Below, one piece after another: positions 1 through 64,000 of a stretch of 64,000 bases of DNA. Origin of the DNA: Squalus acanthias (taxonomy: Eukaryota). Within the stretch, counting starts at the first letter, position 1. Every line of letters begins with the position of its first letter. The stretch lies in assembly GCA_030390025.1 (NCBI GenBank), contig CM059431.1, positions 101,434,001-101,498,000 of the forward strand. Reading direction: 5' to 3'. The position numbers and the translations under genes were made by a program. Under the pieces are notes generated by a model, which saw nothing but the letters and a program-made list of their open reading frames with translations, was not told where the DNA came from and did not search any database.

Positions 1-39
1 ACCTTTATCATGCTTGACTGTAGCACCTCCCAAACTCGT

Positions 40-400
40 ACCGTGGCTGCAGTGTGTACCATCTACAAGATGCACTGCAGCAACTCGCCAAGGCTTCTTC
101 GGCAGCACCTCCCAAACCCGCGACCTCTACCACCTAGAAGGACAAGGGCAGCAGGCGCATGGGAACGCCACCACCTCCAAGTCACACACCATCCTGACTT
201 GGAAATATATCGGCCGTTCCTTCATCGTCTCTGGGTCAAAATCCTGGAACTTCCTCCCCAACAGCACTGTGGAAGTACCTTCACCACGCGGACTGCAGTG
301 GTTCAAGAAGGCAGCTCACCACCACCTTCTCAAGGGCAATTAGGGATGGTCAATAAATGCTGACCTTGCCAGAGACACCCACCTTCCAAGCCCAAGAATG
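40..400 (+). mobile_element. 3' end of a CR1-group LINE (family with tail gggcaattagggatgggcaataaatgc)
   Basis: Same sequence as the 3' ends of 10840-11610 and 33340-34165. Confidence 0.85.
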
Positions 401-1099
401 ATTTTTTTTGAAATAGTAAGTGTCAAATTTCCCCCCACACTTTAGCTATTTCAACAAATCATCATTATGGATTATGCACAGAACACAATTTATGTGAAAG
501 GAAATTTGAAAAAAAACGATATTTTTACTGATACATTTACCTACTTTTCACTTATGTGCAATAAACCAAGAAATCTGAATTCGGGAGAGGGGAGATGTGC
601 AAAGGATATTTTTTTAGTGAAATAACATAAGCTAACTGACTCAACAGGTGAGTAATCAGGGTCAGTTTGCTGCTAAATGTTTTTGATCTGTTTCCTGTTT
701 TAACATTTCCAATACGAAGCTTCGGGGTCACTGTTTCCTCTTGTAACTATTTTTGATGTTTTACAGTTTTCATATATTCTTCACATCTCGTTAAAAGTCT
801 GTTCGAATGTCTTTTGAGCATGAAACATTATAATGTTTTCAGAAACATAATCAGCGCACTGTTTGTCATAAAGCCCGAGGCATTTATTTTCAGCAACTTA
901 AAGTGATGTAGTGTGAGGCAATGGAACATTTTCTTTTTTTACGCCTTGTGTTGCCATTAAGCTCTCTCTGGTCATGAACAACTCTCTCCATTCCATTCCA
1001 CCCCAACAATGTACCCTAACCCCAACCTCAGAACACCTCCTACAGTATGACATTTCCAGTCAGTGGCTAACAACATCTCCGAGCTTCAGTGAATCATAA

Positions 1100-1558
1100 A
1101 TAACAACAACTTGCATTTACATAGCGCTTTGAACGTAAGGAGATATTAGGACAGATGACCAAAAGCTTGGTCAAAGAGGTCAGTTTTAAGGAGTGTCTTT
1201 CAGGAGGAAAGAGCGGTAGAGAGGTTTAAAGGAAGGCAAGTCCAGGGCATAGGGCCTTGGCAGCTGAAGGCGCGGCCGCCAATAGCGGAGCGATTAAAAT
1301 CAGCAGTGGTCAAGAGGCCAGAATTGGAGGAGCGCAGAGATCTCGAAGGGTTGTAGGGTGGAGGAGGTTACAGAGATAGGGAGGGGCGAGGCCATGGAGG
1401 GATTTGAAAACAAGGATGAGGATTTTAAAATCGAGGCGTTGCCGGACCGGGAGCCAATGTAGGTCAGCGAGCACAGGGGTGATGGGTGAACGGGACTTGG
1501 TGCGAGTTAGGATACGGGCAGCAGAGTTTTGGATGCACTGAAGTTTGCAGAGGGTGCA
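1100..1558 (-). mobile_element. L2 LINE 3' fragment
   Basis: Reverse complement of the L2 3' region (TIGGRAFS motif; tail ...ataaatgcaagttgttgtt), matching other L2 copies in the window. Confidence 0.85.
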
Positions 1559-1669
1559 ATTCTATCAAAGTTTCAGAATGAGGAAGCAAGACAAGATACA
1601 AATCATTCTAGTTTATGCTGAAGACACAAATATAACTGAAGGGTAAAATGTTCAATAAATGATACATAC

Positions 1670-1789
1670 TGCAAATTTTCGGCTGCCGTATCTTCTTTCA
1701 AAAATTCTAAAATTGTAGATAAGAAGGCAACTGCAGAATAAGTCTTTCAGGTCGAGGCAAATAATCCGAGAAGAGATCATTCTCCATAT
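1670..1789 (-). CDS. UBAC2: UBAC2 coding exon 3 (IWRMISSRIICLDLKDLFCSCLLIYNFRIFERRYGSRKFA, 120 nt)
   Basis: Acceptor ctctttcag and donor GCA|GTATGT. The peptide carries the rhomboid-like WR and R-FERR-GSRKFA motifs and closely matches human UBAC2 as recalled (IWRLICGRIICLDLKDTFCSSLLIYNFRIFERRYGSRKFA). Confidence 0.97.
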
Positions 1790-1962
1790 CTGAAAGAGAT
1801 CAAAAATCACAAATTCAAAACGGTAACTGTATAAGAATAGGAGCACAGACAGAGTGTCTGTACAGATAACACCTGCTCCGTGTGATCATCTGCACTGGTT
1901 TCAATCGTCTGAGGGGGTCGGAGAGCAATTTTCCAAAATAATTGTTCCCTTATTGGCTCAAT

Positions 1963-2705
1963 GGGGGCGGGGGGGGAGGGAGGGAGGGAGGGGGAAGGGG
2001 GGNNNNNNNNNNNNNNNNNNNNNNNNNNNNNNNNNNNNNNNNNNNNNNNNNNNNNNNNNNNNNNNNNNNNNNNNNNNNNNNNNNNNNNNNNNNNNNNNNN
2101 NNNNNNNNNNNNNNNNNNNNNNNNNNNNNNNNNNNNNNNNNNNNNNNNNNNNNNNNNNNNNNNNNNNNNNNNNNNNNNNNNNNNNNNNNNNNNNNNNNNN
2201 NNNNNNNNNNNNNNNNNNNNNNNNNNNNNNNNNNNNNNNNNNNNNNNNNNNNNNNNNNNNNNNNNNNNNNNNNNNNNNNNNNNNNNNNNNNNNNNNNNNN
2301 NNNNNNNNNNNNNNNNNNNNNNNNNNNNNNNNNNNNNNNNNNNNNNNNNNNNNNNNNNNNNNNNNNNNNNNNNNNNNNNNNNNNNNNNNNNNNNNNNNNN
2401 NNNNNNNNNNNNNNNNNNNNNNNNNNNNNNNNNNNNNNNNNNNNNNNNNNNNNNNNNNNNNNNNNNNNNNNNNNNNNNNNNNNNNNNNNNNNNNNNNNNN
2501 NNGAGGGAGGGAGGGGGAGAAGAGGGAGGGAGGGGGAGAAGAGGGAGGGAGGGGGAGAAGAGGGAGGGAGGGGGAGAAGAGGGAGGGAGGGGGAGAAGAG
2601 GGAGGGAGGGGGAGAAGAGGGAGGGAGGGGGAGAAGAGGGAGGGAGGGGGAGAAGAGGGAGGGAGGGATGGGGGGGGAGGGAGGGGGAGGGAGGGAGGGG
2701 GAGGA
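1963..2705. repeat. Polypurine tandem repeat (gagggagggagggggagaa, 19-bp unit) flanking the gap
   Basis: About 8 units visible right of the gap and G/A-rich sequence left of it. Confidence 0.9.
2003..2502. other. Assembly gap (500 N)
   Basis: Run of N. Confidence 1.
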
Positions 2706-3320
2706 AGGGACAAAAGGTCCAGTCACGATGCTCCGGCCATTATGAGTGTGGGGCAGCCTTGATGGACCCGCTGGTCTTTTTCAGCCCGTCAGTTTTGTAT
2801 GTTATTCTACTTTTGTACTCAATTTTCCAGGTGAGAATCATTCACTTCACCAGGCAATACTTGGGGGATTTTCAAGGGTGTCTTTAATGTTCTCATCATT
2901 TGCCAATTATATTTTGGGAGAATTTTTATACTCATTCAAGTGACAGGTGTTGTTGCTGGTGAAAAGAACGCTTTTAATTTCAGCCACTCACTGCCAAGAT
3001 ATAGCACTGTTGGTTCCACAGAAAAGTTCCCTCTACTCTGCTCCAGCACCGTGCCCCAAAGTCCCAATCCAAATCTGTGAAGAGAACATCTGATTCCCGA
3101 AAATTGGGCTTTCGACACAAAATGGAATCTTCCTTATCACCCGTGACTCACAATTTTTATTTATTGACTTAAACTGTATAAAAACACTGGGCTATTTCTG
3201 CACAAAGTATTCCCTGCATATACCTGCCATACACCTGCTGGCTTGAGTTGGATGTTTCTCCTCGTACTTGTGATGAGAAATTTTTTAATCGGAACTTTCC
3301 ACCTGTTTGTCATAGGAACG

Positions 3321-3790
3321 GTGTCAGCCGTGGCTCAGTGGGTGGGACTTTCGCCCGAGTCAGAAGGTTGTGGGTTCAAGTCTCACTCCAGAGGCTTGAA
3401 CACATAATCCAGGCCGACAGTCCCAGTGCAGTGCTGAGGGAGCGCTGCACTGTCAGAGGTGCCGTCTTTCAGATGAGACGTTAAACCGAGGACCCGTCTC
3501 CCCTCTCAGGTGGTTGTAAAATATCCCACGGCACTATTTAGAAGAAGAGCAGGGGAGTTATCCCCAGTGTCCTGGGGCCAATATTTATCCCTCAACCAAC
3601 ATCACTAAAACAGATTATTTGGTCATTATCGCATTGCTGATTGTGGGAGCTTGCTGTGCACAAATTGGCTGCCGCGTTTCCTACATTACAGCAGTGACTA
3701 CACTTCAAAAAGTACTTCATTGGCTGTAAAGCGCTTTGGGGCGTCCTGTGGTGATGAAAGGCACTATACAAATGCAAGTTCTTTCTTTTT
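3321..3790 (+). mobile_element. SacSINE1/DeuSINE-like tRNA-derived SINE, full length
   Basis: tRNA-like head (gtcagccgtggctcagtgg...ggttcaagt), conserved central domain and L2-like tail aaggcactatacaaatgcaag. More than 10 copies in the window. Confidence 0.85.
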
Positions 3791-4024
3791 GTCATAGGGA
3801 CAGGAGGCCATTCAGGCCCTCGAGCCTGTTCCGCCATTCAATTAGATCACGGCTGATCTCGTCACGTAATATGTTGCAGTTTGAAAAGGCGTGTAGTACA
3901 AAATACAATTCGCATGAAGCAGCTCTCTTTCACACACACACAGAATGTGTTCACTGCAGTTAGACATCCCCAGCACAAGTTCCAGGGCCAGCTTCCAATT
4001 CAAGGCAGCAGGAGTACAGCAAGG

Positions 4025-5296
4025 TAAATAATGCTTGACTAATCTACTGGAATTTTTTGAGGATGTAACTGATAGAATGGATAAGGGACAACCAGTGGAT
4101 GTGGTGTATTTGGACTTTCAGAAGGCTTTCGATATGGTCCCGCATAAGAGATTAGTGTGCAAAGTTAAAGCACATGGGATTGGGGGTAAGGTACTGACTT
4201 GGATAGAAAACTGGTTGGCAGACAGGAAGCAAAGAGTTGGAATAAACGGGTCTTTTTCCGAGTGGCAGGCAGTGACTAGTGGGGTACCGCAGGGATCGGT
4301 GCTAGGACCCCAGTTATTCACAATATATATTAATGATCTAGACGAGGGAACTAGATGTAATATCTCCAAGTTTGCAGACGACACAAAGCTGGGTGGGCGT
4401 GTGTGCTGTGAGGAGGATGCAGAGAAACTCCAGTATGATTTGGACAGGTTGGGTGATATGGCAGATGCAGTATAATGTGGGTAAATGCGAGGTTATCCAC
4501 TTTGGTGGCAAAAACAGGAAGGCAGATTATTATCTGAACGGCAACAGATTGGGAAAAGGGGAAGTGCAACGAGACCTGGGTGTCCTTGTGCACCAGTCGC
4601 TGAAGGTAAGCATGCAGGTGCAGCAGGCAGTTAGGAAGGCAAATGGTATGTTGGCCTTCATAGCGAGAGGATTCGAGTACAGGAGCAAGGATGTCTTGCT
4701 GCAATTGTGCAGGGCCTTGGTGAGACCACACCTTGAGTATTGTGTGCAGTTTTGGTCGCCTTATCTGAGGAAGGATGTTCTTGCCATGAAGGAAGTGCAG
4801 CGAAGATTCACCAGACTGATACCTGGGATGGCAGGAATGACGTATGAAGAGAGATTGGGTCGATTGGGCTTGTATTCGCTAGAGTTTAGAAGAATGAGAG
4901 GGGATCTCATTGAAACTTATAAAATTCTAACAGGACTAGACAGACTAGATGCAGGAAGGTTGTTCCCGATGGCGGGGGAGTCCAGAACCAGGGGTCACAG
5001 TCTAAGGATAAGGGGTAAGCCATTTAGGACTGAGATGAGGAGGAATTTCTTCACCCAGAGAGTGGTGAACCTGTGGAATTCTCTACCACAAAAGGCAGTA
5101 GAGGCCAATTCATTAAATATATTCAAGAAGGAGTTAGATATATTTCTTAAGGCTAAAGGGATCAAGGGATATGGGGAGAAAGCAGGGACAGGGTACTGAA
5201 TTCGGATGATCAGCCATGATCTCATTGAATGGCGGAACAGGCTCGAGGGGCCGAATGGCCTACTCCTGCTCCTATCTTCTATGTTTCTATGTTATG
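4025..5296 (+). mobile_element. CR1 LINE, 5'-truncated (RT region and 3' UTR)
   Basis: ORFs with [28 protein letters not shown] and [15 protein letters not shown]; microsatellite tail tctatgtt. Confidence 0.95.
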
Positions 5297-5471
5297 TCGG
5301 GAATACTTGGTGCAGAAATGCCTCGCATGAAATAACCAAATTTTATGGACAAGTTCAGCGGGTTTTTTCCCCTTTCAGAATTGTTTCAATTGTTCGTGTT
5401 TGTTGTGTTGTTCACTGGCCTGAGTGAAGAAAGAAAATAGTGGCCAAAAACAGTGTGGAAAAAAAGATAAT

Positions 5472-6236
5472 GGCCCGTATTTTCCGATCCCTACGGGTGT
5501 GTACGAGCTGTGTACACACCCGTAGGGACCTCGCAAGTGCCGGTTTCAGGCATGCGAAGTGCACGCGCTGAAAACCAGCACTTCCGATCTGTCAAGAATC
5601 CTCTTGACAGATTGGACGCCTGCCCTGGAGAAGGGCCTCTGCGGGCGGGGGGGGGAGAGTTCTGCTTTCACCTCCGCCCGCTGAAATCACTTAAAAATCT
5701 TACGCCTGGTAAAAGCAGGAGTAAGACCTGCTTTTACCAGCATAAGAGTTTTAAAAAGTTTTAAAAAACAATTTTTTTCACTCATTTATAATTTTTAAAT
5801 ACTTTTTAAAAAAAAGGTACGTTTACTTTTAGCCCCGTAAAAAACTTTAATTTTTTTTCCAAAAATTACATTTTTGTTTAAAATATTTAATTTAATGTAA
5901 TTTTAACTAATTTTAAAAATGTGATTTATTTTTAAATTTATTCCATGTTTTGATGTGTTTTTGGAGTGATTTCCATTCATACTTTTGACAGGTCTAAGCT
6001 GTCAAAAGTATGCAGGGAGATTCCCTTCTCCCATTGGTTCCCCATGTCCCACGTGATCCCAGGGACGCTTGCGAACCGCCTGCGCCCCCGGGATGCCTGG
6101 GCCTCTGCGCATTTCATCATGGAGAGGCCCAGGAGCGGAAATGGCCGGACCTCGGGAACCCTCAGGTAAGGGCGTAGATTTTTTCCAGATCGGAGGCCTT
6201 CACATGCAGGAAGCCTCCGATCGGAAAATACAGGCC
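5472..6236. mobile_element. Non-autonomous DNA transposon (MITE), PIF/Harbinger-like
   Basis: TIRs ggcccgtattttccgatc / gatcggaaaatacaggcc (1 mismatch), flanks AAT/ATT, internal hairpins, no transposase ORF. Confidence 0.8.
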
Positions 6237-6664
6237 ATTATTTTGGTGTAAATTGGTCTGTCTTGGGACAGTTGCTGGTTGTAGATGTGGAAACAAATTG
6301 GGGAAATTGGTGGGGTAGTTTTATGGTACTCATTGCTGATTGGAATCTCCCCCAGCTGTCTCATGACAGCTTTGGATCGCTTTGCTTTTAGCCAGTGCGA
6401 TACTTGAGCCGATCAGTATGGTTAACTTACCAGATACTGGTTATTTGACATACATAGAGGTTACAGCACAGAAACAGGCCATTCAGCCCACGAAAAATGG
6501 ACAAAGTAAACTGTGGAAATTATTTTAATGCGTTGATAAAATACCACTGGGAATAACTGCTAACAATGACGAACACAAAACCTTCGGTATAACTGAGGAA
6601 CTGGATCGACATTTCTGGTAATGAAAGTAACCTTGACCTATTTTAGTTTTGAACCAGCCTATTA

Positions 6665-6962
6665 ACAACCGCAACAACTTGCATTTATACAGCGCCTTTA
6701 ACGTAGTAAAACGTCCCAAGGTGCTTCACAGGAGCGATTATCAAACAAAATTTGACACCGAACCACATAAGGAGATATTAGGACAGGTGACCAACAGCTT
6801 GGTCAAACAGGTAGGTTTTAAGGAGCATCTTAAAGGAGGAGAGAGGTAGCGAGGCAGAGAGGTTTTGGGAGGAAATTCCAGAGCTTAGGGCCGAGGCAGC
6901 TGAAGGCACGGCCACCAATGGTGGGGTGAAGGAAATCGGGGATGCGCAAGAGGTCAGAATTG
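6665..6962 (-). mobile_element. L2 LINE 3' fragment
   Basis: Minus-strand PTIGGRAFSCLGPKLWN and L2 tail. Confidence 0.85.
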
Positions 6963-7517
6963 GATAGAATTACATAGAATGTACAGCACTGAAACAGGCC
7001 ATTGGGCCCAACGATGTTGGTGTTTATGCTCCACACTAGCGTCCTCCCACTCTTATTTACTTCATCTCACCCCTTCCACAAAAAAAATAATTTTTGACCC
7101 AATCACGGCATTTAAAAAAAAATTATTTGAAGCGTGAAGCTTTTCAGGTATCGCTCCACCGAGGCCACACATTCATGAGTTGTGCATTTGAGGGATATGC
7201 TGATAGGGTGAGATGAAGAGGGGTGGGAGGAGGCTCGTGTGGAGCAGAAACCAGTTGGGCCGAATGACCTGTTTCTGTGCTGTTCATTCTGTGTTTGAGA
7301 CGCGCACTAGGCATGAGAATTCAAATTATCTATGTAGGCTTTGCTGAAATTTGTAGTTATTTCCTTCTCTCCTCAGGCTCCACACCCCACACCAATCATT
7401 GGATAACAACGGTGAGCAAGCGACCTTTGTAACTCATCACTAAGAGTCCAGCCACGTCTTTACACTCCCTCTTTCACGTTAGGGAAACAATTCAACCAGA
7501 TACCCAGCCAAGATTGG

Positions 7518-7810
7518 GGAAACATAGAAACATAGAAACATAGAATCTAGGAGCAGGAGTAGGCCATTCGGCCCGTCGAGCCTGCTCCACCATTCAATAC
7601 GATCATGGCTGATCATCCAAATCCAGTACCCTGTCCCTGCTTTAATCCCCACAGTACACATATCCCACCCTACCCCCGTAACCCCACGTATTTAATTCCC
7701 CCTAACATATCCCATCCTATCCCCATAACCCCACATATTTAATCCCCCCCCTAACACTAAGGGTCAATTTATCACAGCCAAATCAACCTAACCCGCACAT
7801 TTTTGGACTT
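7518..7810 (-). mobile_element. HE1-like SINE fragment with CR1(HER1)-type tail and an internal ~47-bp duplication
   Basis: The segment aatttatcacagccaaatcaacctaacccgcacatttttggact resembles the elasmobranch HE1 SINE body as I recall it, joined to the CR1 tail (aaacatag repeats). Confidence 0.65.
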
Positions 7811-7999
7811 TGTTTTAATTTTTAACGTGAGTAAAAATTGAAGAATTGAGGCTTGTTCTTATCAAAAACGATGACCTATGTTTCCAAACTTCTGAAAAAG
7901 ATGAAGTTGATTCAGACAGATTGATCTCACTGACAAAGGTTTCAAATACTAGGGATCTTAAGTCATTTTGACGGTTAGGAGTAAATGGGGAAATTTGAC

Positions 8000-9720
8000 A
8001 GTGTATTTATAAAGCACCTTTAACGTAGTAAAACGTCCCAAGGTGCTTCACAGGAGTATTATAAGACAAAAAATTTGACACTGAGCCACATAAGGAAAAA
8101 TTAGGGCAGCTGACCAAAAGCTTGGTCAAAGAGGTAGGTTTTAAGGAGCATCTTAAAGGAGGAAAGAGAGGTAGAGAGACGGGGAGGTTTAGGCAGGAAT
8201 TCCAGAGCTTAGGGCCCAGGCAACAGAAGGCATGACCACCAATGGTTGAGCGATTATAATCAAGGATGCTCAAGAGGGCAGAATTAGAGGAGCGCAGATA
8301 TCTCGGGGGGGTTGTGGGGCTGAAGGAGATTACAGAGATAGAGAGGGGCGAGTCTATGGAGGGATTTGAAAACAAGGATGAGAATTTTGAAATCGAGGCG
8401 TTGCTTAACCAGGAGCCAACGAAGGTCAGCGAGCACAGGGGTGATGGGTGAACGGGACTTGGTGCGAGTTAGGACATGGGCAGCCGAGTTTTGGATGACC
8501 TCAAGTTTACGTAGGGTGGAATGTGGGAGGTCAGCCAGGAGTGCGTTGGAATAGTCAAGTCTAGAGGTAACAAAGGCATGGATGAGGGTTTCAGCAGCGG
8601 ATGAGCTGAGGCAAGGGTGGAGACAGGTGATGTTATGGAGGTGGAAATAGGCAGGTCTTAGTTATGCTGCAGATATGTGGTCAAAAGCTCATTTCAAGGT
8701 CAAATATGACACCAAGGTTGTGAACAGTGTGGTTAAGCCTCAGACAGATGTTCAGGAGAGGGATGCAGTCAGTGGCTGGGGAACGGAGTTTGTGGCGGGG
8801 ACCAAAAACAATGGCTTCGGTCTTCCCAATATTTAATTGGAGAAAATTTCTGGCTCATCCAGAACTGTATGTCAGACAAGCAGTCTGACAATTTAGAGAC
8901 CGTGGAGGGGTCGAGAGAAGTGGTAGTGAGGTAGAGCTGGGTGTCATCAGCATACATGTGGAAACTGACGCTGTGTTTTCGGATGATGTCGCCAAGGGAC
9001 AATATGTAGATGAGAAGTAGGAGGGAGCGAAGGATAGATCCTTGGGGGACACCAAAGGTAACGATGCGGGAGTGAGAAGAGAAGCCGTTGCAGGTGATTC
9101 TCTGACTACAATTAGATAGATAAGAATGGTACCAGGCGAGTGCAGTCCCACCCAGCTGGACGACGGTGGAGAGGCGTTGGAGAAGGATGGAGTGATCAAC
9201 CATGTCAAAGGCTGCAGACAAGTCAAGACGGACGAGGAAGGATAGTTTACCTTTGTCACAGTCACAAAGGATGTCATTTGTGACTTTGATGAGAGCCGTT
9301 TCGATTCTGTGGCAAGGGCGGAAACCTGATTGGAGGGATTCAAACATGGAATTGCGGGAAAGATGCACACGGATTTGGGAGGGGACAACACGTTCAAGAA
9401 GTTTGGAGAGGAAAGGGAGGTTGTAAGGACGGAGGGGTCAAGGGTTGGTTTTTTGATGAGAGGGGTGATGACGGCAGATTTGAGGGAGAGGGAGACAGTA
9501 CCCGAGGAGAGAGAACCGTTAACAATGTCAGCTAACATGGGAGCCAGAAAAGGAAGTTGGGTGGTCAGCAGTTTGGTGGGAATAGGATTGAGGGAGCAGG
9601 ATGTAGGTCTCATGGACAAGATGAGCACGGAGAGGCCATGAGGGGAGATCGGAGAGAAACTGAAGAAAGATGCGAGTTCAGGGCTAGGGTAGGGGGGGAA
9701 CCTTAGAGAAAGTTTGGCTG
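8000..9720 (-). mobile_element. L2 LINE, ~1.7-kb 5'-truncated copy with RT remnant
   Basis: ORF 8769-9368: QSGFR...ETAL...LDLSAAFD...GVPQGSIL...YADDTQLY, a typical L2 RT. L2 3' tail near 8000. Confidence 0.95.
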
Positions 9721-10241
9721 TGGAAGGATATACTTGCCTTTAAGGTGGTGCAACGAAGGTTCACTTGATTAACTCCTAGGATGAGAGGAATGTCCTATGA
9801 AGAGAGACTGAGTGAATTGGGCCTATACTCTCTGGAGTTTAGAAGAATGAGGGGTGATCTCATTGAAACATGTAAGATTCTGAGGGGGATTGACAGGGTA
9901 GATGCTGAGAGGTTGTTTCCCCTGGCTGGAGAGTCTAGAACTAGGGGGCATAGGCTCAGGATAAGGAGTCGGCCATTTAAGACTGAGATGAGGAGGAATT
10001 TCTTCACTCAGAGGGTTGTGAATCTTTGGAATTCTCTGCCCCAAAGGGCTGTGGATGCTCAGTCATTGAGTATATTCAAGGCTGAGATAGATAGATTTTT
10101 GGACTCTAGGGGAATCAAAGGATATGGTGAGCAGGTGGGAAAGTGGAATTGAGGTTGAAGATCAGCCATGATCTTATTGAATGGCGGGGCAGGCTCGAGG
10201 GGCCGTATGGCCTACTCCTGCTCCTAATTCTTCTGTTCTTA
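9721..10241 (+). mobile_element. CR1 LINE 3' fragment
   Basis: YEERL...SLEFRRMRGDLIE...FFTQRVVNLWNSLP. Confidence 0.9.
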
Positions 10242-10299
10242 GGCCAAGCACGACATAACCAAATTATTTATTTTTGGCTACATTTAGTTATACTGTAGT

Positions 10300-10712
10300 A
10301 AGAAAGACTTGCATTTATATAGCGTCTTTCACGACTTCAGGACGTCCCAAAGTGCTTTACTGCCAATGAAGTATTTTTGAAGTATAATCACTGCTGTAAT
10401 ATAGGAAACAGAGCAGCTAATTTGTGCACAGGAAGCTCCCACAAACAGCAATGGGATAATCTGTTTTAGTGATGTTGGTTGAGGGATAAATATTGGCCAG
10501 GACGCTGGGTAGAACTTCCCTGCTCTTCTTTGAAATAGTGTCACGGGATCTTTTACATCTATCTGAGAGGGCAGACCGGGCCTTGGTTTGCTGCCTCATC
10601 CGAGAGATGGCACCTCCGACAATGCAGCACTCCCTCAGTACTGCACGAGGAGTGTCAGCGTAGATTATGCACTCAAGTGTCTGGAGTGGGACTTTAACCA
10701 TCGACCTTCTAA
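10300..10712 (-). mobile_element. SacSINE1-like SINE
   Basis: Reverse complement of 3321-3790. Confidence 0.85.
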
Positions 10713-10839
10713 CTAAACAACAATAACTTGCATTTATATAGCTCCTTTAATGTAGGAAAATGTCCTTAGGTGCTTCACAAGAGCTTTATCAGACAAAAAA
10801 TAACAAAATTACAAAAAAGTAATGTGTCATCAGCCTGTC

Positions 10840-11610
10840 CATGGGCTGATAAGTGGCAGGTAACATTCGCGCCACACAAGTGCCAGGCAATGACTATCTC
10901 CAACAAGCGAGAGTCTAACCACCGCCCCATGACATTCAACGGCATTACCATCGCCGAATCCCCCACCATCAACATCCTGGGGGTCACCATTGACCAGAAA
11001 CTAGAGCAGGTCAGAGGCTAGGTATTCTGCGGCGAGTGTCTCACCTCCTGACTCTCCAAAGCCTTTCAACCATCTACAAGGCACAAGTAAGGAGTGTGAT
11101 GGAATACTCTCCACTTGCCTGGATGAGTGCAGCTCCAACAACACTCAAGAAGTTCGACATCATCAAAGACAAAGCAGCCGGCTTGATTGGCACCCCATCC
11201 ACCACCTTAAACATTAATTCCTCCACCACAGGCGCACCGTGGCTGCAGTGTGTACCATCTACAAGATGCACTGCAGCAACTCGCCAAGGCTTCTTTGGCA
11301 GCACCTCCCAAACCCGCGACCTCCACCACCTAGAAGGACAAGGGCAGCAGGCGCATGGGAACACCACCACCTGCAAGTTCCCCTCCCAGTCACACACACC
11401 ATCCTGACTTGGAAATATATCGGCCGTTCCTTCATCGTCGCTGGGTCAAAATCCTGGAACTCCCTCCCTAACAGCACTGTGGGAGTACCTTCACCACACG
11501 GACTACAGCGGTTCAAGGCAGCGGCTCAGCACCACCTTCTTGAGGGCAATTAGGGATGGGCAATAAATGCCGGCCTTGCCAGCGACGCCCACATCCCAGG
11601 AATTAATACA
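10840..11610 (+). mobile_element. CR1-group LINE 3' fragment (clade uncertain)
   Basis: WADKWQVTFAPHKCQAM...LGVTIDQKL...IYKAQVRSVMEYSPLAW, a C-terminal RT/thumb-like region. Confidence 0.85.
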
Positions 11611-12350
11611 TTTTTTTTTAAAAGATATATAGTTGGATCCCAAGGCTCCTCATACTGCCTTAACGCCACAGTGTCGTTCAACATGCTCCAATTTGGTTTT
11701 TTAAATCAATCCTTTTTAGTAGCTTGTACATAAGACAGTAAATACACATGATTGAGTTACGGGTTGTATTCCACTTTTAGGGTTTGATGATCAAAAAATT
11801 TGCATGTTATGCTGCAAGTTAAATATCTCATACTTTCCCTTGGAGTGTATGCTGTGAATTGCAAGCCTGAAGTGACACTTTGGCAGGATGTCACAGCTTT
11901 GAGGGAGGCTGTTTATCTCACGTTAAGTGACAAAGACTGAGCGTGATAAGAGTACAAACACTTATTTTCACCTTTTATAGTTAAAATTTTTTATTTCAGC
12001 ATCAATCATAAGGCTTTCTAACTGAAGTCAGTCATCATGTTTCAACAGCATTTTTGCTAAATGATTACTTTTGAATAATTTATTAAATAATTATTTGTAT
12101 TTTTAACAAATGAAAGTACATTCATATTCAACATTTCAGAGAACCATAGAATGACACAGCACAGAAGCAGGCCATTCGGCCCTTCGTGTCTGTGCCGGCT
12201 CTTTGAAAGAGCTGTCCAATTAGTCCCGCTCCCTGCTCTTTCCCCATAGCAAATGTTTACTTTTCAAGTATTTATCCAATTCCCTTTTGAAAGTTATTAC
12301 CAAATCTTCCCTTTCAGGCAGTGCATTCCCGATCACAGCAACTCGCAGCG

Positions 12351-13914
12351 CCATTTTTTTTATGGACGTGTCTATTCGCAACACCAGAGTTCTGATTGGT
12401 CCCCTTGGATGACAAGACCTGATTTTTGATTGGTCCCCTTGGAGGACAAGACACACCCAGCAGTTTCTCTGGAATGTGTAATTAGATCCTGCCCGCCTAC
12501 GTAATCAGTTACTTTCCAAAGTGTAATTCGAGCCATTCTGACTGCCAGGCTCCAGACAGAACAGAGCTCACATAGAACAGACAGGGCTCACCCTCGCGGG
12601 TTAAGACCTCCTCCCTCCCACCGAGTTCCTGACCTCCCCCCCCACCCAAGTTCCTGACCTCCTCTCCCCACCAAGTTTCTGACAACCTCCCCCCACCACA
12701 CCGTGTTCCTAACCTCCCTCCCCACCCCCATCCCCCCCCAAGTTTCTGACCTCCTCACCCCCGCCCCAGGTTCCTGACCACCTCCCCCTGCCCAAGTTCC
12801 TTCCTCCCCCCCCACTGGGTTCCTGACCTTCTTTCCCCCAACAAGTTCCCGACCTTCCCTTCTCCCCCTGCCCATAGATGGGGCAATGTGTGTGGGTTAC
12901 AGATTGTTAACAGGTTTATTGGGTATGAAGTGAATAGTAAGTGTCATGACTGCCGAACGTGATCCGTCTTACCACCTGGATCATGTTCTCGCTCTCATTT
13001 CCCCCCACCGCCCTAGACCTGGATCACGTTGTTCCTCCATCCCCACTGTCCTCTCTGTGATCCTTGCCCCCGCCCCCCAGTTCCTGACCTTCTCTCCCCA
13101 CCAAGTTCCTGACCTCCTCTCCCCCACCCCTCCAACCCCCCCCACCCCCCGAGTTCCTGTCTTTCTCTCCCCCCCCAGTTCCTGACCTTTTCTCCCCCCC
13201 CCGACCTCCTCTCCTCCCCCTGACCTCCTCTCCCCCCCCTGAACTCCTCTCCCCCCCCTGACTCCTCTCCCCCCCCGACCTCCTCTCCCCCCTCCCGACC
13301 TCCTCTCCCCCCTCCCCGACCTTCTCTCCCCCCTCCCGACCTTCTCTTCCCCCTCCCGACCTTCTCTTCCCCCTCCCGACCTTCTCTTCCCCCTCCCGAC
13401 CTTCTCTTCCCCCTCCCGACCTTCTCTTCCCCCTCCCGACCTTCTCTTCCCCCTCCCGACCTTCTCTTCCCCCTCCCGACCTTCTCTCCCCCTCCCGACC
13501 TTCTCTCCCCCTTCCCGACCTTCTCTCCCCCTTCCCGACCTTCTCTCCCCCCTCCCGACCTTCTCTCCCCCCTCCCGACCTTCTCTCCCCCCTCCCGACC
13601 GTCTCTCTCCACCCCCCCCGGCCTTATCTCTCCCTCCAATTCCCTCTCTCTCTCTCTCCCCCCTTTTGATCCTCTCTTCTCCCCCCCCGGGGGCCAGCAT
13701 GGATCCAGTGACAGACCTTCTCCCACGGAGCTAAAGGAAAGCGTGGCCCACACTGCACTGCAGGCCGCAACTGTTGGGTACTGCGCATGTGTAGCCTTGG
13801 TAAATAGCGCGCATGCACAGGAGGGGATCGGGCGCGCATGCGCGGCTCTGGTATAACATGCACATGCGCAGAAGGCCACAAAGATGTTCGTGCAGATAAT
13901 CACTTTGTTTTTTT
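12351..13914. mobile_element. Unclassified insertion carrying internal C-rich tandem repeats (possibly Helentron/DINE-1-like)
   Basis: Interrupts a CR1. T-runs at both ends, no TSD seen, internal ~20-bp repeat cttctcttccccctcccgac, and clustered gcgcatg motifs. Confidence 0.5.
13180..13600. repeat. ~20-bp minisatellite (cttctcttccccctcccgac)n
   Basis: Near-perfect units at 13320-13600 and degenerate units at 12600-12870 and 13070-13320. Confidence 0.9.
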
Positions 13915-14143
13915 ATCCTCATGTGACCTCTGGTTCCTTTGCCAATTACCTTAAATCTGTGTCCTCTGGTTACCGACCCTCCCGCCAGTTGCAAACAGTT
14001 TCTCCTGATCTACTCTCTCAAAACCCTTCATGATTTTGAACACCTCGATCAAATCTCCCCTTTAAACCCTTTGAGATATGGATTAAGCTGAACCGATAAA
14101 CCCAAGTAGAGGTATTATACAAGCAAGACGTAACAGAACTTAC

Positions 14144-14271
14144 CTCGCGATCTTGTTTTACTGCTTGTAGCTTATACAGGAAGTACTTCTGATATTGCTG
14201 AAGTGGCACGGCTAAAATAAAGGCCAAAGTACTCAGGACCACCATAAGACTCTTGGATAGAGGGGCTTTAT
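14144..14271 (-). CDS. UBAC2: UBAC2 coding exon 2 (YKAPLSKSLMVVLSTLAFILAVPLQQYQKYFLYKLQAVKQDRE, 128 nt)
   Basis: Polypyrimidine tract plus AG acceptor (ttttaaag) and GAG|GTAAGT donor. The phase-1 join with exon 1 restores TAT(Y)-KAPLSKSL, and 31+128=159 nt keeps the frame. Confidence 0.96.
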
Positions 14272-14439
14272 CTTTAAAATAAAAAGAGAAAACTGAACAT
14301 TACAAAATGGCGAACGAGATTTAGACCACAGAGGTTCTTCTTTATCCCATTTCTCTAATTTACAGGATTAACCATAAAAATTCCCCGAACCAAATGTGAA
14401 TGTGACTCATCGTATTTGCTTGTAAAGAAAAAAAAGAGA

Positions 14440-14900
14440 AAAAAAGACTTGCATTTCTACAGCACCATTCATGACCACCTGACGTCTCAAAGCGCTTTAC
14501 AGCCAATGAAGTACTTTTGGAGTGCAGTCACTGTTGTAATGTGGGAAACGCGGCAGCCAATTTGCGCACAGCAAGCTCCCACAAACAGCAATGTCATAAT
14601 GACCTGATAATCTGTTTTAGCGATGTTGGTTGAGGGATAAATATTGGCCAGGACGCCAGGGAGAACTCCCCTGCTCTTCGAAATAGTGCCATGGGATCTT
14701 TTACGTCCACCTGAGAGCGCAGACGGGGCCTCGATTTAACGTCTCATCCAAAAGACGGCACCTCCGACAGTGCAGCACTCCCTCAGCACGGCACTGGAGA
14801 GTCAGCCTAGATTTTTGTGCTCAAGTCCCTGGAGTGGGACTATGAACCCACAACCTTCTGACTCAGAGACGAGAGTGCTACCCACTGAGCCACAGGTGAC
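14440..14900 (-). mobile_element. SacSINE1-like SINE, full length
   Basis: Reverse complement of the SINE consensus seen elsewhere in the window. Confidence 0.85.
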
Positions 14901-15253
14901 AGACAATTAACTGGTTATTCACATTATTTGCTGTGTGACTTGGCCCTGATGCTGCCTGTGTAATTAAATCCTTCAATGTGAAGTACATTCCGAGGAGGTG
15001 ATAAGGTGCTTTTTTTTAACATTTGTCAGAACTTAAGAACATAAGAAATAGGAGCAAGTCTCTGGAGTGGGACTTGAACCCACAACCTTCTGACTCAGAG
15101 GCAAGAGTGCTGCCCACTGAGCCACGGCTGACACAGATTAACATATATACATCACATATCTTAACACTGACTAAATGACTGCCCATTAAAGTAAAATAAT
15201 TCATTACTCCATCCCACTCATTCACACAAAACTAAATGGAGATATATTTAGGT

Positions 15254-15432
15254 TTCAGTGGGTAGCACTCTCGCCTCTGAGTCAGAAGGTCGTGGGTTCA
15301 AGTCCCACTCCACAAGCTTGAGCACAAAATCTAGACTGACACTCCAGTGCAGTACTGGGGGGGTGCTGCACTGTCGGAGGTGCCGTCTTTCGGATGAGAC
15401 GTTAGCCGAGGCCCCGTCTGCTCTCTCAGGCG
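15254..15432 (+). mobile_element. SacSINE1-like SINE 5' part (inverted partner fragment at 15055-15133)
   Basis: cagtgggtagcactctcgcctctgagtcagaagg head. Confidence 0.8.
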
Positions 15433-15839
15433 GAATTCATATCAGAATATACGTACTACCAATTCACCACTCCTCATTGTCACCTAAATAATATAATTCA
15501 CATGCTCAGAAATGGGGAAATGTAGTCGGCGTTATACTAAATTACTTTTCAAGACTCCTCTGGATTACAGTAATACTGTATGTGACAAAGTATTTCTTGT
15601 GAAATATAATTCTGTAAATTTAAGGAAGTGCTCGCTTTCAGTAATTACAAGAAATTTAAATATCAAAACAGCTGATAAAGGGATTTATGTATAATATTAG
15701 GAGGTGAATCATTAACAGCTGCATTATAGCAATAAATACTCCTACGCAAGTACAACACTGCCTGCTCATTTAAATAACCTGAAATTATGATTTGCTTTCA
15801 GAATAATTGCCTCTTTTATTTTGTTAGCTCATCAAGTAA

Positions 15840-16392
15840 TCGAATTGAGATGTTTTACGATGATTCAAGGAGTTGATAGGGTAGATGGAGAGAAACTATT
15901 TCCTCTGGTGGGGGAGTCCAGAACAAGGGGGCAGAACCTTAAAATTAGAGCCAGGCCGTTCAGGGGTGATGTCAGGAAGCACTTCTTCACACAAAGGGAC
16001 AGCAGAAATCTGGAACTCTCTCTCCCCAAAAAGCTGTTGAGGCTGGGGGGCAATTGAAAATTTCAAAACTGAGCTTGATACATTTTTGGTGGGTAAGGGT
16101 ATTAAGGCTTACGGAACCAAGGCGGGTAGATGGAGTTAATTAAATAGAATTACATAGAACGTACAGCACAGAAACAGGCCATTCGGCCCAACAGGTCTAT
16201 GCCAGTCTTTATGCTCCACACAAGCCTCCTCCCACCCTACTTCATCTCACCCTATCAGCATATCCTTCTACTCCTTTCTCCCTCATGTGTTTATCTAGAT
16301 TCCCCTTAAAGGCATCAAGATACTGATCAGCCATGATCTAATTGAATGGCGGAATAGGCTGGAGGGGCTGAATGGCCAGCTCCTGTTCCTAT
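15840..16392 (+). mobile_element. CR1 3' fragment with a nested opposite-strand CR1 tail (about 16143-16316)
   Basis: DRVDGEKLFPLVGESRTRG...HFFTQR; the tail resumes at about 16317. Confidence 0.8.
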
Positions 16393-16804
16393 TGACTATA
16401 ATTCAAAAAGGCAAGTTTAAAGGTTAACAGAAGTAACATCGCCCCGAACTGGAATGGTGGAATGAAAAAGAGCAGACATCCTAAGTATGATCGCTAACTG
16501 AGCAGAATGACAGTCCCAGCACTGGAAATTCAAAAGTTTGCCCCAAAAAAAGTATAATTTCTAAGGTATGGCCCAGTTTTTACCTGATGTGCAATAGTGT
16601 ATAAAAATGGTTAGATCGTGGAATTTGGGGAATAGAATATATTTGACTCTTCAAACCAGAATTTCGTCTATAGTATTGTTTTTGGACTGCCAAGAGATCA
16701 AAAAATGTTACCAATTACTTGTAACAACTTGCTTTTATACAGCGTCTTTAATGTAGCAAAACGTTCACAGGGATGTTGTCAGACAAAATTTGACACCGCG
16801 CCAC

Positions 16805-17107
16805 GGAAACACTGCAGCCAATTTGCACACAGCAAGCTCCCACAAACAGCAATGTGATAATGACCAGATAATCTGTTGCCAGCGATGTTAGTTAAGGGAT
16901 AAATATTGGCCCCAGGACACCGGGGAGAACACCCCTGCTCGGTTTAAAGTCTCATCCGAAAGACGGCGCCTCTGACAGTGCAGCGCTCCCTCAGCACTGC
17001 ACTGGAGTGTCAGCCGAGCTTTCTGTGCTCAAATCTCTGGAGTGGGACTTGAACCTACAAACTGCTGACTGAGGTGAAAGTGCTGCCCACTGAGCCACAG
17101 CTGACAC
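16805..17107 (-). mobile_element. SacSINE1-like SINE (internally deleted), preceded by an L2 tail at 16720-16805
   Basis: Matches the SINE consensus. Confidence 0.75.
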
Positions 17108-17196
17108 TAAAACTAACTCATCCATGGTGGTATATACAAGTATGCCTAACAGACTCAATCTATTAATGCGTGCTCTTGCAAACCCCACCTAATCAA

Positions 17197-17477
17197 ATGT
17201 TTCCTCTGGCTGGGGAGTCTAGAACTAGGAGTCGACCATTTCGGGCTGAGATGAGGAGGAATTTCTTCACTCAGAGGGTGGTGAATCTTTGTAATTCTCT
17301 ACCCCAGAGGGCTGTGGGGGCTCAGTCGTTGAGTATATTCAAGACAAAAGATCAATAGATTTTTGGATATTAAGGGAATCAAGGGATATGGGGATAGTGC
17401 AGGAAGGTGGAGTGGAGGTTGAAGATCAGCCATGATCTTATTGAACGGTGGAGCAGGCTCAAGGGGCCGACTCCTGC
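17197..17477 (+). mobile_element. CR1 3' fragment
   Basis: MFPLAGESRTR...FFTQRVVNL plus tail. Confidence 0.85.
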
Positions 17478-19700
17478 TCCTATTTCTTATGTTCTTACAA
17501 CTGCATCTGAATGTAAACCGTAAACAATTGCAACATTCTAAAAGACAGATTTATAAAGTATGCACTTTCACTTTTAATGTGAGTACATTAGCGCTGTTCC
17601 AAATTAGTCAGAAATTAAAGAGGAACTCTGAAGAGTGAAGATTTGAAATGAAACTAAAGTAAAAAAAAAATTCAAACCCAGCTGCTTAGTTCTTCTCACA
17701 CATTTAGGTGTTTGGTGTTTTAAATTTAATCTTTTGATGTGCAGAAAGCAGTATTTTAGGAGCCAGTGATGAGTGTAGGGAGGTACTGAGGAGGGTATCA
17801 AGTCGCAGGAATGTACCGGCAGACAGGAAGGTGGCTTGAAGTGTGTCTACTTCAATGCAAGGAGCATCCGGAATAAGGTAGGAGAACTTGGAGCGTGGAT
17901 TGGTACTTGGGACTACGATGTGGTGGCCATTACGGAGACATGGTTAGAACAGGGACAGGAATGGTTGTTGGAAGTTCCGGGGTATAGATGTTTCAGTAAG
18001 AGTAGGGAAGGTGGTAAGAAAGGTGGAGGAGTAGCATTGTTAATCAAGGATAGTTTAACAGCGGCAGAAAGGCAGTTCGAGGGGGATCTGCCGTCTGAGG
18101 TAATATGGGCTGAAGTTAGAAATAGGAAAGGAGCGGTCACGTTGTTAGGAGTTTTCTACAGGCCCCCAAATAGTAATAGAGATGTGGAGGAAGAAATTGC
18201 AAAGCAGATTATGAATAGGTGTGGAGGTCACAGAATAGTTGTCATGGGTGACTTCAACTTTCCAAATATTGATTGGAACCTTTATAGGTCAAACAGTTCG
18301 GATGGGATAGTTTTTGCACAGTGTGTGCAGGAGGGTTTCCTGACACAATATGTGGATAGGCCGACAAGAGGTGGGGCCACATTGGATTTGGTACTGGGTA
18401 ATGAACCGGGCCAAGTGTTTGATTTGTATGTGGGAGAGCACTTTGGAGATAGCGACCACAATTCGGTGACTTTCACTATTGCAATGGAGAGGGATAGGGC
18501 CATACGGCAGGGCAGGGTTTATAATTGGGGGAGGGGTAATTATGATGCGATTAGGCAAGAATTAGGGAGCATAAGATGGGAACAGAAACTATCAGGGAAA
18601 GGCACAAACGAAAAGTGGAGCTTTTTCATGGAGCAATTACTGCGTGTCCTTGATAGGTATGTCCCTGTCAGGCAGGGAGGAAATGGCTGAGTGAGAGAAC
18701 CATGGTTCACAAAAGAGGTTGAATGTCTAGTCAAGAGGAAAAAGGAAGCGTATGTAAGGATGAGAAAACAAGGTTCAGTTGGGTCGATTGAGGGGTACAA
18801 GGTAGCAAGGAATGAGCTAAAAAAAGAGCTTAGGAGAGCTAGGAGGGGGCATGAGAAGTCCTTGGCGGGTCGGATCAAGAAAAATCCCAAGGCTTTTTAC
18901 TCTTATGTGAGAAATAAAAGAATGACCAGGGTGAGGGTAGGGCCGGTCAAGGACAGTAGTGGGAACTTGTGCATGGAGTCAGAAGAGATAGGAGAGGTGA
19001 TGAATGAATACTTTTCGTCAGTGTTCACCAAGGAGAGGGGCCATGTTTTTGAGGATGAGAGTGTGATTAAGGTGGATAGGCTGGAGGAGGTAGACGTTCT
19101 GAGGGAAGATGTTTTAGCAATTTTGAAGAACCTGAGGGTCGATAAGTCCCCTGGGCCAGATGGGATATATTCTAGGATTCTTTGGGAGGCAAGGGAGGAG
19201 ATTGCAGAGCCTTTGGCTTTGATCTTTGGGTCCTCACTGTCCACGGGGATGGTGCCAGAGGACTGGAGAGTGGCGAATGTTGTTCCTCTCTTCAAGAAAG
19301 GAAATAGGAATGACCCTGGTAATTATAGGCCGGTTAGTCTTACTTCGGTGGTTGGTAAGATAATGGAAAAGGTCCTGAGGGATAGGATTTATGACCATTT
19401 GGAAAGAGGCAACTTAATCAGGGATAGTCAACACGGATTCGTGAAGGGTAAGTCTTGCCTAACAAATTTGATTGAATTCTTTGAGGAGGTAACTAAGTGT
19501 GTGGATGAAGGTAGAGCAGTTGATGTCGTATACATGGATTTTAGTAAGGCGTTTGATAAGGTTCCCCATGGTCGGCTCATGAAGAAAGTAAGGAGTTGTG
19601 GGATAGAGGGAAATTTGGCCGATTGGATAAGTAACTGGCTATCTCATAGAATTGAGAGGTCGCACAACACCAGGTTATAGTCCAACAGTTTTATTTGAAA

Positions 19701-19742
19701 TCACAAGCTTTCGGAGCTATCGATCGCCCCTTCCTCAGGTGA
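19701..19742 (-). ncRNA. Minimal hammerhead ribozyme motif (inverted copy, sense to UBAC2 pre-mRNA)
   Basis: Exact reverse complement of 19869-19910. Confidence 0.8.
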
Positions 19743-19868
19743 AGTAGTAAAGAAATACAGACTCGACAAAGCATATATAGATAGAGAACAATGCATGTGT
19801 ACCTTACAATTGCAGACAACTAAATTAAATCTATATATGCTTTGTCGAGTCTGTATTTCTTTACTACT

Positions 19869-19910
19869 TCACCTGAGGAAGGGGCGATCGATAGCTCCGA
19901 AAGCTTGTGA
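19869..19910 (+). ncRNA. Minimal type-I hammerhead ribozyme motif (PLE family B)
   Basis: tcac-CTGAGGA-a-ggggc[gatcgata]gctcc-GAAA-gc-TT-gtga: stem I tcac/gtga, intact core, palindromic AAGCTT at stem III. Confidence 0.8.
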
Positions 19911-21279
19911 TTTCAAATAAAACTGTTGGACTATAACCTGGTGTTGTGCGACCTCTCAATTTTGTCCACCCCAGTCCAACACCGGCATCTCCGTATCACT
20001 ATCTCATAGAAGGCAGAGGGTGGTGGTGGATGGAAAATTTTCGGACTGGAGACCAGTTACCAGCGGTGTGCCACAGGGGTCGGTGCTGGGTCCTCTGCTG
20101 TTTGTGATTTTTATCAATGACTTGGAGGAGGGGACTGAAGGGTGGATCAGTAAATTTGCTGATGACACCAAGATTGGTGGAGTAGTGGATGAGGTGGAGG
20201 GCTGTTGTAAGCTGCAAAGAGACATTGATAGGATGCAGAGCTGGGCCGAAAAATGGCAGATGGAATTTAACCCTGATAAGTGCGAGGTGATTCATTTTGG
20301 TAGGGCAAATTTGAATAAGGATTACAGGGTCAACGGCGGGGTTCTGAGGAACGTGGAGGAACAGAGGGATCTGGGGGTTCATATCCACAGATCTCTGAAG
20401 GTTGCCACTCAAGTGGATAGAGCAGTAAAAAAGGCCTATGGTGTGTTAGCGTTTATTAACAAGGGGTTTGAGTTTAAGAACCGTGAGTTTATGCTACAAC
20501 TGTACAGGACCTTGGTGAGACCACATTTGGAATAGTGTGTGCAGTTCTGGTCACCTCACTATAGGAAGGACGTGGAAGCATTGGAAAGAGTGCAAAGGAG
20601 ATTTACCAGGATGCTGCCTGGTTTGGGGGGGAGGTCTTATGAGGAGAGATTGAGGGAGTTGGGGCTTTTCTCTTTGGAGCGGAGGAGGATGAGAGGCGAC
20701 TTAATAGAGGTTTATAAGATGATGAGGGGGATAGATAGAGTGGATGTTCAGAGACTATTTCCTCGGGTGGAGGTAGCTGTTACGAGGGGGCATAACTATA
20801 AGGTGCATGGGGGGAGATATAGAAGGGATGTCCGAGGTAGATTCTTTACTCAGAGAGTGGTTGGGGTGTGGAATGGACTGCCTGCTGTGATAGTGGAGTC
20901 GGACACTTTAGGAACTTTCAAGCGGTTATTGGATAAGCACATGGAGCACACCAGAATGATAGGGAGTGGGATAGCTTGATCTTGGTTTCGGACAATGCTC
21001 GGCACAACATCGAGGGCTGAAGGGCCTGTACTGTTCTATGTTCTATGTTCTATATGTGCCAATAAAGAAAAAGAGCAAACTTTGGACAAACGTGTTCCAA
21101 TTTTATCACAATACTTTCTGAACAAAGTACTTCCCACATCTCTACCCCTGTTTCACACCTATATATATTTTCTGCTTGAAACTTTCAAACAGACTCGTCA
21201 GACCAATTAGCTCACAAGATAGTTCCAGATAAAGCAAGCCATTCACCCATCTTTGTTCATCCGTCCAGAAAGGCCCTAA

Positions 21280-21530
21280 ATCATAGAATCCTACAGCACA
21301 GCAGGAGGCCATTCGGCCCATCGTGCCTGTGCCGGCTCTTTGAAAGAGCTCTCCAATTAGTCCCACTCCCCCTTCCCTTTCCCCACAGCCCCGTAAACGT
21401 TTCCCCATCTCAAGTATTTATCCAATTCCCCTTTTGAAAGTTACTATTGAATCTGCTTCCACCGCCCTTTCAGGCAGCGCGTTCCAGATCATAACAACTC
21501 GCTGCGTAAAAAAAAATTCTCCTCGTCTCA
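21280..21530 (-). mobile_element. CR1 3' tail fragment
   Basis: Matches CR1 3' UTR copies elsewhere. Confidence 0.8.
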
Positions 21531-21574
21531 CCTAAAAGTCTCCCATTTCAGCAGCCAATTGTTTTACAGAGCAT

Positions 21575-24500
21575 TATATAGCATATACGGCACAGAAACA
21601 GGCCATGCGGCCCAACCAGTCTATGCCGGCGTTTATGCTCCACTCGAGACTCCTCCCGTCTTTCCTCATCTAAATCTATCAGCGTAACCCTCTATTCCCT
21701 TCTCCCTCATATGCTTATCTAATCGCCCCTTAAATGTATCTATACTATTCGCTTCAACCACTCCCTGTGGTAGCAAGTTCCACATTCTCACCACTCTCTG
21801 GATAAAGAAGTTTCTCCTGAATTCCCTATTGGATTTCTTGGTGACTATCTTATATTGATGGCCTCTAGTTTTGTTATTCCCTACAAGAGGAAACACTCTC
21901 TCTGTATCTACTTTATCAAAACCTTTCATAATTTTAAAGACCTCTATTAGATCACCCCTCAGCCTTCTCTTTTCAAGAGGCAAGAGACCCAACCTGTTCA
22001 TCCTTTCCTGATAGGTGCATTTCTGGTATCATCCTTGTAAATCTTCTCTGCACCCTCTCCAGTGCCTCTATATCCTTTTTACAATATGGCGACCAGAATT
22101 GCACACAGTACTCCAAGTGTGGTCTAACCAGTTCGATACAAGTTTAGCATAACTTCACCACTTTTCAATTCTATTCCTCTAGAAATAAACCCTAGTGCTT
22201 GGTTTGCTTTTTTTATGGCCTTGTTAACCTGTGTCGATACTTTTAGTGATTTGTGTATTTGTACTCGGAGATCCCTTTGCTCTTCTGCCCCATTTAGATT
22301 CTTATTTTCCAAGTAATATGTGACCTCCCTATTTTTCTTACCAAAATGTAATACCTCACATTTGTCTGTGTTGAATTTCATTTGCTAATTATATGCCCAT
22401 TCTGCAAGTTTATTAATGTCCTCCTGTAATTTGTTGCAGTCCTCCTCAGTATTGGCTTCCCCCCGCAAATTTCGTGTCGTCCGCAAATTTAGAAATTGTG
22501 TTTTTGATTCCAAGGTCTAAATCATTAATATAAATTGTGAACAACAGTGGTCCCAGCACTGATCCTTGTGGAACACCACTACCCACCTTCTGCCACTGTG
22601 AATAGCTACCCTTTACCCCTACTCTCTGCTTTCTGTCTTGAAGCCAGCGAGCTATCCATTCTGCTACTTGTCCCCTGACTCCGTATTCCCTGACCTTATT
22701 CATTAGTTTATTATGTGGTACCTTATCGAAGGCCTTTTGAAAAGCCAGATAAATTACATCTACTGCTTTACCCTTGTCTAGTCTCTCTGTTACCTCTTCA
22801 AAAAATTCAATGTGGTTGGTTAAGCAAGACTTTCCCTTTTGAAATCCAGGCTGACTATTATTATATTTTTTGTTCCTAGATGTTCCTCTATTTTCTCCTT
22901 TAGTAGGGATTCCATTATTTTTCCTACCACCGATGTTCAGCTGACTGGCCTAAAGTTCCCTGGACACGTTCTATCTCCCTTCTTAAATATAGGTATTACA
23001 TTAGCTATCCGCCAGTCCTCTGGCACTTCACCTTGTTCTAATTCATTATTAAATATGTGTATTAATGCCTCTGCTATTTCTTCCCTAGATTCTTTTAAAA
23101 TGCGCAGATGTAATCCGTCCGGACCAGGGGTTTTATCCTCTTTGAGTTTCATTAGTTTATTTGGTATATCTCCTCGTTTTATTTTAAATGCAGTTAACTC
23201 ATTACTAATCTCATCATCCGATGTCATCTCCACCTGTTCTATTGTAAAGGAATGAGCCAAACCTATTCAGAAAAATACACCATCCTATGAACAGAATTCA
23301 GACTTTATTAAAACATGACAAACTGGGTTTAAAAATCTAAAAGCCTCAACAACACAGGCTTCTGAGATAAGATGAAGTGTTAACACAAAAGTTGTAAACA
23401 CCACACAAGCTTTTGAAATGGGAAATGGTTGTAAATACTAACACAATGGCCTATTGAAGAAGCAAAGAGTTGGTTCCAAGGAGTCTGTAGTTTGGAACCA
23501 AAACAATAGCAATGCTCAAGTAAAGTGTTAAAATCTAATACTTCGAACAAGAAACACGGAACATTAAAAAACCATGTGCCTTTGTAAAAGTAACATCAAA
23601 TGAAACAGGAAACACGATTATATATATAACCAACTAAGATAGCTAACAAATGCAAAGAACACCCTAGATGAAGTGTTTTTGATTTACAAATTGTAAAAGG
23701 TACAAACAGGAGACTTTGTAAATATTACATCAATAGATGTACCAAGCAATCACATTGTTTGTGTGTTGAACTTGGAACACAAGGAGACGAGAAGTCTGAA
23801 ATACAAGCAGTTATGCCAATATTAAGAAATCAATGGAAGACCTTGCTAAGAATGGCATCAAATAGATACTGCTGTTAAACCATTTTGATAGGTTTTGAAA
23901 CACCTATACAGCAGACAGAATTCTGAAAGCTAACAGCTGAATTAACAGTAAGAATAGAAAGAATTCAATAGAGAATGACTAGAGATAATTAGCTTACATC
24001 AGCAGAAAACTTCAAAGGATAAACCACTAAAAAAAGGTATAAAAATAGAGCTTTTCAGGTAGAAAGTCAGAAGTCGCTGGAAAGGCAAGCGATTCTCGCC
24101 TTCAGAACCACTCTGTAGGCCTACAACTCTTTGAGTCTCGGGTAATCAAGGTATTTGATTTTGGTGGATATTCTGGATTAAGAATAAGTAGAAGTGTGGA
24201 AATGTAATGAAGCTAAGATTTGAGAATAAGGATCTTTGAGAATAAGAAATGTAAGCTATTTGTATTTTGGACTGTTAAAGTTGCGATGAAATCAACAGCT
24301 GTTAACTGAATGTCGGTTCTTTAATAAATCTATATATTTTTAGAATTGTCTCACAGAGTTTTTCTGTATCAATCTCGCGAACTCAATTTCTGTACACTCT
24401 TCTGAGAGGAGTTGCAGAATTCTGGGGGGTTTTCCGGACCCTCATAATATCCAGAAGGTTACAGTCTAGTTAAACTTGTTAAAAGTGCTATCCAGAGGAC

Positions 24501-25040
24501 GGTAACATCTTCAGGCCGTTCCTTTCCTTTAGGGAGAGATAGTCTGAACCTTTAGACCCAATTAAGTCTTATAGGATTCGGCTATCTCTAACTTTAGTTG
24601 AAGGGGAACGTCTGGGGAATACGCCTGATCTGGGGTAGCCCAAGAAGGGCTAGGACTTGTAATTATCCCTTCACTATCTCGCTGGTAAATACTGAAGCAA
24701 AGTAATTATTTAATATCGCTGCCATCTCTCTATTGCTGCCTGTGGTATTATCCTCTCCATCTCTTAGTGGCCCTATTCCCATCCTAACCTTCCTTTTTTT
24801 TTATTTATGTGGCTATAAAATATTTTACTATTTTGTTTTATGTTCCTTGATAATTTAATTTCATACTTCCTCTTTGCCTTCCTAATTGTTTTTTTTGACT
24901 TCTCTCCTAATCCCTTCATATTCTCCCTTATCATGCTCTCCCTTGCTGTCCATGCACTTAATGGATGCCTCTTTCCTTACCCTCAATTTTTCCCTTAAAA
25001 GATTCTATGTTTTTTTTGCCTACACAGATCTATCCAGGAA
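21575..25040 (-). mobile_element. CR1 LINE (~2 kb of RT region) interrupted by a solo LTR
   Basis: Minus ORFs: [67 protein letters not shown]. Confidence 0.92.
23243..24673 (+). mobile_element. Solo LTR (1431 bp) of an ERV or LTR retrotransposon
   Basis: Begins TGTAAAGGA and ends TCCCTTCA. 4-bp TSD CTAT at 23239-23242 and 24674-24677, and the CR1 rejoins when it is removed. TATAAAA at 24038 and AATAAA at 24323. Confidence 0.85.
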
Positions 25041-25299
25041 CTCATTACATACATTAATCACTCTTTGAAGGAAAGCTTCCAGACGCCTGCCCTAAATGTG
25101 TCGTTTAGTAGCTTGAACCCGAGTCCCCCTTATCCTACTCTCACAATTTAGTTCGAAGTCGTTTTCCAGATTTACCTTTTTCAGACCATTAACTCTCTTC
25201 TCCACCTCTATACGATCACCTATCAGGCGCCTCCTTTGAAGGTTGAAAATCCAGTCTTTGCTCATAAATCAGTCCACGCTCAACCTTGTGGCTCTCAAC

Positions 25300-25480
25300 C
25301 AACACCACTAAAACAGGTCATTATCACATTGCTGTTTGTGGGATCTTGCTGTGCGCAAAGTGGCTGCCGCGTTTCCTGCATTACAACAGTGACTACACTT
25401 CAAAAGTACTTCATTGGCTATAAAGCGCTTTGGGACGTCCTGAGGTCGTGAAAGGCGCTGTAGAAATGCAAGTCCCTTTT
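25300..25480 (+). mobile_element. SacSINE1-like SINE 3' part
   Basis: Central domain and L2-like tail. Confidence 0.8.
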
Positions 25481-25849
25481 TTTTTTACTTAAAGCCAAAA
25501 ATAAAGTCTGTTAGTGATACTTTCGAAAACATGAGACGAATCCTTTGGCGATACAGGATATATTCAGTAGCTAAAGAAATCTAAAGGAAAATGTTCTTTT
25601 ATCCTGGGCATGTTATCAAAGTTTACTTGAATACAAGAGCCAGTGAAGATATTCTCCAGGGAGTGTAGGCTCGCCACAGAGATTAGTCTAAAATACAGAT
25701 GTTGGAATATCTGAAGAACAAATGACCCAAAAAATGTAGCACTCGCTTCCTCAAAAGAAGTCTATGACATTGCTCAGGTAAGATCTACTGCTTCTAAAGT
25801 AGTGTCTATAGTAATTTATTTACTTATTTACCTATAACATAGAATCTAA

Positions 25850-26298
25850 AAAGAAAGAATTGCATTTATACAGCGCCTTTCATAACCACCGGACGTCCCA
25901 AAGGACTTTACAGCCAATGAAGTACTTTTGAAGTGTGGTCACTGTTGTAATGTAGGAAACGAGGCAGCCAATTTGTACACAGCAAGCTCCCACACACAGC
26001 AATGTGGTAATGACCCGATAATCTGTTTTAATGATGTTGGTTGAGGGATAAATATTGGTGAGAACTCCCCTGCTCTTCAAAATAGCTCCATGGGATCTTT
26101 TACGTCCACCGGAGAGGGCAGATGGGGCCTCGGTTTAACGTCTCATCTGAAAGATGGCACCTCTGACAGTGCGGCGCTCCCTCAGTACTGCACTGGAGTG
26201 TCAGCCTAGATTTTTGTGCTCAAGTCTCTGGAGCGGGATTGTAACCCACAACCTTCTGACTCAGAGGCGAGGGTGCTACCCACTGAGCCACAGCTGAC
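25850..26298 (-). mobile_element. SacSINE1-like SINE, full length
   Basis: Reverse complement of the consensus. Confidence 0.85.
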
Positions 26299-26299
26299 A

Positions 26300-26770
26300 C
26301 TGTACAGCACAGAAACAGGCCATTTGGCCCAACTGGTCCTGTGCTGGTGTTTATGCTCCACACGAGCCTCCTCCCACCCCTCTTCATCTCACCTTATTGA
26401 CATAACCTTCTATTCCTTTCTCTCTCATGTGTTTATCAAGCTTCCCCTTAAATGCATCTACGCTATTCACCTCAACCACTCCCTGTGGTAGCGAGTTCCA
26501 CATTCTCCCCACTCTCTGGGTAAAGAAGTTTCGCCTGAATCCCCTATTGGATTTATTACTGATAGTCTTATATTTATGGCCCCTAGTTCTGGACTCCCCC
26601 ACAAGTGGAAAAAGCAGCAGGTACTCTTCGATCTTGTTTCTGATCATCGATTCTGTTAGTTTTCTGATTACTGAAGTCAGGCTAATGGCCCCTATATTGT
26701 CAGGTATCGCCCAGTCACATTTCTTAAATTTTGGAATTATATTCGCCCATTTCCCATTTGCATGGGAGCA
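26300..26770 (-). mobile_element. CR1 fragments (young 3' end plus older RT piece)
   Basis: FPLVGESRTRGH...FFTQRV and WANIIPKFKK...ISLTSV. Confidence 0.8.
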
Positions 26771-26894
26771 AAACTGATCTGTAAAAACCAAGGATATTTT
26801 ATCCATTTCATTTTTGAATGGGTAAAAATTAGTTCGTGCCTTGCACAGAAAGTAACACCTGTTACTTTCCTGCTCCTTTAAACATGTAAAACTA

Positions 26895-27517
26895 AAGCAA
26901 AGTCTGAAATAAAGACAGAAAATGCTGGAAACACTCAGCAGGTCAGGCAGCATCTGTGGAGAGAGAGAGAGAGAGAGAGAGAAACACACCTCCGTTCAGT
27001 TCGCAAGCATGACCCTGAGCTTCTGGTCACTTGCCACTTTAATTCCCCCTCCCGCTCCCACCTCTCTGTCCTCAGCCTCCTACACTATTCCAATGTAGCT
27101 TAATGCAAGCTCGAGGAACAACAATTAGGCACTTTACAGCCTTCCGGCCTCAACATTGAGTTCAACAACTTCAGAGCATAACCACTGCTCTCACTTTCTC
27201 GGACAGCAGGTGCTGGTAATGGTTCTTGCTGTAACCATTTACACCTCCTCTTTTGTTTCTTTACTTGTCCCATTACCACCCCCTTTTGCCTCGCACCATC
27301 ACCCCTTGTGTCATTTAATCTCTTTTGTTCTTTCCTCCCTCGCTCCCTACTCCCCCCCACCCTTTTCCCCTGCCTCTGTACTCGCTTATAAATTGATAAA
27401 TCTCTAACTTCTTCCAGTTCTGACGAAAGTTCATCGACCTGAAACGTTAACTCTCTGTCTCTCTGCACAGAGGCTGCCTGACCTGCTGAGTGTTTCCAGC
27501 ATTTTCTGTTTTTATTC
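26895..27517 (+). mobile_element. Penelope-like element 3' end with inverted 5' pLTR piece
   Basis: GIY-YIG C-terminal remnant (CHFNSP...LQPSGLNIEFNNF) and pLTR with hammerhead. 26905-26985 is inverted relative to 27453-27515. Confidence 0.85.
27416..27452 (+). ncRNA. Minimal hammerhead motif (PLE family A, one stem-II mismatch)
   Basis: agtt-CTGACGA-a-agttc[atc]gacct-GAAA-cg-TT-aact. Confidence 0.65.
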
Positions 27518-27851
27518 CTCTATACGTGTCTTCAGTTAGTCTGAATCATGATTAAACTTGACATTAGGTGGTCTAACTAACATGTGGTTTTATATACACA
27601 TTTCTTCCACAGATAACCATACTGTGGGCAGGCGCTCTGCAATCACCCACAGAGGAAATTAAGTCACGACAAGCAGAGGTTCCACCCTACATTAAAATTA
27701 ATTCTTTAAATAGTTTAGCAAACACCAGTCACGTAAAGACATAGATATCAGATTTTCAGTTGTATCTTGTGCGTCTATATTTATATAATGCATTATAGAA
27801 TCACAGAATGGTTACAGCACAGAAGGAGGCCATTCGGCCCGTGCCGACTTT

Positions 27852-29040
27852 AATAAGAACATAAGAAATAGGAGCTGGAGTCGGCCATTCGGCCCCTCGA
27901 GCCTGCTCTGCCATTCAATAAGATCATGGCTGATCTTCTACCTCATCTCCGCTTTCCTGCACTATCCCCATATCCCTTGATTCCATTAGTATCCAAAAAT
28001 CTATCGATCTCTGTCTTGAATATACTCAAAGACTCAGCATTCACAGCCCTCTGGGGTAGAGAATTCCAAAGATTCACCACCCTCTGAGTGAAGAAATTTC
28101 TCCTCATCTCAGTCCTAAATGGCCGACCCCTTATTCTGAGACTGTGACCCCTGGTTCTAGACTCCCCAGCAAGGGGAAACATCCTCCCTGCATCTACCCT
28201 GTCAAGCCCTGTAAGAATTTTGTATGTTTCAATGAGATCACCTCTCATTCTTCTAAACTCTAGAGAATATAGGCCTAGTCTACTCAGTCTCTCCTCATAG
28301 GACAATCCCCCCATCCCAGGAATCAGTCTGGTGAACCTTCGTTTCACTCCCTCTATGGCAAGTATATCCTTCCTTAGGTAAGGAGACCAAAACTGTACAC
28401 AATACTCCAGGTGTGGTCTCACCAGGGCCCTAAATAATTGCAGTAAGACGTCTTTACTCTTATACGCAAATCCTCTTGTAATAAAGGCCAACATACTATT
28501 TGCTTTCTTAATTGCTTGCTGTACCTGCATGTTAACTTTCAGTGATTCGTGTACAAGGACACCCAGGTCCCGCTGAACACCAACATTTCCCAATCTCTCA
28601 CCAAAAATACTGCTTTTCTATTTTTCCTACCAAAGTGGATAACTTCACATTTCTCCACATTATATTCCATTTGCCATGTTCTTGCCCACTCACTTAGCCT
28701 GTCTATATCCCCTTAAAGCCTCTTTGCATCCTCCTCACAACTTACATTCCCACCTCGCTTTGTATCATCAGCAAACTTGGATATATTAAATTTGGTCCCC
28801 TCATCCAAATCATTGATGTAGATTGTGCATCGCTGAGGCCCAAGCACTGATCCTTGCGGTACCCCACTAGTTACAGCCTGCCAACCCGAAAATGACCCAT
28901 TTATTCCTACTCTGTTTTCTGTCCGTTAACCAATCCTCAACCCATGCTAGTATATTACCCCCAATCCCATGAGCCCTCATTTTGTTTAATAACCTCTTGT
29001 GTGGCACCTCATCAAATGCCTTCTGAAAATCCAAATATAC
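27852..29040 (-). mobile_element. CR1 LINE 5'-truncated (RT C-terminus + 3' UTR)
   Basis: YLDFQKAFD...; VQRDLGVLVH...[13 protein letters not shown]...FFTQRVVNLWNSLP. Confidence 0.93.
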
Positions 29041-29044
29041 TAAA

Positions 29045-29448
29045 AGAAAGACTTGCATTTCTATAGCGCCTTTCATGACCTCAGGACATCCCAAAGCGTT
29101 TACAGCCAATGAAGTACTTTTTGAAGTGTAGTCACTGTTGTAATGTAGAAAACGTGGCAGCCAATTTGTGCACAGCAAGCTCCCACAAACCGCAATGAGA
29201 TAATGACCAGATAATTAGTTTTAGTGATGTTGGCAGGACACCGGGGTGAACTCCCCTGCTCTTCTTCGAAATAGTGCCGTGGGATCTTTTACCTCTATCT
29301 GAGAGGGCAGATGGGGCCTCAGTTTAACTACTCTTCCAAAAGACGGCACCTCCGACAGTGCAGCACTCCCTCAGCACTGGAGTGTCAGCCTAGGTTTTCG
29401 TGCTCAAAACTCTGGAGTGGGACTTGAACCCACAACCTTCTGACTCGG
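29045..29448 (-). mobile_element. SacSINE1-like SINE
   Basis: Reverse complement of the consensus. Confidence 0.85.
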
Positions 29449-30051
29449 AATAAAACTCCGCTGAGACACAGTACAAGTCCAGACACAGGATGATCCATGG
29501 AAGGATTTTAAACACAAATATATTGGGCCAGCATTTATTGTAAAAGTAACGGTGAGGTTAATGGCACTCAACGTTACTTATTCGCAAATCGGACAGCAAC
29601 TTCCGGCGAAGGCAGGTTCGCAGTTAAACAAGATCCGGAAGTTGCTGCCCGGGTTGTGCCGCTCCACCATTAGCTGCGCGAAAACAACATCTCGCTGTCT
29701 GGCTCACCATTCAAATGTATTGAACAGTGTGAGGTTCCTGTACTTGCACTGCAGATACGGACTAAACTCGCCAAAGAAAGTTAGGGCTTGTCCATGTCAG
29801 TCTAAGTACCATTTTAAACAGCGCGATAAGTCCTAATTACTGCCAAATAATCTCTCTGGAAGTGAACTTTTACAAGTGTGGAGTCTCATTCCTTCAGTTT
29901 TTAACTGTTGGAGAGTTTCTTAAAAAAGAAAATTTAATGTTTTTACTTTTCCTTCCTGTCTCTTTTCTCTCTTAAACCGATCTTTCTTTCCCTATCTTTA
30001 TTCTGCTTTCTGTATCTGATTGGACATTGAATTCAATATTCTAATTGACTC

Positions 30052-30471
30052 ATAACCTCAGCCCCTATCATATATATATTTTTTTGTTTGTGTTTTCTTT
30101 TCTTCTCTCCCACATGGCAGCTGTCTTTCATTCTGCCAGCGCAATTTACACTTCATCTAGAGCCATCCTTTGTTTCTTAACCTGTCCCATTACCATCTCC
30201 TTTTGCCTTGAATGTCTCCTAACCTCTCCTGCATTCTATCCTATCACAGACCTTCCCTTTTGTTCTTTCATCCCCTCCCCGCCTTTCCCAGCCCCTACAT
30301 TTGCTTAAAGATCTGTTCCATTTCCTGCTTTTTTCCAGTTCTGACGAAAGGTCATCGACCTGAAACGTTAGCTCTGTTTCTCTCTTCACAGATGCTGCCT
30401 GACCTGTTGAGTATCTCCAGCACTTTCGGTTTATATCTCAGATTTCCAGCATCTGCAGTATTTTCTTTTTG
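30052..30471 (+). mobile_element. Solo pLTR-like Penelope insertion (420 bp, no ORF) with 13-bp TSD
   Basis: TSD ttctaattgactc at 30039-30051 and 30472-30484. Colinear with the non-coding 3' part of the PLE at 30750-31630. Confidence 0.85.
30337..30373 (+). ncRNA. Minimal hammerhead motif (PLE family A)
   Basis: agtt-CTGACGA-a-aggtc[atc]gacct-GAAA-cg-TT-agct. Confidence 0.75.
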
Positions 30472-30749
30472 TTCTAATTGACTCTTCCTGGTTCAGACTC
30501 TGCGCTGCTCATTAACAATTCTTCAATCTGATTGGTTAAGGAGTTAAACAGTTGCTTGCCCTGTTCACACAGGTCTCCGGTGCCCTGTAGGGGGGCGCTG
30601 TGCCGTTTGGATCTCCCACTTGCAGCAACTTGCCATGCAAATGTCTAACAAATGGCTCGCTGGCTGCAGTAAAATATGGTGGGAAAAACTCAATGTGTTA
30701 TAAGCCACACCTTTGTAATTGAATGGTAAACAGTTATTATTTGCCCAAA

Positions 30750-31630
30750 ATAACAACAGAAAACGCTGGAAAAACTCAGCAGGCCAGGCAGCATCCGTGG
30801 AGAGAGAAACAGAGTTAACGTTTCAGGTCGAAGACCTTTCGTCAGAACTGGAAAAAAGCAGGAAATGTAATAGATTTAAAGCAAGGATAAAGCTGGGAAA
30901 AGGGGGAGGGGATGAAAGAACAAAAGGAGAGATTAAGAGACATTGAGAGACATTAAGAGATGATCAAGGCAAGAGGAGGTGTTAATGTGACAGATTGAGG
31001 CTAAATGAAGTGTGAAATGCACTGGCAGAATGAAGGACAGCTGCCAGCTTCTGGGAGGAAAAAAAAGGGGGGCCAAACAAAAGGGTGGATGAAAAAATAA
31101 AATATAAATGTGATAGGGGCCGAGGTTATGATCTAAAATTGTTGAACTCGATGTTGAGTCCAGAGGGCTGTAAAGTGCCTAAACGAAAGATGAGGTGCTG
31201 TTCCTCGAGCTTACGCTGCGCTTCCGTGGAACAGTGTAATAGGCCGAGGACGGTGAGGTCAGAGTGGGAGTGGAGCGGAGAATTAAAGTGACAGGCCACC
31301 GGGAGCTCGGGGTCCCCCTTACGGACTGAACGGAGGTGTTCCGCAAAGCGGTCACCCAATCTGCGTTTGGTCTCCCCAATGTAGAGGAGACCACATCGTG
31401 AGCAGCGAATACAGTATACTAAATTGCAGGAAGTACAAGTAAATCACTGTTTCACCTGGAAGGGGTGTTTGGGGCCCTGGACAGTGGGAAGAGGGGAGGT
31501 ATAAGGGCATGTGTTGCATCTCCTGCGCTTGCACAGGAAGGTGCCGGGCGAAGGGGAAGGGGTGTTGGGGGTGGTAGAGGAGTGGACTAGGGTGTCGCGG
31601 AGGGAGCGGTCCCTGCGGAATGTTGAAAGA
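30750..31630 (-). mobile_element. Penelope-like element (Neptune-like Cys linker), 5'-truncated, GIY-YIG endonuclease remnant + pLTR
   Basis: Minus-strand translation: FRRDRSLRDTLV...CKRRRCNTCPY...Q*FTCTSCNLVYCIRCSRCGLLYIGETKRRLGDRFAEH...HFNS...RKLEEQHLIFRLGTLQPSGLN. Confidence 0.92.
30813..30849 (-). ncRNA. Minimal hammerhead motif (family A), sense to UBAC2 pre-mRNA
   Basis: Reverse complement: agtt-CTGACGA-a-aggtc[ttc]gacct-GAAA-cg-TT-aact, with perfect stems. Confidence 0.8.
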
Positions 31631-31794
31631 CTGATTTGCCCAATATTGGCGTGGTTGGCGTTAGTGGTGGGGACTGTATCTTAAATCTGTGTCCTCTGGT
31701 TACTGACCCTCCTGCCACTGGAAACAGTATCTCCTTATTCACTCAATCAAAACCCCTCATAATTTTACTGATTATGATCTAAAATACAGATAAC

Positions 31795-32075
31795 CACTTG
31801 CATTTATATAGCGCCTTTAAAGCAGTAAAACGTCCCAAGGCGCTTCACCAGAGTAATTAACAAACAAAATTTGACACGAGCCACATAAGGAGATATTAGG
31901 ACTCTTGGTCAAAAAGTTGGTTTTAAGGAGCATCTTAAAGTAGGAGAGAGAGGTGGAGAGGTTTAGGGAGGGAATTCCAGAGCTCGGGGCCCAGACACTG
32001 AAGGCACGGCCGCCAATGGTGGAGCGATTATAATCAGGGGGGAGCTCAAGAGGCCAAAATTAGAGGAGGCCGAGA
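31795..32075 (-). mobile_element. L2 3' fragment
   Basis: L2 tail and gaaggcacggccgccaatggtggagcg motif. Confidence 0.85.
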
Positions 32076-32384
32076 GCTGGGGGGGAGGTTAAAGGTCAAT
32101 GTCATGACGACTTGCCAGCCGGGACCTGGAGTCTCAGCGGCTGAACATCGCAAACACCGGCTACCCCGCGGACTGTCCCCCGCGGTTCAACCCTCGCTTC
32201 CCGCTGACCCCGCGGTGAGAGAGAGAGACAAAGAGAGAGAGGGAGGGTGAGGAGAGGCCTGGTGTTTTAGGCCGCGCTCTCTCTCTCCGGTTTCCGGAGG
32301 CCCAGAAGCAGCGGCTCCACCTCCACCCCGGCTCCCGACCACACCGCCTCCCCCTCATCGCTTCCCGCCACCCCCGGTACTCAC

Positions 32385-32415
32385 ACAGGCCGCTGGAGCC
32401 GGTACCGGAGAACAT
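32385..32415 (-). CDS. UBAC2: UBAC2 coding exon 1 (MFSGTGSSGL, 31 nt)
   Basis: Minus strand reads ATG TTC TCC GGT ACC GGC TCC AGC GGC CTG T followed by the donor GTGAGT (32384-32379). It matches the vertebrate UBAC2 N-terminus as I recall it (MFTSTGSSGLYKAPLSKSL) and lies in a CpG island. Confidence 0.95.
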
Positions 32416-32419
32416 CCTC

Positions 32420-33240
32420 CCCGCCCACTGACCGGGCCCCGCCACGCCCCCAGAGAGCCCCGCCCGGGCCCCGCCCCGCCACCAGAGAGAGCCCCGCCCA
32501 CTGCACGGGCCCCGGCCCGCCCCCAGAGCCAGCCCCGCCCACTGCCCGGGCCCCGCCCCCAGAGCCAGCCCCGCCCACTGCCCGGGCCCCGCCCCCAGAG
32601 CCGGCCCCACCCCCAGAGCCAGCCCCGCCCACTGCCCGGGCCACGCCCCCAGAGACAACACCGAGCCAGCCCCGCCCACTGCCCGGGCCCCGCCCCCGAA
32701 ACCAGCCCCGCCCGGGCCCCGCCCCCAGAGCCAGCCCTGCCTGGGCCCCGCTCCCAGAGCCAGCCCCGCCCACCGCCCGAGCCCCACCCCCAGAACCAGC
32801 CCCGCCCGGGCCCCGCCCCCAGAACCAGCCCCGGGCCCCGCCCCCAGCACCAGCCCCGCCCCCACCGCCCGGGCCCCGTCCCCAGAGCCAGCCCCGGGCC
32901 CCGCACCCAGAGCCAGCCCCGCCCACCGCCCGGGCCCCGCCCCCAGAGCCAGCCCCGGCCACTGCCGGGGCCCCGCCCCCAGAACCAGCCCCGCCCACTG
33001 CCTGGACCCCGCCCCCAGAGCCAGCCCTGGGCCCCGCCCCCAGAGCCAGCCGGGCCCCACCCCCAGAGCCGGCCCCGCCCACTGCCCGGGCTACGCGCCC
33101 ACCCACCAGCCACGCCCACTGCCCGGGCCACGCCCCCACCCACTGCCCGGCCACGCCCCCAGCCCTGCCTGGGCCACGCCCCCACTTCCAGCCCCGCCCG
33201 CTGCCAGGGCCACGCCCCCACCTGCAGCCCCGCCCACTCA
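32420..33240. repeat. GC-rich imperfect minisatellite (unit about 28-37 bp, e.g. gccccgcccccagagccagccccgcccactgcccggg)
   Basis: Modules cccagagccagccccgccc and actgcccgggccccgccc recur throughout the interval. Confidence 0.85.
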
Positions 33241-33339
33241 CTCACTGGGAACAACAGTTCAATCAAATTCAATGAACAATTATCTAAAGTTGGAACCATT
33301 CCCTCAAACAGCCTCTGTGCTGTTTATGTACAAGTTATG

Positions 33340-34165
33340 TACAAGACCTGGACGACATTCAGGCTTGGGCTGATAAGTGGCTGGTAACATTTGCGCCACA
33401 CAAGTGCCAGGCAATGACTATCTCCAACAAGCGAGAGTCTAACCACCGCCCCTTGACATTCAATGGCATTACCATCGCCAAATCCCCCACCATCAACATC
33501 CTGGGGGGTCACCATTGACCAGAAACTTAACTGGAGCAGCCACATAAATACTGTGGCTACAAGAGTAGGTCAGAGGCTGGGTATTCTGTGGCGAGTGTCT
33601 CACCTCCTGACTCCCCAAAGCCTTTCCACCATCTACAAGGCACAAGTCAGGAGTGTGATGGAATACTCTCCACTTGCCTGGATGAGTGCAGCTCCAACAA
33701 CACTCAAGAAGCTCGACACCATCCAGGACAAAGCAGCCCGCTTGATTGGCACCCCATCCACCACCTTAAACATTCACTGTCCCTCCACCACCAGCGCACC
33801 ATGGCTGCAGTGTGTACCATCTACAAGATGCACTGCAGCAACTCGCCAAGGCTTCTTCGACAGCACCTCCCAAACCCGCGACCTCTTCCACCTAGTAGGA
33901 CAAGGGCAGCAGGCGCATGGAAACACCACCACCTCCAAGGTCCCCTCCAAGTCACACACCATCCTGATTTAGAAGTATATCGGCCGATCCTTCATCGTCG
34001 CTGGGTCAAAATCCTGGAACTCCCTACCTAACAGCACTGTGGGCATACCTTCACCACTCGGACTGCAGCGGTTCAAGAAGGCGGCTCACCACCACCTTCT
34101 CAAGGGCAATTAGGGATGGGCAATAAATGCTGGCCTTCCCAGCGACGCCCAAATGCTATAAACGA
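33340..34165 (+). mobile_element. CR1-group LINE 3' fragment (same family as 10840-11610)
   Basis: GVTIDQKLNWSSHINTV...IYKAQVRSVMEYSPLAW...IQDKAARLIG. Confidence 0.88.
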
Positions 34166-34471
34166 ATTTTTAAAAGTTCGTGATTATTAATAATTGCAAA
34201 GTGAGCTGCTTCTGCTCCAGTGCTCTGAGATGTGAAACTTTATTGAGGATAATTCTGCTCGAAGGTGCTGGCAAAGCTGATCTTTGTTGGGAAGGCAAAG
34301 GAACCTGCATCAAACTCTCTTACTCATTCTTTGGATGTGAGGCAAAAGGAGATGTTCGGAAGGGTCGGTCAAAGAAGGAGGTTCTCAAATTCTTAGAAAA
34401 CATTTGGAACAATTTTGTTCCAAGCTAATCTTGTGACTCAATTGTGTAATTAGAAGGTGACAAGATTACAC

Positions 34472-34897
34472 CTTTACATCAGGACGTCCCAAAGCGTTTT
34501 ACTGCCAATGAAATATATTTGTCGTGTAGTCACTGATGTAATATAGCAGCCAATTTGCGCACAGAAAGCTCCCACAAACGGCAATGTGATAATGACCAAA
34601 TAATCTGTTTTTAGTGATGTTGGTTGAGGGATAAATATTGGCCAGAACTCCAGGGAGAACTCCCCTGCTCTTCTTCGAAATAATGCCATGGGATCTTGTT
34701 ACGTCCACCTGAGAAAGCAAACGGGGGCCTCGGTTTAACATCTCATCAGAAAGACAGCACCTCTGACAGTGCAGCGCTCCCTCCGTACTGTACTGGGAGT
34801 GTCAGCCTGGATTTTGTGTACAAGTCCCTGGAGTGGGACTTGAATCCACAATCTTCTGACTCTCTCTAATAAGAGTGCTACCCACTGAGCCACGGCT
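34472..34897 (-). mobile_element. SacSINE1-like SINE
   Basis: Consensus match; head-to-head with the 35065-35518 copy. Confidence 0.85.
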
Positions 34898-35064
34898 CTG
34901 TAAGGCTCTGGGTAATATTGCTAGCAGTTACATAATTATAATTATAATTGTATCTGGAAGTAATGAATGTTACTCTGAAATATTGAGACATGAATGTGGG
35001 AGTATGGAACGTTACACCTAACTTCAATGCTCACAACAATTTATGGAATGCTAACAATACACAT

Positions 35065-35518
35065 TGTCAGCCAGTAGCTCAGTGGGTAGCACTCTCACCT
35101 CTGAGTCAGAAGGTTGTGGGTTCAAGCCCCACTCCAGGGACCTGTACACAAAATCTAGGCTGACACTCCCAGTGCAGTACTGAGGGAGTGCTGCACTGTC
35201 AGAGGTGCCGTCTTTCTGATGAGATGCTAAACCAAGGCCCCGTCTGCTCTCTCAGGTGGATGTAAAAGATCCCATGGCACTACTTTGAAGAAGTGCAGGG
35301 GTGTCCTGGCCAATATTTATCCCTCAACCAACATCACTAAAACAGATTATCTGGTCATTTATCTCATTGCTGTTTGTGGGAGCTTGCTGTGCGCAAATTG
35401 GCTGCCACGATTCCTACATTACAACAGTGACTACACTTCAAAAGTACTTTATTGGCTGTAAAGTGTTTTGGAACGTCCTGAGGTCATGAAAGGCGCTATA
35501 TAAATGCAAGTTTTTCTT
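35065..35518 (+). mobile_element. SacSINE1-like SINE, full length
   Basis: Consensus match. Confidence 0.85.
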
Positions 35519-35539
35519 TATTGAGCAAGGCTGCGGTCA

Positions 35540-36662
35540 GCGTGGATTGAGAAGCAAGCGGTCGCGCCTCACACTTTTTGGGACAATTGGTTGACAGGGA
35601 CAATGGAGCGGGTATAATTTTCAGGCATTAGTTGATAAAATTCCAAAAATGAGACTTATTAGAGAGGCAGCGTGTGGAATTAATGGCATACAGTGTTTTT
35701 TTTATTTAGCTGAATTGTAAATTGGTCTGGCAATAGGAGGCAGGTGGTGATGATAACTCGGAATACCTCTGGCTTGGGGGCTGTGACTAACGGGAGTGCT
35801 GCAAGGATCTGTTCTGCAGCCCCAGCTGTTCCCTACTATTTAGGAATGATTATATCAGGAGGTCGCTTCTGCAACTATTCAATTTACTGATGACACCAAC
35901 CGATTTGGCCATGTGATGAATATAAAGAAAGGCTGTAAGAAAGAACACCAAGAATCAGGACCAAGGGGTATATGTGCACAAATCGTTGAAGGTGGCAGGG
36001 CAGGTTGAGAAAGCGGTTAAAAAAGCTTACGGGATCATGGGCTTCATGAATAGAGGTATAGAGTACAAAAGCGTGAAAATTTTGATGAAGCTGTATAAAA
36101 CACTGAGTTTGACCTCAACTGGAGTATTGTGTCCAATTCTGGGCACCGCACTTCAGGAAGGATGTGAAGGCCTCAGAGAGGGTGCAGAAAAGATTTACGA
36201 GAATGATTCCAGGGTTGAGGGACTTCAGTTACGTGGATAGACTGGAGAAGCTGGGGTTGTTCTCCTTAGAGCAGAGAAGGTTGAGAGGAGATTTGATAGA
36301 GGTGTTCAAAATCATGAGGGGTCTAGACAGAGTAGATAGAGAGAAACTGTTCCCATTGGTGGAAGGGTCGAGAACCAGAGGACACAGATTTAAGGTGATT
36401 GGTAGAAGAACCAAAGGCGACATGAGGGAAAACTTTTGTAGGCAGCGAGTGGTGGTGATCTGGAATGCACTGCCTGAAAGGGTGGTGGAGGCAGATTAAA
36501 TCGTGGCTTTCAAAAGGGAATTGGATAAGTACCTGAAGGAAAGAAATTTGCAGGGCTACGGGGAAAGGGCAGGGGAGTGGGACTAGCTGAAGTGCTCTTG
36601 CAGAGAGCTGGCACGGGCTCGACGGGCCGAATGGCCTCCTTCCGTGTTGTAACCATTCTATG
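35540..36662 (+). mobile_element. CR1 fragments (decayed RT piece 35540-35950 plus younger 3' end 35955-36662)
   Basis: HKSLKVAGQVEKAVKKAYG...RRLRGDLIEVFK; upstream degenerate GV-QGSVL/FTDD-like sequence. Confidence 0.85.
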
Positions 36663-36747
36663 AATTGAGTGCAGCAACACAGCAATGGCACACGGATTAT
36701 ACTGTGGATTAAATATAAGGTGAAGTGCATTGGAACAAGAAGCAAAA

Positions 36748-37484
36748 GGGCCGAATCTTGCTGGAGCGAGGCATCTCTTGGCGTGACCCGTTAGTTAGAC
36801 TTTTTCCCTCACCCTTAAGTTACCCTGTATCTCGCTGGGAGTGTGAGCTGCTAACAGCGCAGTGAGGGCAACGGGGCATCCGGGACCTCGGTGAACGACG
36901 GGACCAACAGTCTATCTCCTTAACCCATGAGATTAAAGGATTGAGAAAGAAACAGAGGAACGACGGAGAAGGAAATCGGGTGAATTAGAGTCAAATCAGG
37001 TACAGAAAGAGAAACAAATAGACGTAAAGAAATATTGGATTAAGAGAGAGAGAGAAAAAATAACGGAAAGGAAAAGTTTGACATTTTAAAAATCACTAAG
37101 AACAATTTACTACCTGCAGGAGTGAGACTCCACAGTTTAAATTGCTCCCTTTCTGGGCCAGAGAGGTTGATTGGCATCGCATTAACAATTATCACGTCGT
37201 TAACAAGGTGCTTCCGCTCTTAATTACCAGCCCTAACTTTCTGCGGCGAGTTTAATGGGCAATTGATGGGCGAATCCAGCAATTTCTTTAAAATAACGGG
37301 GAGGCTGAGGGCGAGATGCCGTTTGTGTGAAGGAAACAGCGGAGTGGTGTAAATCGACCAGCAAGTTCAGGAGATTCACAACTCACGGTGTATCTCCCTA
37401 TCCCCTGAACTCGCTGGTCGATTTACGCATTAATAACTGCGTGCATCGTGAACACGCCGTTACTGCTCCAGCAAGGTCCGGCCC
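36748..37484. mobile_element. MITE, PIF/Harbinger-like (same family as 47223-48005)
   Basis: TIRs gggccgaatcttgctggagc / gctccagcaaggtccggccc; colinear with the second copy. Confidence 0.85.
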
Positions 37485-37649
37485 AATGAGTTTTGTTGGA
37501 TGCAGGGGGTAAGCTGCTGGGCTTTTCCTCAGGAGATTGAACGGGTTATGATAGCAGTGAGTGGGTGATGGAATGTATTACACATAGTCTGTGGAATGAA
37601 TGGGCGTGTTGGCCCAAATGGCCTCTTGTTTCATGTTCTTAGCGTTATT

Positions 37650-37990
37650 TAATAAGAACATAAGAATTAGGAGCAGGAGTCGGCCATACGGCCCCTCGAG
37701 CCTGCTCCGCCATTCAATAAGATCATGGCTGATCTTCGACCTCAACTCCACTTTCCCGCCCGATCCCTTGAATATACTCAACAACTGAGCCTCCACAGCC
37801 CTCTGGGGTCGAGAATTCCAAAGGTTCAGCACCTTCTGAGTGAAGAAATTCCTCCTCATCTCAGTTTTAATGACTTTAGTAATCTCAGATTAAATGACCG
37901 ACCCCTTATTCTGAGTCTATGCCCCCTGGTTCTAGACTCTCCAGCCAGGGGAATCAACCTCTCAGCATCCACTCTGTCAATCCCCCCTGA
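37650..37990 (-). mobile_element. CR1 3' fragment
   Basis: DRVDAERLIPLAGESRTRGH...RRNFFTQ. Confidence 0.85.
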
Positions 37991-38224
37991 GAATATTTGC
38001 TTGCAAGCCAACCAATCATTGCACGTTTTTTTTGCTGCAGTTAGACCCACTACCCACCAGATGGCAGGATTATACATTGCAACGTACATCTGTCCCAAAT
38101 CATTAACAATAAAGCCCGATATTTACTGTTAACGAGTTTTGGACTGGAAAAGGAATTGAAAAAAAATCACTAATTCCGTGTATGCCATTAAAGACTTGAT
38201 ACTGAGCTCAAGTAACTTGATGAA

Positions 38225-38690
38225 GGGGCCTCTGAAGAAGATTTGCCAGAATGGGACCAGGGATGAGGGACTTCAGTTATGTGGAGAGACTGGAGAAGCT
38301 GGGGTTGTTCTCCTTAGAGCAGAGAAGTTTAAGAGGAGATTTGATAGAGGTGTTCAAAATCATGTAGGGTTTTGATAGAGTAAATAAGGAGAAACTGTTT
38401 CCAGTGGCAGAAGGGTCGGTAACCAGAGGACACAGATTTAAGATAATTGGCAAAAGAACCAGAGGGGGAGATGAGGAAACATTTTTTTATGCAGCGAGTT
38501 GTTGTGATCTGGAACGCGCTGCCTGAAAGGGCGGTGGGAGCAGATTCAATTGTAACTTTCAAAAGGGAATTGGATAAATACTTATAGGGAAAAAATTTAC
38601 AGGGTTATGGGGAAAGAGCAGGGGCGTCTACCACAGAGCCGACACAGGCACGACCGGCCGAATGGCTGTACGGTTCTGTGATTCTATGAT
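38225..38690 (+). mobile_element. CR1 3' fragment
   Basis: Matches 36200-36662 and 49275-49852. Confidence 0.85.
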
Positions 38691-39002
38691 AAAGAGGTGA
38701 TGCACCCTCAGATGTGACCTTCCTGTCTGCCCCCCTGAAATTAGGATTTGACCGTGAATGTGAACTTGTGTTTTCTGTTGTTCCTCTTTTATGACATCCA
38801 GACGAAAGGATATTCTATTTCATTTTATTAATTATAACCAGACCAAATGAATCAGTCACAGACGTTTACATCTCCCGTAGCATCAGTTAAGCAGAATCTG
38901 TGCAGACAAACACTGTCAAATCATCTCGTGACAAATTGTTAAACGAGTATACTGCGTAAAAGGTTGTTCCTAACTTAGTTACAATCAGTGTATAGCCAGT
39001 TA

Positions 39003-39397
39003 CAAAAGCAAAACACGGCGGATGCTGGACATCGGAAATAAAAACAGGAAAATGCTGGAAACGCTCGGCAGGTCAGGCAGCATCCGCGGAGAGAGAAACG
39101 GAGTTAACGTTTCAGGTCGATGACCTATCGTCAGAACTGGAAGATGTTAAGAGATGTAACAGGTTTTAAGCAAGTGTAGGGGCAGGGAAAGCGGGGAGGG
39201 GAGGAAGGAACAAAAGGGAAGGTCTGTGATAGGGTGGAAGGCAGGAGAAATTAAATGACAAAAGGGAGGATGGTGCGAGGCAAAAGGAGATGGTAATGGG
39301 ACAAGTAAAGAAACAAAGGATGGATCAAGAGGAGGTGTAAATGGGAATCTCAGAATCAGCAACAGCTGCCGTCTGAAAGAATGGGGCAGAGGTTATG
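39003..39397 (-). mobile_element. Penelope pLTR (family A) with hammerhead at 39102-39138
   Basis: Reverse complement agtt-CTGACGA-t-aggtc[atc]gacct-GAAA-cg-TT-aact plus the pLTR body. Confidence 0.82.
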
Positions 39398-39521
39398 TAT
39401 GATATGATATGATAATTGGCACCATAATTAGGGTAATGAGAGATTCAAAATCAGGCAACTCCTTCATTGCAATAAGCAGCTACAAATATTTGTAGAAGAG
39501 CATTTTAAAACTATAATTAAG

Positions 39522-39630
39522 GAGTTCTGACGAAAGGTCATCGACCTGAAACGTTGACTCTGTTTCTCTCTCCACGGATGCTGCCTGACCTGCTGAGTAT
39601 TTCCAGCATTTTCTGTTGTTATTTCACATT
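39522..39630 (+). mobile_element. Short Penelope pLTR piece beginning at the hammerhead (39522-39560)
   Basis: gagtt-CTGACGA-a-aggtc[atc]gacct-GAAA-cg-TT-gactc followed by the pLTR 3' part. Confidence 0.8.
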
Positions 39631-39840
39631 CTACGCAAATTAGGTTGTGAGTAAATCCTTTGTTTTAATCTATTGCAAAGATTCACTGTCACGTCAATAA
39701 AGTTTGTTCAGGTCCAAAGACTGCGGATTGGTCTCAGTACCTCATTATATTCCACAACAGCGTATACAGAACATGAACTTGCAGGAGAATAGAAGCTAGG
39801 ATATGTATTTTCTCCAACTGCAACACAAGTACAATAGCAT

Positions 39841-40316
39841 GACCCCGAGCTTCCGGTCGCCTGTCACTTTAAATCTCCGCTCCACTCCCACTCTGACCTC
39901 GGCCTCTTACACTGTTCCAACGAAGCTCAACATAAGTTCGAGGAACAGCACCTCATCTTTCGATGATGCACTTTACAGCCTTCTGGACTTAACATCGAGT
40001 TCAACAATTTCAGACTATAACCTCTGCCCCTATTTTTTCAAATGGCAGCTATTGATGATTCTGCCATCCCCATTTACCCCTCTTCTAGACCCCTCTTTTG
40101 TTTCTTTACTTGTCCCTTTTGTTCTTTCCTCCCCTCCCCCCTTTCCCTGCCCCTGCACTTGCTTAACACCTGTTACATCTCTAGTTTTTTCCAGTTCTGA
40201 CGAAGGGTCATCGACCTGAAACGTTGACTCTGTTTCCCTCTCCGCAGATGCTGCCTGACCCGCTGAGCGTTTACAGCATTTTCTGATTTCCAGCATCCTT
40301 AGTGTTCTGCTTTTGT
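39841..40316 (+). mobile_element. Penelope 3' end (GIY-YIG C-terminus + pLTR, hammerhead 40193-40229) with ~16-bp imperfect TSD
   Basis: TSD acaagtacaatagcat (39825-39840) / acaagtacgacagcat (40317-40332). Confidence 0.82.
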
Positions 40317-40804
40317 ACAAGTACGACAGCATTGTGTAAAGAAGTCTAGAATGTAATATCTGGCAGTGCGGTGATGTTCCCTGCTACAGTTCCTGGAACG
40401 AGGATGTGGAAAAAGCTACAAGTAGTGGCGCAAAGTTTAAATGCCAACAGGAAGACCACAGCGCAGAAATAAAAGGTTACGATTGTTATTTCCAAGTAAG
40501 TTACTAATCAGTAATGCATTGCATGCATATACCTTCAACTTGAAAAGATTTAACCCATTTGACTGCTGAATGGCTTTTGCAGATTTAAAATGAATGGTTT
40601 CGAAAAGCTAACTCCGATCACTTGTTCAAATTAGACTGTGGAACTCGTAAAAGATAAATTAAGAGAATGATTTCAGAACGTTATTCTTCACAGGAAGAGT
40701 AAATCAACGCATGGAATGGACTTGTGGGTCAGGTAGTGGAGGCAGAAACCCTAACCCCCCCCCCAGAGATTTAAGGAACAGCTGGTTGCTGTGGTGGGGG
40801 AACT

Positions 40805-41347
40805 GTAGACTTGACTATTCCAACACTCTCCTGGCCGGCCTCCCACCTTGCACCCTCCGTAAACCTGAGTTCATCCGAAACTCTGCTGCCCGTGTCCTAA
40901 CTTGCACCAAGTCCCGCTCACCACCTACATCGGCTCCCAGTCCAGCAACACCACGATTTTAAAATTCTCACTCTTGTTTTCAAATCCCTCCATGGCCTCG
41001 CCCCCTCCCTCCCTATCACCGTAACCTCCTCCAGCCCTACAACCCCCCGAGACGTCGGCGCTCCTCCAATTCTGGCCTCTTGAGCATCCCCGATTTCCAT
41101 CGCTCCACCATTGGCGGCCGTGCCTTCAGCTGCCTGGGGCCCCGAGCTCTGGAATTCCCTCCCTAAACCTCTCCGCCTCTCTCTCTCCTACTTTAAGTCG
41201 CTGCTTAAAACTTCCCCCTTTGACCACGCTTACTGTGCTAATATCTCCCTTTGTGGCTCGGTGTCAAATTTTGTGCAATAACGCTCCTGTGAAGCGCCTT
41301 GGGACATTTTACTGTGGTAAAAGCGCTGTGTAAATGCAAGTTGTTGT
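40805..41347 (+). mobile_element. L2 3' fragment
   Basis: RLDYSNTLLAGLP...NSAARVLT plus L2 tail. Confidence 0.88.
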
Positions 41348-41387
41348 AGAGTTGCTCTGGATGGATGAGCTAACATAGGCTAAATGT

Positions 41388-41772
41388 TCGGGTACAGTGG
41401 TTATATTACTGGACCAGTATTCTAGAGGTTTGGATTAATAATAACGAAAACCTGAGTTCAAATCCCACTGTGGCAGTTTGAGGATTTGAATTGAGTTTTT
41501 AATATATCTGGAAATATAAAGGCGTTGTCAGTGAAAGTGACCATGAAGCTGTCAGGATTGTCGTAAAAACCCAACTGGTTCACTTGTGTCCTTCAGGGAA
41601 GGGAACCTGCCGTCCTTACCCGGGCTGGGCCTATATGTGACTCCAGTCCCACACACCAATGACTCTTAACTGCCCTCTGAAGTGGCCAAGCGAGACACTT
41701 GGTCAGGTCAACAAGAGATGGGCAGTAAATGCCGGCCTTGCCAGCGACGCTCACAGCCCGAGAATGATTTTT
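41388..41772 (+). mobile_element. tRNA-derived SINE whose tail matches the CR1-group LINE (other copies 51846-51975 and 62467-62800)
   Basis: A-box-like tagtggtt and B-box gagttcaaatcc; tail gatgggcagtaaatgccggccttgccagcgacgc matches 11556-11600. Confidence 0.8.
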
Positions 41773-42439
41773 TTTTAAATGGTCTTGTTCACTGCATCTA
41801 TCTTGTAATTTGATCACTTTTAAAAATCAGCTCCTAATTTAATTTAACTGACCGCAAATTGTTATCAAAAGGGCAGCTTTTCAATCGCCAAAGTTTACAG
41901 TTGGCCAATCCAGCTGCTGATTAAAAGAGATAGGAAACCTGCCTCCCATCCCTGGATCGCTGCAACAAAGCTTCCCATTAACCCCGGAAAATAACAAGAT
42001 GTAACCATACCCACAACATCGTGGGTAATTTAGCCTGGAATTAAATCTGCCAAGCCCTGGCTCTTAAAAGGTTCCTGTACGTAATTGCGATAAAACTCAT
42101 GGAGGAGTCAGTTAGAATTCTTCTCAACGTAATGTCAATGATCCATAAATAGCTTGAAATAAATGGACAGACAGAGTATGTGTCGTCATAAGCCAAAGAC
42201 AACTGGCTGTGATCTGCATTGTACAATTGAGAATTACAAAAACAGCAATTTATCTTGTCAATTAAGAATAGGCAGGCCCAATAAGTTGAATAATAATTAC
42301 CAGAAATTGTCGAATTTGAGGTTCGTAGCAATTGATGTACTAACTGCTTCCAATTGTGAGGAGGATCTTTATGTCTCCAAATCCAAGAGCTTGAAAATAC
42401 TGATTCTCCCCTCACCCCTCACCCCTCACCCCCTCACCC

Positions 42440-45400
42440 CTCACCCCCGTGCTCGCTGACCTCCATTGGCTCTCAGTCCAGCAACGCCTCAAATTTAAAA
42501 TTCTCGTTACGTGTTCAACGCCCTCCATGGCCTCCTCGACCCCTGCCTATCTCTGTAACCTCCTCGCCCCCTGCCTATCTCTGTAACCTCCTCGCCCCCT
42601 GCCTATCTCTGTAACCTCCTCGCCCCCTCCCTATCTCTGTAACCTCCTCGCCCCCTGCCTATCTCTGTAACCTCCTCGCCCCCTCCCTATCTCTGTAACC
42701 TCCTCGCCCCCTGCCTATCTCTGTAACCTCCTCGCCCCCTCCCTATCTCTGTAGCCTCCTCGCCCCCTGCCTATCTCTGTAACCTCCTCGCCCCCTCCCT
42801 ATCTCTGTAACCTCCTCGCCCCCTCCCTATCTCTGTAACCTCCTCGCCCCCTGCCTATCTCTGTAACCTCCTCGCCCCCTGCCTATCTCTGTAACCTCCT
42901 CGCCCCCTGCCTATCTCTGTAACCTCCTCGCCACCTGCCTATCTCTGTAACCTCCTCGCCCCCTGCCTATCTCTGTAACCTCCTCGCCCCCTGCCTATCT
43001 CTGTAACCTCCTCGCCCCCTCCCTATCTCTGTAACCTCCTCGCCCCCTGCCTATCTCTGTCACCTCCTCGCCCCCTCCCTATCTCTGTAACCTCCTCGCC
43101 CCTCCCTATCTCTGTAACCTCCTCGCCCCCTGCCTATCTCTGTAACCTCCTCGCCCCCTGCCTATCTCTGTCACCTCCTCGCCCCCTCCCTATCTCTGTA
43201 ACCTCCTCGCCCCTCCCTATCTCTGTAACCTCCTCGCCCCCTGCCTATCTCTGTAACCTCCTCGCCCCCTGCCTATCTCTGTAACCTCCTCGCCCCCTGC
43301 CTATCTCTGTAACCTCCTCGCCCCCTGCCTATCTCTGTAACCTCCTCGCCCCCTGCCTATCTCTGTAACCTCCTCGCCCCCTGCCTATCTCTGTAACCTC
43401 CTCGCCCCCTGCCTATCTTTGTAACCTCCTCGGCCCCTGCCTATCTCTGTAACCTCCTCGCCCCCTGCCTATCTCTGTAACCTCCTCGCCCCTCCCCTAT
43501 CTCTGTAACCTCCTCGCCCCCTGCCTATCTCTGTAACCTCCTCGCCCCCTGCCTATCTCTCTAACCTCCTCGCCCCCTGCCTATCTCTCTAACCTCCTCG
43601 CCCCCTGCCTATCTCTGTAACCTCCTCGCCCCCTGCCTATCTCTCTAACCTCCTCGCCCCCTGCCTATCTCTGTAACCTCCTCGCCCCCTGCCTATCTCT
43701 GTAACCTCCTCGCCCCCTGCCCATCTCTGTAACCTCCTCGCCCCCTGCCTATCTCTGTAACCTCCTCGCCCCCTGCCTATCTCTGTAACCTCCTCGCCCC
43801 CTGCCTATCTCAGTAACCTCCTCGCCTCCTGCCTATCTCTGTAACCTCCTCGCCCCCTACCTATCTCTGTAACCTCCTCGCCCCCTGCCTATCTCTGTAA
43901 CCTCCACGCCCCCTGCCTATCTCTGTAGCCTCCTCGCCCCCTGCCTATCTCTGTAGCCTCCTCGCCCCCTGCCTATCTCTGTAACCTCCTCGCCCCCTCC
44001 CTATCTCTGTAACCTCCTCGCCCCCTGCCTATCTCTGTAACCTCCTCGCCCCCTGCCTATCTCTGTCACCTCCTCGCCCCCTGCCTATCTCTGTAACCTC
44101 CTCGCCCCTCCCTATCTCTGTAACCTCCTCGCCCCCTGCCTATCTCTGTAACCTCCTCGCCCCCTGCCTATCTCTGTAACCTCCTCGCCCCCTCCCTATC
44201 TCTGTAACCTCCTCGCCCCCTGCCTATCTCTGTAACCTCCTCGCCCCCTGCCTTTCTCTGTAACCTCCTCGCCCCCTGCCTATCTCTGTAACCTCCTCGC
44301 CCCCTGCCTATCTCTGTAACCTCCTCGCCCCCTGCCTATCTCTGTAACCTCCTCGCCCCCTCCCTATCTCTGTCACCTCCTCGCCCCCTGCCTATCTCTG
44401 TCACCTCCTCGCCCCCTCCCTATCTCTGTAACCTCCTCGCCACCTGCCTATCTCTGTAACCTCCTCGCCCCCTGTCTATCTCTGTAACCTCCTCGCCCCC
44501 TGCCTATCTCTGTAACCTCCTCGCCCCCTGCCTATCTCTGTAACCTCCTCGCCCCCTGCCTATCTCTGTAACCTCCTCGCCCCCTGCCTGTCTCTGTAAC
44601 CTCCTCGTCCCCTGCCTGTCTCTGTAACCTCCTCGCCCCCTGCCTATCTCTGTAACCTCCTCGCCCCCTGCCTATCTCTGTAACCTCCTCGCCCCCTGCC
44701 TATCTCTGTAACCTCCTCGCCCCCTGCCTGTCTCTGTAACCTCCTCGTCCCCTGCCTGTCTCTGTAACCTCCTCGCCCCCTGCCTATCTCTGTAACCTCC
44801 TCGCCCCTCCCCTATCTCTGTAACCTCCTCGCCCCCTGCCTATCTCTGTAACCTCCTCGCCCCCTGCCTATCTCTGTAACCTCCTCGCCCCCTGCCTATC
44901 TCTCTAACCTCCTCGCCCCCTGCCTATCTCTGTAACCTCCTCGCCCCCTGCCTATCTCTCTAACCTCCTCGCCCCCTGCCTATCTCTGTAACCTCCTCGC
45001 CCCCGCCTATCTCTGTAACCTCCTCGCCCCCTGCCTATCTCTGTAACCTCCTCGCCCCCTGCCTATCTCTGTAACCTCCTCGCCCCCTGCCTATCTCTGT
45101 AACCTCCTCGCCCCCTGCCTATCTCTGTAACCTCCTTGCCCCCTGCCTATCTCTGTAACCTCCTCGCCCCCTGCCTATCTCTGTAACCTCCTCGCCCCCT
45201 GCCTATCTCTGTAACCTCCTCGCCCCCTGCCTATCTCTGTAACCTCCTCGCCCCTCCCTATCTCTGTAACCTCCTCGCCCCCTGCCTATCTCTGTAACCT
45301 CCTCGCCCCCTGCCTATCTCTGTAACCTCCTCGCCCCCTGCCTATCGCTGTAACCTCCTCGCCCCCTGCCTATCTCTGTAACCTCCTCGCCCCCTGCCTA

Positions 45401-46436
45401 TCTCTGTAACCTCCTCGCCCCCTGCCTATCTGTCACCTCCTCGCCCCCTGCCTATCTCTGTAACCTCCTCGCCCCCTGCCTATCTCTGTAACCTCCTCGC
45501 CCCCTGCCTATCTCTGTAACCTCCTCGCCCCCTGCCTATCTCTGTAACCTCCTCGCCCCCTGCCTATCTCTGTAACCTCCTCGCCCCCTGCCTATCTCTG
45601 TAACCTCCTCGCCCCCTGCCTATCTCTGTAACCTCCTCGCCCCCTGCCTGTCTCTGTAACCTCCTCGCCCCCTGCCTATCTCTGTAACCTCCTCGCCCCC
45701 TGCCTATCTGTCACCTCCTCGCCCCCTGCCTATCTCTGTAACCTCCTCGCCCCCTGCCTATCTCTGTAACCTCCTCACCCCCTGCCTATCTCTGTAACCT
45801 CCTCGCCCCCTGCCTATCTCTGTAACCTCCTCGCCCCCTGCCTATCTCTGTAACCTCCTCGCCCCCTGCCTATCTCTGTAACCTCCTCGCCCCCTGCCTA
45901 TCTCTGTAACCTCCTCGCCCCCTGCCTATCTCTGTAACCTCCTCGCCCCCTGCCTATCTCTGTAACCTCCTCGCCCCCTGCCTATCTCTGTAACCTCCTC
46001 GCCCCCTGCCTATCTCTCTAACCTCCTCGCCCCCTGCCTATCTCTGTAACCTCCACGCCCCCTGCCTATCTCTGTAACCTCCTCGCCCCCTGCCTATCTC
46101 TGTAACCTCCTCCAACCCCACAACCCTCCCAGACCTCTGCGCTCCTCCAATTCCGGCCTCTTGAGCATCCCCGATTTCCTTCGCCCCACCATTGGCGGCC
46201 GTGCCTTCAGCCGCCTGGGCCCTAAACTCACTAATTGTCTCCCGACATTTCTCCGACTCGCTCTCCTCCTTGAAGACGCTCCCTTAAAACCTATCTCTTT
46301 GACCAAGCTTACGGTCACCTGTCCTAATATCTTATGTGGCTCGGTGTCAAATTTTGTTTGATAATCGCTCCTGTGAAGCGCCGCGGGACGTTTTTCTACG
46401 TTAAAGGCGCTATATAAATGCAAGCAGTTGTTGTTA
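42440..46436 (+). mobile_element. L2 3' fragment containing an internally expanded minisatellite
   Basis: L2 sequence at 42440-42530 resumes colinearly at 46113 and ends in the L2 tail. Confidence 0.88.
42531..46112. repeat. 28-bp minisatellite (cctcctcgccccctgcctatctctgtaa)n, about 3.6 kb
   Basis: Highly homogeneous tandem array; roughly 125-130 units estimated from length. Confidence 0.98.
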
Positions 46437-46859
46437 CAGGTGCTGAGTCTGTTGTCTACCTTTGACAAATATTCAAACATTGCTTTTGACAAGACCTGTT
46501 GTCCATGTCATTAACTTGGGTTTTCCACGTCTTAATCATCATTTCTCCCTTCCTATCCTGAAGGTTCTGCCTCCTACATGGGGCATGGTTCTATGGGCAA
46601 TTACAATGCAGGTAATTTTTTTCTTTGCTCAAGAAGAGCAAAGCATGTGTTGTCCTGGCAAATGTGACACCTCAACACATGGCAATGCATCAATCTGTTG
46701 CTAATAAACGTTGGCTTGTTCTCTCTACACAGATGCGGCCGGACCTGCTGTGATTTCCAGCAAAAAAAGTTTTTTGTTTTCCATACAGACCCCAGCATCT
46801 GCCACATTGTCTTTGATGTAATGTTTTGCTGACTGACCTGTTTGGACACCATCCACACC

Positions 46860-47110
46860 TTTGATTGCCGTGATTATCTCTCTGCCGAGGTGTGATAAAG
46901 GGCAGTTGGAAAGATTAACTGCAATCATCTGGCTGTGTTCTCTGACTATATATGCTGTGCCTATATGTATCTCTTCACTTCACCTGACGAAGGAGCAGCA
47001 GCTCCGAAAGCTTGTGATTTCAAATAAAACTGTTGGACTATAACCTGGTGTTGTGCGACTTCTCACATTTGTCAACCCCAGTCCAACACCGGCATCTCCA
47101 CATCATGGCT
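46860..47110 (+). mobile_element. Penelope pLTR (family B)
   Basis: Homologous to 19829-19998. Confidence 0.8.
46980..47017 (+). ncRNA. Minimal hammerhead motif (family B)
   Basis: tcac-CTGACGA-a-ggagc[agca]gctcc-GAAA-gc-TT-gtga. Confidence 0.8.
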
Positions 47111-47222
47111 AATAAATAGGTACAGCAATGACACCCACCCAATACTCTGCTACAATTATCACCTCTGCTCAATGTATGCAGGTTATCAGTCAATAATTCT
47201 GAGAAAAAAAATTGAGGATAAT

Positions 47223-48005
47223 GGACCAGATCTTGCTGGAGTGGGGCATCTCGCGGCGTTGCCCCATTAGTTAGACTTTTTCCTCCTCACCCTTCAGCTC
47301 GAAATTTTTTTGGCCCTGTATCTTGCTGGGAGTGCGAGCTGATAACGGGGCAGCGAGGGCAACGGAGCATCTGGGACCTCGGTGAACAACGGGACCAACA
47401 GTCTATCCCCTCAACCAATGAGATTTAAGGATAGAGAAAGAAACAGAGGAACGACAGAGAAGGAAATCGGGTGAATTAGAGTCAAATCAGATAGAGAAAG
47501 AGAAATAAAGAGAGGGAAAGAAAGATTGGATTAAGAGCAAGAGAAAAAAGAGACAGAGGGGAAAAGTATTTAAAAACCTCTAGGAACAATTTAAAATTTG
47601 ACATTTTTTCAAATCTCTAACAACAATTGACTAGCTGCAGGAATGAGATTGATCAGTTTCAATTGTTCCCATTCCGGGCCGGAGAGGTTGATTAGCATCG
47701 CATTAACAATTATCACATTGTTAAAAGGTTACTTACGCTCTTAATTACCAGCCCTAAATTTCTGCGGCAAGTTTAATAGGCAATTAATGTGCTCGTCCAG
47801 CAAGTTCTTAAAAATAACGGGGAGGCTGAGGGGGAGACGCCGTTTGTGTCCAGGAAACAGCGGAGAGGCGTAAATCGAGCAGCAAGTTCCAGAGATCCAC
47901 GACTCACGGCGTATCTCTTCATCCCCTGAACTCACTGGTCGATTTGTGCACTAATAACGACGTGCGTCGTTTACCCGCCGTTACTGTTCCAGCGAGATCC
48001 GGCCC
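47223..48005. mobile_element. MITE, PIF/Harbinger-like, TSD AAT
   Basis: aat|ggaccagatcttgctgga ... tccagcgagatccggccc|aat. Confidence 0.85.
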
Positions 48006-48269
48006 AATGCGACGATCGCACGTCTGATCTCTGGGACGGTGTGCTGGACGGTGGCAATCGGTGATGGGATTGATGGTGGCGTGAACAGAGACAAGCTGCT
48101 TCAAGATCACTGATGTTGCGGCAAAGTCGAGACTCTCCGAGGTCACGGCGGTTTCCACCTGCCCAGTATCTTCCAATATATTTACGAGATAACGGATAAA
48201 TGGGGTCAGTTTATGTTCCAAATCACAGACCTTCAAGAAGCTTTGTCCATCTTACCTGTGTTGTAACAG

Positions 48270-48940
48270 AAAGAAAGAACTTGCATTTACACAGCGCCTT
48301 TCACGACCTCAGGACATCCCAAAGCGCTTTACAGCCAATGAAGTACTTTTGGAGTGTGGTCACTGTTGTGATGCAGGAAACGCGGCAGCCAATTTGTGAT
48401 AATGTGATAATGACTGGATAATCTGTTTTAGTGATGTTGGTTGAGGGATAAATATTAACCCAGGACACTAGATCCTTTACATATTGTTATTTTACAGTAT
48501 ATGCAACATTCCATCTTGTCATTACGGTTCATTTTTCCACGTGATCTCCAGCTAGTTATTTTCCTGCAGTTTGATATTAAGATGTGTGAAAGTTTCCTCG
48601 CCATTGAAAGAAAGAAAGAAAGACCTGCATTTGTATAGCACCTTTCACGACCATCGGACGTCTCAAAGCGCTTTACAGTCAATGAAGTACTTTGTGAAGT
48701 GGAGTCACTGTTGTAATGTGGGAAACGCGGCAGCCAATTTGCGCACAGCAATCTCCCACAAACAGCAATGTGATAATGACCAGATAATCTGCTTTTGTTA
48801 TGTTGGTTGAGGGATAAATATTGGCCAGGACACCGGGGAGAACTCCCCTGCTCTTCTTCAAAATAGAGCCATGGGATCTTTTACGTCCAACTGAGAGAGC
48901 TGATGAGGGGCCTCGGTTTAACGTCTCATCCGAAAGACGG
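48270..48940 (-). mobile_element. Two SacSINE1-like fragments (48270-48470 and 48607-48940)
   Basis: Consensus match. Confidence 0.8.
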
Positions 48941-49274
48941 TTGTGCTATTGGGGCAAAATTCCACCCAATATTCACTACCAATTCTATTTTAGCATTATT
49001 TGCCTGACTTCTAATTATTGAATAATGCAAGTGTTTTGTGTATACCTGCCTTATTGTGACGGTTAAATCTCTCAATGGCCCCACCCAGCCCTGTCTCTTC
49101 AGCCCAATATCCCCCCCTCTCCCGTACATTCCTGCCCCCCAACTCTGGCCTTTTGTCCATCTTCCCCTCCCTTCGTCCCTCCATTGGCAGCACAGCCTTC
49201 AGCTACCCAGGTCCTACTCCCTGGACTTCCTTCCCTAAACCTCTTTACCTCTCCACCTCCCTCTCCTCCTTTAA

Positions 49275-49852
49275 AATGCTTTATAAATCACTGGTTAGGC
49301 CTCAGCTGGAGTATTGTGTCCAATTCTGGGCACTGCACTTTAGGAAGGATGTCAAGGCTTTGGAGAGGGGTGCAGAGGAGATTGACCAGAATGGTCCCAG
49401 GGATGAGGGACTTCAGTTATGTGGAGAGACTGGAGAAGCTGGGATTGTTCTCCTTCGAGCAGAGAAGGTTAAGGGGAGATTTAATAGAAGTGTTCAAAAT
49501 GATGAGGGGTTTTGATAGAGTAGACAGGGAGAAACTGTTGCCAGTGACAGAAGGGTCGGTAACCAGAGCTACACAGATTTAAGGTCATTGGCAAAAGAAC
49601 CAGTGGGGAGATGAGAAGATTTTTTTTTTACGCAGCGAGTTGTTGTGATCTGGAATGCGCTGCCTGAAAGGGCGGTGGAAGCAGATTCAATAGTAACTTT
49701 CAACAGGGAATTGGATAAATACTTGAAAATGAAAAATTTGCAGGGCTACGGGGAAAGGGCAGGGGGGAGTGGACTAATTGGAGAGCTCTTTCAAAGAGCC
49801 GGCACAGGCACGATGGGCCGAATGGCCTCCTTCTGTGCTGTACCATTCCATG
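49275..49852 (+). mobile_element. CR1 3' fragment (preceded by decayed L2, 49060-49275)
   Basis: [17 protein letters not shown]...RRLRGDLIEVFK. Confidence 0.88.
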
Positions 49853-50251
49853 AAAGTGTTTCTTGAACCCATCTCTTTGACCTTCCCTTTAGTCGCTCAT
49901 CCTAACTGCTCCCTTTCTGGGTCACGCACCTGTTTTCTGTGAAGCATCTTGGGATGTTCCTTCTGTTGAAAGTGCAACATATAAATGCTCGTTGTTATTA
50001 TTGCTATTACACTGAGGACAAAACAGAAAATGAGGGAAAAGCCAGTCCAGAATCTATCTATTGTTTTAGCATTATTGAAGTCAGGATTGAGCTCCACCTT
50101 GCCTGTCCTTTCTAGTAGGGGTGTCACTAAAGAACCATCGGGAATGGAAACCCGAGCTGATTTTATTTTTGGGGGGGGGATATCAAAGGTAACTGAAGGC
50201 CCTTTCCTGCCCCCACAGCGGAGATCAGCTAGCTGAGCACAGACTATAAAT

Positions 50252-50630
50252 CAACAACTACTTGCATTTATACAGCGTCTTTAACGTAGTAAAACGTCCC
50301 AAGGCGCTTCACAGGAACGTTATCAGACAAAATTTTGACACCGAGCCACATAAGGAGATATTAGGACAGGTGACCAAAAGCTTGGTCAAAGAGGCAGGTT
50401 TTAAGCAGCGTCTTAAAGGAGGAGGGAGAGGTAGAGAGGTTTAGGGAGAGAATTCCAGAGCTTAGGGCACAGGCAGCTGAAGGCACGGCCGCCAATGGTG
50501 GAGCGATTAAAATCGGGGATGCGCAAGAGGCCAGAAATCTCGGGGGGTTGCGGGGCTGGAGGAGATTACAGAGACAGGGAGGGGCGAGGCCATGGAGGGA
50601 TTTGAACACAAAGATGAGAATTTTACATTC
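50252..50630 (-). mobile_element. L2 3' fragment
   Basis: FKSLHGLAPP-L-NLL plus tail. Confidence 0.88.
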
Positions 50631-51009
50631 TTAAGTGACACTCCTGGAGGGCAAATGATACATCAGTTAAGTTGAGATGCAAAATACCTGATAGATATTT
50701 TGTTTTGAAATTCCAATTCCTTGCCTAAAACAGCCACACACGAATAGTGCAGCACAGACTGCTTGCAATTATTGCAATTATTGCGGTTATTTTTGCAGTT
50801 TGTGGTTGTCAGCACATTCTGCGCCTGATTCAATCAGAAGCCAGGATTATTCTGCCTGTGGCCTCACATTACCTGCTGCGGTTACTGCTGGCTTGGAATC
50901 TATCGAGTGATGTCATTTAGCAACAAGACAGAAACAGGACAGAGAAGAAAGGGAAAACTTGTAAAAATAATTTCTCTACTTTTTCTTTTTTGTATGTTGT
51001 CAGAGTAGC

Positions 51010-51590
51010 ATGCAGCACAGGAGGTGGCCATTCGGCCCATCGTGTCTGTGCCGGCGTTTGTTATTTCTTGCAAATACTGCCCAGGTTTTCCACTTGATGG
51101 GAAGGAATCTCTGACGACTATTCTCACTTGCCAGAGAAACAGTTTCTCCCTACTCGCTCTATCAAAGCCCCTCATCATTTTTGAACACCGCTATTATAGC
51201 TTCCCTTAATCTTCCCTGTTCTAAGGAGAACAATCCCAGCTTCTCCAGTCCCTCCACAATAACTGAAGTCCCTCATCCCTGGGATCATCCTGGTAAACTT
51301 TCTCAGCACCCTCTCAAGGCCTTGACATCCTTCTTAAAGTGTGGTGCCCAGAATTGGACACAAGGCATAACCAGTGATTTGTAAAGGTTTAGCATGACCT
51401 CCTTGTTTTTGGACACAATGCCCCTATGTACAAAGCCAAGTATCCCATACGCTTTCTTAACCGCCTTATCAACTTGCCCTGCCACCTTCCAGGATTTGTG
51501 AATATTGACCCCCAGGTCCCTCTGCTCTTGCACGCCCCCCACCCCCTCCCCCGCCATCAAAATAGTACCATTTAGATGATGCTGCCTCTC
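51010..51590 (-). mobile_element. CR1 fragments
   Basis: EQRDLGVNIHKSWKVAGQVDKAVKKAYG. Confidence 0.8.
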
Positions 51591-53083
51591 CATGTTGTTT
51601 CTCTGAACTCATGACCGAAACTACAGCAAACAGAGACCCCCGAGTACAGCCGGGTAATTCCTCCAACAAAGTGCATTGAGTGGAGGAGGGGTTGCATCAG
51701 TAATGCAAGCTTTTATTTTTATTGATGAGATGATTTTATGATTGGCCGTGAAGTCATTGAAAACCTTTTAGCTTGCTGACTAAATACCTTTTGGACCAAG
51801 CTTTTGGTCACCTGTCCGAATATCTCCTTATGTGATTCATGTTGGGGGGTACGGTAGCATAGTGGTTATGTTACTGGTCTAGTAATCCAGAGGCCTGGAC
51901 TGATGATCTGCAGACATGTAGTTCAAATCCCACCATGGCAGTTGGGGAATTTAAATTCAATTAAATAAATCTGGGGTCAGATGTTTATAATTACGACCTC
52001 AGCAAATATCATGGCCCATAGAATAAGGGATATCTGATTTTTGTATTGCTTGCAATCTTTTTAAGATACAGGTAATATTCTTTTCTAATGTCACGTGTGA
52101 TTCTGTTTCCTCCGCTCTGTTTTTCATAATATTTTTTATATAAACCCAAGCAAGTTGACTGGAGCGATTGAATCTTATTGTTTATTATTTTGACTTGGCA
52201 GTTTTTGTAATTGTGTTGAATAAGAATACATACTAACTCAACCGCTGGGTACGTACTTGGGAATATTGCGACCCGTAATTCAGGGAGCCTCAATGTATGT
52301 GTCAAATTTAAACAAATATGTAAATGCTGTGCTGATCTTCTAAATTCTGTAGTCGTCTTGGATCATTTGTTGAAGTAAATTGTTTGGGATCAGAGTGTTT
52401 GTCTTAATATCCTTTGGAACCTGGATCTCCACAGCTTGAAAACATTGTTGTTTTGATGGGGTTGGGGGTGAGACGAAGAGGGGTGGGAGGAGGCTGGTGT
52501 GGAGCATAAACACCGGCACGGACCAGTTGGGCCGAATGGCCTGTTTCTGTGCTGTAAAATTCTATGTAATTCTATGTAAAATCAATTCCAGTCCCTTACA
52601 GCAGTGCATTCTCCAGGCGTGATTGATGGGGGAATTACCCAATCATCTCCATTTTGGCCGGGACTTGGGGTGTCTCTATATGCAGCCTTTATTTTGCAGG
52701 GAAATAATAGTGTAACTCGTTGCGCGGAAATTCTAGGCCAAGGTGTCTTTGGGGCAGAAGAGGAGAAAACCAAGGAGCCCCTTTCAATTCTGTCCCTGCT
52801 TTTCTGAAGCGTGATTTTCAACTATCATTTATCAAAGCTTTAATATCAACAGAAACATTGGACCCATTTGAAAAAGAAAGAAAGATCTTGCATTTCTATA
52901 GCGCCTTTCACGACCTCTGGACGTCCCAAAGCTCTTTACAGCCAATTAAGTACTTTTGAAGTGTGGTCACTGTTGTAATGTAGGGAAAATTACGGTTAAG
53001 TAGCTGATATCCTCTTATTATTGGATAATATCAATTGGAATTTGATTATTAATTTACCACTGGACTGAAAGTGAAAATACCGT

Positions 53084-53217
53084 GGGGTTAATTGTGACTG
53101 TGGATGATAGTATAAAATGAGCGATATCGATTCAGCCTCTTGTTATACGTCTCTACCGATTTCAACTTCCATTAAAGTCGTCTGTTTTACACTATGACCC
53201 AAAGTCTAAATTACCCC
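53084..53217. mobile_element. Small degenerate MITE
   Basis: Imperfect TIRs ggggttaattgtgactgtgg / cccaaagtctaaattacccc. Confidence 0.5.
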
Positions 53218-53484
53218 CCCTATGCCCCCCGCCCCCTCCCCCCCCACCACCCCCACCGTGTATTTTATAAAAACACCGGCAGTAAATCAAAAGATTTTAC
53301 CTGCAAAAAAAAAGGCCAAAAACCCCAAACGTGCTGAAGCCACTTTCAACACTGCAGTTTTTTTTCTTTTTACAATTCCTTTCTACCATTAAATATTGTT
53401 TTCTCCTCCAACTCTTTCTCTGACGCCCAACAAGATTGACGACACTGAGTCATGTTAAAAGTACAATGGAGCCTGAATGTAACG

Positions 53485-54872
53485 GGGGTTGAGTTTCCGC
53501 TCCGGGCGCCATCAGGATATTTGGCCCAACATACGCTTGAAATTGCGGCGGTGAGGTCACAGTTCAAGTTTCCGCAAAAAATTAATTTGCATAATCACAA
53601 ACGGGTAATCTCCCATGAACCAATCGGGCAGCGTCATAGAACAGAATCGTTCCTTTTTTTCTATCAAGAAGTGTTCTTGACGTATTGAAGAGCGGTAACG
53701 TGACGCAGTTTTAATAATTCAGCTGAAAATGGGTTTATCACCAAAAATGAAGGGGGAAAAATTCGGTCGCGCCCACTTTGGGGTGCTAACTTCGCCGGGG
53801 CGCTACTTTTAGAAAGTTAGCGCCCCCCGCGCCCGAAATTCTAGCGTCCCAAGAGGGAGGCGGGGTGCTACTGTAAGTGCTACCCCTCCCTCTTGGTGCG
53901 CTACCAGGGAATATAGCGGCGCTACGTGCCGCCGCGCCACGGTACTGCAGGCCTTCCTCCCCTTATTAAAGGGGAGGGCCCTTGCGCAGCGCGATCCGGG
54001 GCCCAGCTGGGCCACCAGGGATCGGGGTGCCGGCAAAAAGATGGAGTGCAGCCGGCACCCCGCGGGGGCGGGGGGGGGGCTTCACAGGAGGCCGGGGACG
54101 GCGGAGGGGGCAGGTGCTGACAGGCGGCCAGCAACAAAAATTTCTGCCCGGCACCTCCCCTTTGATTTGCGCTGACCCAGCCGTACGTACGTCCCCCCCC
54201 GACCCTGTCGGACATAGCGTCCAGCGGTAAGTCAGGGGGCGCTACGGAAATTCGCAGCCGGGGCGCGAGGGGGGCGCTGCGCACCGTGATGACGTCATTG
54301 CCAGAGGCGCAGCGCCGCGGCGCGTTACCGGTTACCACCGCCGCTAACTTCCCTCTTAGGGCGCTAATGGGAGGCGCAAAGCAACCGAATTTTGCCCCCA
54401 AGCAGTTTTAATCAGAATGTTCAGTCTTCCACCTGTGAGTAACCTGATTTAAAATCACTGAAAATGACTTTAAAAAATCTACACTGAACCATTTAGTAGG
54501 TTCATTGATGTACACTAGTCAGTTTCTTAGTAAATTAAACATATTTTGATTTGAAAAATCTGTTTAAAACGAGCTGACTGGTGCCTGTGCGTCTAAGACA
54601 ATGAGCGCGATTTGAAGAGCCTTCCCAAACCGGCGCGATCGGCGGAATCTCGCAATGTCGACCCGGGAGTTGCGGCCAGTTCTGTGGGCATGGCCTGATC
54701 CGGGCCAATTGAACCTCAAACCTGTGTGAAGGATCGGGGAAAACACGAGCGTGAGTGGCTTCGGAGCATAACTCACCGACGTTTAAAATTCCGCGATCTT
54801 TCGCGCTGGCTCGGCCGCTTCCACCCGGATTGCGCTGACGTAATGGGCGGAAACGAGCGGGAACTCGACCCC
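53485..54872. mobile_element. Outer MITE (TIR ggggttgagtttccgctc / gagcgggaactcgacccc) hosting a nested MITE
   Basis: 18-bp TIRs with 2 mismatches. Confidence 0.72.
53752..54399. mobile_element. GC-rich MITE (same family as 59063-59756)
   Basis: TIRs gggggaaaaattcggt / accgaattttgccccc; colinear with the second copy. Confidence 0.85.
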
Positions 54873-55444
54873 AATGTGCATAGCCGACTGAAGCAAGGAT
54901 ACAATTCAAGGATCGAATTCCAGCATTTGTGGAGAAATGAGGACCTCAGCATAAATCTGATCCCAGGATAAAAGATCTTGGCACGCCAGTTTTGTATATA
55001 TCAGGATGCAACTGTACATCCTGCCGTCCATTGTGTGTTTTCAGAGGTAAAATGAAAAAGGAAAATCTGTGATGCGTAAGATAAGTGGTACATGTTCAAT
55101 GTGACAGCAACATTGTACTGTTTGACATACAGACAATATAGTTCAAAGAAACACGACACTCAAAGCTGCATTCTGCTGCAATCAAAGAACATTTATAGAC
55201 CTGCTTGATTTCTACTGGGAACACGTGCGATCTGATTGCCCCTGAACCCCGCAGACCAGGGAAGTCCCAGTTCGATCCATGGTCGGCACTAACTTCACTG
55301 GTTACAGCCCTGGTGCGAGTAAGGGCGTTACCATTCATACCATTAGTTCGGGATGGGAAATATCCGCAGGATTCCCACTCCTGTTCATAACCCACGATAC
55401 TCCTGCTGGATACTGCAAGTGTGAACATCAGATCAGGACTGGAT

Positions 55445-55790
55445 TTAACCTCCTCCGGCCCCACAACCCTCCGAGATGGCTGCGCTCCTCCAATTCTGGC
55501 CTCTTGCGCATCCCCCGATTTCCTGCGCCCCACCATTGGCGGCCGTGCCTTCAGCCGCCTGGGCCCTGAGCTCTGGAATTCCCTCCCTAAACCTCTCCGT
55601 CACTCTCTCTCCTCCTTTAAGACGCTCCTTAAAACCTACCCCTTTGACCAAGCTTTTCTTCACCTATCCTAATATTTCCAAATATAGCTCGGTGTCAAAT
55701 GTTGTTTGGTAATCGCTCCTGAGAAGCGCCTTGGGATGTTTTACCAAGTTAAAGGCGCTGTATAAATGCAAGGTTGTTGTTGTTGTTGTA
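55445..55790 (+). mobile_element. L2 3' fragment
   Basis: PTIGGRAFSRLGPELWNSLP plus tail with (gtt)n. Confidence 0.88.
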
Positions 55791-55981
55791 ATGCCACCCC
55801 CGGTCCAGGTTCTCACAGGAGGAAGAGCTGTGTTGCTCCACAATATTTAAGTTGTAAATCGATTATTGTGTACGACTTTGTACATTTATCTACCCCCCAC
55901 TAAAAAAAAAATCAGGTGCACGACTGAGTCAGCAAAAACAAACGATAAAACACGGTGACAGCACAAATACAACTCAACACA

Positions 55982-56886
55982 TAAGAACATAAGAATTAGG
56001 AGCAGGAGTCGGCCATTTGGCCCCTCGAGCCTGCTCTGCCATTCAATAAGATCATGGCTGATCTTCGACCTCAACTCCACTTTCCTGCACTATCTCCATA
56101 TTCCTTGATTCCCTTAATATCCAAAAGCCTATCGATCTCTGTCTTGAATATACTCAATGTCTGAGCCTCCACAGCCCTCTGGGGTAGAGAATTCCAAAGA
56201 TTCACCACCCTCTGAGTGAAGAAATTTCTCCTCATCTCAGTCCTAAATGGCTGACCCCTTATCCTGAGACTGTGACCCCTGGTTCTAGACTCCCCAGCCA
56301 GGGGAAACATCCTCCCTGCATCTACCCTGTCAAGCCCTGTAAGAATTTTATATGTTTCAATGAGATCACCCCTCATTTTTCTAAACTCTAGAGAATATAG
56401 GCCTAGTCTACTCAATCTCTCCTCATAGGACAATCCCCCCATCCCAGGAATCAATCTGGTGAACCTTCGTTGCACTCCCTCTATGGCAAGTATATCCTTC
56501 CTTAGGTAAGGAGACCAAAACTGTCCACAATACTCCAGGTGTGGTCTCACCAGGGCCCTATATAATTGCAGTAAGACGTCTTTACTCTTATACGCAAATC
56601 CTCTTGTAATAAAGGCCAACATTTGCTTTCCTAATTGCTTGCTGTACCTGCATGTTAACTTTCAGTGATTCGTGTACAAGGACACCCAGGTCCCTTTGAA
56701 CACCAACATTTCCCAATCTCTCACCATTTAAAAAATACTCTGCTTTTCTATTTTTCCTACCAAAGTGGATAGCTTCACATTTCTTCACATTATATTCCAT
56801 TTGCCATGTTCTTGCCCACTCACTTAGCCTGTCTACATCCCCTTGAAGCCTCCTTGCACCCTCCTCACAACTTACATTCCCACCCA
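55982..56886 (-). mobile_element. CR1 5'-truncated copy
   Basis: LQGDVDRLSEWARTWQMEYN...RPHLEYC...FFTQRVVNLWNSLP. Confidence 0.93.
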
Positions 56887-56992
56887 CCTATTATACAATC
56901 ATGGTACTAAGTGTAAAGCCTATATAATTGGGCACCGAGGACTTTAAAAAATGTATATTTTTCTGCAGGATGCAAGGACTCATTCGGGGTAT

Positions 56993-57725
56993 TCATAGAA
57001 TCCTACAGCACAGAAGGAGGCCATTTGGCCCATTGTGCCTGTGCCGGCTCTTTGAAAGAGCTCTCCAATTAGTCCCACTCCCCCCTGCTCTTTCCCCATC
57101 GCCCTGCAAATCTTTATTTTTCAAGTAGTTATCCAATTCCCTGCTTAGACAAGAGAATAAATGTTATGTTGATGAGGAGGAATGCTTTTTAAATCAGCAC
57201 CAAGTTGTGCAGGATGTTTTTCATCCTCTGTTTTTACCCCTGTGTTGTTGGCACTGGAAACCACAAGGGAGCAGTGTTGTGGCTATCGTTGCTGTTGAAC
57301 TGCACAATTATACACAGGATTACAGCACAGAAACAGGCCATTCGGCCCAACTGGCCTATGCTGGTGTAGAGTTTCAGGGGAGATTTAAAAGAGGTGCTCA
57401 AAATCATGTTGGGTTTTGATAGCGTAGAGAGGAAGACACTGTTTCCACTGGCAGGAGGGTCGGTAACCAGACGACACAGATTTAAGGTGGTTGCCAAAAG
57501 AACCAGAGGGGAGATGAGATTTATTTTTTTACGCAGCGAGTTGTTATGATCTGGAAAGCGCTGCCTGAAAGGGCGGTGGGAGCAGATAAATACTTGTAAA
57601 GGAGAAGTTTGCAGGGCTCTGGAGAAAGAGCCGGGGGAGTGGGACTAATTGGAGAGCTCTTTCAAAGAGCCGGCATAGGCACGATGGGCCGAATGGCCTC
57701 CTTCTGTGCTGTACCATTCTATGAT
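56993..57725. mobile_element. Cluster of CR1 3' tail fragments on both strands
   Basis: Match CR1 3' UTR copies elsewhere. Confidence 0.75.
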
Positions 57726-58074
57726 GCAATGCTCATTTTTGTCCGAAGGTATGACTTTTCCCTCTTCTCTGCACTTGCTGCACCATATATCATATTCTGC
57801 AGAGAATTAATCTGTTCCCAGGGCGCTACCAAAACCATTCTAAAGCCAGTTGCCAGGAAGTCCTTGAGTGTGTCCCGCAGCAATGCTCTCCCTCCCCGGC
57901 TCTTAATTGGTATCTCCTTATGTAAGATAGAGAATTCAGCAAGTGTAAAATCTCCGTTGCAAACCTGGGTCCTACCATTCTGTGGCACAGGGAGTTCAGG
58001 TTGTACCATTTTTCCCACTCTTGGAAGTAAGAAAAGTGTGACGATGCAATTCAAGCCAAGGATGACTTTTTTTT

Positions 58075-58378
58075 ATTCATTCTCAGAATGTGGGCGTCGC
58101 TGGCAAGGCCCAGCATTTATTGCCCATCCCTAATTGCCCTTGAGAAGGTGGTGGTGAGCCGCCTTATTGAACCGCTGCAGTCCGTGTGGTGAAGGTGCTC
58201 CCACAGTGCTGTTAGGGAGGGAGTTCCAGGATTTTGACCCAGCGACGATGAAGGAACGGCCGATATATTTCCAAGTCAGGATGGTGTGTGACTGGGAGGG
58301 GAACTTGCAGGTGGTGGTGTTCCCATGCACCTGCTGCCCTTGTCCTTCTAGATGGTAGAGGGTGTGGGTTTGGGAGGT
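58075..58378 (-). mobile_element. CR1-group LINE 3' end
   Basis: Reverse complement of 11300-11610. Confidence 0.85.
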
Positions 58379-58396
58379 GAAACGTATGCATTCATT

Positions 58397-58971
58397 GGCC
58401 CAGAATTTGCGGTGCGTAATAACAGCGAACGAACAGCGTTCCCTGTTATTACCCCTCTGAAACTGACCGCAAATTCAGGATTTAGCGCATGCGCATCTCA
58501 ACATGGAAATCCTGAAGTTGCGGTCAGTCGTTCACTGCTCCGACACTGGCTGTGCTGTGTGAAGTGTCAATTTTCTCCATTATGATAAAAATTACAATTT
58601 TTAAGAAACTTAAAAAAAATATATTTTTAAAGTTTGCTCATCTTTATTTCCAGTTTGCCGTTTCCCCCATGTGAGAGCCCCAATCTTTGTTTTACTCTCT
58701 CGAACATTTTTTAAAAAGTCAGAATAAAAGGAGCTCATTCACTTCCTGGGTCCCAATCTGTGATCATTCTGCAACGTGATTGGCTGCTTAGACCGTTTGT
58801 TGCTGTCACAACAGATCGTTCTATGGGATTCCCACTACACTGCCCTGATCTCAATTGCACATCGAAAAAGGCAAACTTCTCGCCACAGAGATCGCGAGAT
58901 CTTTGTGGGAAGCTTTCTTCGGGGCCGGCGGCGAACGCCTTTGCTTCGCCGCTGACCGCAAATTCCGGGCC
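58397..58971. mobile_element. MITE, PIF/Harbinger-like, TSD ATT
   Basis: att|ggcccagaatttgcggt ... accgcaaattccgggcc|att. Confidence 0.85.
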
Positions 58972-59062
58972 ATTATTGTTTTTTTAAAAGTACCCTCCTG
59001 GACTGAAGTAAAACAACAACAGCAGGCTGCATTTATATAGCGCTTCTAACGTAGTACACAAA

Positions 59063-59756
59063 GGGGGAAAAATTGGCTCATGCCCCCTTTGGGGCGCTAA
59101 CTTCGCCGGGGCGCTACTTGTAAAAGTTAGCGCCCCCGCTCCGGATATTGAATGGTAGCGTCCCAAGCAGGAGGCGGGGCATTACTGGAAGCGCTCCCCC
59201 TCCCTCTTGGAGCGCTCCCATTCAATATCGCAGCGCTACGTGCAACAGCGCCACGAGTGTCGGCAGGTAGCGCCGCGGTACTACAAGCCTCCCTCCCCTG
59301 ATTAAAAGGGAGGGGCCTAGCGCAGCACGCACCGGGGCCCTGCTGGACCACCGGGGAGCGGGGTGCCGGGAAAACAGCCCGGCACTCAAGAGGAGTGCCG
59401 GGCTGACGGATCAAGGCCGGCACCCTGCGGGGGGGGGAGGCCAGAGGGGGCAGGTGCTGGCAGGCGGCCCAAAAACAAATGGCCGCCCGGCACCTGCCCT
59501 TTAATTTGCGCTGCCCCGGCTGCAAGAACACCACCCTGACCCTGTCGGACATAGCGTCCGGCGGTAGGTCAGGGGGCGCGACCGAAGTTTGCGGCCGGGG
59601 AGCGAGCGGGGCGCTACGCACGGCGATGACATCATCGCTGGAGGCGCAGCGCCGCGGGGCGCTACCGGCTGCTGCCGCCGCTAACCTCCCGCTGGATTTC
59701 ACCGGAGGCCTCCCGGTGCGCTAACGGGAGGCGCAAAGCAACCCAATTTTTCCCCC
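59063..59756. mobile_element. GC-rich MITE, flanks AAA/AAA
   Basis: TIRs gggggaaaaattgg / ccaatttttccccc. Confidence 0.85.
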
Positions 59757-60014
59757 AAAGACTTTATCTGACAAGAAATATAAACTTCTTTATTTTGAAC
59801 ATATCTTCTGTTCGACAACAAGTCCCGAATCCATTCAGGCCTTCCTTCCTCCATCATACTTCCAAAGCAGCTGCAGCAGATCCAATAGTGAGCCCGTATT
59901 AGTGAGCCTATTGTGTTGGCTGCTCTCCTGTATTCTGCCTGGGACCAAGGCTTAAACCACAGGTGGGTGGAAACGTGCAGCTGCGCAGCGCACACACACT
60001 TACAATTTTGGCAC

Positions 60015-60520
60015 CACAGGAACAGGAGAAGGCCATTCAGCCCCTCGAGCCTGTTCCGCCATTCTGTTAGATCACGGCTGATCTGTATCTTAACTCCATC
60101 TACCCGCCTTGGTTCCGTAACCCTTAATACCCTTTGCCTAACAAAAATCCACCAATCTCAGATTTGAAATTTTCAATTGAACCCCCCAGCCTCAACAGCT
60201 TTTTGGGGGGAGAGAGTTCCAGATTTCCACCACCCTTTGTGTGAAGAAGTGCTTCCTGACATTTTTATTTAATTCATTCATTCTGGGGATGTGGGCGTCG
60301 CTGGCAAGGCCAGCATTTATTGCTCATCCCTAATGGCCCTCGAGAAGGTGGTGGTGAGCCGCCTTTTTGAACCGCTGCAGTCCGTGTGGTGAAGGTGCTC
60401 CCACAGTGCTGTTAGGGAGGGAACATCACCCCCGAACGCCTGGCTCTAATTTTAAGGTTACGCCCCCTTGGTCTGGACTGCCCCACCAGAGGAAACAGTT
60501 TCTCTCTATATACCCTATCA
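60015..60520 (-). mobile_element. CR1 3' fragment with nested CR1-group LINE tail (about 60270-60421)
   Basis: Matches 15840-16392 in reverse; the insert matches 58075-58220. Confidence 0.8.
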
Positions 60521-60963
60521 ATACCATTGCGGTTGTATCAGTTTTAAAGATGTATTGATTATGTATTTGTGCTGAAGTTTTGAGAATATTAAAATGCTAT
60601 TCCAATGATTTTCCCACACCAATGCCAAACCAAGATTGGCATAAGAATTACATAGAATTTTACAGCACAGAAACAGGCCATTCGGCCCAACTGGTCGATG
60701 CCGGTGTTTATGCTCCACACGAGCCTCCTCCCACCCCTCTTCATCTCACCCTATCAACATATCCTTCTACTCCTTTCTCCCTCGTGTACTTGAGATACAT
60801 TTAGAGACGGATAAGGAACATCTTTAGGAAAATGGATACCACGGGGTAAAATTCAGGTTTGCCAAATACTTCTTTTAACTAGAGGCTTACAGGCTGAGTT
60901 TGGGTAAGGACAGAGTCCGGATCATAGCAAATGGTACCCATTTGTTTGAGTACAAGTACCGTA

Positions 60964-61315
60964 ATAAGAACATAAGAACATAAGAAATAGGAGCAGGAGT
61001 CGGCCATTTGGCCCTTCGAGTCTGCTCCGCCATTCAATAAGATCATGGCTGATCTTCTACCTCAACTCCACTTTCCTGAACTATCCCCATATCCCTTGAT
61101 GCCCTTAATATTCAAAAATCTATCGATCTCTGTCTTGAATATAATCAAAGACTGAGCATTCACAGCCCTCTGGGGTAGGGAATTCCCAAGATTCACCACC
61201 CTCTGAGTGAAGAAATTTCTCCTCATTTCAGTCCTAAATGGCCGACCCCTTATTCTGAGACTGTGACCCCTGGTTCTAGACTCCCCAGCCAGGGGAAACA
61301 TCCTCCCTGCATCTA
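60964..61315 (-). mobile_element. CR1 3' fragment
   Basis: MFPLAGESRTRGHSLRIRGRPFRTEMRRNFFTQRVV. Confidence 0.9.
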
Positions 61316-61317
61316 TG

Positions 61318-61576
61318 ATAGCAAAATACTGCAGAAGCTGGAAATCCGAAATAACAACAGAAAACGCTGGAAAAACTCAGCAGGCGAGGCAGCATCCGTG
61401 GAGAGAGAAACAGAGTTAACGTTTCAGGTCGAAGACCTTTCATCAGAACTGGAGACAGCAGGAAATCAAATAGATTTAAAGCAAGGATAAAGCTGGGAAA
61501 AGGGGGAGGGGATAAAAGAACAAAAGGAGAGATTAAGAGACATTGAGAGACATTAAGAGATGATCAAGGCAAGAGG
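61318..61576 (-). mobile_element. Penelope pLTR (family A) with hammerhead at 61414-61450
   Basis: Reverse complement agtt-CTGATGA-a-aggtc[ttc]gacct-GAAA-cg-TT-aact; nearly identical to 30748-30976. Confidence 0.82.
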
Positions 61577-61822
61577 GGCGGGGGCGGGGGCTGGGGCGGA
61601 GGCGGAGGCGGGGGCGGGGGCGGGGGCGGGGGCTGGGGCAGGGGCTGGGGCGGAGGCGGGGGCTGGGGCAGAGGATGGAGCAGAGGCTGGGGCGGAGGCC
61701 GGGGCGGAGGCTGAGGCAGGGGCGGGGGCGGGGGCGGGGGCGGGGGCGGAGGTGGGGGCGGGGGCTGGGGCAGGGGCGGGAGCGGGGGCGGGGGCGGGGG
61801 CGGAGGTGGGGGCGGGGGCTGG
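61575..61822. repeat. G-rich hexamer repeat (ggggcg/ggggct/gaggcg)n
   Basis: About 40 hexamers, abutting an L2 fragment at 61820-61940. Confidence 0.9.
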
Positions 61823-62084
61823 TAATGTTATGGAAGTGGGAGTTGATGGTCTTTGTGATGGAGAGAATATGGGGTCAGAGGGTCAGCTGAGTTTGCAAAC
61901 GGTTTGGTTCACCCTGCGGCAGCAGCCTGGGCGGGGGATGGGCTACTCTGTAAGCACACTCCAACACATGTGTCAGTGTCCTGTACACGTGAAATTGCGA
62001 ATTCAAAAGAGTTGATGGGATAGTCGTAAATTTGTAAAGTGCATTTACATAGTCATAATATCGCAGTGAAAAACTACTCGGCGT

Positions 62085-62935
62085 TTGTCAGCCGTGGCTC
62101 AGTGGGCAGCACTCTCGCCTCTGAGTCAGAAGGTTGTGGGTTCAAGTCCCACTCCAGAGACTTGAGCACAAAAATCTGGGCTGACACTCCCAGTGCAGTG
62201 CTGAGGGAGCGCTGCACTGTCGGAGGAGCAGTACTGAGGGAGCGCTGCACTGTCGGAGGTACCGTCTTTCAGATAAGACGTTAAACCGAGGCCCCGTCTG
62301 CTCTCTCAGGTGGACGTAAAAGTTCCCATGGCCACTATTTCGAAGATGAGCAGGGGAGTTCTCCCCGGTGTCCTGGCCAATAGTTATCTCTCAAGCAATA
62401 TCACTAGAACAGATTATCTGGTCATTATCACACTGCTGTTTGTGGTGGGAGCTTGCTGTGTGCATGGGAACGGTAGCATAGTGGTTATGTTACTGGACTA
62501 GTAATCCAGAGGCCTGGACTAGTGAACTGTGAAATGTGTAGTTCAAATCCTACCACAGCAACTGGGGAATTTAGATTCAGTTAATTAAATAAATCTGGAA
62601 TTTTAAAAAGCTAGTATCAGTGATAGTGACCTTGAAACTATCGGATTGTCGTAAAAACCCATCTGGTTCATGAATGTCCTTTAGGGAAGGAAACCTGCCG
62701 TCCTTACCCGGTCTGACCTATATGTGACTCCAGACCCACAGCAAAGTGGTTGACTCTTAACTGCCCTCTGAGATGGCCGAGCAAGCCACTCAGTTGTAAA
62801 TAAAAATTGGCTGCCGCATTTCCTACATTACAACAATGACTATACTTTTAACAAGTACTTCATTGGCTGTAAAGCGCTTTGGGACGTCCTGAGGGTGTGA
62901 AAGGCGCTATATAAATGCTAGTTTTTCCTTTTCTT
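62085..62935 (+). mobile_element. SacSINE1-like SINE with internal duplication, interrupted by a second tRNA-SINE (62467-62800)
   Basis: The SINE resumes at aaattggctgccgc (about 62804); duplicated gcagt(g/a)ctgagggagcgctgcactgtcggagg. Confidence 0.85.
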
Positions 62936-62997
62936 TCTTAATCCTGCAATTGGAATTTCATTCTTCAACAAAGCAGTGTATGAGATGAGAAAAGAAA

Positions 62998-63815
62998 GTA
63001 AGACCGAAGCCATTGTTTTCGGTCCCCGCCACAAACTCCGTTCCCTAGCCACTGACTCCATCCCTCTCCCTAACATCTGTCTGAGGCTGAACCACACTGT
63101 TCGCAACCTTGGTGTCATATTTGACCCTGTAATGAGCTTCCGACCACATATCCGCGCCATCACTAAGACCGCCTATTTGCGCCTCCGTAACATCGCCCGT
63201 CTCCGCCCTTGCCTCAGCTCATCCGCTGCTGAAACCCTCATCCATGCCTTTGTTACCTCTAGACTTGACTATTCCAACGCACTCCTGGCTGGCCTCCCAC
63301 ATTCTACCCTATGTAACCTTGAGGTCATCCAAAACTCGGCTACCCGTGTCCTAACTCGCACCAAGTCCCGTTCACCCATCATCCCTGTGTTCGCTGACCT
63401 ACATTGGCTCCCGGTTAAGCAGCGCCTCGATTTCAAAATTCTCATCCCTCCATGGCCTCGTCCCTCCCTATCTCTGCAATCTCCTTCAGCCCCACAACCC
63501 CCCGAGATATCTGCGCTCCTCTAATTCTGCCCTCTTGAGGATCCCTGATTATAATCGCTCCACCATTGGCGGCCGTGCCTTCGGCTGCCGAGGCCCTAAG
63601 CTCTGGAATTCCCTCCCTAAACCTCTCGCCTCGCTACCTCTCTTTCCTCCTTTAAGATGCTCCTTAAAACCTACCTCTTTGACCAAGCTTTTGGTCACCT
63701 GCCCTAATTTCTCCTTATGTGGCTTGGTGTCAAATTTTTTGTCTTATAATACCCCTGTGAAGCGCCTTGGGACGTTTTACTACGTTAAAGGTGCTATATA
63801 AATACAAGTGTTGTT
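62998..63815 (+). mobile_element. L2 3' fragment (ORF2 C-terminus + tail)
   Basis: KTEAIVFG...VRNLGVIFD...LRNIARLRP...LIHAFVTSRLDYSN...LHWLPVKQR. Confidence 0.93.
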
Positions 63816-64000
63816 GTCTGTGAATTCTTCACAGATCATTCGGTTAATGCTACCAGTTCTTGAAAGAACTGACGGTCATGCAGAAAGGAAGTGAGAAAAA
63901 TATGTAGTTCCCATGTGAAAAACTCTGATAAAAAACTTTGTTCCTCTACTTTTTTTAAATCTTGTCTTACCTGCGTTATCACTTTGACCCATGGCAAATG

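What the first reader, a model, noticed from the sequence alone, without database searches (positions are those of the whole stretch)
19639..20011. 347-bp ORF-less hairpin insertion carrying a hammerhead ribozyme on each strand
Seen: a 13-bp TSD (ctatctcatagaa) brackets an insert made of two apparently perfect 133-bp inverted arms (19650-19782 and 19829-19961), a 46-bp spacer and a short unpaired 3' extension. Each arm holds a complete minimal hammerhead (CUGAGGA...GAAA-GC-UU, stem I ucac/guga). Established: Penelope-like retroelements carry minimal hammerheads in their pLTRs, often have inverted pLTRs, and such minimal hammerheads are reported to cleave as dimers through a palindromic stem III. 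Inference: this is a very young insertion that has a sense hammerhead whichever strand is transcribed, yet folds into a long dsRNA that could mask it or feed ADAR/Dicer. It may be a mobile non-autonomous family (retrozyme- or MITE-like) in its own right. It lies in UBAC2 intron 1.
Basis: partly seen in the sequence, partly recalled or inferred. Interest (0 to 1): 0.75.

Follow-up and report, generated by a model that had tools for sequence, protein, structure and literature searches.

The report
Ordinary hairpin-shaped Penelope retrotransposon insertion
The 347-bp hairpin is a routine, very recent insertion of an extremely abundant Penelope-like retrotransposon, laid down as two head-to-head truncated copies, and its hammerhead motifs are the ones such elements always carry.

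Summary
In detail: there are two perfect 133-nt inverted arms, a 46-nt spacer, a 37-nt one-sided tail and a 13-bp target-site duplication. A minimal hammerhead motif sits on each strand.

It is not a separate element. The parent is a young, very abundant Penelope-like element (PLE). It has a 3138-bp tandem unit and an RT plus GIY-YIG ORF. The "spacer" is parental sequence: in 33 of 34 near-identical copies it lies next to the arm in the opposite orientation. So the insert is an inverted, tail-less, 5'-truncated copy (about 180 nt) abutting a direct 5'-truncated copy (170 nt, with tail).

This layout is the commonest form seen for this family:
- 13 of 20 sampled loci have it.
- 26 head-to-head motif pairs occur among the first 100 listed motif places.
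- Inner junctions differ between loci, apart from one shared pair, and TSDs are 12-14 bp.

The insert's own junction is unique in the 3.7-Gb genome. It therefore does not propagate as a family.

The literature already describes this layout, the tail, PLE hammerheads and priming on both DNA strands (PMC8557442, PMC4209133, PMC11167929). Ribozyme activity and dsRNA effects were not tested. Verdict: already known, low interest.

The parts
19639..19651 (.). Left copy of the 13-bp target-site duplication, CTATCTCATAGAA.
   Evidence: In one search the uninterrupted LINE form carries one copy (13 nt fit both sides of the joint).
19652..19831 (-). Inverted, 5'-truncated, tail-less PLE copy. It comprises the left arm 19650/52-19782 plus the 'spacer' 19783-19828, and corresponds to about 2925-3101 of the 3138-bp PLE unit. 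The last 3 nt (ATC, 19829-19831) are shared with the direct copy as junction microhomology.
   Evidence: blast to a natural tandem unit, L022 530-3667. (the spacer lies inverted next to the arm in 33 of 34 copies). (loose ends at 19831 continue as parental sequence).
19829..19998 (+). Direct 5'-truncated PLE copy. It comprises the right arm 19829-19961 plus the 37-nt tail 19962-19998, corresponds to unit positions about 2975-3138, and ends at the A of the parental ORF's ATG.
19962..19998 (+). PLE 'tail': a 37-nt AC-rich extension present at one end only. In the tandem parent it is the sequence just upstream of the ORF start codon.
   Evidence: Literature: PMC8557442 and PMC11167929.
19869..19910 (+). 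Minimal hammerhead motif:
- Helix I: UCAC (19869-72) pairs with GUGA (19907-10).
- Core: CUGAGGA (19873-79).
- Extra A at 19880.
- Helix II: GGGGC (19881-85) pairs with GCUCC (19894-98).
- GAAA (19899-902).
- Palindromic AGCU.
- Predicted cut after U19906.
   Evidence: No Rfam hit. Cleavage was not tested.
19701..19742 (-). Mirror-image minimal hammerhead motif on the minus strand. The predicted cut is after 19705, read on the minus strand.
   Evidence: exact 32-mer at 19707-19738 on the minus strand. (perfect arms).
19999..20011 (.). Right copy of the 13-bp target-site duplication.

Best explanation
The feature is a single, very recent integration event of an active, high-copy canonical (RT + C-terminal GIY-YIG) Penelope-like element into the RT-coding part of a LINE.

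Inferred mechanism:
1. The PLE protein cut both target strands with a 13-bp stagger.
2. Each 3'-OH primed reverse transcription of PLE RNA at one of two adjacent internal start sites. One lies at the ORF's ATG (copy with the tail). The other lies about 37 nt upstream (copy without the tail).
3. Both cDNAs stopped early, after about 170 and 180 nt.
4. They were joined head-to-head through a 3-nt microhomology (ATC).

The 46-nt 'spacer' is just the extra length of the longer, inverted copy.

The hammerhead motifs are the parental pLTR ribozyme motif, copied twice in opposite orientation. At this locus they are passengers. A transcript of either strand holds one sense motif locked in a 131-bp perfect duplex with its antisense copy, so self-cleavage here is unlikely.

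Shown: the parent family, the architecture, the family-wide recurrence and the uniqueness of this junction. Inferred: the dual-strand priming and joining steps, and the inactivity of the ribozyme.
For: Parent family
- DNA search of the own genome with 19783-19998 gave 898 first-look candidates, of which 40 were scored. 34 places are 99% identical over arm plus tail.
- The upstream ORF fragment gave 60,912 first-look candidates. 139 were scored, all 95-100% identical, many with a 921-aa open frame.
- The ORF carries RVT_1 (E 1.4e-8) and GIY-YIG (E 2.3e-4, 21.9 bits).
- The tandem unit is 3138 bp, and a pLTR-type direct repeat is spaced 3136 bp apart.

Spacer is parental
- In 33 of 34 copies the spacer lies on the opposite strand directly next to the arm.

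Family-wide architecture
- 13 of 20 sampled loci have an adjacent inverted 5'-truncated copy.
- In the 18 hairpin insertions with a mapped outer end, the inverted copy ends at unit positions 3098-3109 in 17 (tail-less; L028 is unclear) and the direct copy ends at 3138.
- TSDs of 12-14 bp, all different, were found in 15 of 19 insertions.
- Among the first 100 listed motif places there are 26 -/+ pairs within 3.2 kb, against 2 +/- and 2 ++.

This junction
- It is unique in the genome.

Literature
- PMC8557442 (passages): PLE insertions are 5'-truncated, often have an inverted 5'-truncated copy at the 5' end, carry a 30-40-bp tail at one end, and hold the HHR in the pLTR.
- PMC11167929 (main text read): a purified PLE protein cleaves and extends both strands. 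Reverse transcription starts at two adjacent internal sites, and the sequence between them is the tail.
- PMC4209133 (abstract, results, discussion and start of methods read): min-HHR features, pairs of min-HHRs 100-700 bp apart on opposite strands, and no detectable cleavage by single motifs.

Folding
- The insert as RNA has an MFE of -257.5 kcal/mol, almost all of it one duplex.
Against:
- About a third of the sampled hairpins are nearly symmetric: 6 of 18 have inner ends within 10 nt of each other. A snap-back of one cDNA could also produce that.
- L003 and L004 share one inner junction yet have different TSDs. Junction hot spots, or rare re-mobilisation of a hairpin, therefore cannot be excluded for other loci.
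- The GIY-YIG Pfam score is just under the curated cut-off (21.9 against 22.6 bits).
- Rfam hammerhead models do not match, so the ribozyme call rests on motif criteria and context.
- The 20-locus sample came from the best-scoring places of one search and is not a random sample.
Confidence: 0.9

Rival explanations
1. The hairpin is a member of an independent non-autonomous mobile family (retrozyme-, MITE- or foldback-like) that is copied as a unit, arms and spacer together.
For: It is short, ORF-less, has long inverted arms and a TSD. Two other hairpins, L003 and L004, share an identical inner junction with different TSDs.
Against: - The junction 36-mer is unique in 3.7 Gb even with 3 mismatches.
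- The L003/L004 junction has only those 2 exact copies, plus 2 with 2 mismatches.
- Apart from that L003/L004 pair, the sampled hairpins have different inner junctions.
- The ends are asymmetric (a tail on one side) and equal the parental PLE ends.
- The TSD length matches that of the parent family.
- Among the first 100 motif places there are no short direct tandems (0 ++ pairs under 1 kb), which a retrozyme would need.
Confidence: 0.03
2. One cDNA was made from the tail, then folded back on itself and self-primed (snap-back). The hairpin would then come from a single priming event rather than from priming on both target strands.
For: 6 of 18 sampled hairpins are nearly symmetric, with tiny loops. 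A short microhomology or palindrome sits at junctions such as TGCA or CAATTG in L003/L004.
Against: - In a simple snap-back the tail-bearing copy should be the longer one, and the loop should be in the parental orientation next to it. Here the tail-less copy is about 50 nt longer.
- In the sample the longer copy is on either side.
- The outer end of the inverted copy is fixed at unit 3098-3109 in 17 of 18 hairpins with a mapped outer end. That fits a second defined start site (PMC11167929) better than an arbitrary end-joining point.
Confidence: 0.06
3. The perfect palindrome is an assembly artefact, with reads of a simple PLE fragment mis-joined.
For: PMC8557442 notes that PLE tandem and inverted structures cause assembly problems. 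No listed contig bridges the unique junction, but that list was cut (9102 pieces not shown).
Against: A clean 13-bp TSD brackets the whole structure inside a continuous LINE reading frame. The same architecture with proper TSDs recurs at many loci.
Confidence: 0.01

Closest known systems
[quoted passage not shown] 2021, PMC8557442).
   Same: - 5' truncation.
- An adjacent inverted 5'-truncated copy forming inverted repeats.
- A 37-nt tail at one end only.
- The HHR in the pLTR-derived part.
- A parent with RT plus GIY-YIG and tandem/pLTR organisation.
   Different: Nothing essential. This copy is extremely short (no ORF part at all), so only the hairpin remains.
PAc (Poseidon of Anolis carolinensis) in vitro integration (Frangieh et al. 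2024, PMC11167929).
   Same: - Both target strands can be cut and extended.
- There are two adjacent RT start sites, and the interval between them is the tail.
- The tail is AC-rich.
- Targets lean AT-rich.
   Different: In PAc the start sites lie 111-118 nt inside the ORF. Here the genomic ends lie at the ATG and about 37 nt upstream of it. This family was not tested in vitro.
Minimal hammerhead ribozymes of metazoan PLEs (Cervera and de la Pena 2014, PMC4209133). Also Lunse, Weinberg and Breaker, 'cleave RNA as dimers', of which I saw only the title, in the reference list of PMC6765202.
   Same: - CUGANGA and GAAA boxes.
- An unpaired nucleotide between A9 and G10.1.
- A G10.1-C11.1 pair.
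- A 4-bp helix I.
- No real helix III, but a palindromic AGCU.
- Location in the pLTR.
- Pairs of motifs on opposite strands 100-700 bp apart, as reported there.
   Different: Helix II is 5 bp with one G.U pair, against 7-8 bp in the Schistosoma families. Activity was not tested.
Animal non-LTR retrozymes (Cervera and de la Pena 2020, PMC7229834, abstract only; Li et al. 2026 bioRxiv 10.64898/2026.07.22.740005, abstract and passages).
   Same: Short, ORF-less, hammerhead-bearing and PLE-related.
   Different: Retrozymes are direct tandem repeats that amplify as families and give circular RNAs. This is a single inverted pair with a unique junction and no tandem repeat.

Membership tests
Penelope-like element (canonical EN+) insertion | The parent encodes a reverse transcriptase followed by a C-terminal GIY-YIG endonuclease in one ORF. 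| tested here: met
   The 892-aa ORF of L020 carries RVT_1 at E 1.4e-8. Its C-terminal 199 aa carry GIY-YIG at E 2.3e-4, 21.9 bits, just under the 22.6 cut-off. The 3' non-coding region of such copies is 99% identical to the insert.
Penelope-like element (canonical EN+) insertion | Tandem or partial-tandem organisation giving pseudo-LTRs. | tested here: met
   L022 holds a tandem array with a 3138-bp period. L020 holds a 217-nt direct repeat spaced 3136 bp apart around the ORF.
Penelope-like element (canonical EN+) insertion | 5' truncation, with an inverted 5'-truncated copy adjacent at the 5' end. | tested here: met
   The insert is rc(unit ~2925-3101) plus unit ~2975-3138. The same layout occurs in 13 of 20 sampled loci.
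Penelope-like element (canonical EN+) insertion | A 30-40-bp tail present at one end only. | tested here: met
   A 37-nt tail at 19962-19998 lies on the right side only. The inverted copies end at unit 3098-3109 in 17 of the 18 hairpin loci with a mapped outer end; L028 is unclear.
Penelope-like element (canonical EN+) insertion | A hammerhead motif in the pLTR region. | tested here: met
   The motif lies about 90 nt upstream of the ORF ATG in L020 and L022 and in the insert. The genome holds 23,946 forward and 23,727 reverse matches of the pattern, against 0 and 0 for the reversed control.
PLE minimal hammerhead ribozyme (min-HHR, PMC4209133) | Conserved core boxes CUGANGA and GAAA, with H17 before helix I. 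| tested here: met
   CUGAGGA at 19873-79, GAAA at 19899-902 and U17 at 19906. The boxes are invariant in 5 aligned copies of 3 subfamilies, while N7 and loop 2 vary.
PLE minimal hammerhead ribozyme (min-HHR, PMC4209133) | [quoted passage not shown] | tested here: met
   Extra A at 19880. G19881 pairs with C19898. A-G-C-U at 19902-19905 is palindromic. The MFE of a single arm shows helices I and II, but it is no more stable than shuffles (z -0.99).
PLE minimal hammerhead ribozyme (min-HHR, PMC4209133) | Compensatory variation in the helices across copies. | tested here: inconclusive
   The listing shows mostly one-sided changes (G.U for A-U or G-C). One variant has a double change (GGAGTT..AACTCC). 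The pattern fixed the core and helix I, so this is not an unbiased test.
PLE minimal hammerhead ribozyme (min-HHR, PMC4209133) | Self-cleavage, as a dimer or with protein help. | not testable with these tools
The published single motifs were inactive (PMC4209133), and PAc HHR needed protein (PMC11167929).
Rfam hammerhead families (curated covariance models) | A match to any hammerhead covariance model. | tested here: not met
   No hammerhead hit at gathering score on the window. None at E<=10 on 19300-20350 or on a single arm, 19840-19940. This is expected for a motif without helix III.
Animal non-LTR retrozyme | Direct tandem repeats of a short HHR-bearing unit that amplify as a family. | tested here: not met
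   The only direct repeat found around the insert is the TSD-containing D1; there is no tandem of an HHR-bearing unit. The junction is unique. There are 0 short ++ pairs among the first 100 motif places.
MITE / foldback DNA transposon | Many copies sharing the same terminal inverted repeats and internal structure, with symmetric ends. | tested here: not met
   The ends are asymmetric (one-sided tail) and the internal junction is unique. The arms are 99-100% identical to a retroelement's 3' region.

The most novel reading that the evidence does not exclude
Because this PLE's integration often writes head-to-head copies, the genome may hold on the order of ten thousand perfect or near-perfect hairpins. 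That figure is an extrapolation from 26 pairs among the first 100 of 47,673 motif matches. Hairpins sitting in transcribed introns or LINEs, such as this one, could be a built-in source of double-stranded RNA (small RNAs or A-to-I editing). Such RNA would feed back to silence the still-active PLE family. The element's own insertion mechanism would then seed its repression.
Probability: 0.12. Interest if true: 0.45.

Novelty: already known. Interest (0 to 1): 0.1.

Why it matters
It matters little as a discovery. It is a textbook-shaped footprint of Penelope-like element integration in a genome where the family is young and very numerous.

It has modest value as in vivo corroboration of a published in vitro result. 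At this locus and the other hairpin loci examined, the genomic ends of the direct and inverted copies fall at two fixed sites about 37 nt apart (one locus, L028, is unclear). That is what priming on both strands from two start sites predicts.

It is also a caution for annotation. Such hairpins score as microRNA precursors in covariance-model scans.

Tried and rejected
- **Rfam scans**. No hammerhead family matched. The strong sub-threshold hits to plant and animal miRNA precursor models (MIR821 at 145.9 bits against a gathering score of 249, and others) only reflect a long perfect hairpin. I rejected them.
- **Public runs**. All four runs laid (X1 and X2 DNA; X9 and X6 guessed RNA) are contigs, and the stretch is made of repeats. 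They give no usable evidence on expression, transcript ends, editing, small RNAs or insertion polymorphism. The higher summed contig depth downstream of the predicted cut site in X9 and X6 cannot be interpreted, because that block is shared by several subfamilies. The 360-nt skipping joint most likely comes from other LINE copies.
- **UBAC2 intron 1.** A Pfam scan of 44 of the 255 stop-free stretches of 70 codons or more in the window found only LINE RT and endonuclease domains. The six-frame-open region 1810-2884 is an N gap (2003-2502) flanked by G/A-rich simple repeats. The gene assignment stays untested.
- **Solved structures.** No PDB relative of the PLE ORF at E<=0.01.
- **Earlier notes of this scan.** Nothing near the place.
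- **Second batch of 18 loci.** The survey therefore rests on 20 plus 8 loci.
- **Lunse et al.** (PMC5785218) is not held.
Full report
**Observation**

- The repeat finder reports arms 19650-19782 and 19829-19961: 133 nt, 100% complementary, 46 nt apart.
- The 13-mer CTATCTCATAGAA stands at 19639-19651 and again at 19999-20011.
- The insert is 19652-19998 (347 bp). Its last 37 nt (19962-19998) have no partner on the left.

The flanks are one LINE:
- An APE-type endonuclease ORF lies at 17779-18687. RVT_1 profile positions 5-107 end at the insert, and positions 106-204 resume after it.
- The RT reading frame runs on across the site once the 347-bp insert plus one TSD copy (360 bp) is removed.
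- Contigs of two DNA runs hold the uninterrupted form, with 13 nt fitting both sides of the joint. That fixes the boundaries. These contigs probably come from other LINE copies and say nothing about polymorphism.

A 32-nt motif, CTGAGGA-A-GGGGC-GATCGATA-GCTCC-GAAA-GC, is present once on each strand. The looser pattern has 3 matches in the window against 0.04 expected. The third match is at 46984-47013.

**What the parent is**

A search of the window's own genome (3.7 Gb, 3882 contigs) with spacer plus right arm plus tail gave 898 first-look candidates, of which 40 were scored. 34 places are 99% identical over arm plus tail. In 33 of those 34, the 'spacer' matches on the opposite strand directly next to the arm. 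So the spacer is ordinary parental sequence that lies inverted in our insert.

Longer copies run upstream into an ORF.
- The ORF fragment has 60,912 first-look candidates. The 139 scored are all 95-100% identical, and many have a 921-aa open frame.
- One copy has an 892-aa ATG ORF with RVT_1 (E 1.4e-8). Its C-terminus carries GIY-YIG (E 2.3e-4, 21.9 bits against a 22.6 cut-off).
- Copies form tandem arrays with a 3138-bp period, and pLTR-type direct repeats are spaced 3136 bp apart.

RT followed by GIY-YIG, pLTRs and tandem arrays define a canonical Penelope-like element. In the tandem unit the 'tail' is simply the about 37 nt just upstream of the ORF's ATG. The hammerhead motif lies about 90 nt upstream of that ATG.

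**Anatomy of the insert**

I used a natural tandem unit (L022 530-3667) as a ruler. On that ruler the insert is rc(unit ~2925-3101) followed by unit ~2975-3138.
- The left part is an inverted, 5'-truncated copy that lacks the tail.
- The right part is a direct, 5'-truncated copy that has the tail.
- The two are joined head-to-head.
- The inverted copy is about 50 nt longer, and that excess is the 'spacer'.
- The two copies overlap by ATC (19829-19831), a 3-nt microhomology. Contigs from other copies run on past 19831 as parental sequence (loose ends).

**This shape is the commonest one sampled**

Of 20 further loci taken from the list, 13 have an adjacent inverted 5'-truncated copy, 5 are single copies, and 2 are tandem or complex. 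This was not a random sample.

Across the hairpin insertions examined:
- Of the 18 with a mapped outer end, 17 have the inverted copy ending at unit positions 3098-3109. L028 is unclear, because a tail-like piece follows after 233 nt.
- The direct copy ends at 3138.
- The inner ends differ from locus to locus, apart from the L003/L004 pair described below. The longer copy can be on either side, and 6 of 18 are nearly symmetric.
- TSDs of 12-14 bp, all different, were found in 15 of 19 insertions. L004 holds two insertions, and one of them is cut by the end of the locus.

An independent view comes from the motif pattern CTGANGA-N(8-30)-GAAAGCTTGTGA.
- It has 23,946 forward and 23,727 reverse matches in the genome, and none for the reversed control.
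- Among the first 100 places listed there are 26 neighbouring -/+ pairs within 3.2 kb, 17 of them within 400 bp. There are only 2 +/- pairs and 2 ++ pairs.

A hammerhead on each strand of a short hairpin is therefore commonplace here.

**Is it a family of its own?**

No.
- A 36-mer across the spacer/right-arm junction occurs once in the genome, even when 3 mismatches are allowed.
- The only recurrent junction I met is shared by L003 and L004, which have different TSDs and different left ends. It has just those 2 exact copies, plus 2 places with 2 mismatches.
- Hairpins are made anew at integration. They are not copied as units.

**Mechanism**

The published description of PLE insertions fits point by point. 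They show strong 5' truncation, often an inverted 5'-truncated copy at the 5' end, a 30-40-bp tail at one end only, and the HHR in the pLTR (PMC8557442, passages read).

Frangieh et al. (PMC11167929, main text read) showed that a purified PLE protein cleaves and extends both target strands. They also showed that reverse transcription starts at two adjacent internal sites, and that the tail is the sequence between them.

I therefore infer the following steps:
1. A staggered double cut 13 bp apart.
2. Priming on both strands, one from each start site.
3. Early termination of both cDNAs.
4. Joining by microhomology.

These steps are inferred, not shown. A single-cDNA snap-back is the main rival. 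It predicts that the tail-bearing copy is the longer one. That is not so here or in about half the asymmetric cases.

**The hammerhead**

By the criteria of Cervera and de la Pena (PMC4209133; abstract, results, discussion and start of methods read), the motif qualifies as a PLE min-HHR:
- CUGANGA and GAAA boxes.
- An extra nucleotide between A9 and G10.1.
- A G10.1-C11.1 pair.
- A 4-bp helix I.
- No helix III, but a palindromic AGCU.
- A position in the pLTR.

That paper also reports pairs of min-HHRs 100-700 bp apart on opposite strands.

In an alignment of 5 copies from 3 subfamilies:
- The boxes are invariant.
- N7, helix II positions and loop 2 vary.
- The about 60 nt after the predicted cut site are invariant.

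The single-arm MFE shows helices I and II, but it is no more stable than shuffled sequence. Rfam's hammerhead models do not match. The variant list is not an unbiased covariation test. Cleavage is untested.

Published single min-HHRs were inactive, and dimers only weakly active (PMC4209133). The anole motif needed the protein and was dispensable for insertion in vitro (PMC11167929).

At this locus, either transcript would carry one sense motif sequestered in a 131-bp duplex (MFE -257.5 kcal/mol, z -42). The direct dimer that the literature invokes cannot form from an inverted pair. I regard the motifs here as passengers.

**Age**

The arms match at 133 of 133 positions. The arm plus tail differs from the 34 near-identical copies by 1 base in 170, a C-to-T at a CpG in the tail. 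The insertion is very young.

**Not settled**

Expression, small RNAs, editing, polymorphism and the claimed UBAC2 intron were not settled.

**Verdict**

This is a correct observation of an ordinary object: an already known kind of PLE insertion, of low interest.

Noticed in passing
window 46709-47107 (+): A second PLE 3'-end fragment of about 400 nt, from another and older subfamily (CUGACGA core, loop AGCA, helix II GGAGC/GCUCC). It is a single copy with no inverted partner, ends in ...CATCATG, and is flanked by GCTAATAAA on both sides (46700-46708 and 47108-47116).
   Followed up: partly
window 17779-20976 (+): The host LINE looks young and nearly intact. It has an APE endonuclease ORF of 303 codons, and its RT frame is open across the insertion site, with the first stop about 170 codons downstream of it.
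   Followed up: partly
window 19907-19966 and the same block in L020, L022 and window 47018-47077: The about 60 nt just after the predicted hammerhead cut site are invariant in all 5 aligned sequences from 3 subfamilies, whereas the sequence before the motif is divergent. This block ends where the tail-less copies end, so it may hold the signal for reverse-transcription initiation.
   Followed up: no
L003 (G000:C2889) and L004 (G000:C3): Two hairpin insertions share exactly the same inner junction (...CTTACAATTGC/ATTGTTC...). They have different TSDs and different outer left ends, and no further exact copies exist in the genome. This suggests a junction hot spot at short palindromes (CAATTG, TGCA).
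   Followed up: yes
L024 and L032 (G000 C11 and C7): Some direct copies end at unit position about 3103-3104 (tail-less) at their 3' end. Both presumed start sites are therefore used on the 'direct' side too.
   Followed up: no
window 1960-2720: An assembly gap of 500 N (2003-2502) sits inside a G/A-rich simple repeat (GGGAGGGAGGGGGAGAAGA-like units). It mimics a region open in all six frames.
   Followed up: partly
window 19658-19953, both strands: The hairpin scores up to 145.9 bits against the plant miRNA precursor model MIR821 (gathering score 249), and also against other miRNA models. These are false leads caused by the perfect duplex.
   Followed up: yes
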